Part shown: piece by piece, positions 1 to 37,545 of the stretch
How positions within the stretch are numbered: position 1 is the first letter of the stretch
How the letters are laid out: every line of letters starts with the position of its first letter
Source of the DNA: Candidatus Dormiibacterota bacterium
GTDB taxonomy: Bacteria; Chloroflexota; Dormibacteria; Dormibacterales; Dormibacteraceae
Reading direction: 5' to 3'
NCBI GenBank assembly: GCA_036570145.1
Contig: DATCPJ010000013.1
Span: 1 to 37,545, forward strand
Length of the DNA: 37,545 nucleotides
Program-made: the position numbers and the translations under genes
Notes under the pieces: generated by a model
What the model was told of the DNA's origin: nothing
Seen by the model: the letters and a program-made list of their open reading frames with translations, nothing else
Databases searched by the model: none

Positions 1-389
1 CCCGCCTCGGGGTCGGCCTGACCCTGTTCTTGAGCTCACTAATGGGCGGCCTGTTCATGGCGACCGTGCTCGCCGGGTACACCAATGCGCCGGTCTTCCT
101 GAGCATCCTCTTCTTCGTCGAGTTCCTGCTCGGCGCGCCCTACAACATCACCCAGGTGAGCCTCCGCCAGGCGATCACCCCCGACCGCGTCCAGGGCCGC
201 ATGAACGCGACCATGCGGACCATCGTCTGGGGCACGATCCCGATCGGCTCGCTGCTCGGCGGCATCCTCGCCGGCGTCATCGGGGTGGCGCCCACGATCG
301 TCCTCGGCGGCTTGATCACGATGCTGTCCGCCGGCTGGATCCTCGCCGGCCCGATCCGGATCAAGGTCCAGCCGGAGCCCGTCGGCTAG
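1..389 (+). CDS. MFS-type transporter, C-terminal fragment (5' end outside window; first full codon at 3)
   Basis: The frame is open from the window edge to TAG at 387-389. The translation gives three hydrophobic helices and a charged loop (LRQAITPDRVQGRMNA) of the MFS inter-helix type, with high GC3. Confidence 0.55.
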   Translation, partial: RLGVGLTLFLSSLMGGLFMATVLAGYTNAPVFLSILFFVEFLLGAPYNITQVSLRQAITPDRVQGRMNATMRTIVWGTIPIGSLLGGILAGVIGVAPTIVLGGLITMLSAGWILAGPIRIKVQPEPVG

Positions 390-886
390 CTCCCCACCCA
401 AGCCGGGAGGTCGAGGGCCTTCCGGATCGTCGCCAGGTGGCTCGCCACGTGGCGGTGGCCGAGCTGGGCGTAGGCGGCGACTGTCATCTCGCGGCCGGCG
501 CCGCGATGGAAGGCCTTCCTCGCCAGCTCCTCGTCGCTGAGCTCCGCGATCCGGGCGCAGAGCCGGTCACCGTTCTCGACCAGGAGCTGGACCGTCTCCT
601 CCCTCTCCACGTCGTGGTAGGTGGCCGCGTGCTCGGCGTTCTCGGCGTTGATGTCGTCGATGGTGATCGTGACCTCGTTGCCGGAGAGCGTCGTCTCCAG
701 CCACTCTCCCGTGTTGAGGTGGCCGTGGCCGACGTGGTGGGCGATCACGGCAACGGTGCGGTTGTCGCCCTCGTCGTTGCACAGGGTCCGCCACTGCTCC
801 TCCGAGCAGCCCTGGACGAGCTGGATCAGCTCGAGGTTGATCGCCTCGAGAGAGCCGGCCAGCTCGCGCGCCTGCAGCGAGACCAC
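386..886 (-). CDS. DinB-fold (DinB/mycothiol maleylpyruvate isomerase N-terminal-like) protein
   Basis: 166 aa with a GTG start. It reads as a four-helix pattern with His-rich metal-site motifs (AVIAHHVGHGH ... HRHVASH) typical of the DinB superfamily. Confidence 0.6.
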   Translation of the reverse strand: MVSLQARELAGSLEAINLELIQLVQGCSEEQWRTLCNDEGDNRTVAVIAHHVGHGHLNTGEWLETTLSGNEVTITIDDINAENAEHAATYHDVEREETVQLLVENGDRLCARIAELSDEELARKAFHRGAGREMTVAAYAQLGHRHVASHLATIRKALDLPAWVGS

Positions 887-895
887 GCCGTCACT

Positions 896-1324
896 TTAGG
901 GACGCAGGTAGGCGATCGTGGCCCGCGCCTCGGCGACCACCTTGCCGGACTGGGTCAGCGTCGCCGAGCAGTAGGCGAGCCGGCGGGTGCGGTGGCGGCA
1001 CTCGCCTGACGCAAGCACCGGGACGCCGGGCTGGGTCGGGCGGAAGAACTCGACCCGCAGGTCGGCGGTCGTGCACAGTTCGCCCTCCTCGGCGGCGGTG
1101 ACGGCGGCACAGGCGAGGGCGCAGTCGGCGATCGTGGCAACCGCTCCGCCGTGGACGATCGGCCCGTTGGGGCCGGCAAAGCCGTGGGCGGCCGCGGTGG
1201 GGTTCGCCTCCAGCTCGACCGTCCGCTCGCCCACCCGGGTGACCCGGATGCCCAGGTTTGCGTACATGCCACTCTCCGGCTCAAAGGCACCGAGCTGCCG
1301 GAGCAGGTCCTCGCCGTAGCTCAC
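896..1324 (-). CDS. PaaI/4HBT-family hotdog thioesterase
   Basis: This is the C-terminal 142 codons of ORF 896..2389. It contains GPIVHGGAVATIADCA, the PaaI-type active-site region. The GTG start at 1322-1324 overlaps the upstream TGA (1321-1323) as GTGA. The upstream part of the long ORF is Arg-rich shadow sequence. Confidence 0.75.
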   Translation of the reverse strand: MSYGEDLLRQLGAFEPESGMYANLGIRVTRVGERTVELEANPTAAAHGFAGPNGPIVHGGAVATIADCALACAAVTAAEEGELCTTADLRVEFFRPTQPGVPVLASGECRHRTRRLAYCSATLTQSGKVVAEARATIAYLRP

Positions 1325-2427
1325 CGGGTGCGCGACCGCCGGCGCCGGCGCGAGTAGAGGTAGAGGGCCGCCGCCGCGACCAGGCCCACGCCGTAGGGCA
1401 GGTAGGTGAAGAGGCCGCCGCGGCCTGCCGTGCCGAGCTTGCCCTCGGGCAGCGGCCGCGGCGCCGGCGTGGGATGGTCGGCGACGAGCAGCAGGTGGCC
1501 TTCGATGTGAGCCGCCGCCGTCGCCTGCCCCAGGCGGCGCACGCTGCCGCAGCTGCCGTCGGAGGCGCAGCGGACGACGATGGTGGCGCCGCCGCCCTCG
1601 GCGGCGACCAGCAGGTCGCCCTCCAGGACTCCTTCCGTCCCCAGCTCGGCGGCGGTGATGCGGAGCACGGTATCCGTGCCGGCATGGGCGTTGTTGGCCG
1701 TGGCCCGGTCGGCCAGGTAGGCGGCGCCGCCCCGCAGGAAGCCGCGGGGCACGAAACCGGCCGACTCGACGCCGATGTCGCCGCCGACCGGTAGGCCGGC
1801 ACGCGCTAGCACCTGGCTGGTCCCTTCCGCGGTCACCGCGATGATGTCGCCGGAAAGCTCGTCCGGCACGATGAGGTCCCCGCCAAAAGCGCCGAAGGTG
1901 GGCGGCGCAACCTCCATCCCGCCTTCCATGCGCGGGGCGGCAGTGGTGACCACCGACACCTTCCCGTTGCAGTCGATCGCGTCGACGACGGTCTGGCCGG
2001 CGTGGGGCCCGATCACCAGCAGCCGGTTGCCGAAGCGGCCGAAGCGGTCGAAGGCGATCCCGCTCAGGGTGTCGACGCCGGAGATCGCCGCGAAGGTGCT
2101 GGATCCGCCGCCGACGAGGTCCACGGCAATCACGGCGGGCGGCGAGGTGGTCTTGAGCAGGTACACGGCAGGGGTCGGAAACGAGCAGCCGGCCCCGGTC
2201 ACGGTGAGTCCCGGCGAGAGGGCGAGGTACGGCTCCGCCCCCGCCGCCGTTGCGGGGACGTCGACCCGCGCCGCGAAGAGCTGGCCGGTGGACGGTGCCA
2301 GCTCGTAGAGGCCCTTCTCGGTCGCCAGCAGCAGGTTGCCGTCGGGCAACGGCCCGGTGACGTCGAAGACTCCGGGAACGTGCTGCCACTGCTGCCAGGC
2401 AAGGTCGCCCCTGGCTACGGCGGGCAA
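1321..2427 (-). CDS. hypothetical exported protein, beta-rich, with a C-terminal Pro-rich linker, hydrophobic anchor and poly-Arg tail
   Basis: 368 aa from TTG at 2427, with high GC3. The C-terminus is HPTPAPRPLPEGKLGTAGRGG-LFTYLPYGVGLVAAAALYLY-SRRRRRSRTR. An in-frame signal-peptide-like segment lies upstream of the TTG (see findings), so the true 5' end is uncertain. Confidence 0.55.
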   Translation of the reverse strand: MPAVARGDLAWQQWQHVPGVFDVTGPLPDGNLLLATEKGLYELAPSTGQLFAARVDVPATAAGAEPYLALSPGLTVTGAGCSFPTPAVYLLKTTSPPAVIAVDLVGGGSSTFAAISGVDTLSGIAFDRFGRFGNRLLVIGPHAGQTVVDAIDCNGKVSVVTTAAPRMEGGMEVAPPTFGAFGGDLIVPDELSGDIIAVTAEGTSQVLARAGLPVGGDIGVESAGFVPRGFLRGGAAYLADRATANNAHAGTDTVLRITAAELGTEGVLEGDLLVAAEGGGATIVVRCASDGSCGSVRRLGQATAAAHIEGHLLLVADHPTPAPRPLPEGKLGTAGRGGLFTYLPYGVGLVAAAALYLYSRRRRRSRTR

Positions 2428-2496
2428 TGGTGAGAGCAGGAAGGCCGCCAGCAGGGCGGCGCCGAGCCGGTGGATCGCCTCAGTCTAAGTCGCGGC

Positions 2497-4641
2497 CTAC
2501 GGCGTGGCCGCTGCGGTCGGCGATGGTGCGGCCGTCGGCGATGGGGCCGGCGGCGAGGGGAGGATCGACGGCACGCTGGTGGGGGAGGGCACCGGCTCGA
2601 TCGGAGTCGGTGTCGGCGATGACGACGCCGTCGGCGAGGGCGACGGCTCGAGCCCGTTGCAGCTCATGTGGTCGGTGCCGGTGAGGAAGATGTCGGGGGT
2701 TCCGTCGCAGGCCTTGCCGTCGACAATCCCGTCCGGGCGCTTGATGAAGCCGTTGTACTCCGCCGGAAGGCCGTTGACGAAGTACCGCATGATCGTGTCG
2801 CCGACCAGCTCCCCGTAGGCGTTGATGTTGCCGCCGGCCCCGTTCGCCCCGGTGTTGCCGACCCAGGAACCGGCGGCGATGTTGGCGTTGTAGGCGAGGA
2901 TCCAGGCGTCCCGGGTCTGGTTGTTGGTCGCGCCGGTGGTGCCGGTCTTGGAGGCCATCTGCTTGTTCCAGCCAAGGTGCCACTGGTTCTGGTAGTCCTT
3001 CAGGATGTCGGTGATCAGGTACGCCTCGGCCGGCGTCAGCACCTGCTGCTTGCCATCCTGGCTGCCGGGCTTGGTCTCGCTGAGCAGGTTGCCGTGGCTG
3101 TCGGTGATCTTGAGGATCGACATCAGCGGCAGCTTGGTCCCCTGGTTGGCGAAGGTCGCGAAGCCCTGGACGTGGTCGTAAAGGGTGACGTCGCTGCCGC
3201 CGATGGCGGTGTTGGGTCCAGTATCGAGCTTGGTCGTGATCCCCATCGCGTGGGCGAGGTTGTCGACGTTCGCCATCCCCTCTTTCACGCCGGTCTCGAC
3301 GGCGGGCACGTTGCGCGAGAGGACGAGCGCTTTGCGGGCTGTCATCTTGCCCATGAACTTGCCGTCGAAGTCCTTCGGCTGGTAGTTGCCCTCGAAGGTC
3401 TGCGGCGTGTCGTCGACGGTGCTGCCGGGCGCCAGCTTGTGGTCCTTGAAGGCCGCCTCGTAGACGTAGGGCTTGAAGGACGAGCCGGGCTGGCGCTTGG
3501 AGAGGACCACGTTGACCTGGCCGCCGATCTGGTCGTTGTAGTAATCGGCCGATCCGACCCAGGCGAGAACCTCGCCCGTGCTCGGCTTGACGGCCAGAAA
3601 GTCGGCGTTGTTGACGCCGTCGGCGGATAGGTCCTTCACGCCCTGGGTGACCGAGTCGGTGGCCAACTTCTGAATGTCGAGGTCGAGGCTCGTGTAGACG
3701 TTGAAGCCGCCCTGCTGGACGGCGGCCGAGCCGTAGTCCGCCTCGAGGCGCGTGATCACGTAGTCCACGAAGTGGGGCGCCTTCGATTGCCGGGCGGCCG
3801 AGTTGTACTTGAGCTGGCCCTTGATGTCCTCCGCCTCCGCCTTCGACGCCTCGGCCGAGCTGAGGGCCCCGGTCGCGACCATCCCGTGGAGCACGTAGAC
3901 CTGGCGCTGCCGGGCGAGGTCGAAGTGCGTCTGGGGGTCGTAGGCGACCGGGGCCTGGATCAGGCCCGCCAGGAAGGCCGCCTGTGCGGGTGTCAGGTCC
4001 TTGGCATCCTTTGCGAAGTAGGTCTGGCTGGCGGCGCCGAGGCCGTAGGCGTTGTGCCCGTAATAGATGCGGTTCAGGTACATCTCGAGGATCTGGTCCT
4101 TCGAATAGCGAGCCTGGAGACCTTCCGCGAGGACCGCTTCCTGGATCTTGCGGAAGATCGACCGCTGGGGCGTCAGGAGCTGGATCTTGATCAGCTGCTG
4201 AGTGATCGTGCTGCCGCCTTGCTGGACGCGGCCGGAGGTGATGTCGACGAAGGCCGCCCGGAGCGTCGCGCCCCAGTTGATCGCGCCCTCGCTGTAGAAG
4301 CTCCGGTCCTCCGCCGCGAGCGTGGCCGCGGGTCCGTACTTGCCCATCTCCTTGAGGGTCAGGATCTTGTGGTACTGGCCCTGCGGGTTGCGCTGCTCGA
4401 TCTCCCGGCCCTTGCGGTCGTAGACCGTGATGGTGTTGGCGAGCACGTCCTGCCGGCCCGGGTCTGGAAGGTCGCGGAGCGTGTAGAGGACGTACGCGCC
4501 CAAGATCAGGAGAAGCGCCAGGGCGGCGATGGTCGCCTTACCCCAGCGGCTTGCCAGCCAGGTCCTGAAGTCGAAGCCGCCGCCCCGCCTGCCGCCCGAG
4601 CCCGGCCCGGCCGAAGCCCTCGCCCTTATCGGCTCCTGCAA
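2497..4641 (-). CDS. class A penicillin-binding protein (GT51 transglycosylase plus transpeptidase)
   Basis: 714 aa. GT51 motifs are EDRSFY, GGSTITQQL and RKIQE. Transpeptidase motifs are SSFKP (SxxK), SRN and KTGT. There is an N-terminal TM anchor and a Pro/Ser/Thr-rich C-terminal tail. The TTG start is preceded by GAGGAG at about 6 nt. Confidence 0.9.
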   Translation of the reverse strand: MQEPIRARASAGPGSGGRRGGGFDFRTWLASRWGKATIAALALLLILGAYVLYTLRDLPDPGRQDVLANTITVYDRKGREIEQRNPQGQYHKILTLKEMGKYGPAATLAAEDRSFYSEGAINWGATLRAAFVDITSGRVQQGGSTITQQLIKIQLLTPQRSIFRKIQEAVLAEGLQARYSKDQILEMYLNRIYYGHNAYGLGAASQTYFAKDAKDLTPAQAAFLAGLIQAPVAYDPQTHFDLARQRQVYVLHGMVATGALSSAEASKAEAEDIKGQLKYNSAARQSKAPHFVDYVITRLEADYGSAAVQQGGFNVYTSLDLDIQKLATDSVTQGVKDLSADGVNNADFLAVKPSTGEVLAWVGSADYYNDQIGGQVNVVLSKRQPGSSFKPYVYEAAFKDHKLAPGSTVDDTPQTFEGNYQPKDFDGKFMGKMTARKALVLSRNVPAVETGVKEGMANVDNLAHAMGITTKLDTGPNTAIGGSDVTLYDHVQGFATFANQGTKLPLMSILKITDSHGNLLSETKPGSQDGKQQVLTPAEAYLITDILKDYQNQWHLGWNKQMASKTGTTGATNNQTRDAWILAYNANIAAGSWVGNTGANGAGGNINAYGELVGDTIMRYFVNGLPAEYNGFIKRPDGIVDGKACDGTPDIFLTGTDHMSCNGLEPSPSPTASSSPTPTPIEPVPSPTSVPSILPSPPAPSPTAAPSPTAAATP

Positions 4642-4741
4642 CTCAGTCTCCTCGGCCCCCTCGCGGCTTCACCGATCGGATGCCTCTCCGGCGGCGAACT
4701 CACCATGAGCACACCAAGGAAAACTGATAGCGCACACGCAT

Positions 4742-4993
4742 ATGTTATCTACTGTTGCGATGCGGGTGCCCAGTCCGGACCCGGGGATCTGCGCCGCGTG
4801 CGAGCACGGGCGTCAATTGGCCGGTGCCCGATCGACGTTCTGGCTCTGCGGACTGTCCGCCTCGGACCCGTCGTTTCCCCGCTACCCGCGACTTCCCGTG
4901 CGGGAGTGCCGGGGCTTCACGCCGTCGGCGCCCCCAGGCCCCCCGACTCCAGCGGGATCGCCTCCTGCGGGCCCGGCCAGGGAGGGCTCGTGA
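4742..4993 (+). CDS. candidate small 4-Cys protein (CxxC ... C ... C)
   Basis: The 83-aa ORF has the core ICAACEHGRQLAGARSTFWLCGLSASDPSFPRYPRLPVRECRGF. This resembles a conserved small Cys-rich family as I recall it (recollection only). The start could instead be ATG at 4760. The Pro-rich tail overlaps the convergent cupin gene. Confidence 0.35.
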   Translation: MLSTVAMRVPSPDPGICAACEHGRQLAGARSTFWLCGLSASDPSFPRYPRLPVRECRGFTPSAPPGPPTPAGSPPAGPAREGS

Positions 4994-5294
4994 AGCAGAC
5001 GAAGCGCAGCCCAGCCTGGGGATCGGCCGCGAACTGGAAGGCCCAGCCGGTCGGGATCCGGAGCGCGTCGCCGGGCCGGATGATGACGATCTCGCCCTGC
5101 GGATCGCCGGGTGCGCTGCGCCAGACCCGCCCGCCGCCGCCGGTCACATACCAGATCTCCTCGACCGTCCGATGACGTACCGGTCGGGAGACGAGGCCGG
5201 CCGCGAGCCGCACCTCGACCAGGCTCGCCCGCTCCGCCTCGCCGACCAGGTGATAGATCTCGGAGCCGTCCGGCGCGATCGCATCGGGGCCCAT
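4917..5294 (-). CDS. cupin-domain protein
   Basis: 125 aa with two cupin-like motifs, HRTVEEIWYVTGGGG and GDALRIPTGWAFQF. Confidence 0.7.
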   Translation of the reverse strand: MGPDAIAPDGSEIYHLVGEAERASLVEVRLAAGLVSRPVRHRTVEEIWYVTGGGGRVWRSAPGDPQGEIVIIRPGDALRIPTGWAFQFAADPQAGLRFVCFTSPPWPGPQEAIPLESGGLGAPTA

Positions 5295-5323
5295 CGGCGA
5301 GGAATCCTAATCGGGACCCTGGT

Positions 5324-6013
5324 TCAGCTGCCGGGGCGTTGGTTCTTCGGGGGGACCGGGTAGGTCTGGTCGGTGAAGATGACGTAGCGGCGAGTGGCGA
5401 AGGCGCCCGCCCAAGTCGGCCAGCAGGTCGTCAGGGTGAGGTGGCGGCCCGGTCCCTGGACAACGATCGTGCGGTCGTCAGGCTGCACGATCCGGGTGCC
5501 CGTCACCGTGTATTTGAAGGTCCCGTAGCGGGTCTCGAGGTCGACCTCGTCGCCCTTGGTCAGCTGGGGGAAGTCGATCCAGTAGACATTGTGGGCCGCG
5601 ACGGCGACCATCCCCGGCTGGCCCGGCCACGGCGTTCCCGGGTAGTGACCCGGCCCGCTGTAGAGGATTGTCGAGTCGACCCCTTCGCGGACCGCCGCGT
5701 AGTAGCCGAGCCGGGGAACGCGGACCGCAAAGTCGACGCCCGCGACCGGCTGCATGAGGTCGGGCTGGGGCTGCTCTGCCGGCACTGCCGGAGGGGGAGC
5801 CTGGGCCAGCTGCTGGCGCCAGCCGTCCGTCAGCTGCCGCTGGCTGAGGACGCCATCGGCCATCCCGTAGGCGAAGCTGGCGAGGAGCAGCAGGCCGGTC
5901 AGCAGGCAGACCAGGCTGAGGAGGCACAGCGCCCGGTCGGCGCGCCTGCCACGGCCCCAACTGCTTGCGCCGCCCTTTTCGCCCCGGGTTTTCCGGCCGA
6001 TCGCCGTAGCCAA
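5324..6013 (-). CDS. sortase-family transpeptidase
   Basis: 229 aa with an N-terminal TM anchor. It has a catalytic His context (VAVAAHN), the TLxTC-type active site (HLTLTTCWP) and a downstream Arg (ATRRYVIF). The TTG start is preceded by GGAGGGG. Confidence 0.8.
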   Translation of the reverse strand: MATAIGRKTRGEKGGASSWGRGRRADRALCLLSLVCLLTGLLLLASFAYGMADGVLSQRQLTDGWRQQLAQAPPPAVPAEQPQPDLMQPVAGVDFAVRVPRLGYYAAVREGVDSTILYSGPGHYPGTPWPGQPGMVAVAAHNVYWIDFPQLTKGDEVDLETRYGTFKYTVTGTRIVQPDDRTIVVQGPGRHLTLTTCWPTWAGAFATRRYVIFTDQTYPVPPKNQRPGS

Positions 6014-6073
6014 TACCCCTCCTAGGATAATTTCTGTCAGTCAACGTATCAGACTTTCTACTATCATCAAGCC

Positions 6074-6523
6074 ATGAGACCAATCGAGGAAGAGCGCTGG
6101 GAGCGTGTCGATCGCGAGGTTCCCGCCGATCCGCGACCCGACCCCCTGACAGATCGAACAGCCCGGCCGGTCGAGCCTGCCCACGAGGAGCACTACAGCC
6201 GCGGCACGGTCGTACGCGCGTGGGACCCGCGGGTCGAGCGGGTCATCTGGTTCATCGTCGCCGTGATCGGCTCCCTGATCGCGATCCGCTTCTTCATGAA
6301 GCTGCTCGGGGCCTCCTACCAGGCCGATTTCGTCCGCTTCATGTATGGCGTGACCGGCCCGCTGGTGGCGCCGTTCCGGGGCATCTTCCAATCCAGCGGC
6401 TCGGGGAACTACGTGCTCGAGCCGGAGTCCCTGATCGCAATCGCGATCTACCTGCTGATCGGCTGGGCTGTCGTCGCCCTGATCCGGATCATCAGCACCC
6501 CGAGAACTCGCCCCGTCGTCTGA
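6074..6523 (+). CDS. YggT-family membrane protein with an N-terminal acidic/Pro-rich extension
   Basis: 149 aa. The two-TM YggT-like core is IAIRFFMKLLGA ... FMYGVTGPLVAPFRGIF ... LIAIAIYLLIGW. Confidence 0.65.
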   Translation: MRPIEEERWERVDREVPADPRPDPLTDRTARPVEPAHEEHYSRGTVVRAWDPRVERVIWFIVAVIGSLIAIRFFMKLLGASYQADFVRFMYGVTGPLVAPFRGIFQSSGSGNYVLEPESLIAIAIYLLIGWAVVALIRIISTPRTRPVV

Positions 6524-6875
6524 CCCGGGCGTTACGCGGGAACCAAGGGACCGAGGGCCTCGGCCGTCGCCTAGGTCGGATCAGGGGGCGCCGGTGTCGT
6601 CGCCGGAAGGTCCGGCCCGGGCATTGGTGGTGGCTGCTCGGGAGGCTGAGGAGCGATCGGCGGATCTCTCGGAACCGGTGGCAGGGGAGTCGGTGCGGCC
6701 GGCGGTTTGATCTCGGATCGAGATCGGTAGCTGCTGCCCAATGTGATATCCACCTTATCGCTTCTTTACGTCATCGCAGTCGTTAACTCCCCATAGTCGG
6801 ATTGTCGGCGGTTCTTCAAAGATCCTTACCGCCTGGGCGCAAGCATGCGAGCTTTTCGTCGTCAGCTTCCTCGGC

Positions 6876-7553
6876 ATGACCTCGATACTCAAAGGGCTCG
6901 CGGCCCTCATCGCAGTACTGAGCGTGAACGTGGGCGGTGGCCACGTGAGCGTCGTCAACAGGCCCGTCCAGCACACCGTCACGGTGTCCAAAGCGACCGC
7001 TGACGCGCACACCGACCCGGTCGGAACCGACGCCTACACAATGCGCGGACGCACCCAGGTGACGATCATCCCGCCAACGCCGGCTCCCGATGAGGCGCCG
7101 GCCGACCAGTCGCCGGCCGCCAATCAGCCCCTCGCCCAGCTGCCGATCGCGGCGCCCCGTCCCGCCCCGCGGCCTGCCGCGCCGCCGGCGATCGTCGTCG
7201 GCTCGACCCAGCAGGCGCTGATCAACCAGGACCGCGCCGCCGCCGGCCTGGGACCCCTGAACTGGAGCTCCTGCCTCGCCGGCATCGCCTACCAGAACGC
7301 CCTCCGGATGGCCAACGCGGGTGCCATCTCCCATGCCGGCGGCGCCAACGCGGACCTCGGCTGCGGCCTCGGCAACCAGGGCGGCGAGAACGTCGGCTAC
7401 TGGTCGGGCGGTATCAACGACTCGCAGCTGAACACGATGTTCATGAACAGCGCCGGCCACCGGGCGAACATCATGGGCCCCTACCACTACGTCGGGACCT
7501 CCTGGGTCAGGGCCGCCAACGGCTACGGCTACATCGCGGTGGAGTTCAGCTAG
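6876..7553 (+). CDS. secreted CAP/SCP (YkwD-like) domain protein
   Basis: 225 aa with a signal-like N-terminus (LAALIAVLSV), a Pro/Ala-rich linker, and a C-terminal CAP domain with GENV...MNSAGHRANIM...YVG motifs. Confidence 0.8.
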   Translation: MTSILKGLAALIAVLSVNVGGGHVSVVNRPVQHTVTVSKATADAHTDPVGTDAYTMRGRTQVTIIPPTPAPDEAPADQSPAANQPLAQLPIAAPRPAPRPAAPPAIVVGSTQQALINQDRAAAGLGPLNWSSCLAGIAYQNALRMANAGAISHAGGANADLGCGLGNQGGENVGYWSGGINDSQLNTMFMNSAGHRANIMGPYHYVGTSWVRAANGYGYIAVEFS

Positions 7554-7580
7554 ACCCTCGCAGCAGGAACAAATTCGCGA

Positions 7581-7617
7581 GGCGAGACGGGACGGCTCCT
7601 GTCTCGCCTTACTTTTT
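7581..7617 (+). terminator. intrinsic terminator candidate after the CAP-domain gene
   Basis: GGCGAGAC (7581-7588) pairs with GTCTCGCC (7601-7608) around a 12-nt loop. It is followed by TTACTTTTT. Confidence 0.55.
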
Positions 7618-7652
7618 GGCTCCCCGTAGGATGGGTATAGGTAGAGCCAGAA

Positions 7653-8552
7653 ATGGTCAAGCGGATCGGCACCGACTGGGGACTCAACGTCCGGATGATC
7701 CTGACGATGTTTCTGCTCGCCTGCGTCTACCTCGCCTTCATGGGCGCCCTCTGGTACTTCGGGGTCCCAGCCGGGTTCATCGTCGTCATCGCCGGGATCA
7801 TGCTCTTCGCGCAGTACTACTTCTCCGACAAGCTGATCCTGCTCTCGCTCGGCGCCCGCGAGGTCAGCGAGCAGGAGGCGCCCCAGCTGCACGATATGGT
7901 TGGGCGGCTCGCGGCCCTCACCGGCCTGCCCAAGCCGAAGGTCGCCATCATCGAGAGCAACGTCCCCAACGCGCTCGCGACGGGGCGCGACCCGTCGCAC
8001 TCGGTGGTCGCGGTCACCACCGGCATCCTCCAGACCCTCGACAGCGAGGAGATGGAGGCGGTGCTCGCGCACGAGATGAGCCACGTCATCCACCGCGACA
8101 TGCGGGTCATGGCGATGGCCAGCTTCTTCGCCACCGTCGCGTCCTTCATCGTCCAGTCCGGCCTCTGGAGCGGCTTCGGCGGCGGCTACGGGGGCGGTCG
8201 GGATCGCGACCGGGGCAACTCCTTCGTCCTCATCTTCCTGGTCTCGATCGTCGTCTGGGCGATCAGCTTCGTGCTCATCCGCACCCTGAGCCGCTACCGC
8301 GAGTATTCCGCCGATCGTGGCTCGGCGATCATCACCGGCCAACCGTCCAAGCTCGCCTCCGCGCTGGTGAAGATCAGCGGCCGGATGCAGCGGATCCCCG
8401 AGCAGGACCTGCGCCAGGTGGAGGCCGGCAACACGCTGATGTTCTTCCCGGCCATCAGCCGCGGCTCGATCTCGGAGATCTTCTCGACCCATCCATCGCT
8501 GGAGCACCGCCTCGCCAAGCTCCAGGAGATGGAAGCCAACCTGGCCCGGTAG
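7653..8552 (+). CDS. htpX: zinc metalloprotease HtpX (M48 family)
   Basis: 299 aa with four TM segments and an HEMSHV zinc motif. The overall HtpX layout ends in STHPSLEHRL. Confidence 0.9.
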   Translation: MVKRIGTDWGLNVRMILTMFLLACVYLAFMGALWYFGVPAGFIVVIAGIMLFAQYYFSDKLILLSLGAREVSEQEAPQLHDMVGRLAALTGLPKPKVAIIESNVPNALATGRDPSHSVVAVTTGILQTLDSEEMEAVLAHEMSHVIHRDMRVMAMASFFATVASFIVQSGLWSGFGGGYGGGRDRDRGNSFVLIFLVSIVVWAISFVLIRTLSRYREYSADRGSAIITGQPSKLASALVKISGRMQRIPEQDLRQVEAGNTLMFFPAISRGSISEIFSTHPSLEHRLAKLQEMEANLAR

Positions 8553-8564
8553 CAGCAAGAGCGG

Positions 8565-9131
8565 ATGGGGTTCCTCGACAGCCTCTTCGGTCGCACCCGG
8601 CTGCCCAAATCGAACGAGGACAAGCTCTTCGCGATGAGCACCGCGGCCATCGGTCTCGAAGCGTCGGCCGGGATCAAGCCCGCGGGCCGCGCCGGCATCG
8701 TCTTCAAGCGCCTGCCGGCGGGCCGCTTCGACCAGCTCAAGAAGGACATGCTCGACCTGCTGAAGCTTCAGGGCGAGGGCGATGGCCTGAGGCTCGAGGA
8801 CAAGACCGACGACCTCGGCTTCGACTGGCTGATCATGGCCGGGACCGACTTCCAGGAGGCGATCGCCGCCATCCACAGCGCCGCCACCTCCCTTCTCGAG
8901 GAAGGCCTCGGCGACCTCCTCCTCGCGGTCGCCTTCCGGTTCGAGCGGGAGGGGCGCCCCGAGTACTGGATCTACAGCTACAAGCAGGGCACCTATTACC
9001 CCTTCGTCCCGACCGGCAACCACCAGCGGGACAACGCCGAGGAGCTGCGCCTGGCCGCCCTGGGCAAGGCCGAGCTGCCCCTCGAGCCGACCCTGGAGCG
9101 CTGGTACGCGCTCTGGGGGATCCCCGTCTGA
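8565..9131 (+). CDS. PspA-associated PspAB-like protein (assignment from memory)
   Basis: 188 aa, starting 12 nt after htpX. The N-terminal MGFLDSLFGRT and the YSYKQGTYYPFVP...RDNAEEL...RWYALWG pattern match what I recall of the PspAB family. This was not verified by any search. Confidence 0.5.
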   Translation: MGFLDSLFGRTRLPKSNEDKLFAMSTAAIGLEASAGIKPAGRAGIVFKRLPAGRFDQLKKDMLDLLKLQGEGDGLRLEDKTDDLGFDWLIMAGTDFQEAIAAIHSAATSLLEEGLGDLLLAVAFRFEREGRPEYWIYSYKQGTYYPFVPTGNHQRDNAEELRLAALGKAELPLEPTLERWYALWGIPV

Positions 9132-9166
9132 CGGCAGCTCAACTCACTCCGGTACGGCGGCGTACA

Positions 9167-9196
9167 TTGACGCGCCATGCCGCACTGTGTCATAAT
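9167..9196 (+). promoter_or_regulatory. sigma70-type promoter candidate
   Basis: TTGACG (9167-9172), an 18-nt spacer, then CATAAT (9191-9196) preceded by TGT (extended -10-like). It lies about 45 nt upstream of the ATG at 9242. Confidence 0.45.
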
Positions 9197-9241
9197 AGTC
9201 CCAGAGTCCAAAACGAATTCAAAACCTGGGGGTTTCAGCCA

Positions 9242-9817
9242 ATGGCAGTCGAGATCAAAGAGACAACCGAGAACGGCTTTGAGAACGCCGTCGAGAACGC
9301 GGTGATGGGCGCCGACATGGTCACCGGGGCGGCCGTGACCGTCGCCGAGAACGTCACCCGGGCGATCAACCACCCCGTCCGCGAGGCGCGCAAGATCGGG
9401 CGCCGTGGCGCCGCCGTGAACAAGCGGCTCAGCAAGGACGTCGCGGGCGTCATGGAGGACACCGTCGAGGTGATCGACGCGATCATGCCCGAGAAGGTCG
9501 CCCTCCTCGGCATCCACGCCATCAAGGACCGGGCCCGCCGCAAGGACCTGATCGGGGACGTCGCCTACCGGACGCTCGAGCTCGTCAACGGGGGGCTCGA
9601 CGCGGTGCTCGGCACCCTCAAGCGGCTCGAGCGGGCGACCCAGCCGCCCACCCGGCCCGGCACCACCCACACCCGCCCGGGACGGCCCGTCAAGAAGGCC
9701 GTTCGGAGCGCCCGGCGAACCGTCGGCAGCAGGGCGAACGCCGCCGCCAAGAGCGCACGCTCGACCGCTCGGCGTGGCACCACCAGCGCCCGCCGGACCG
9801 AGAAGAAGCGCTCGTAG
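9242..9817 (+). CDS. hypothetical helical protein with an Arg/Ala/Ser/Thr-rich basic C-terminal tail
   Basis: This is the last 191 codons of ORF 7616..9817. The ATG at 9242 is preceded by GGGGGT. The acidic/helical N-terminal two thirds are followed by a tail, TRPGRPVKKAVRSARRTVGSRANAAAKSARSTARRGTTSARRTEKKRS. It is flanked by its own promoter-like and terminator elements. Confidence 0.6.
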   Translation: MAVEIKETTENGFENAVENAVMGADMVTGAAVTVAENVTRAINHPVREARKIGRRGAAVNKRLSKDVAGVMEDTVEVIDAIMPEKVALLGIHAIKDRARRKDLIGDVAYRTLELVNGGLDAVLGTLKRLERATQPPTRPGTTHTRPGRPVKKAVRSARRTVGSRANAAAKSARSTARRGTTSARRTEKKRS

Positions 9818-9850
9818 TTCGATAACCCAGAAAACTTCCACCATGTACCG

Positions 9851-9882
9851 GGGTCGCGCCGAAAGGCGCGGCCCTTTCTTTT
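9851..9882 (+). terminator. intrinsic terminator
   Basis: GGGTCGCGCC (9851-9860), a GAAA tetraloop, then GGCGCGGCCC (9865-9874). This is a 10-bp stem with one G-U pair, followed by TTTCTTTT. Confidence 0.8.
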
Positions 9883-9913
9883 GCCGCGGCCGCCGGGGCA
9901 CACTTCACGTCTC

Positions 9914-10534
9914 GTGAGCTCACTCTTCCTCGCCTTCATCGCCATCTCCCTGCTCCTGGCGGTCACGCCGGGGCCTGACATGGCGCTGGTCACCAGGAAC
10001 GCCCTCGCCCACGGTCCAAAGGGCGTCTTCCTGACCACTACCGGGATCGCGATCGCACTCCTGCTCTGGGTCACCGCCACGGCGGTGGGTGTCGCCGCGG
10101 TTCTGAAGGCCTCGACAACCCTCTTCCACGCTTTGAAGCTGGTCGGGGGCGCCTACCTCGCCTACCTGGGGATCCGGGCGTGGCTCGCCAGCCGGGAGAA
10201 GCCCGGCGACCTACTGGCCGGGATGAAGGCCGCGCCGGCGGGCTCGATCCTCCGCCAGGGCCTGATCAGCGCGGGTACCAACCCCAAGCTGGGCGTGCTC
10301 TTCGTGACTCTGCTGCCGCAATTCATCGAACCCCACCGCCCGCTCCCGCCCCAGCTGCTGGTGCTCGGCGCGACGTTCGCCGTGATCGGCTGGACGTGGA
10401 TGAACGTCTACGGCCTGCTGATCGCCCGGATCCGCGACTTCATCACCGCTCCGCGGGTCCGGCAATGGATGGAACGGATCACCGGAACAGTGCTCATCGG
10501 CCTCGGCGTCCGGCTGGCCTTCGACCGAGCCTAG
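9914..10534 (+). CDS. LysE/RhtB-family amino-acid exporter
   Basis: The LysE N-terminal signature is FLAFIAISLLLAVTPGPD, and the protein has about 6 TM segments. I chose GTG at 9914 because the upstream TTG at 9881 lies inside the terminator T-tract. Confidence 0.8.
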   Translation: MSSLFLAFIAISLLLAVTPGPDMALVTRNALAHGPKGVFLTTTGIAIALLLWVTATAVGVAAVLKASTTLFHALKLVGGAYLAYLGIRAWLASREKPGDLLAGMKAAPAGSILRQGLISAGTNPKLGVLFVTLLPQFIEPHRPLPPQLLVLGATFAVIGWTWMNVYGLLIARIRDFITAPRVRQWMERITGTVLIGLGVRLAFDRA

Positions 10535-10586
10535 CTCCCCTTCTATGCGGCAGCCCTGTTGCCCTCCTTGGAACGCACCCGGCCTA

Positions 10587-10697
10587 GACGCGGCGCGCAG
10601 GCCGGGTTTGTCCCCGGCCGAATGAGTGTTTCAATCGAAACCAGAGCCTGGCGCCGAGTGGGGGGTTTCTGGAAAGGGGGCCTGCCCCCCTTTGCCC
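10587..10697 (+). repeat. intergenic two-hairpin repeat, family A, copy 1
   Basis: It aligns with 34937-35043 and 36219-36320. Shared blocks are GACGCG, GGCCGGGTTT.TCCCGGCC, TGAGT.GT...AATCG, GCGCCGAG.GGGGG and TTCTGGAAAGGGGGCCTGCCCCCCTTTGCCC. It ends 2 nt before the stop codon of the minus-strand CDF gene. Confidence 0.75.
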
Positions 10698-10699
10698 CT

Positions 10700-12076
10700 T
10701 TAGCCCCGCGCCGTCGCCCGGGTCACGACCTCCTGCAGCTCGGGCTCGGCGAGGAGGATCTTGCGCTCCAGCTCGTCTTCGACGTGGTGTGCCTGCTCGA
10801 GCGAGACCTCCGGCGCCATCTCGACCACCACGTGGGCGGTGATCCGGCCGTGGCGTGAGCTGAGCTCCACGTCCCGGCAGCGGACGACCCCCGGCTCCTG
10901 GGCGACGATCTGCCGCACCCGATTGGCAAGCTCGATCTGGCTGGCGGTCACGTCGCGACCGGCGACGACGTCCGGCTCGAGGGGCTCGAGGTGGATGTCG
11001 ACGCGGCTCGCCTCGGGCAGCTCCTCGCGCAGCTCGGCCTCCAGCTCGGAGGAGAGCTCCTCCGCCTCCTCCAGCTGCATCTGGCTGGGGAGCTTGGCGT
11101 GCAGCGTCAGGTGGAACGACCCGTCGCGCTCCTGCTCGATGGTCACGTTGTGGATGTCCCGAAAGGCGCCCAGCCGGTTGGCGGCGGCGTGGACCCGCTC
11201 CACCAGGTTCGCCTGCTCCAGCTGGCCCTCCACGACCAGCACCAGGTCGACATCCGGCAGCCGCCGCGCCACCGCCTCCTCGACCTGCTTCGTCAGCGCC
11301 TGCGCGCCCTCCACCGAGAGGGTTCGGCGGGTTGCCACCCGAGCATCGCCGAGCAGGCGCCCGCCCGATCGCCTGACCCTCACCGCCCTCACCTCGCGGA
11401 TGCCCTTCACGGCCGCGATCGCCGCTCGCAGCCCGGCCTCGGCGCCGGCGGGGGCGCGGTCCATCAGCTCGTCCCCCGCGTGGCGGAGGATCTGGACGGC
11501 CGTCACCGCGATCAGGCCCGATACCAGGAGCGCCGCGACCGAGTCGGCCCACGGGTAGCCGTAACGGACCCCGATCAGCCCGGCCAGGACGCCGATCGAG
11601 GAAAGCACGTCGGCGACACGGTTCTGGGCGTCGGCCGTGAGGGCATCGCTGCCGGCCGCCCTTCCCGCCCAGCGCAGCACCACCGCCCGTCCCCCCTCGA
11701 TCAGCATCGCGGCGACGATCACGGCCAGCGCGTAATCCGTGGCGGAGACACCGCCGGCGTGGCCTCCCAGCCGCCGGACCGCCTCCAACGCGATGCCGCC
11801 GGCGGTCAGGAGGAGGAGGATCCCCTCCGTGTAGGCGGCCAGGTTCTCGACCCGGCCGTGGCCATAGAGGTGGTCGGCATCGGCGGGGCGCCGGGCGGTG
11901 GTGACGGCGACCAGGGCAAAGCCGGAGGCGACCACGTCGAGCCCGGAATGGGCGGCTTCGCTGATGATCCCGAGGCTCCCGGTGAGCAGGCCGACGACGA
12001 GCTTGGCGACGCAGATCACCGCTCCGATGAGCAGTGACCCGAGCGCGACCTGTTGAGCTCGTCGAGTGGAATCCAT
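10700..12076 (-). CDS. cation diffusion facilitator (CDF) transporter with an extended, apparently triplicated cytoplasmic tail
   Basis: 458 aa. The CDF TM core carries AAHSGLD and HLYGHGRVE. It is followed by about 250 aa that read as three successive CTD-like alpha-beta modules. Confidence 0.85.
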   Translation of the reverse strand: MDSTRRAQQVALGSLLIGAVICVAKLVVGLLTGSLGIISEAAHSGLDVVASGFALVAVTTARRPADADHLYGHGRVENLAAYTEGILLLLTAGGIALEAVRRLGGHAGGVSATDYALAVIVAAMLIEGGRAVVLRWAGRAAGSDALTADAQNRVADVLSSIGVLAGLIGVRYGYPWADSVAALLVSGLIAVTAVQILRHAGDELMDRAPAGAEAGLRAAIAAVKGIREVRAVRVRRSGGRLLGDARVATRRTLSVEGAQALTKQVEEAVARRLPDVDLVLVVEGQLEQANLVERVHAAANRLGAFRDIHNVTIEQERDGSFHLTLHAKLPSQMQLEEAEELSSELEAELREELPEASRVDIHLEPLEPDVVAGRDVTASQIELANRVRQIVAQEPGVVRCRDVELSSRHGRITAHVVVEMAPEVSLEQAHHVEDELERKILLAEPELQEVVTRATARG

Positions 12077-12094
12077 GACCGGCCGGAGCGAAGC

Positions 12095-12991
12095 CTACCC
12101 GGCGGGTTCGGCGCCCACCCAGTCGAGGATGCGGTCCGCGATCTCCTCGCCCTTGTCCTCCTGGAGCATGTGCGAGGCGCCGGAGATGATGTCCATCACG
12201 CCGTGGGCGCCGGGCAGCAGCTTGGCGAACCACCGTCCGACCTCGGGCCGGAACACCGGGTCGCCGTCGCTGAACATGACCAGGGCAGGGATCGGCCAGA
12301 CGCTGAGGCGGTCTTTGATCCGCCGCATCTCGACGTCGCCCGGGTCGCCCTCCCGGATCGGCACCAGCAGGGGGAAAGCCGCCACACCCGCCTTCGACTC
12401 GCGGGTCGGCCAGGGCGCTTCGTAAGCGGCCAACGTCGCGGCGTCGAGCTCGGTCGCGCAGCTGCTCTGCATCACCTTGCCGACGGGCAGGTCGAGACCG
12501 ACCCGCTCGGCGAAGTTCCGCCAGTTCATGAAGCCCTCCGTCGGCCAGCCCTCGCCGGGCGCCATGAGGCCGGTGTTGAGCACCACCAGCCGGGCGAAAC
12601 GTTCCTCCATCTCGGTCGCCACCCGCAGGCCGATCGGACCGCCCCAGTCCTGCACCACGACGGTGATGCCGCGGAGGTCGAGGCGTTCGATCAACGCCTC
12701 GATCGACGCCGTGTGCCGGTCGTACGTGTACCAGGCGATGTCGGTCGGCTTGTCCGAGCGTCCGAAGCCGAAGTAGTCGGGTGCGACCACCCGGAAGGCG
12801 GTCGCCAGGGTGGGGATCATCTTCCGGTAGAGGTAGGACCAGTCGGGCTCGCCATGGAGGAGCAGGATCGGATCCCCGTGACCCTCATCGAGGTAATGCA
12901 TCCGCATCCCGTCGATCTCCGCGTAGTGCGGCTCGAAGGGATAGCCGGGCAGCTCCTGAAAGCGGTCTTCAGGCGTTCGGTAAACGTCCAT
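12095..12991 (-). CDS. haloalkane dehalogenase-like alpha/beta hydrolase
   Basis: 298 aa. RTPEDRFQELPGYPFEPHY, LLLHGEPDWSYLYRKMIP, GFGRSDKP and the nucleophile elbow VVQDWGGPIG match the HLD-I pattern as I recall it. Confidence 0.75.
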   Translation of the reverse strand: MDVYRTPEDRFQELPGYPFEPHYAEIDGMRMHYLDEGHGDPILLLHGEPDWSYLYRKMIPTLATAFRVVAPDYFGFGRSDKPTDIAWYTYDRHTASIEALIERLDLRGITVVVQDWGGPIGLRVATEMEERFARLVVLNTGLMAPGEGWPTEGFMNWRNFAERVGLDLPVGKVMQSSCATELDAATLAAYEAPWPTRESKAGVAAFPLLVPIREGDPGDVEMRRIKDRLSVWPIPALVMFSDGDPVFRPEVGRWFAKLLPGAHGVMDIISGASHMLQEDKGEEIADRILDWVGAEPAG

Positions 12992-13801
12992 TCAGCAGTC
13001 GCGCTCCTCTTGCGGAAGGCTCACGTTTTCGGCAGGCCTGGTCGCGTCTGGGTCTTCGAGGCTGGGGTCGAGCGCCATGTCGGCCATCCGGTGGCCGGCC
13101 ATCAGGTAGGGGGAGACGGCCTGGTTCGCGCCCGCCAGCTCGAGGCGGCGGATCGACGCGGCGCGGCTGGCGCGCGCGACGATCCAGAGCTTGGGGTTCA
13201 TCGACCGCGCGATGAGGGTTATGTAGACGCTCCGCTCATCCGAGTCGACGGCGCTGATGAGCGCCCGGGCGTGCTCGATGCCGGCCTCTTTCAGCACCTC
13301 CTCGCTGGCCGCGTCGGCCTCGATGTGGAGGCGGTCCTCCTGGCGGAGCCGCTCGATCGCCTCGCGGTTGTTGTCGATGACGACGTATTCGTGCCGGGAG
13401 GTCTCGAACTCGCTGACGACCTGGCTGCCGATCCGGCCGTAGCCGCAGACGATGAAGTGGCCGCGCAGCGCCCTGACCTTCCTCTCCAACCGGCGGACCC
13501 TCCTGAACTCGAGGAAATGACCTTCGCTCAGCGTCTCGGCGAAGACGCCGAAGGCATACAGCATGGTACCGACGCCGCCGACGATCAGGACGGATGTGAA
13601 GAGCCGGCCCGGGGTGTTCATCGGGTGCACCTCGGTGAAGCCCACCGTCGAGATGGTGATGATCGTCATGTAGAAGGAGTCGAAGAGGCTCCAGCGCTCG
13701 ATCAAGGCGTAGCCCGCGGTGCCGATGGCGATGAAGAACGCCAGGAGGACCGCCGGCAGCCGAAAGGGGGCGAAAGGGTCCCTGTAACCGGCTGAGATCA
13801 T
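12992..13801 (-). CDS. 2-TM ion channel with an RCK/TrkA-N domain (K+ channel family, atypical filter)
   Basis: 269 aa with two TM segments, a pore helix, the filter-position sequence TISTVGFTE, and a Rossmann GxGxxG (IVCGYGRIG). The stop codon directly abuts the dehalogenase start codon. Confidence 0.8.
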   Translation of the reverse strand: MISAGYRDPFAPFRLPAVLLAFFIAIGTAGYALIERWSLFDSFYMTIITISTVGFTEVHPMNTPGRLFTSVLIVGGVGTMLYAFGVFAETLSEGHFLEFRRVRRLERKVRALRGHFIVCGYGRIGSQVVSEFETSRHEYVVIDNNREAIERLRQEDRLHIEADAASEEVLKEAGIEHARALISAVDSDERSVYITLIARSMNPKLWIVARASRAASIRRLELAGANQAVSPYLMAGHRMADMALDPSLEDPDATRPAENVSLPQEERDC

Positions 13802-13807
13802 CGCGCC

Positions 13808-14536
13808 CTAAATTCCCAGATAGGCTTTCCTGACGCCGGGGTCGGCGCGCAGCTCGGCCGCCGGCCCGGCCAGCACCACCTGGCCGTTCTCGAGGACGTA
13901 GCCACGGTCGGCGGCCTCCAGCGCGACCAGCACGTCCTGCTCGACGAGGAGCAGCGAGGTGCCGTCCCGGTTTATCTCACGGGCGACCTCGATCAGCCGT
14001 TCGACGACCTTCGGGGCCAGTCCCAGCGATAGCTCATCGAGCATCAGCAGCTTCGGGCGCGCCATCAGCCCACGGCCGATGGCGACCATCTGCTGCTCAC
14101 CGCCGGAAAGGGTGCCCGCGTCGCGGCCGAGCTTGTCGGCAAGGGCGGGAAAGTATTCGACGATCCGCGGGATGTCGGAGCGGATCTCGCGGTCCCGGCG
14201 CAGGTAGGCGCCGAGCAGCAGGTTGCGCTCGACCGTCAGGGTGCTGAAAAGCCGCCTGCCCTGGGGCACGTGGGCGACGCCGGCCTGGACGACCTCCTCG
14301 GGCCGGGCGTTGGTGATTTCGCGGCCCGCGAAGAGGACAGTTCCGGAGGTCGCCCGGACCAGCCCGCTGAGGGTTCCCAGGAGGGTGGATTTGCCGGCGC
14401 CGTTGGCACCGATGAGGGCGACCAGCTCGCCCTCGAAGATGTCGAGATCGATCCCGAACAGGACCGGGCCGGCGCCGAAGCCGGAGGTCAGGCCGCGGAC
14501 GCTGAGAAGAGGTTCAGCCTTCCTGCTGGCGGGCAT
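13808..14536 (-). CDS. livF: branched-chain amino acid ABC transporter ATP-binding protein LivF
   Basis: 242 aa with Walker A GANGAGKST, signature LSGGEQQ and Walker B LLMLDE. It is the last gene of the liv-type operon. Confidence 0.85.
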   Translation of the reverse strand: MPASRKAEPLLSVRGLTSGFGAGPVLFGIDLDIFEGELVALIGANGAGKSTLLGTLSGLVRATSGTVLFAGREITNARPEEVVQAGVAHVPQGRRLFSTLTVERNLLLGAYLRRDREIRSDIPRIVEYFPALADKLGRDAGTLSGGEQQMVAIGRGLMARPKLLMLDELSLGLAPKVVERLIEVAREINRDGTSLLLVEQDVLVALEAADRGYVLENGQVVLAGPAAELRADPGVRKAYLGI

Positions 14537-15278
14537 ACCGCTCCCCCAGGTAAGCCTCGATCACGCGGCGGTCCCGGAGCACCTCGCGGGGCTCGCCCTC
14601 GGCCAGCAGTTTGCCGAAGTGGAGCACGATCGCGCGTTCGCAGACGCCGACGATCACGCGCATCACGTGCTCGATCAAAACGATCGTCACGCCCGTGGCG
14701 TGGACGGCGCGAACCATCTCCAGCGCCTCGTCGACCTCGACGTGGTTGAGCCCGGCCATCACCTCGTCGAGCAGCAGCAGCCGGGGCTTCGTGGCGACCG
14801 CCCGCGCGACCTCCAGGCGCTTCCGGTCGGGGATCGTCAGCGCCGTGACCGGGAGCGCGGCCTTGGCTGCCAGGCCGACCAGCTCGAGCACCTCGTCGGC
14901 GCGCTGGAAGGCCAGCTTGGGAGGCAGGTGCGCTTCGGCGCTGCCGAACAGGGCACCGACGGCGGCGTTCTCGCGGACGGTCATCGAGGCGAACGGCTTG
15001 ACGACCTGGAAGGTCCGTCCGATGCCGAGCGAGGCGATCCGGTGGGGTGGCCTCCCGGAGATCGACTCGCCGCGCCAGCGGATGTCGCCGGCGTCCAACC
15101 GGTGGACTCCGCTGATGCAGTTGAGGAGCGTCGTCTTGCCGGCGCCGTTGGGCCCGATGATGCCGAGTATCTCGCCCTCCCGGCAGCTGAAGCTGACGCC
15201 GTCCAACGCTGCCACGCCGCCGAACCGCTTGGTAACGCCCTGCAGCTCCAGCTGCGCGGTCGCGACCGGCGCGCTCAC
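14514..15278 (-). CDS. livG: branched-chain amino acid ABC transporter ATP-binding protein LivG
   Basis: This is the C-terminal 254 codons of ORF 14514..16049, with Walker A GPNGAGKTT and Walker B LLLLDE. The GTG at 15276-15278 overlaps the livM TGA (15275-15277). The upstream part of the ORF is shadow sequence. Confidence 0.85.
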   Translation of the reverse strand: MSAPVATAQLELQGVTKRFGGVAALDGVSFSCREGEILGIIGPNGAGKTTLLNCISGVHRLDAGDIRWRGESISGRPPHRIASLGIGRTFQVVKPFASMTVRENAAVGALFGSAEAHLPPKLAFQRADEVLELVGLAAKAALPVTALTIPDRKRLEVARAVATKPRLLLLDEVMAGLNHVEVDEALEMVRAVHATGVTIVLIEHVMRVIVGVCERAIVLHFGKLLAEGEPREVLRDRRVIEAYLGERYARQQEG

Positions 15279-16375
15279 ACCGACGTCTCGCGCAGCGAGC
15301 GGCGGAGGTAGCCGAGGGAGAGGCGGCTCTGGCCGCCGAAGAAGTCGATCACCCCGCGCGGCACGAAGACAACGACTGCCACCACCAGCAGGCCGAGGAT
15401 CACCTGGGCGAGGACCGGGCGCGCGTCGGCGGGGACGAACGGGATGTCGGCCGAGATGGGCAGGCTCCCGGAGAGGAATTGGATCAGGAGCTGGAGCAGC
15501 ACGGCGCCGATGATCGGGCCGAAGAGCGTGCCGGCGCCGCCGATCAGCGCCATCAGGATCATCTGGATGTTGTATTCGATGGGGAACACGTTCTCCTGGT
15601 TGATGAAGACGTTCCACTGCGCGAAGATGCCGCCCGCCAACCCGGTGAGCGCGGCTGCCAGGGCGAAAGCGGACACCTTGTAGGCGGTCGTGTCGACGCC
15701 CATAACGGCGGCCGCCTCCTCGTTCTCGCGGATGGCGATCAGCCCGTAGCCGAAGCGGCTGCGGAGGACCCACCAGGTCACCGCCACGGTCAGCACGGCG
15801 GCCCCGACCATCAGGTAGAAGTAGGTGATGTCGCGGCCCACGATGGGCAGGAACAAACCGGTCGAGCCGCCGAAGACCGGGTGTCCTCGGAAGTCGACGT
15901 TCTGGATGACCTCGCCCACGGCGACGCCGGTTCCCAGGCTTGCCACCGCGAAGTAATGGCCGCGGAGCCGGAGCAGCGGGACGCCGATCAGCGTCGCGAA
16001 GGCGGCCGACGCAAGGGGGGCCGCGGGCAGGGCGGCGAAGAACGGCCACTTCGCTTTCGCGATCAACATCCCGGTCGTGTAGGCGCCGATGCCGAAGAAG
16101 GCGACGTTGCCGAACGCCGCGTAGCCGGTCAGCCCGCCGATGATGTTCCAGGCCGAGGCCATCACCGCGAACATCGCGATGATCGTCGCGATCCGGAACC
16201 AGAGGCGGTCGGCGAGCAGCGGCACGCCGATGGCTTGCGCGGCGTCGGTCGAGGTCAGCGGGGCGAGCAGGGCGTAGACGAAAACTGCCGCACCGATGAT
16301 GAGGAAGATGCGCCGCCAGCGGCGGCCCGAGGCGTCGGGTCGGGTCGTGAAAGAGGATCGCTCCGGCGTGCTCAC
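15275..16375 (-). CDS. livM: branched-chain amino acid ABC transporter permease LivM
   Basis: This is the C-terminal 366 codons of ORF 15275..17158, a multi-TM protein with the LivM-like core GGLTGYAAFGNVAFFGIGAY. The GTG at 16373-16375 overlaps the livH TGA. Confidence 0.8.
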   Translation of the reverse strand: MSTPERSSFTTRPDASGRRWRRIFLIIGAAVFVYALLAPLTSTDAAQAIGVPLLADRLWFRIATIIAMFAVMASAWNIIGGLTGYAAFGNVAFFGIGAYTTGMLIAKAKWPFFAALPAAPLASAAFATLIGVPLLRLRGHYFAVASLGTGVAVGEVIQNVDFRGHPVFGGSTGLFLPIVGRDITYFYLMVGAAVLTVAVTWWVLRSRFGYGLIAIRENEEAAAVMGVDTTAYKVSAFALAAALTGLAGGIFAQWNVFINQENVFPIEYNIQMILMALIGGAGTLFGPIIGAVLLQLLIQFLSGSLPISADIPFVPADARPVLAQVILGLLVVAVVVFVPRGVIDFFGGQSRLSLGYLRRSLRETSV

Positions 16376-17241
16376 GGCTTGCGGCCCAGCAGTCCCTGCG
16401 GGCGCGTCACCAGGACCAGGACGAGAAGGCCGAAGGCGATGGCGTTGGCATAGACCGATCCCGAGCCCGGGATCGACTGGGCGAAGACCTCGATCAGCCC
16501 GAAGAGCAGGCCGCCGACTACCGTGGCGCTCACCCGTCCCAGACCGCCCAGGATCACAACCACGAACGCCTGCAGCGTGTAGGGCTCGCCGGCGGTCGGG
16601 GTGATCGCCTGGATCAGCGCGATCAGGCCTCCCGCCACCCCGGCACAGGCGGCGCCGAGCCCGAACGTCAGCGCGTAGATGTGGCGGAGGTCGATCCCGA
16701 CCAGCTGCGCGGCGTCGCGGTCGGCGCCCACGGCCTGGATGGCGAGCCCGGTCCGAGTTCGGCCGAGGATCAGCCCCAGGATCCCGGCGAGGAGAAGGGC
16801 GATCGCAAGCGACGCCAGGCGGGTGTACGGGAGCACAAGAGGGCCGAGGTTCAACCCCGCACCCGCATAGCTCGGCGTCACCGACCGGAAATCGGACTTG
16901 AAGAGGAAGAGAAGGACGTTGATGATCACCAGGTTCACGCCGAAGGTGAGCAGGAAGGTGAAGAGCAGCGGAGCGCGGATCACGCGGTTGATGAGCAGGC
17001 GCTGGAGCGCGTAGCCGATCCCGAAGAGCAAGGCCGCGTCGAGCGGCAGGCTCAGGAACGGGTCCAGCCCGTAGCTGCTGAAGAGCTTCCACGTCAGGTA
17101 GGAACCGACGATGACAAGGGCCCCATGGGAGAGGTTGACGATGTTCAACACCCCCCATACCAGGCCGAAGCCGACGCCGACCGCGACGTAGACCCCGCCG
17201 ATCAGCAGGCCCAGGACGACCAGCTGGACGATGTAGGCCAA
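16372..17241 (-). CDS. livH: branched-chain amino acid ABC transporter permease LivH
   Basis: 289 aa, multi-TM, with a LivH-like N-terminus (QLVVLGLLIGGVYVAVGVGFGLVWGVLNIVNLSHG). Confidence 0.85.
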   Translation of the reverse strand: MAYIVQLVVLGLLIGGVYVAVGVGFGLVWGVLNIVNLSHGALVIVGSYLTWKLFSSYGLDPFLSLPLDAALLFGIGYALQRLLINRVIRAPLLFTFLLTFGVNLVIINVLLFLFKSDFRSVTPSYAGAGLNLGPLVLPYTRLASLAIALLLAGILGLILGRTRTGLAIQAVGADRDAAQLVGIDLRHIYALTFGLGAACAGVAGGLIALIQAITPTAGEPYTLQAFVVVILGGLGRVSATVVGGLLFGLIEVFAQSIPGSGSVYANAIAFGLLVLVLVTRPQGLLGRKP

Positions 17242-17251
17242 GACCCTACAC

Positions 17252-18487
17252 TCAGCGCTGGTCCCAGGCTGGAGTCGGGTACTTGGGCTGGGTGTCCGCC
17301 ACGCTCGGTGGATAGACGGTGTGGTGGGCGCCGCTCTGGATCTGTTCGACGACCATCGGCTTGTAGATGTTGAGGCCGCGGGTGTCGAACTTGATCTGGC
17401 CGAAGAAGGTCGTCACGTCCAGCTTGGCGAGGGCGTCGCGAACCTTCTTGGGGTCGGTCGATTTGGCGTTCTCGATGGCACGCTGGAAGGCGAGGCATGC
17501 CGCCGTGGACTCGGCTACGTGGTAGTCCGGATCGCCCGCCCCGGGGTACTTCTTGTGGTAGGCGTCGACGTATTGCTGAACTGTCAGGTAGAAGGCAGGC
17601 TTGTACTTCACCTGCGGCGTCCACTGGGAACCGTCGTAGACGAAGTCGGCGTCCTTGCCCAGGGCGCTGATGAAGTCAGGGGTCGAGGGGCCGACCGAGT
17701 AGGCGAAGATCTTCGCGTTCAGCTGCTGCTCCTTGGCCGCCTTGTTGATCGCGATCGCCTCCTGCAGGTGGCCGGAGTTGAGGACGATGTCGGGAGATGA
17801 GGCCTTGGCGGCCTGGACCTCGGCGACCAGGTTGGTGGCGCCGTTCTTGTACTTCTTGTAGACGACGATCTGCATCCCCTTGGTCGGCGCGTACTGGTTG
17901 ACCGCGTCGGCGACCTCGAGGCTGAAGTTGTCGTCGGCGCTGAGCAGTGCGATCTTGGTCGGCTTGGGATTCAGGGTGGCCGCCATGTCGATGACGCCCT
18001 GGAGGTACTTGTTGGCGGGGCTGAGCACACCGAAGGTGTACTGGTAGCTCTGGTTGAAGATCGCCTGGGCGGCCCCGTTGGCCTCGACCATGGGGATCTG
18101 GTTCTTCTCGGCGATGGCGGCGTCGGTCGCCGTCGCCGCCGAACCATAGGGGCCGAGCAGGAACTGCGCCTTGTCCTCGGTGATCAGCTTTTGCATCAGC
18201 ACCGCCGACTGGTTGGCGTTGCTGGTGTCGTCGTAGTACTTGATCTTGATCGGGTGCTTGACCCCGGCGATGTTGATGCCACCCTGCTGGTTGATCCAAT
18301 CCGCCCAGAGGTCGTAGCCCTGCTGGGTCAGCGTCGATTCCTTGGTGAGCGACCCGGTGAGCCCGAGGGGCGCGCCGAAGGTGATCGTCTCCCCCGTCGT
18401 GGTGGCGGTCCCACCCGAGTTCGACCCTCCGCAGGCGACTGTGACCAGTGCCGCGACAACCAGTACACCGAAACGTCGTCCAATCAT
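17252..18487 (-). CDS. ABC transporter substrate-binding lipoprotein (type I PBP, Leu/Ile/Val-binding family)
   Basis: 411 aa with a signal peptide and lipobox-like VTVAC. The periplasmic-binding-protein layout sits directly upstream of livHMGF. Confidence 0.85.
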   Translation of the reverse strand: MIGRRFGVLVVAALVTVACGGSNSGGTATTTGETITFGAPLGLTGSLTKESTLTQQGYDLWADWINQQGGINIAGVKHPIKIKYYDDTSNANQSAVLMQKLITEDKAQFLLGPYGSAATATDAAIAEKNQIPMVEANGAAQAIFNQSYQYTFGVLSPANKYLQGVIDMAATLNPKPTKIALLSADDNFSLEVADAVNQYAPTKGMQIVVYKKYKNGATNLVAEVQAAKASSPDIVLNSGHLQEAIAINKAAKEQQLNAKIFAYSVGPSTPDFISALGKDADFVYDGSQWTPQVKYKPAFYLTVQQYVDAYHKKYPGAGDPDYHVAESTAACLAFQRAIENAKSTDPKKVRDALAKLDVTTFFGQIKFDTRGLNIYKPMVVEQIQSGAHHTVYPPSVADTQPKYPTPAWDQR

Positions 18488-18537
18488 GAAACCCAGAATA
18501 AGCCCGACGACGGGAGCGTGGGACGTCGCTGGGCGAA

Positions 18538-19023
18538 TCAGGCTCGGGCGAGGGTGCGGCCGACGAGCCGGACCAGGTCCGTCTCGCTTCCCGAGCGGTT
18601 CTCCAGGTTCACCTGGAAGAGAGTCAACACGTCCTCCGGCTGGCGCTGGCGCGTGGTGGGAGCGTCGGGGGAGGTACCGGCACGCACGGCGTCGAGCGCA
18701 GGCAGCTGCTCGACCCTGATCTGCGCCATCTCGAGCCGCCGGCGAGCATCCTTGGAAAGCTGGCCGACTGCGGCCTCGACCAGCGACCGGAAGCGACCGG
18801 GCTCAATCCGCACCGGCGCCGGCCGCTTGCGCGAGAGACGGGAGGCGCGCCGGAAGGCGTCGTCGCTCGCTGCCGGCATCGCCGTGTAGCGGCTGACGCA
18901 GCCGAGCAGCCACCAGGCCTCGGCGTCCTTCGGCTGCCGCTCGCAGGCGGCCTGCGCGACCTCCAGCGCGTCGTGCATCTCTCCGGCCTCGTAAAGGGAC
19001 CGCGCCTGCTGTAGAAGCTCCAC
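18538..19023 (-). CDS. hypothetical protein: TPR-like N-terminus plus a zincin-like (PF06262-like) region lacking HExxH
   Basis: 161 aa with a GTG start. The N-terminus reads as TPR-like helices (ARSLYEAGEMHDALEVAQAACERQPKDAEAWWLLG). The C-terminal half resembles the small putative metallopeptidase family but stops before any HExxH. Confidence 0.5.
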   Translation of the reverse strand: MELLQQARSLYEAGEMHDALEVAQAACERQPKDAEAWWLLGCVSRYTAMPAASDDAFRRASRLSRKRPAPVRIEPGRFRSLVEAAVGQLSKDARRRLEMAQIRVEQLPALDAVRAGTSPDAPTTRQRQPEDVLTLFQVNLENRSGSETDLVRLVGRTLARA

Positions 19024-19051
19024 GGGCGCGGCTACTCTAGCTCACAGTCCG

Positions 19052-19537
19052 ATGAGGCTGTTCAGATCCCAACCCCGCATCGCACTCGCCGGCGCAGATG
19101 AGGCGGCGGCGATCGCCGGGCTCTACGCACGGGCCTGGGATGGCCTCCGCGGCAAGCTCGACGAGCGCCTGATCGCCGACCAGACGCCCGGCTCGGAAGA
19201 GGTGGCCGCCTGGCTCAAGGGTGGCTTCGAGGTGTTCACCGCCGTCTCTGACGGCGTACTCGTCGGCGTCGTCCGCTGCAGCTTCCCGACCGGCACCTGC
19301 CTGGTCGACCGGATGGCGGTGGATCCGGAGCGGAACAGCAACGGCATCGGCCGGGCGCTGGCCGAGCACGCCATCTCGCGGGCCCGGCGCGCTGGGGTGA
19401 CCAAGGTCTGGGTCCAGGCGACGCCCAAGCTGGAGGAGGTGGTGAACCTCTACCGCTCGCTCGGCTTCCGGGAGTCGGCGCATCTTCGCGCCCACTATTG
19501 GGGCGAGGACATGACCCTGATGGAGCTCCCGCTGTGA
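19052..19537 (+). CDS. GNAT-family N-acetyltransferase
   Basis: 161 aa. The acetyl-CoA motif A region is MAVDPERNSNGIGRALAEHAISRARRAG. Confidence 0.75.
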   Translation: MRLFRSQPRIALAGADEAAAIAGLYARAWDGLRGKLDERLIADQTPGSEEVAAWLKGGFEVFTAVSDGVLVGVVRCSFPTGTCLVDRMAVDPERNSNGIGRALAEHAISRARRAGVTKVWVQATPKLEEVVNLYRSLGFRESAHLRAHYWGEDMTLMELPL

Positions 19538-20097
19538 CGCCCGTGATCAGGACCGAGCGCCTGGTCGTCCGCTCCGCCGCCGAGACCGACGTCGCGGCGC
19601 TGATCCGCTTCTTCGACGAGAACCGCGAGCACATGGCTCCCTGGGAACCGCCCCGGCCGCCGGACTTCCACACCCAGGAGTTCTGGCGCATCCAGGTCGG
19701 CCGCCACCGCCGCGCGTTCGAGTCGGGCAGCGCCGTGATGCTCTTCATCTTCCCGATCGATCAGCCGGGAGACGTGATCGGACAGATCTCCTACACCTCG
19801 ATCGTGCGCGGCCCCGCCGACATGTGCATGCTCGGCTATGCGCTGGCCGAGCGCGCGCAGGGCAACGGCTACATGCACGAAGCGCTCCAGGCCACCAACG
19901 CCTACGTGTTCAAGCAGCTCAACATGCACCGCGTGATGGCCAACTTCATGCCGCACAACACGCGCAGCAACGCCGTCCTGCGCCGCCTTGGCTTCATCGT
20001 CGAGGGCTATGCGCGCGACTACCTCTTCGTCAACGGGACGTGGCGCGACCACGTGCTCACATCTCTCACCAACCAGGACTGGAAGCCGCTCGACTGA
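19534..20097 (+). CDS. GNAT-family N-acetyltransferase (RimJ/RimL-like)
   Basis: TERLVVR...D...L, GYALAERAQGNGYMHEAL and RLGF..EG....Y...NG.W.D form a typical RimJ/L layout. The GTG at 19534 overlaps the upstream TGA (19535-19537). Confidence 0.8.
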   Translation: MTPVIRTERLVVRSAAETDVAALIRFFDENREHMAPWEPPRPPDFHTQEFWRIQVGRHRRAFESGSAVMLFIFPIDQPGDVIGQISYTSIVRGPADMCMLGYALAERAQGNGYMHEALQATNAYVFKQLNMHRVMANFMPHNTRSNAVLRRLGFIVEGYARDYLFVNGTWRDHVLTSLTNQDWKPLD

Positions 20098-20125
20098 CGG
20101 CGCTTCCTTCGCACGGAAGGAGGTC

Positions 20126-20160
20126 GGAGGAAAAGGAGAAGCACGCGGCGTAGCGCGTGC
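20126..20160 (-). terminator. hairpin, possible terminator for the small minus-strand ORF (possibly bidirectional)
   Basis: GCACGCG (20141-20147) pairs with CGCGTGC (20154-20160) around a 6-nt loop. On the minus strand it is followed by TTCTCCTTTTCC. There is no clean U-tract. Confidence 0.3.
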
Positions 20161-20181
20161 CCTCCCTCACAGGGGTAGCTG

Positions 20182-20400
20182 TCAATAAATCGAGGTGCTC
20201 GGCCGCGGCCGGACCAGGACCGCCCGGGCGCCCGCGGCGGCAGCCCCCAGCAGCGCGATGACCGACCACCCGCTCCTACCATCCCGCGGACGTGGAGCGC
20301 TCGACCGTCGCGCCGACCTCTCCCGCGCGACCTGTGCCGCATAGCGGTGGCGATCTGCCATCAGCGCATTGGTGAGGTCGCTCGTCTGGAGACCGTGCAT
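20182..20400 (-). CDS. small hypothetical protein with a C-terminal hydrophobic segment
   Basis: 72 aa. The ATG is preceded by a strong GGAGGAGGAAGG Shine-Dalgarno region. The C-terminal segment WSVIALLGAAAAGARAVLV is TM-like. Confidence 0.4.
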   Translation of the reverse strand: MHGLQTSDLTNALMADRHRYAAQVARERSARRSSAPRPRDGRSGWSVIALLGAAAAGARAVLVRPRPSTSIY

Positions 20401-20507
20401 TGCCTTCCTCCTCCGGTTGATTTCCCCCCGCCGGGGATCTCGCCGAAGGCTAGCCCGCTCGGTTCTCGCCTCCTATGCCGCGCGCCACCGACGGATGTTG
20501 TCGTTCG

Positions 20508-21197
20508 TCACACTCGCGAGCCGCGCCTGCGAAGCTCGTCCGGCTTGAGCACCGTGATCGTTCCCCGAGCCTGGCTGATGTAACCCAGCTCCACGAACCG
20601 ATGGAGGGCGCGGTTGACGTTCTCGCGGCTCGCCCCGACCATCCCGGCCAGCGTGCGCTGGGAGAGCGGGATCCTGATCACGACACCCTCGGCGATGCGC
20701 TCACCGCGCCTCGTGGCGAGGTCGAGAAGCCGTTTGGCGACGCGTCCCGGGATGTCGAGGAAGGCGACCTCCGCCATCGCCTGGTCCTTGCGCTGGATGT
20801 AACCGATCAGGCTCGAGATCATCCGCAGCAGGAGTGCCGGGTGCTCGAGGAGGAAGGCGATGACCGGGTCGCGTGCGAGGAGCGCGCATTCGGTTGGCTC
20901 GAGGGCGATCGCGTCGGCGCTCCGCTCGCCTCCCGGCTCGAAGAGGGAGAGCTCACCGAACACCTCGCCGGGTCCGACGACCGCGAAAACGATCTCGCTT
21001 CCAGTGGCTCCGACCCGCAGGATCTTCACCTGCCCGCGCACGACGAGGTAGAGGTGCGAGCCGGGGTCGCCCTCCCGGAACAGGTAGGAGTCCTTGGCGA
21101 AGGTCCGCAGCCTGACCGCCGGCCGGAGCGCTTCCAGCTCGATCGCCGTCACGCCCTCGAAGATGGCGGTACCCGCGAGCAGCTGGATTGCATCCAC
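20508..21197 (-). CDS. Crp/Fnr-family transcriptional regulator
   Basis: 229 aa with a cNMP-binding beta-roll (FREGDPGSHLYLVVRGQVKI ... GEVFGELSLF) and a C-terminal HTH (SQRTLAGMVGASRENVNRALHRF). The GTG start overlaps the fumC TAG by 1 nt. Confidence 0.85.
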   Translation of the reverse strand: MDAIQLLAGTAIFEGVTAIELEALRPAVRLRTFAKDSYLFREGDPGSHLYLVVRGQVKILRVGATGSEIVFAVVGPGEVFGELSLFEPGGERSADAIALEPTECALLARDPVIAFLLEHPALLLRMISSLIGYIQRKDQAMAEVAFLDIPGRVAKRLLDLATRRGERIAEGVVIRIPLSQRTLAGMVGASRENVNRALHRFVELGYISQARGTITVLKPDELRRRGSRV

Positions 21198-22612
21198 TAA
21201 CCGCCGCCGGGGCCGCCCTCCAGGCCGGGCTTGGTCATCTTGGCGGGATCGAGGACCCTGGTCAGGGTCTTCTCGTCGACGCCCTTCTCGCGGGCGAGCT
21301 CGCGGATCGTCTTGCCCGTCCGTCCGGCCTCCTTGGCGATCTTGGCCGCCTCGTCGTAGCCGAGCACGGGAGCCAGGGCGGTCGCCAGCATGAGGCCCTT
21401 CTCGACCATTTCCGGGCCGCGTTCGGTGGCCTCGATGCCGTCGACGCAGCGGGTCGCGAAGTTGGCCGCCGAGCGGCCCAGCAAGGAGATCGACTCCAGG
21501 CTCGCGACGCCCGCCAGGGGCATCATCACGTTGAGCTCGAAGAAGCTGCCCGACTGGCCGCAGAGCGTCACCGTGGTGTCGTTACCGATGACCCGCGCGC
21601 AGGCCATCGTGAGCGACTCGATGATCACCGGGTTGACCTTGCCGGGCATGATGCTGCTGCCCGGCTGAACTTCCGGCAGAAGCAGCTCCCCGATGCCGGT
21701 GCGCGGCCCGCTGCCCATCAGCCGGATGTCGCCGCCGATCTTCCAGAGGCTGACGGCGATCGTCTTCAGGTGGCCGTGGGCGGAGACCTGGGCATCCAGC
21801 GTCGCCTGGGCGTGGAAGTGGTTGGAGGTCTCCCGGACCTTCACCCCGGTCCATTTCTGGAGCAGCTGGACGACCAGCCCGGGAAAGTCCGGGTGGGCGT
21901 TGATCCCGGTGCCGACGGCGGTGCCGCCGAGGGCGACCTCGCGCAGCTCGGCGAGCGCCAGCTCGGTCCTCCGGATGCCTTCCTCGACCTGGCCGGCGTA
22001 GCCGGAGAACTCCTGCCCGAGACGGATCGGGGTCGCGTCCTGGATGTGGGTCCGGCCCGTCTTGATGATCGGCATGAACTGTTTCGCCTTTCGGGACAGG
22101 GACGTGCGCAGCTGGCGGAGGGCCGGCACCAGGTCCTCCTGGATCGCCATCGCGCAGGCGAGGTTGATGGCGGTCGGGATGACGTCGTTGGAGGACTGGC
22201 AACGGTTGACATGGTCGTTCGGGTGGACCTTCAAGCCCGCCTTCTCGCCCTTTGCCCCGAGGATCTGGTTGGCGCGCGTCGCGATCACCTCATTGGCGTT
22301 GGTGTTGGTCGAGGTTCCCGAACCGGTCTGGTAGATGTCGATGGGAAAGTCCTCGTCCCATTTGCCGTCCGCCACCTCGGCGGCGGCCCTGGCGATCGCG
22401 TGGACCATCTCCGCCGGCACCAGGCCCAGCTCGCCGTTGACTTCGGCGGCCGCCTTCTTGATCAAGCCGAGGGCGCGGATGAAACGGCGCGGGAAGCGGG
22501 TCCCGGAGATCGGGAAGTTCTGGACCGCCCGCATGGTGGAGGCTCCGTAGAGCGCGTCGACGGGGACTTCCAACTCCCCCATGGAGTCTTTGACGGTTCG
22601 CGTTTCTGGCAT
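21197..22612 (-). CDS. fumC: class II fumarate hydratase
   Basis: 471 aa with QTGSGTSTNTNANEVIA and the GSSIMPGKVNP signature. A short Gly/Pro-rich C-terminal extension is present. Confidence 0.9.
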   Translation of the reverse strand: MPETRTVKDSMGELEVPVDALYGASTMRAVQNFPISGTRFPRRFIRALGLIKKAAAEVNGELGLVPAEMVHAIARAAAEVADGKWDEDFPIDIYQTGSGTSTNTNANEVIATRANQILGAKGEKAGLKVHPNDHVNRCQSSNDVIPTAINLACAMAIQEDLVPALRQLRTSLSRKAKQFMPIIKTGRTHIQDATPIRLGQEFSGYAGQVEEGIRRTELALAELREVALGGTAVGTGINAHPDFPGLVVQLLQKWTGVKVRETSNHFHAQATLDAQVSAHGHLKTIAVSLWKIGGDIRLMGSGPRTGIGELLLPEVQPGSSIMPGKVNPVIIESLTMACARVIGNDTTVTLCGQSGSFFELNVMMPLAGVASLESISLLGRSAANFATRCVDGIEATERGPEMVEKGLMLATALAPVLGYDEAAKIAKEAGRTGKTIRELAREKGVDEKTLTRVLDPAKMTKPGLEGGPGGG

Positions 22613-22706
22613 CGACTGGAAAGTCTAGGTTTAACACTTGGAAGGCCGTCCGCGCTCGCGTTAACGGGTGGCGTGGTCAGTCGGCTGGTCGTGCCGGAAT
22701 CGCCCG

Positions 22707-22911
22707 CCGATTCAACACAAAGTCACGAAGGCCACCAAGACGCACAAAGAAACGGGGTGGGGAAATGACAGCTTCGAACGCCGGCTGCCACGGCCAGGGC
22801 TGACGCGCTCTGCGGCGGCTCAAGAAAACGGCCTCCAGGGAATGGGTTAACGACTAATTCCTTTCCTTCGTGCGTCTTGGTGGCCTTCGTGTTTTTGTGT
22901 TTTTCGGACCC
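22707..22911. repeat. long imperfect inverted repeat built from CAC[A/G]AAG heptads, family B, copy 1
   Basis: The left arm (22707-22755) pairs with the right arm (22860-22907), including a 23-nt perfect core CACGAAGGCCACCAAGACGCAC. Four heptads begin at 22716, 22724, 22733 and 22743. The centre is 104 nt. It is related to 28759-28925. Confidence 0.75.
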
Positions 22912-22945
22912 TTCCGGTGTCGATTGATCTCGAGAGCTGTTCGGA

Positions 22946-23848
22946 CTACCTGGGGTTCATCCAGGCTCGGAGCGCGGGCGCGGCAAGCGCCTTCCAGGCC
23001 TCTCGCCAGCGACCTCGCATCTCGACCGCGACGGCCCTCTCGAGCCCGGCCAGCTGACCCGCCACGAAGGCCTGGCGGCCGCTGGTCGGCGCGGCTGCGA
23101 GCCATGCCTCGGTCGTCACCGCGTCCTGGTGGTCGCCGAGGATCGTCTGCAGCTCGGCCGCGGCGGCGGCGAAGGCGTGGGCCTCCTCGATGACCGGCTC
23201 GACCGCCTGGGCGGCGTAGCGGGCGCGCTTGGCGAGGATCCGGATCCGGTGCAGCTGGGCGTCGGCCGGGTTCCGGGGAAGGCCCCGGACGCCCTTGCGC
23301 AGCTTCTCCCAGGGCCCAGCGGCGAGTGGGCCGGCGATGGCACTCGCGGGCTGCGCCGCCAGGGCGGTCAGGGGCGGGGCGAGGGAGAACGCCTCGAGGC
23401 CGGCGAAGAGCCCCGTGAAGCGCTCCGAGTCGAGGTAGGCGATCGCGCTCACCCGGGCGGTCCTGATCTCCTCCTCGAGCACCTGGATGAGCTCCTCGAC
23501 GAGCTTGCGGTCGGGGCCCGGCACGACCTTGGCGTCGGCGCGGATTCGAGCGGCGAGGACTTCGCGGTCGCGAACCCCCCCGAGCTCCGCGGCGAGCACG
23601 GCAAGCTCGTCGACGAGCGGCCCCGTCTTCTCCGCCTCGAGGAAGTCCTGGAAGGTCCGCAGGTTGCTGCGCAGCCGGCGGACGGCGACCCGGGTCTTGC
23701 GGACGTGGTCCGGGTCGTGGCCGTCCCGCAGGCCTGCCTCGTGCTCCTTCATCGCCGCCACCGCGCTCCCGATCGAGCGGGCGACCAGCCGGCCCACAGT
23801 GAGCTCCTCCGGCTGCTCGGGCGGAGCTTGGGCGGCGACCTCAGCCAT
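22946..23848 (-). CDS. CHAD-domain protein
   Basis: 300 aa, all-helical, with repeated conserved His/Arg helices (HVRKTRVAVRRLRSNLRTF and HRIRILAKRARYAAQAV). The ATG overlaps the ppk1 stop by 8 nt (ATGGCTGA). Confidence 0.85.
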   Translation of the reverse strand: MAEVAAQAPPEQPEELTVGRLVARSIGSAVAAMKEHEAGLRDGHDPDHVRKTRVAVRRLRSNLRTFQDFLEAEKTGPLVDELAVLAAELGGVRDREVLAARIRADAKVVPGPDRKLVEELIQVLEEEIRTARVSAIAYLDSERFTGLFAGLEAFSLAPPLTALAAQPASAIAGPLAAGPWEKLRKGVRGLPRNPADAQLHRIRILAKRARYAAQAVEPVIEEAHAFAAAAAELQTILGDHQDAVTTEAWLAAAPTSGRQAFVAGQLAGLERAVAVEMRGRWREAWKALAAPALRAWMNPR

Positions 23849-25931
23849 GGTTGCCGGAAGCCCGTTCGGTGGCCAGCCGCTGGAGCGCGACCTGGGAGTC
23901 GATCCCCTTCTTGGTGTGCACCTTGCTCCAGCAGCCGTCCGGTCCGAGCTCCCAGGCGAGCACGTCGTCGGAAAGAGTCAGGTCGAGCATCTCATCGAGG
24001 CGCTGGCAGAGGTCGGCATCAGTCACCGGCACCACGGCCTCGACCCGGCGGTCGAGGTTGCGGTCCATCATGTCGGCCGAGCCGAGGTAGAAGTCCACCC
24101 CGCGCTTGTCGTTGCCGAAGCGGAACAGCCGCGAGTGCTCGAGGAAGCGGCCGACGACCGAGCGCACCCGGATCCTCTCCGAGAGCCCCGGCACCCCGGG
24201 GCGGAGGCAGCAGATGCCGCGCACGATGAGATCGATCTCGGCGCCGCCCTTGCTCGCGGCGTAGAGGGCGTCGATGACCTCGGGATCGACCAGGTTGTTG
24301 ACCTTCATCACGATCCGGCCCTTCGGTCCCTTCGCCTCCCGCTCGATCAGGTAGAGGATCCCGGCCCGGAGCGTCGTCGGCGCGACCAGCAGGCGGCGGT
24401 ACTTGCGCTGCCGGCTGTAGCCGGTCAGCAGGTTGAAGAGCTCGCTGACGTCGTGGCCGAGGTCGGGGTCCGCGGAGAGGAGGCCGAGGTCCTCATAGAC
24501 GTGGGCGGTCGCCGGGTTGTAGTTGCCGGTTCCGATATGGACGTAGTAGCGGATGCCGGAGCTCTCCATCCGCACCACCAGGGTGACCTTGGCGTGGGTC
24601 TTGAGGCCGACCAGGCCGTAGACGACGTGGACGCCCGCCTCCTCCAGCGCCTGGGCCCACTCGATGTTGGCCTGCTCGTCGCCACGCGCCTTCAGCTCGA
24701 CCAGGGCCACCACCTGCTTGCCAAGCTCGGCCGCCACGACGAGTGAGCGCGCGATCGGGCTCGCCGGTCCAGAGGTGCGGTAGAGGGTCTGCTTGATGGC
24801 GAGGACACGGGGATCGGTGGAGGCCTGGTCGATGAACGCCTCGACCGAGGTCGTGAAGGAGTCGTAGGGATGCTCGACCAGGACGTCCCCGTTTCGGATC
24901 ACTTCGAAGACGTCGGTCGCCTCGCTCGCGCTGCCCTGGAGGCGGGGCTGGGTGGTGGGCACCCAGGCCGGCGATTTCAGGTCCGGGTGATCGAGGTCGT
25001 AAAGGGAGTCGAGGCCGCCCAGGTCGAGCAGGCCGGGCACCCGGTAGACGTCCACCCAGTCAAGCTCCAGCTCCCGGACCATGAGATCGAGGTAGCGCCG
25101 GGGCAGATCCGGGTCCACCTCGAGCCGGACGGCTCGGCCCTGCCGGCGGCGGCGACGGAGCTCGGTCTGGATCGCCGAGAGGAGGTCCTCGGCCTCGCTT
25201 TCGACGAGGTCGAGGTCGGCGTCCCGGGTGATCCGGAAGGCGTGGGTGTCGACGATCTCCATGCCCGAGAAGAGCGACTGGACGTTGAGAGCGATCAGCT
25301 GCTCGAGGGGAAGGAAGCCGCCACTGTCGGGGAGCTCGCTGAAGCGGGGCAGCAGCGGTGGCACCTTCAGGCGGGCGAAGCGCTCCACCCGGCGCAGCGG
25401 GTCGCGAACGATCACGGCCAGGTTCAGCGAGAGGTGCGATATGTAGGGGAACGGGTGGGCCGGGTCGACCGCCAGGGGTGTCAGCACCGGGAAGATGTGC
25501 TGTTCGAACTGCGCCGCGACGTGCCTGCGCTCGGCCCTGCTCAGCGAGCCGGCGTCGCGGATCCGGATCCCGGCGGCCTCCAGGGCCGGAGAGAGCTCGT
25601 CCTGGAAGAGCCTCCCCTGGCGGGAGGTCAGCGACTCGACCCGCTTGCGGATCGCGCGCAGCTGCTCGGCCGGGGTGGCGCCGTCGATCGCCGTCGAGCG
25701 CACGGCGGCCTCGACCTGCTCCTGGAGGCCGGCGACCCGGATCTGGAAGAACTCGTCCAGGCTCTTGCTGAAGATGGACAGGAAGTGGACGCGGTCGAGC
25801 AGCGGTAACCCGCGGTCCTCCGCCATCGCCAGGACCCGTTCGTTGAAGTCGAGACGGGAGAGCTCACGGTTGAGGTAGCGCTTGGAGCGCCGATCGCGCC
25901 CCGCCTCTGCGGATGCCTTGACCCTTGCCAT
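23841..25931 (-). CDS. ppk1: polyphosphate kinase 1
   Basis: 696 aa from the ATG at 25929-25931, preceded by GGAAGGGGA. The N-terminal motif is RYLNRELSRLDFNERVL, and the PLD-like C-terminal domains include KTHAKVTLVVR. The further upstream part of ORF 23841..26186 would overlap ppx and is rejected. Confidence 0.9.
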   Translation of the reverse strand: MARVKASAEAGRDRRSKRYLNRELSRLDFNERVLAMAEDRGLPLLDRVHFLSIFSKSLDEFFQIRVAGLQEQVEAAVRSTAIDGATPAEQLRAIRKRVESLTSRQGRLFQDELSPALEAAGIRIRDAGSLSRAERRHVAAQFEQHIFPVLTPLAVDPAHPFPYISHLSLNLAVIVRDPLRRVERFARLKVPPLLPRFSELPDSGGFLPLEQLIALNVQSLFSGMEIVDTHAFRITRDADLDLVESEAEDLLSAIQTELRRRRRQGRAVRLEVDPDLPRRYLDLMVRELELDWVDVYRVPGLLDLGGLDSLYDLDHPDLKSPAWVPTTQPRLQGSASEATDVFEVIRNGDVLVEHPYDSFTTSVEAFIDQASTDPRVLAIKQTLYRTSGPASPIARSLVVAAELGKQVVALVELKARGDEQANIEWAQALEEAGVHVVYGLVGLKTHAKVTLVVRMESSGIRYYVHIGTGNYNPATAHVYEDLGLLSADPDLGHDVSELFNLLTGYSRQRKYRRLLVAPTTLRAGILYLIEREAKGPKGRIVMKVNNLVDPEVIDALYAASKGGAEIDLIVRGICCLRPGVPGLSERIRVRSVVGRFLEHSRLFRFGNDKRGVDFYLGSADMMDRNLDRRVEAVVPVTDADLCQRLDEMLDLTLSDDVLAWELGPDGCWSKVHTKKGIDSQVALQRLATERASGNHG

Positions 25932-25970
25932 TTCCCCTTCCCGGATGGTACCCGCCCTATCCTTCGGCCG

Positions 25971-26906
25971 ATGAGGTTGGCGGCCGTCGACGTCGGCAGC
26001 AATACGATCCACGCCCTCGTCGTGGACGTCGTCGACGGGAGGCTGGAAGAGGTGTCCCACTTCGTCGAGATGCCATCGCTCGGCTCCGCCGTCGCGCGGA
26101 CCGGCCGCATCGGGGAGAAGGCCGAGGAGGCGGTCAGAGCCCTGCGGTCGGTCGTCGACCAGGCTCGTGCCACAGGCTTCGAGCACCTCGTGGCGGGCGC
26201 CACAGCGGCCGTCCGGCAGGCGGCGGACGGCGTCGAATTCCTGCGCCGCTGCTCAGAGGCCATCGGGGTGCCGGTCCGCCTCATCTCGCCCGAGCGCGAG
26301 GCACAGCTCAGCTTCGCCGGCGTGGCCCAGCGGCATGCCGTGCGGCGGCAATGGCTGATGGCCGACCTCGGTGGCGGAAGCACCGAGCTGGTTGTCGCCC
26401 GCGACCACCACATCGAAGCCTGGCGCTCGCTTCCGATCGGTTCCGGCGTGCTGGCCGGCAGGTATCTCTCCGACCCGCCGCGCGCCGGCGAGCGGGAGGC
26501 CCTGCGGGCCGAGGCCGTGGTCCTCCTCAAGGACGCACCGGAGTGCGAGCCGACCCGCCTTGTGGCCACCGGCGGGACGGCCTCCAACATGCCCCAGGTG
26601 GTCTCCCAGGCGCGTCCTCCGACGGTCCTCTCGCGGCAAGCGCTGCTCCGTGCCGCGGACCGTCTCGACCTGGCGCCTGCTGCCGAGCTGGAGCAGCGTT
26701 ATTTGCTCCGGCCCGGGCGGGTGGTGGCGATGCGAGGAGGGGTCGAGGTGCTGCTGCTGCTGCTCGACTGGGCCGGCCTCGACCGCCTCCACGTCAGCCT
26801 GGAGGGTCTCCGGCAGGGGATGATCCTGGCCTACCTCGACAGCGGCGAGGACTGGTACCGCGATTCCCATCCGGATGTCACAAAGGAGGCCCTCGCGGGG
26901 CTTTAG
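25971..26906 (+). CDS. ppx: Ppx/GppA-family phosphatase (short form, ASKHA domains only)
   Basis: 311 aa with the AAVDVGSNTIH phosphate-1 motif and the pattern ISPEREAQLSF...DLGGGSTEL. It is divergent from ppk1. Confidence 0.85.
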   Translation: MRLAAVDVGSNTIHALVVDVVDGRLEEVSHFVEMPSLGSAVARTGRIGEKAEEAVRALRSVVDQARATGFEHLVAGATAAVRQAADGVEFLRRCSEAIGVPVRLISPEREAQLSFAGVAQRHAVRRQWLMADLGGGSTELVVARDHHIEAWRSLPIGSGVLAGRYLSDPPRAGEREALRAEAVVLLKDAPECEPTRLVATGGTASNMPQVVSQARPPTVLSRQALLRAADRLDLAPAAELEQRYLLRPGRVVAMRGGVEVLLLLLDWAGLDRLHVSLEGLRQGMILAYLDSGEDWYRDSHPDVTKEALAGL

Positions 26907-26913
26907 GTCTCGA

Positions 26914-27816
26914 ATGGAAGCTGTCCTCGAAACCCACGGCCTCTCCAAGTCGTATGGGTCAAGGGCGGCGGTCAAGTCGCTCGACCTCTCGGTCGGGCAG
27001 GGCGAGATCTTTGGCTTCCTCGGCCCCAATGGGGCGGGCAAGACGACCACCATCCGGATGGCGCTCGGCCTCATCCGTCCCACCGGAGGTACCGTCGAGG
27101 TGCTCGGCCAGGACATCACCCGCAACCGGCGCAAGGTCCTGCCGCGGGTTGGTGCGCTCGTCGAGTCGCCCGCCCTTTACCTCTACCTGTCGGGACGCGA
27201 CAACCTGAAGGCGGTCGGCGACGTGCTCGGCGGCGTGCCCGCCTCGCGGATCGATGCGGTTCTCGAAACGGTCGGCCTGGCGGACCGCCAGCGCGACCGC
27301 GTGAAGTCCTACTCGCTGGGCATGAAGCAGCGCCTCGGCCTCGCCATCGCGCTTCTCAACGACCCCGATCTCCTGATCCTGGACGAGCCCGCCAACGGCC
27401 TCGACCCTGCCGGCGTGGTCGAGATGCGCGACCTGCTCCGGAACCTGGCCGGCCAGGGAAAGACGATCTTCATCTCCAGCCACGTCCTCTCCGAGGTTCA
27501 GCAGATCTGCGGCCGCGTCGCGATCATCAACCTCGGCGAGCTGGTCAAGGTCGCCACCGTCGAAGAGCTCGTCGCCTCGCACGGCGAGTTCACGGTCGTG
27601 GTCGAGGACGCGAGCGCCGTCCTCGAGCTGATCCGGCGCCAGGAGTGGGGCAGCACCGCCCGCCTCGCCGAGGGCGCCATCGTCTGCGCCTCGCCGACCG
27701 GGCGAGGCCGCGACCTGACCCGCTTTCTGGTCGCCGCCGGCCACTGGCCGGATGCCATCGGCGAGCGTCACCAGGACCTCGAGGACATCTTCCTGAGCCT
27801 CACCGGGGCGGCCTGA
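26914..27816 (+). CDS. ABC transporter ATP-binding protein (ABC-2 exporter type)
   Basis: The ATG at 26914 lies 7 nt after the ppx stop. It has Walker A GPNGAGKTT, signature YSLGMKQRL and Walker B LLILDEP. Confidence 0.85.
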   Translation: MEAVLETHGLSKSYGSRAAVKSLDLSVGQGEIFGFLGPNGAGKTTTIRMALGLIRPTGGTVEVLGQDITRNRRKVLPRVGALVESPALYLYLSGRDNLKAVGDVLGGVPASRIDAVLETVGLADRQRDRVKSYSLGMKQRLGLAIALLNDPDLLILDEPANGLDPAGVVEMRDLLRNLAGQGKTIFISSHVLSEVQQICGRVAIINLGELVKVATVEELVASHGEFTVVVEDASAVLELIRRQEWGSTARLAEGAIVCASPTGRGRDLTRFLVAAGHWPDAIGERHQDLEDIFLSLTGAA

Positions 27817-27819
27817 AAC

Positions 27820-28737
27820 ATGGCCGGCGCACCGGTGGCCGCCGCCGGCCGAACCGCCGCCGCTTCGGCCATCCTGCGGCCGAGCTTTCTCGGCGCCGTG
27901 CGCGGCGAGCTGCTGAAGTTGAGCCGCCAGCGCTCCCTCTGGGTGATGCTCGTCCTCGGAGCGCTCCTCTTCGGCTTCGTCGGTCTCGCCATCTTCAGCA
28001 CCGACAACGTCAAGCAGACCCTCAGGGTCGCGCCCGAGCAGTTCCTCTACGCCGCCCTCGACATCATGGGCACCCTCTTCAACACCGGTTCGGGCATCGT
28101 CCTGCTGATCTGCGCATCGCGGCTCTTCGGGATGGAGTACAGCGCCGGTACCATCCGCATCCTCCTCGCTCGAGGAACCGGCAGGCTGCAGCTCTACTTC
28201 GCCAAGCTCGTCGCCCTGGCGCTGCTGGGACTGCTGCTGCTGGCCGGGTTCGCGGCGGTGGCGTTTGGCATGATCTACGCCTTCGCAAATTCCGTCACCG
28301 GCAGCTTCACCCCACTGACGACCCTTCCGGCGATCGCCTATAGGGACCTCGAGCTCACCTTCCTGGTCGGCCTTGTCAGCATCGGCATGACCATCCTGCT
28401 GGGCAGCACGGCCGCCATCCTCGGCCGCTCGCTGTCCTTCGGGATCGCGGCCGCGATGGCCTTCTTTCCCGCCGACAACTTCGGGACCCTGATCCTCGGC
28501 ATCATGCAGCGGATCACCCACATCGACGCCTGGACCAAGGCGACCGCTTACCTGTTAGGTCCCAACCTGAACATCCTGGCATCCAAGCTGGAGCCCGGCC
28601 GGCAGGTTCGGCCTGCCTTCGCAACGCCAAACGTCGCCGTCAGCGCCGAGCACGTCTGGACGGTGGTCGGCGCCTACGCCGCGCTCTTCCTGGTCGCCTC
28701 GATCGTCCTCTTGCTGCGCCGAGACGTCCTCGAATAG
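27820..28737 (+). CDS. ABC-2 family transporter permease
   Basis: 305 aa with about 6 TM segments. It starts 3 nt after the ATPase stop. Confidence 0.7.
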   Translation: MAGAPVAAAGRTAAASAILRPSFLGAVRGELLKLSRQRSLWVMLVLGALLFGFVGLAIFSTDNVKQTLRVAPEQFLYAALDIMGTLFNTGSGIVLLICASRLFGMEYSAGTIRILLARGTGRLQLYFAKLVALALLGLLLLAGFAAVAFGMIYAFANSVTGSFTPLTTLPAIAYRDLELTFLVGLVSIGMTILLGSTAAILGRSLSFGIAAAMAFFPADNFGTLILGIMQRITHIDAWTKATAYLLGPNLNILASKLEPGRQVRPAFATPNVAVSAEHVWTVVGAYAALFLVASIVLLLRRDVLE

Positions 28738-28758
28738 CGCGGGCGCACCTGCCGCGTG

Positions 28759-28925
28759 GGTAGATACTGGGTCCGATTCAACACAAAGACACAAAGTCCA
28801 CAAAGGACGCACAAAGGGACGGGATTAAGAACGGCCTCGACCGGCTCGTGAACGGCTAAGTTCGTCGTCGTCGTCCTCTAATTTTTCTTCTTCGTGCGTA
28901 CTTCGTGTTCTTCGTGTCTTTGTGT
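28759..28925. repeat. long imperfect inverted repeat built from CAC[A/G]AAG heptads, family B, copy 2
   Basis: The terminal 8-mers GGGTCCGA (28759-28766) and TCGGACCC (28918-28925) are perfect inverted copies. Left-arm CACAAAG heptads begin at 28772, 28780, 28789 and 28800. Right-arm CTTCGTG/CTTTGTG heptads begin at 28880, 28891, 28900 and 28908. The centre is about 70 nt. Confidence 0.75.
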
Positions 28926-28947
28926 TTTCGGACCCCTTTCCTTCGCC

Positions 28948-29955
28948 CTAACCGCGCAGGCCCGCCGTGTGGAGGATCGCGAACATCACCCAGGCGACCG
29001 CCGCCGACGCCGGGATCGTTACCAGCCAGGCGACGACGATGTTGAGGCCGACCCCCCAACGCAGCGCTGACAGGCTGCGTGCCGCACCCGACCCCATGAC
29101 GGAGCCGGTGACCACGTGCGTCGTGCTGACCGGGAGCCCGATCTGCGACGCGACCTGGATGACCGTCGCGCCGGTCAACTGCGCGGCAAGGCCGCCGACC
29201 GGGTCCATCTTGTAAATCCGCCACCCGAGGGTCCGAATGATGCGCCAGCCGCCGGCGTAGGTGCCGAAGGCGATCGCCGCCGCCGAGAGAACGACGACCC
29301 AGACGGGAACCTCGAACTTCGTGATCTGGCCGCTGGCGACGAGTCCGAGGGTGATCGCAGCCATCGTCTTCTGGGCGTCGTTCCCTCCGTGGGAGAAGGA
29401 CACGAAGGCCGCCGCCGCGATCTGGAGGAGCCGGAAGGTTCGGTTGACCGGCCCCGGACGCAGGCGGTGGACGGCAAGGATGATCAGGGTGACCAAGATC
29501 GCGGCGATCACGAAGCCGAGCAGCGGGGAGACGACAAGCGAGGTGATCTGCTTGCTGAAGGACGCCCATTTGACCGCCGAGAAGCTGCCCACCGACGCCA
29601 CTCCGGCCCCCACGAGGCCTCCGATCAGCGCGTGCGTGGAGCTGCTCGGCAGCCCGAAGAACCAGGTGACGAGGTTCCAAGCGATCGCGCCCAGGAGAGC
29701 CGCGATGACGACGACCATGCCGGCCTTGAAGGAGAGCGTGCTGGCGATCGTGTTGGCAACCTTCGAGTGGAGCACGAGCACGGTGACGAGGGCGCCGAGG
29801 AGGTTGAAGATGGATGACACCGCCACCGCCTGGCCGGCGCTCATGGCACGCGTCGAGATCGATGTCGCGATCGCGTTGGCGGTGTCGTGAAAGCCGTTCG
29901 TGAAGTCGAAGGCCACCGCGACCACGATGGTCGCGACGAGGAGGCCTTCAAGCAT
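28948..29955 (-). CDS. pit: inorganic phosphate transporter, PiT (PHO4) family
   Basis: 335 aa, multi-TM, with duplicated PiT signatures FTNGFHDTANAIA and FSHGGNDAQKTMA. The ATG overlaps the upstream stop by 8 nt (ATGCTTGA). Confidence 0.9.
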   Translation of the reverse strand: MLEGLLVATIVVAVAFDFTNGFHDTANAIATSISTRAMSAGQAVAVSSIFNLLGALVTVLVLHSKVANTIASTLSFKAGMVVVIAALLGAIAWNLVTWFFGLPSSSTHALIGGLVGAGVASVGSFSAVKWASFSKQITSLVVSPLLGFVIAAILVTLIILAVHRLRPGPVNRTFRLLQIAAAAFVSFSHGGNDAQKTMAAITLGLVASGQITKFEVPVWVVVLSAAAIAFGTYAGGWRIIRTLGWRIYKMDPVGGLAAQLTGATVIQVASQIGLPVSTTHVVTGSVMGSGAARSLSALRWGVGLNIVVAWLVTIPASAAVAWVMFAILHTAGLRG

Positions 29956-30559
29956 TCTTGATCGCCATCGCCTCGAGGACGTTGGCCGCGGTTTCGCAGC
30001 CGTCCATGGTCGCTTCGAGCAGGTCGTAGATGTCCTTCCACTTGACCAGGTGAGCGGCGGTGTGCTCCTCGGTGAAGAGCGCGGCCAGCGCCTCCCGGGT
30101 CAGGAGGTCGGCCTCGTTCTCGAGCCGGTGGATCTCGATCCGCCGCGGCTCCAGCTCCCGGAACCCCTCGAGGTCCTCGAGCGCGCGGGCGAGAACGTCC
30201 CCCGCTTTCGCGAGGTTCTCGCCCATCCTGCGGGCGGCTTCGGAGATCTCCTTGACGTGGTAGAGGTCGATCTTGTCGGAGACCTCCTCGGCGAGGTCCA
30301 CGATGTCGTCCAGCGCCGACGCCAGGGCGAGGATGTCCTCCCGCTCGATCGGCGTGACGAAGGTCTTGTTGACGAGGCGGTAGATGTCGTGGGCGACGTC
30401 GTCGGCCTCGTGCTCGAGATCCCTGAGCCGCGGATGCCGTGAGCGGCCCTCCAGCAGGCTCTTGCTCAGCTCGACGAGGGTGTCGTGGACGAGCGCGCCC
30501 TGCTTTGCGAAGAGGTCGTAAAAACGCCTCTCCTGCGGAACCAGGCTGAATTTCATCAA
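29948..30559 (-). CDS. DUF47-family (PhoU-like, YkaA-type) Pit accessory protein
   Basis: 203 aa, helical, with the typical DUF47 N-terminus (F..LF......V......L) and the known pairing directly upstream of pit. A strong GGAGGTGA Shine-Dalgarno precedes the ATG. Confidence 0.85.
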   Translation of the reverse strand: MMKFSLVPQERRFYDLFAKQGALVHDTLVELSKSLLEGRSRHPRLRDLEHEADDVAHDIYRLVNKTFVTPIEREDILALASALDDIVDLAEEVSDKIDLYHVKEISEAARRMGENLAKAGDVLARALEDLEGFRELEPRRIEIHRLENEADLLTREALAALFTEEHTAAHLVKWKDIYDLLEATMDGCETAANVLEAMAIKNA

Positions 30560-30634
30560 ATCACCTCCGCCTTAAAGCGTACGGAGAGGCGGTTAAGGCC
30601 GGGTTAAGCGTTTCCTGGGCGGGAGGCTTGGCTT

Positions 30635-31264
30635 TCAGGCGGCGGGAGGCGGAAGGAAGCCGCTCGGCCAGTGGAACGGCTGGTAGACGAAGTGCTCGCC
30701 AGGCGCCACCACATCGATCGTCTCCAGGTCCACCAACGGCACGGCGCCCGGGGCACCGTGCGATTGCACACCGTCGACGTAGGCCGAGACGCCTCCACCG
30801 GGGAAGGAGGCCGTACCCAGGTGGTTGGCATCCAGGCGCAGCTTCGCGACCGCGAAAGCGTCGGCCAGCAGGAAGGCATGGTCCTGGTAGGCGGACGGCG
30901 CCTCGACGTGGACGATCCCCGAGTCGTCGTGGACGTGGATCCAGTAAAGGCAGAAGGCGTTGATCCCGGTCTGCGCCGGGAGAACCTCGCTGCCGCCGTT
31001 CCGATGGATGCGCAGCGCGAAGTGATAGTGGGTCGCCAGCGACTCCACCGGGGAGCACTGGATGGCGGTCGTGCCGGCGGTGCCGGAGGCAGTGCGCGTC
31101 TTCGAATCGGTGTTGAAGATCAGGTTCATCAGGAACAGCTGCCCGACGAGGATGAGGACACCGAAGACCGCTCCGCCGCCGAGCGCCAGGCCGACCGTCC
31201 GGTTGACTCCAGGCGTGGCGGCTGGGCGGGGCGGCTCCGCCGGCATGCCGTTCCAATTCACCAT
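30635..31264 (-). CDS. membrane-anchored conserved hypothetical protein with a His/Cys-rich motif
   Basis: 209 aa with one N-terminal TM segment. The ectodomain contains THYHFALRIHRNG...CLYWIHVHDDSGIVHVEAP, which resembles a family of unknown function I recall from Actinobacteria. Confidence 0.6.
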   Translation of the reverse strand: MVNWNGMPAEPPRPAATPGVNRTVGLALGGGAVFGVLILVGQLFLMNLIFNTDSKTRTASGTAGTTAIQCSPVESLATHYHFALRIHRNGGSEVLPAQTGINAFCLYWIHVHDDSGIVHVEAPSAYQDHAFLLADAFAVAKLRLDANHLGTASFPGGGVSAYVDGVQSHGAPGAVPLVDLETIDVVAPGEHFVYQPFHWPSGFLPPPAA

Positions 31265-31291
31265 GGCGGACGGGACTATAGGCCGCGGCCT

Positions 31292-31313
31292 GGTTCGATA
31301 ACAACGTCGAACC
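31292..31313. promoter_or_regulatory. perfect 7-8-7 palindrome in a divergent intergenic region (operator candidate)
   Basis: GGTTCGA (31292-31298), TAACAACG, TCGAACC (31307-31313). It lies between the minus-strand start at 31264 and the plus-strand start at 31377. Confidence 0.3.
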
Positions 31314-31376
31314 GCCTACTTATCGCCGTCACCGGCTGCGCGGTCCGGTGGCGCGCGTAAGGTGGAACCAGGTCGA

Positions 31377-32354
31377 ATGGCGAGCCCGATTCAGAAGGTC
31401 GTGATCTTCTTCATGGAGAACCACACGACCGACAACGTGGCCAGCGAGGTTGCCGGCGTCGACGGCAATTCCGCTCTGCCGCTTGCGCCTGACGTGGTCG
31501 TGCACGATCCGCCGCACGACCACGCGCACTGGCTGACGCGCGACGAACCCGCTCCCGGCGGCGCACGGCGCGAGCGCTACAGCGGCGCGCAGCTGCCCAA
31601 CCTCCGCCGCTGGATGAATGCCTTCACGGTCTGCGACCGATATTTCTCCGACTTCGCCGGCAACTCGTTTCCGAACCATGCATTCGCCGTCGGCGCGGAT
31701 GCGGAGTGGACCGACCGCAATCCCGGCGTCACCTATCCGGTGAGCCTGAAGACACCCGGGATCCCCGCTCGCCTGCTCGCGGCCGGCAAGACCTGGGCGA
31801 ACTATGGCAAGGGCTTCGCGTTCCCGCACTACCAGGACAAGCGCCTGCACGTAGTCCCGAAGAGGACCTTCGCCCAGGACGCCAAGGCCGGTAATCTCCC
31901 GAACGTGTCCTGGGTTTACGCGCCCGCGGGACAGGACTTCCATCCGGGCTCGCGCACCAAGATGTCAGCGTCCGACGCGTGGCTCGGTAAGGCCTTGGCG
32001 ACCCTTGCGCAGGGCCCGGACTGGCCACGAGTGGTGGTGTTCATCACCTTCGACGATTGGGGCGGCTGGTCTGATCACGTCGTTCCGCCGCTCCTCGAGA
32101 CCTTTCCCAACCGGCCGGACCAGTACCGCTTCGGCTCGCGCATCCCATGCATCGTGGCCGGACCCTACGCGAAGGCGAAGCACGTCTCCCACGTGCAGTC
32201 CTCGCACGTCAGCATGGTGGCCTTCATCGAGCGGCTCTGGGGTCTTCCGCCCTCGCCCAATCCCGACGCTGCCAGGCGGACCACGTCACCGAACGAGCAC
32301 GCCCTGGCCGATTGCGTCGACACCGCCCAGAAACCGCTTCCGCCGCCCAAATAG
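31377..32354 (+). CDS. phosphoesterase-family protein (PF04185-like, PLC/AcpA acid phosphatase type)
   Basis: IQKVVIFFMENHTTDN, FTVCDRYFSDFAGNSFPNH, VSWVYA...DFHPG and VVFITFDDWGGWSDHVVPP parallel the PF04185 motifs. The ATG at 31377 follows AAGGTGGA by 10 nt, and GTG at 31362 is the alternative start. No signal peptide is evident. Confidence 0.7.
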   Translation: MASPIQKVVIFFMENHTTDNVASEVAGVDGNSALPLAPDVVVHDPPHDHAHWLTRDEPAPGGARRERYSGAQLPNLRRWMNAFTVCDRYFSDFAGNSFPNHAFAVGADAEWTDRNPGVTYPVSLKTPGIPARLLAAGKTWANYGKGFAFPHYQDKRLHVVPKRTFAQDAKAGNLPNVSWVYAPAGQDFHPGSRTKMSASDAWLGKALATLAQGPDWPRVVVFITFDDWGGWSDHVVPPLLETFPNRPDQYRFGSRIPCIVAGPYAKAKHVSHVQSSHVSMVAFIERLWGLPPSPNPDAARRTTSPNEHALADCVDTAQKPLPPPK

Positions 32355-32359
32355 AGGTC

Positions 32360-34039
32360 CTAGACGAGCAGTGCGCCTTCTCGCGATAGGATCCGGCGCG
32401 CCACTGCCACCGCGCTGGCGTAGGTCGAATCCATCCCCCGGTAGCTGAGGCCTCGCGCGCCGAGCGTTCGCGCCTGGGTGTAGGGCGTGTCCGACGCGTA
32501 GTGGACGATGCCGAGGTCGAAGCCGAGCCGGGTCATGTTGACGTTCTCGCCGACGGGGTGGCGGCCGGGCATCGAGGCCTCGTAGCAGGCATCGAGGAAG
32601 GGGCCCGCCTCCATCTCCACCACCGTGTAGCGGCCCTGGTAATAGAACTCGAGGTAGTCGCGGTTCTGCAGGAAGGTCCCCCGCACGGTCACGGCGCGCT
32701 GGTTGTCGAGCGCCGAGCCGTAGACCAGGTGTGGCTGCACGTCCGCCGCGGTGAAGCAGTTCTCCATCCAGTAGGTGTTGTCGGAATGCTCGTCGTAGAC
32801 GGAGTTGCAGATCATCACGTCGCCGACGGAGGCGTTGAGCGTCGCCGCCTTGCCCATGACGTAGACACCGCGGAGGCTGCCGACCTGCTCGGCAACCTCA
32901 CGGAGCAGGTAGTAGGACGCGAAACCGAGCGGGTAGTCGATGTTGACGATCGCGGCGTCGGACGCCTTGAGCGCTAGGGGATCGACCTTGCCCACGCGGG
33001 GGTCGAAGCAGGTCGGGTCCAGCTCGGCGAGCTTGAACACCTGGGCCGAGGACTCGGCCACCCCCGCCCGGGCCTTGATGTGGCGGATCCCGCCCTCCTT
33101 CTCGAGCTTGGTGCGGATCCGGCTGTAGTCACCTTTCTTGGCGTGGCTGTCGAACAGCACCCGGGCGGCGAAGTAAAGCCAGTTGTCGCGGGAAGCGGAG
33201 ATCTCGCCGGCCTCGATGTGGCCGAGCTCGCTGAAGAGCTCGGGGTCGTGCTCGCGGATGTACTCGGTGATCTCGCCTTCGAGCCGGCGCGCCACGCCGG
33301 AGAGGACGTTGACCAGGCTGTGCAGGTTGGACGAGACGAAATAGACGGGCGAACCGTTGAGGCCCATCTCGTGCATCGCGGTGCCCATCGGCTGCCACCA
33401 GCGGTGCGCGCCGCGGGCGTAGCCCACGTCGGTGCTCCCGATCGTTCGCAGGGTCATCTCGCAGAGCCTCTCGCGCACCGCGTCGAGCGTGTCCTGGAAG
33501 CCGAACGTCCAGGCCTGCTGGAGCCGGACCCAGTCCTCCTCGGTGGCGCCGATCGCCTCCCGTTCGGCTCCCTTGGGAACGTGCTGCAGGAGCGTGTGCA
33601 TCTTGTTCCACTCCAGCTGGTAGGCGACCAGGGTCGGCACCAGGTCGTCGACGTCGGAGGCCGAGGCGATCAGCGCCGCGATGGTCTCGACGCCGTCGTG
33701 GTACCAGCGCCTTCGCCGCGCCGGCGCCTCCACCTTCTGCCAGCTGAGGATGTCCACCTGGAGCTCGGCGCGGATCGAGCCCGAGCTCTGGCCGAGCACC
33801 ACCCTGCGGCAGTGCGCGATCGCCGCGGGCAGCCGTCGGGCGGCGTAGATGAGGGCGCCCATGTCGACCTTCGGCTCTGCCGCGAGCGGGTGGAGCGAGC
33901 TCTGCATGCCGATGTGCGCCTGCTGGAGGGCTTCGATCCGGATCTCGCCCGAGCTCTGCAGCATCGTCGTGTAGGTCCGCACGTAGAGCTCAACCGCGTG
34001 CCGTCCACTCGAGCCGAGGCGCAGCGGCGAGCGTTCCAT
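32360..34039 (-). CDS. hypothetical 559-aa protein with a C-terminal nucleoside phosphorylase / AMP nucleosidase-like (PNP_UDP_1-like) domain and an unassigned N-terminal region of about 330 aa
   Basis: It is a long clean ORF with high GC3. The C-terminal segments AIVNIDYPLGFASYY...GVYVMGKAATLNASVGDVMICNSVYDE...VRGTFLQNRD...YTVVEMEAGPF...GIVHYASDTPY line up by eye with the catalytic-domain pattern of E. coli Amn/PNP-fold enzymes. I do not recognise the N-terminal region. Confidence 0.65.
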   Translation of the reverse strand: MERSPLRLGSSGRHAVELYVRTYTTMLQSSGEIRIEALQQAHIGMQSSLHPLAAEPKVDMGALIYAARRLPAAIAHCRRVVLGQSSGSIRAELQVDILSWQKVEAPARRRRWYHDGVETIAALIASASDVDDLVPTLVAYQLEWNKMHTLLQHVPKGAEREAIGATEEDWVRLQQAWTFGFQDTLDAVRERLCEMTLRTIGSTDVGYARGAHRWWQPMGTAMHEMGLNGSPVYFVSSNLHSLVNVLSGVARRLEGEITEYIREHDPELFSELGHIEAGEISASRDNWLYFAARVLFDSHAKKGDYSRIRTKLEKEGGIRHIKARAGVAESSAQVFKLAELDPTCFDPRVGKVDPLALKASDAAIVNIDYPLGFASYYLLREVAEQVGSLRGVYVMGKAATLNASVGDVMICNSVYDEHSDNTYWMENCFTAADVQPHLVYGSALDNQRAVTVRGTFLQNRDYLEFYYQGRYTVVEMEAGPFLDACYEASMPGRHPVGENVNMTRLGFDLGIVHYASDTPYTQARTLGARGLSYRGMDSTYASAVAVARRILSREGALLV

Positions 34040-34141
34040 CCCGGCCAGTCTATGACGGTCCTCGCCGTCGGCCGACCCGCGGCCTTACAAAAGCTTTACC
34101 TGCAAACCGTTCCCTCTCTGACACCAGCAGGGCATCCTGGG

Positions 34142-34828
34142 ATGGAAATGAGGACCCCACGCTTCCTTCGCATCGCAATCCCCGTCGTCGGCGCCCTTCT
34201 CGTAGCCGGCGGCGCGATCGCCATCACCGCTTCGGCGGCCGGGCTCAGGGTCGGCTCACCCCTCGCTGCCACCGCCACTCCTTCGCCCAAGCCCAGCGCC
34301 GGTACCGCGGCCGGCAACGCCGGTGGCAGGGCCGCCGCCTGCCAGGCCTACCTCGGCCACCTGGCGACCCAGCTCGGCGTAAGCCAGTCGAAGCTCGATG
34401 CGGCGAGCGCCGCCGCACTCAAGGCCACCATCCAGGACCAGGTCACCAATGGCAAGCTCACCCAGGCCCAGGCCGACAAGATCGAGGCCAAGCTGCCGGC
34501 GACGGGCCTCTGCTCGGCGGCGGTCAATGGGCTCGGCAGGACCAGGGCCGCAGCCGCGGCGGGCGCCTATCTCACGGCTGCGGCCGGAGCTCTCGGCGTG
34601 ACCGAGGCGGAGCTCAGGCAGGACCTCAAGAACGGCCAGACGCTCTCCCAGGTGGCGGCAGCCAAGAACGTCACCGAGGCCGACTTCAAGGCAAAGGTCG
34701 TCGCCGCGCTGAAGACCAGGCTCGATGCCGCGGTCAGCGCCAAGACGATCACCCAGGCCCAGGAAGATGCCCAGCTGGCGAAGCTGCAGGCCGGCGATCC
34801 TCCCCTCTGGAACAAGGTCCACAAGTAG
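34142..34828 (+). CDS. secreted/anchored Ala-rich helical repeat protein, hypothetical
   Basis: This is the last 228 codons of ORF 33080..34828, from the ATG at 34142. It has the signal/TM segment RFLRIAIPVVGALLVAGGAIAITASAAG and then two related LGV[ST].[SA][EK]L...T.AQ.D...AKL modules. Confidence 0.6.
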   Translation: MEMRTPRFLRIAIPVVGALLVAGGAIAITASAAGLRVGSPLAATATPSPKPSAGTAAGNAGGRAAACQAYLGHLATQLGVSQSKLDAASAAALKATIQDQVTNGKLTQAQADKIEAKLPATGLCSAAVNGLGRTRAAAAAGAYLTAAAGALGVTEAELRQDLKNGQTLSQVAAAKNVTEADFKAKVVAALKTRLDAAVSAKTITQAQEDAQLAKLQAGDPPLWNKVHK

Positions 34829-34936
34829 CCGCTCCTGGCTTCCCCCCAGCCGGTCAGGACCGCCCTCCTGCCGGTCCATCCGAGAGGCTCGCCCGTGTGG
34901 CGGGTCTTTCGCTTGTTGCGCATCGACTTAGAGCGG

Positions 34937-35043
34937 GACGCGTAGACCGGGTTTAACCCGGCCGATTGAGTTGTTTTGAATCGACGGAATGCGTCGCGCC
35001 GAGAGGGGGGATTTTGGAAAGGGGGGCCTGCCCCCCTTTGCCC
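34937..35043 (+). repeat. intergenic two-hairpin repeat, family A, copy 2
   Basis: It has the same blocks as copies 1 and 3. Hairpin 1 is GACCGGG/CCCGGCC (34945-34963). Hairpin 2 is AAAGGGGGG-CCTG-CCCCCCTTT (35018-35039). Confidence 0.75.
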
Positions 35044-35051
35044 GTACTACG

Positions 35052-35561
35052 ATGCCGCGGATGGCTGACGAGGGTCTGTCGATCGCTCGCTACTACAAGG
35101 GCTGGGACGCCTACCAGCGGCAGCTGGTGACCGCGTTCACGCCCCTCGAGAGCGCCCACCTCAAGCTCCAGGCGGCGCCGACCCTGTGGTCGATCGGGAT
35201 GCTCGGCAACCACATCGTCGCCACTCGCGCCTGGTGGTTTCACTTTTGGATGAAGGAGGGTGGCGACGAGCTCGCCGACTTTGCCGAGTGGGATGAGGGC
35301 GAAGCGATGGCCGAGCGCTCCGCAGCCGAGATCGTCCGCGGCCTCGAGGCCACCTGGGGCCTGATCGCCTCGCGGCTCTCCGCCTGGACCGCGGCCGACC
35401 TCGCCAAGCAGTTCCAACGACCGGTCCCGAACGACGCCGGCAAGCGGCCGAAGCGGTCGCGGCAGTGGATCATCTGGCACGTGCTCGAGCACGACCTCCA
35501 CCATGGTGGCGAGGTCTCCTTCAGCCTAGGCATGCACGGCCTCGCCGGGATCGACCTCTAG
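35052..35561 (+). CDS. DinB-fold protein (DinB_2/DUF664-like)
   Basis: The four-helix DinB pattern ends in IIWHVLEHDLHHGGEV. I chose the start at ATG 35052 (alternative 35061) because the upstream part of ORF 34989.. is repeat sequence (GDFGKGGLPPFA). Confidence 0.7.
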   Translation: MPRMADEGLSIARYYKGWDAYQRQLVTAFTPLESAHLKLQAAPTLWSIGMLGNHIVATRAWWFHFWMKEGGDELADFAEWDEGEAMAERSAAEIVRGLEATWGLIASRLSAWTAADLAKQFQRPVPNDAGKRPKRSRQWIIWHVLEHDLHHGGEVSFSLGMHGLAGIDL

Positions 35562-35562
35562 C

Positions 35563-35585
35563 GGCGCCGCGAGCGGCGCCTTCTG
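35563..35585 (+). terminator. hairpin after the DinB gene (weak terminator candidate)
   Basis: GGCGCCG (35563-35569), a CGAG loop, CGGCGCC (35574-35580), then TTCTG. The U-tract is poor. Confidence 0.35.
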
Positions 35586-35752
35586 CGACCACGTCACGAC
35601 TAGCGACTTCCGGTTTCATCGCTGAACGCCCCTCCCCTCCTGGCCTGGCGGCGAGGAGGACCTCCCCATGAATGGGGAGGCAAGACTTGCCGACTCGGGT
35701 GGTTTATCGCGGAACGGACATCCCACGCGGGAGGCAGGACCGGGCCGTGTGG

Positions 35753-36130
35753 CTAGGAGTCTTCGGCGGTGGGCGGGCCGCCCATCCGCTTCATGAGCTC
35801 CTCGAGCAGGCGTCTCGTCTCGGGATCGTTCATCACCTGCTCCTGCATCGCCTCAGCGGCGCGCCGGATCTCGGGGTCGCTCATCAGCCGCTCGGCCATG
35901 CCCTCGAACTGACCCGCCATGTCCTTCATCGCGGCCTCCTGGGCGACCTGGATGAGGATCGGCTGGGACGCCGCGGCGACGACCGCCTGGGCCTGCTGCC
36001 GGACCATCTCGATCCCCTTGCAGCCAAGACACTCGCCCTTCATGCCGCAATGGCAGAGCTGGCGGCGCAGCTTGTCGAGGATGACGTGGAGCTCGGAGAG
36101 GTCGGCGCCTCCGCTGCCCGTCATTTCCAT
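35753..36130 (-). CDS. hypothetical helical protein with a CHC-x5-C-x2-C cluster
   Basis: 125 aa with high GC3. The Cys cluster is LCHCGMKGECLGCKG. It is followed by Met/Glu/Ala-rich helices containing two DPE[IT]RR segments. Confidence 0.5.
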   Translation of the reverse strand: MEMTGSGGADLSELHVILDKLRRQLCHCGMKGECLGCKGIEMVRQQAQAVVAAASQPILIQVAQEAAMKDMAGQFEGMAERLMSDPEIRRAAEAMQEQVMNDPETRRLLEELMKRMGGPPTAEDS

Positions 36131-36218
36131 CCCGGAACTAACTGTTTCCAGCCGCGAGTCCTTTCAAACGGGGGCCTCGGAGCTTGCGGCCAGTCCGTCC
36201 CGAGTTGACTCAATGCGT

Positions 36219-36320
36219 GACGCGTAGGCCGGGTTTATCCCGGCCGTTTGAGTTGTCGTGAATCGCCGACCAGTGTGGCGCGGAGGGGGGAGTTCTGGAA
36301 GAGGGGGCCTGCCCCCTCTT
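36219..36320 (+). repeat. intergenic two-hairpin repeat, family A, copy 3
   Basis: Hairpin 1 is GGCCGGG-TTTAT-CCCGGCC (36227-36245). Hairpin 2 is AAGAGGGGG-CCTG-CCCCCTCTT (36299-36320). It ends 2 nt before the greA stop codon. Confidence 0.75.
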
Positions 36321-36322
36321 GC

Positions 36323-36787
36323 TCATTTCACCGACTTGATGGTCAGGTGGAGGGTGCCCTGGGGCACGTTCACGGTTACCTTGTCGCCCTTCTTCTTGCC
36401 CACGATCGCGCGCCCGACCGGCGAGTCCACCGAGATGCGACCCTCGCCGGGATCGCTCTCCACCGCGCCGACCAGGTGGTAGGTCTCGCTGTGCCCGTCC
36501 TCGTCGAGCACCTCGACGGTGGACCCCGGCTCGGCGATATTCGAGTGGTGCTCGTGGATGATCTCGGCGCGGCCGATCATCTCCTCCAGCTCGTAGATGC
36601 GGCCATCGATCAGGCCGACCTCTTCCTTGGCCTGCTCGTACTCCGGGTTGTCCTCGATGTCGCCCGGCTGGAACGCTTCCTTGAGCCGGTCGGCCGCCTC
36701 CACGCGGCGGGCGCGCTGAACCTCGAGCTCGGCTTTGAGCCGCTCGAGCCCCTCGGGAGTCAGAAGTACGGGTTCGGTCAGGTCCAT
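36323..36787 (-). CDS. greA: transcription elongation factor GreA
   Basis: This is the C-terminal 154 codons of ORF 36323..37147, from the ATG at 36785-36787. It has the GreA coiled-coil N-terminus (LTPEGLERLKAELE...DNPEYEQAKEE) and the C-terminal motif ISVDSPVGRAIVGKKKGDKV. Confidence 0.9.
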   Translation of the reverse strand: MDLTEPVLLTPEGLERLKAELEVQRARRVEAADRLKEAFQPGDIEDNPEYEQAKEEVGLIDGRIYELEEMIGRAEIIHEHHSNIAEPGSTVEVLDEDGHSETYHLVGAVESDPGEGRISVDSPVGRAIVGKKKGDKVTVNVPQGTLHLTIKSVK

Positions 36788-36878
36788 GTTTGAAGAAATA
36801 GCCCCCAGCGAGCCTCGTGGTTTCGAGGCGACAAGGAATGATACCGCCTCACCCGGAGCCGCCCTAGCGTCCAGGACA

Positions 36879-37545
36879 CTAGGTGATGGGCACGTCGGTG
36901 CAGAGCGCCCAGGGAAAGAGCTCGGAGCCTGAGTAGCCGCGCCGGCGATCGGTGGAGAGGTCGGCGAGCCGGTCGCCGAGCAGCTCGTAGAAATTGCCCG
37001 CGATCGCCGCGTCCTTGACCCGGTACTGGAGCTCGCCACCGGGCCCGATCGCGAAACCCAGGCCGACATTTGCGGAGAAGTCGCCATTGGCCAGGTTGGA
37101 GCCGTGCATGCCGAGCAGGCTGTCCACCAGCAGCCCGCCCTCGGCACTCGCGAGCAGCCGGTCGAGCGGCAGCCGGCCGCCGGCCATCTCCCAATTGCCG
37201 GCGGCGGGAAAAGGAGCGGTCGAATAGCCGCCGCGGCGGCCGCGACCGGGCCTGACGTCGAGCCGGGCGGCGAAGCGGAGGTCGGCCACGAAGTTCTTCA
37301 GGATGCCCTCCTCGATGATCGGCATCGCGAATGACGGCAGGCCCTCATCGTCGAAGGGCGACCCGGCTCGGCCCGCCTCGGGCCGGCTGTCGTCGCGGAT
37401 GGTGACCTTGCTGCTGAGGACCTGGTCGCCGAGGCGGCCGGTCAGAGGCGATGTCTTCCGATAGACGGCCGCGGCGCCGACCGCGCTGTGGAGTGAGGCG
37501 AGGATCGCGCTCAGGGCGGCGGGTGTGAAGACGACCGGCCGCGGG
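36879..37545 (-). CDS. TldD/PmbA-family protein, C-terminal fragment (5' end outside window)
   Basis: The frame stays open upstream of the listed ATG to the window edge (...GSPFDDEGLPSFAMPIIEEGILKNF...). FDDEG and the G..H.SN...GDFS pattern are typical of TldD/PmbA. Confidence 0.8.
   Translation of the reverse strand, partial: PRPVVFTPAALSAILASLHSAVGAAAVYRKTSPLTGRLGDQVLSSKVTIRDDSRPEAGRAGSPFDDEGLPSFAMPIIEEGILKNFVADLRFAARLDVRPGRGRRGGYSTAPFPAAGNWEMAGGRLPLDRLLASAEGGLLVDSLLGMHGSNLANGDFSANVGLGFAIGPGGELQYRVKDAAIAGNFYELLGDRLADLSTDRRRGYSGSELFPWALCTDVPIT

Follow-up and report, generated by a model that had tools for sequence, protein, structure and literature searches.

The family A repeat, a modular unit of about 115 nt present in three full copies in the window (the whole 37,545-nt stretch of DNA analysed here), is probably a mobile, non-coding, non-autonomous mosaic repeat of the REP/BIME kind, in which a stop-proximal hairpin would act on the 3' end of the mRNA. 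REPs are repetitive extragenic palindromes, and BIMEs are the mosaic clusters that they form. The family is real, widespread, multi-copy and intergenic, it belongs to Candidatus Dormibacterota, and it is apparently previously undescribed. No description of such repeats in Dormibacterota was found in a full-text literature search, and Rfam gave no match at gathering score for the whole window and chance-level matches only, at E-values up to 10, around copy 1, in agreement with the original prediction, made from the letters alone, that the repeat corresponded to no described motif.

Window copies and anatomy of the unit

The three window copies all lie on the plus strand and contain all of the described blocks, as had been predicted, in the order GACGCG or GGCGCG, hairpin 1, TGAGT..AATCG, GCGCCGAG followed by a G-run, and hairpin 2 (Table 1). 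A covariance model applied to every position of the window recovered only these three full copies (110-121 bits), the exact 14-mer of the hairpin-2 core (GGGGGCCTGCCCCC) occurs in the window only at the three copies, and a family reported by the repeat finder (D3) consists of the same three sites. A 28-nt consensus of the 5' part, allowing at most 3 mismatches, matched 2 window sites against 0.00 expected in shuffled sequences, and a chance origin of the copies is therefore excluded.

Table 1. Family A copies, their hairpins and the neighbours of copy 1, in window coordinates
Feature	Start	End	Strand	Description
Copy 1	10586	10699	+	Covariance model 110 bits; span originally predicted 10587-10697
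Copy 1 neighbours				Upstream, a LysE-family gene on the plus strand that ends at 10534; downstream, a cation-efflux gene on the minus strand with its stop codon at 10700-10702
Copy 1 hairpin 1	10600	10619	+	GGCCGGG-TTTGTC-CCCGGCC; preceded by GCAG, a degenerate GTAG tag
Copy 1 hairpin 2	10671	10696	+	GGAAAGGGGG-CCTG-CCCCCCTTTGCC; ends 3 nt short of the reverse-strand stop codon of the cation-efflux gene
Copy 2	34931	35045	+	Covariance model 121 bits; span originally predicted 34937-35043
Copy 2 GTAG tag and hairpin 1	34942	34963	+	GTAG/GACCGGG-TTTAA-CCCGGCC; one A.C mismatch
Copy 2 hairpin 2	35016	35042	+	GGAAAGGGGGG-CCTG-CCCCCCTTTGCC
Copy 3	36213	36322	+	Covariance model 118 bits; span originally predicted 36219-36320
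Copy 3 GTAG tag and hairpin 1	36224	36245	+	GGCCGGG-TTTAT-CCCGGCC, then T-rich GTTTGAGTTG
Copy 3 hairpin 2	36297	36322	+	Second stem version, GGAAGAGGGGG-CCTG-CCCCCTCTTGC; directly abuts the greA stop codon

The predicted ends of copies 1 and 3 (10697 and 36320) do lie 2 nt before the stop codon of a minus-strand gene, and both genes were confirmed by Pfam (Cation_efflux, 10700-12076; GreA/GreB, gene end at 36323; both on the minus strand). Copy 3 lies in the spacer bounded by the greA stop codon (36323-36325) and by the start (36130) of the next minus-strand gene, and is antisense to both flanking genes, since both are on the minus strand. The placement of copy 2 is atypical, with no abutting gene stop and only a reverse-strand TAG triplet at 35047-35049; its hairpin-2 end lies 6 nt upstream of the ATG of a dinB-family gene, which most likely starts at 35052 on the plus strand. 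Copy 1 has an orthologue at the same site in contig DATCOZ010000299.1 (L004, 2372-2486; 94.8% identical) and copy 3 has one in L008 (2548-2663), while in a third strain (L033) only a degraded remnant is found at the greA site. Both predicted hairpins are present in all copies, with deviations from the predicted form in copy 2 (an A.C mismatch in hairpin 1) and in copy 1 (a hairpin-1 loop of 6 nt, and a hairpin-2 stem with 5 G opposite 6 C). The predicted span of about 105-110 nt was slightly short, the conserved unit being about 115 nt and starting 9-11 nt upstream of GTAG.

The boundaries of the unit were drawn from stacks of distinct ends, 51 for the 5' side and 49 for the 3' side, and the conservation begins with GCGTGGCGC-GTAGG and stops 1-4 nt past TTGCC; a long subfamily, to which copy 1 belongs, has about 25 nt extra upstream (GGAAACGCCCCCGACCC). 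The 5' part consists of GTAG, hairpin 1 (GGCCGGG, a 5-nt loop and CCCGGCC), a T-rich unpaired block (GAWTGAGTTGTTTGAATCGA) and a variable stretch, and the 3' part of GCGCCGAG with a run of 5-6 G, TTCTGGAA and hairpin 2, which has the general form (A/G)3G6-CCTG-C6(T/C)3. The unit is thus modular, with a GTAG-tagged 7-bp hairpin and a second hairpin on either side of a conserved unpaired stretch (TGAGTTGT..AATCGA..GCGCCGAG and the G-run). GTAG followed by the 7-bp stem was found in 50 of 51 distinct terminal 5' ends, a count that is biased upward as most loci were fetched by a pattern containing GTAG, and the tag is also carried by tandem partners that had not been selected in this way; the variants seen were GCAG, CAAG, TTAG and GGAG. 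Some loci have the hairpin-1 module joined to a different 3' module, and others have an extra hairpin nested within the loop of hairpin 2, so that the family is a mosaic.

Position profiles and flank listings gave no terminal inverted repeats (neither end, GCGTGGCGCGTAGG or ..TTTGCCCGT, is an inverted repeat of the other), as the original prediction had it, and no consistent target duplication or conserved di- or trinucleotide in the 5' flank was found across the copies; a possible TA/TAG duplication is seen at copies 1 and 2 only and is not general. A separate family with true inverted repeats, of the type represented by ERIC/IRU, is also present in the window, at 22705-22905 and 28773-28934.

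Covariation in hairpin 2 and distribution of the family

Hairpin 2, a stable 9-bp stem (about -18 kcal/mol), is under constraint. Structure conservation was scored on 67 distinct copies in an alignment fitted to the model, with the raw hairpins listed as a cross-check. Hairpin 2 was paired in 96.5% of cells with changes on both sides at 10 of 11 pairs, values that were reached by none of 500 shuffles, and when the partner was slid by 1-3 columns the pairing fell to 47-65%. In the raw sequences, at least five distinct stem versions were seen (AAAGGGGGG/CCCCCCTTT, AAGAGGGGG/CCCCCTCTT, AAGGGGGGA/TCCCCCCTT, AAGGGGGGAC/GTCCCCCCTT and AAGGGGGAG/CTCCCCCTT), all of which fold. Read on the plus strand, the hairpin-2 pairs comprised 607 Watson-Crick, 7 G.U and 0 A.C pairs. 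A hairpin paired almost entirely by Watson-Crick pairs suits a constraint at the DNA level or on two strands, and the restriction of G.U pairs to the plus orientation speaks weakly against selection having acted on the gene-sense RNA; 7 cases against 0, not independent of each other, are too few and too thin a basis to assign an RNA strand.

Hairpin 1 (7-bp stem GGCCGGG/CCCGGCC, loop of 5-6 nt) was paired in 99% of cells in the same 67 copies, a near-invariance that is uninformative either way because the search patterns partly forced this hairpin. The remaining predicted helices varied on one side only, with no compensatory change in the outer helices, and the folding z-scores of single copies were -1.5 to -2.7. 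A helix enclosing hairpin 1 (GGCGCG/CGCGCC) was considered and rejected, RNAalifold predicting none and the variants examined not being compensatory.

Among species-representative genomes, a pattern comprising both hairpins gave 10 further copies in two metagenome-assembled genomes (MAGs), Candidatus Dormibacterota SMAG_U7214 (DATCOZ01) and one labelled Chloroflexi bacterium CF_105 (VBHN01); one fragmented MAG alone had 8 strict-pattern matches, and the 37.5-kb window holds 3 copies. The strain from which the window derives is a close relative of MAG DATCOZ01, since the window is 92-95% identical to DATCOZ010000299.1 over 12 kb. A pattern made up of GTAG, hairpin 1 and TGAG matched 61 soil-metagenome contigs, and over the two MAGs and these 61 contigs the family HMM found 120 copies (96 non-redundant), including copies selected by neither pattern. 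Viral contigs gave no match to the hairpin-1 pattern. In the soil metagenomes holding the window, the depth of the element in assembled contigs was about 20-45 times that of neighbouring single-copy DNA, which points to tens of copies per genome equivalent. The original prediction had proposed that a covariance model be built and that the orientation of copies relative to flanking genes be recorded; the pattern and model searches led to further copies outside the window and in relatives, and the orientation turned out to be set by the abutting gene, and not to be random. Since orientation follows the abutting gene, no separate meaning attaches to the fact that the three window copies are all on the plus strand.

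Placement behind stop codons and differences between strains

Units of the family are retained almost only downstream of genes. Placement was tested on non-redundant copies, excluding those located before another copy or a contig end, and a converging gene was defined as an ORF of at least 40 codons, with a GC3 of at least 0.72, converging on the hairpin-2 end. For 36 of 52 terminal copies, a converging stop codon lay within 12 nt of the hairpin-2 end, in the range from -1 to +10 nt and mostly at 1-6 nt, and the same test at the hairpin-1 end gave 7 of 53. The abutting stop codons were TAA (18), TGA (11) and TAG (7). Clusters with genes called on both sides were in unidirectional (24) or convergent (15) contexts and never in divergent ones (0), and convergent gene pairs often had two inverted units, one for each gene (L053, L007 and L002). 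About 15-30% of copies, copy 2 included, break the placement rule. The strand relevant to the genes is the complement of the one originally read, since hairpin 2 follows the stop codon of the converging gene; in gene sense, the order is the stop codon, 1-6 nt, GGCAAAGGGGGG-CAGG-CCCCCCUUUCC, a C-rich tract and finally the GTAG hairpin.

The genes that abut copies are functionally unrelated (cation efflux, greA, dinB-family, transporters, dehydrogenases), and the 25 commonest Pfam families listed for 136 flanking proteins are housekeeping and metabolic families of an ordinary kind, unrelated to one another. The distance from the unit to the start of the next gene is 10-30 nt in several operon contexts. 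The tight spacing to the stop codon is no general habit of these genomes, since their clear canonical terminators are located 20-35 nt past stop codons and have long T tails; these terminators were the only usable comparison for genes lacking the element, RNAfold being noisy on DNA this rich in G+C.

Within the time of strain divergence, units have been gained, lost, inverted and tandemly amplified. In the window strain, a copy of the copy-2 lineage lies immediately upstream of dinB. In the related, 94% identical MAG (L008), this upstream site is empty (..TCGACTACGATG..) with the TAG triplet present, and a 94% identical copy is found inverted at 1966-2084, right after the dinB stop codon (TAG-TACGGGCAAAGG), compared to an identity of merely 75-88% between paralogous copies. 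In the third strain (L033), the same lineage occurs in tandem after the stop codon of a neighbouring gene of 125 aa. Clusters are arranged head-to-tail with a period of 111-123 nt and up to 5 units, and at their junctions a few bases from the flank of the gene, stop codon included, are found again. The number of tandem units was 2 and 3, respectively, in contigs with 99.7% identical flanks, a difference that could be a result of assembly collapse, and in L008 a 57-nt duplication covers the 3' half of a unit and the last codons of greA. Since the hairpins are palindromes, recombination between them could invert the intervening DNA. Between orthologues, the element was 94.8% identical, coding DNA 94.2% and other intergenic DNA 91.6%, differences too small, and from too few sites, to show selection.

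The main alternative to a REP/BIME-kind repeat acting on mRNA 3' ends is a transposon-like, single-strand target choice, according to which the units would be miniature derivatives of an IS200/IS605-type or other sequence-targeted transposon and would lie next to stop codons because TAA, TGA or TAG is the target, irrespective of function. This we regard as unlikely. Two different subterminal hairpins, with neither terminal inverted repeats nor a regular duplication, are what is seen at IS200/IS605 ends and fit PATE-type elements of that group, but the hairpin-2 flank, a stop-like triplet plus 0-3 nt, differs from the fixed tetranucleotide target of IS200/IS605-derived elements. The junction becomes very tight, 0-3 nt past the stop codon, if the unit is taken to start at A(C/A)GGGCAA; copy 2 and L005 directly follow a non-stop TAG, the empty L008 site has the same TAG, and a stop-like triplet is found within 6 nt for 9 of the 16 copies for which no converging gene was called. 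A 3-nt target nevertheless occurs far too often, in spacers and out of frame, to account for 69% of copies being at true stop codons; the length of the spacer is variable, and in 338 kb of element-bearing DNA no transposase and no longer element with both ends was seen. The covariation of hairpin 2 does not decide between function and transposition, because the pairing could serve either transposition or RNA.

Relation to known repeats, possible function and significance

GTAG REPs are short stem-loops in which the stem has 6-13 bp and GTAG stands at one end, the tag that defines the largest REP superfamily; they have been reported from eight phyla, Chloroflexi among them, are found mostly between unidirectional and convergent ORFs, with fewer than 20 bp separating conv-REPs from the 3' ends of the ORFs on either side, and form subfamilies that differ through complementary stem changes and clusters in which units recur along with the DNA that flanks them (Di Nocera et al., PMC3733652). 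When set against E. coli REP, Pseudomonas REP/REPIN, Stenotrophomonas SMAG and Thermomicrobium roseum GTAG-23 (PMC3733652, PMC2817692), family A agrees with GTAG REPs (Di Nocera 2013; Nunvar 2010) in having GTAG directly before a 7-bp G+C stem-loop (hairpin 1), in being extragenic, multi-copy and located near the 3' ends of upstream genes, never in divergent contexts, and in having complementary-stem subfamilies, tandem clusters that carry flanking DNA, and variability between strains. The GTAG hairpin, the extragenic multi-copy state, the 3'-end placement, the tandem clusters and the strain differences bear out the REP-like character that had been proposed from the window alone. The first ten bases, GTAGGCCGG(G/A), also resemble the E. 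coli REP. Unlike REPs, the conserved unit is about 115 nt long with a second hairpin and long unpaired blocks, and not a palindrome of 20-40 nt, and it is the untagged hairpin, not the GTAG one, that abuts the stop codon. Units are arranged head-to-tail, whereas the REPs of a BIME alternate in orientation with conserved linker motifs, and REPIN-like doublets are absent except where two genes converge (L053, L007). Dormibacterota is not among the phyla from which GTAG REPs were reported. The copy number of REPs is usually above 100 per genome, and for family A the depth points to tens of copies per genome equivalent.

In the REP superfamily, a gene for RAYT, the REP-associated tyrosine transposase, is present in the same genome and flanked by REPs, the counterpart of which in family A would be flanked by inverted GTAGGCCGGG hairpins. 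A phmmer search with E. coli RayT (NC_000913.3) against six-frame ORFs of at least 60 aa gave no RAYT/Y1 transposase hit at E-values up to 10 in 338 kb of element-bearing DNA. By analogy with RAYT (Y1 transposase), the GTAG hairpin is the probable handle for a mobilising enzyme, and likely constitutes its recognition site.

Family A shares features with several other repeat systems. The transcribed, MITE-like 3'-UTR repeats ERIC/IRU of enterobacteria, Correia/NEMIS of Neisseria, and RUP and BOX of pneumococcus are likewise intergenic and variably present between strains, are 100-150 nt long and co-transcribed, and have hairpins that alter mRNA stability or termination; ERIC/IRU-type elements, however, have long terminal inverted repeats that form one long hairpin, and mostly a TA target duplication, neither of which is found in family A. 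A miniature inverted-repeat transposable element (MITE) was rejected on the same grounds, the family having no terminal inverted repeats and no regular target-site duplication. Integron attC sites (Vibrio cholerae repeats, about 120 nt) are similar in length, in their fixed orientation directly past the stop codon and in within-genome similarity, but in an attC site the R''/L''/L'/R' boxes and a GTTRRRY core belong to a single long imperfect palindrome, and such sites occur in same-direction cassette arrays near an integrase. This identity was rejected, as family A has two separate hairpins, the GTTRRRY core is absent (GAGTTGTTT does not fit), and the copies are scattered, in either orientation, after housekeeping genes and also between convergent genes. 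MIRUs (units of 40-100 nt) are also intergenic, often inside operons, head-to-tail and strain-variable in copy number. They carry short ORFs that run into the stop and start codons on either side, and are not known to have conserved G/C hairpins; in family A, by contrast, hairpins are present, and there is no consistent reading frame relative to the stop codon, since the spacer varies from 1 to 6 nt.

As in REPs, the stop-proximal hairpin most likely functions at the RNA level. Transcripts of the upstream gene would carry the complement of the unit as their 3' UTR, in which hairpin 2 would be a block to 3'-to-5' exonucleases, and so stabilise the upstream message, and would act as a partial terminator that sets the 3' end of the message with some read-through within operons. 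Termination would be only partial because hairpin 2 has a three-U tail (UUUCC or UUUGCC) and was flagged on neither strand by the consensus terminator scan, and strong termination is unlikely in operon contexts because the next gene starts only 10-30 nt past the unit. The earlier proposal of a REP-like or terminator-carrying repeat fits the evidence, its terminator part being qualified by this tail and by the negative scan of hairpin 2. The only part of the window copies that the scan flagged was hairpin 1 of copy 3, on the plus strand only. A terminating ribosome would cover the hairpin-2 stem, since this begins about 7-11 nt past the stop codon, and for stop-proximal REPs in E. coli lowered expression has been reported in this ribosome-covered arrangement. 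The evidence for transcription is thin and consists of metatranscriptome contigs that hold a related copy, which are assembled and unoriented and may contain DNA.

That the units are instead ordinary, non-mobile bidirectional intrinsic terminators, alike through gene conversion or convergence, is improbable. Hairpin 2 is symmetric (A-tract, G/C stem, T-tract), lies just past stop codons and is often between convergent genes, as such terminators are; hairpin 1 with its T-rich tail is terminator-like on the plus strand, and in L008 the 125-aa gene is followed by a lone terminator that resembles hairpin 2 and has a T5 tail. Hairpin 2 differs from intrinsic terminators, however, in having only three T, which belong to the stem, in being embedded in a 115-nt repeat, the long conserved unpaired blocks of which are unlike the native terminators of unrelated genes, and in being located 1-6 nt from the stop codon as opposed to about 20-35 nt. 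Neither the head-to-tail arrays of up to 5 units, nor the many copies inside apparent operons just ahead of the next start codon, nor a single copy lineage whose site and orientation change from one related strain to another would be expected of terminators. A structured non-coding RNA, whether a plus-strand sRNA gene family or a cis-regulatory leader (riboswitch or attenuator), is the least probable reading and the small structured RNA of the original prediction found no support, for although two hairpins are present, one with real covariation, although the few G.U pairs are on the plus strand, although there are conserved unpaired blocks and two G6 runs in competition for one C6 run, which would allow alternative pairings, and although copy 2 lies directly upstream of dinB, the Rfam searches were negative, the z-scores of single copies are modest, no promoter-like site accompanies the copies, hairpin 1 and the outer helices lack compensatory change, the position follows the stop codon of the upstream gene next to unrelated neighbours, and tandem arrays with presence/absence variation are typical of repeats and not of regulators.

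Family A belongs to the known REP/BIME kind and is not a new kind of RNA gene. Its stop-codon placement is unusually strict, and it represents no new class of biology unless a coupling to the stop codon proves mechanistic. A new mobile element or 3'-end module, the insertion or retention of which is mechanistically coupled to the stop codon, is a speculative reading to which we give little credence; if it were true, landing would occur 0-3 nt past TAA, TGA or TAG in one orientation, non-stop TAG included, the first hairpin would lie within the footprint of the terminating ribosome with the C-rich tract next to it, and dozens of unrelated genes would have a link between translation termination, the folding of the hairpin and possibly the loading of Rho.

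As a REP/BIME-kind repeat, the family adds Dormibacterota, an uncultured and little-studied soil phylum, to the lineages with GTAG-tagged REP-type repeats, and it represents a composite form, with the stop-proximal position occupied by a second hairpin that covaries. Contig breaks in Dormibacterota MAGs, and rearrangements there at the level of strains, are explained by the family, which also serves as a sequence marker for the Dormibacterota lineage. With one orientation rule, several stem versions, and both empty and filled sites, it also constitutes a test case for whether REP-like repeats are kept for a function at the 3' end of the mRNA or are merely tolerated there.

Rearrangement around Family A units

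Features found in and around the loci that carry Family A units (intergenic REP/BIME-like repeats of about 115 nt) are collected in the table below. The spacer between dinB and the gene for a 125-aa protein was polymorphic, with 26 nt standing in place of 208 nt in one metagenome contig and the spacer occupied instead by a Family A unit and a solo hairpin in a related, ~94% identical MAG (DATCOZ01; locus L008). Sequencing depth at window positions 35658-35731 was 5-13 times that of single-copy sequence, so this spacer contains a further repeat; two hairpins were found in it as well (GGCGCCGC-GAG-CGGCGCC and CCTCCCCAT-GAA-TGGGGAGG).

Features in the window and in related element-bearing loci
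Feature	Location	Details
Solo hairpin, hairpin-2-like	L008 2085-2113	Proper T5 tail (AAAGGGCGCCTGCCCCTTTTTG)
Repeat family unrelated to Family A	Window 22705-22905 and 28773-28934	~160-200 nt
Variant with GTAG-hairpin-1 module and different 3' half	L013 3200-3328, L025 233-361, L039 6860-6985, L019 818-943	..GGCTCCCAACCAAAAGGGAAAGGGGCCCATGGGGGAAACCGCAGGTTTCCCCC
Canonical intrinsic terminator	Window 9850-9885, + strand	GGGGTCGCGCCGAAAGGCGCGGCCCT + TTCTTTTGCC
Polymorphic spacer	Window 35543-35750	dinB stop to 125-aa gene stop
Tandem duplication in related MAG	L008 2667-2716	57 nt; orthologous to window about 36278-36331
Duplicated coding-sequence end	L002 5540-5574 and 5807-5840	~35 nt, including TAA

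Hairpin modules and terminators

A variant family, in which the GTAG-hairpin-1 module is joined to a different 3' half, occurred at four loci and was followed by the recurring motif AAAGTGACCCCGAC, which was present too after units in two other loci (L062 and L035). The solo hairpin of the related MAG lies 3 nt past the stop codon of the 125-aa gene, and may be either what is left of a hairpin-2 module or a terminator native to the site and akin to that module. Long U tails are in use by this organism, as seen from the canonical terminator in the window, which ends at the predicted start (9881) of the LysE-family gene. A copy related to the unit at window 36222-36322 was found in assembled soil metatranscriptome contigs (run X17), with unrelated flanks on both sides, hinting weakly at transcription running through the units, with DNA carry-over possible.

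A second repeat family with terminal inverted repeats

The second family looks like a classical MITE, its two copies sharing CACAAAG/CTTCGTG-rich terminal inverted repeats of 40-50 nt (GATTCAACACAAAG...CTTTGTGTT) around unrelated centres. Both copies are intergenic, one amid same-direction genes and the other amid convergent genes.

Duplications reaching gene ends

The tandem duplication in the related MAG comprises not only the 3' half of a Family A unit (GCGCGGAG to hairpin 2) but also the end of greA, with its last two codons and stop codon (TCATTTCAC). At another element-bearing locus (L002), the duplicated coding-sequence end lies on both sides of a block in which a single inverted unit and part of a hairpin-2 module are found, and rearrangements near units are thus able to copy gene ends, here including the stop codon.
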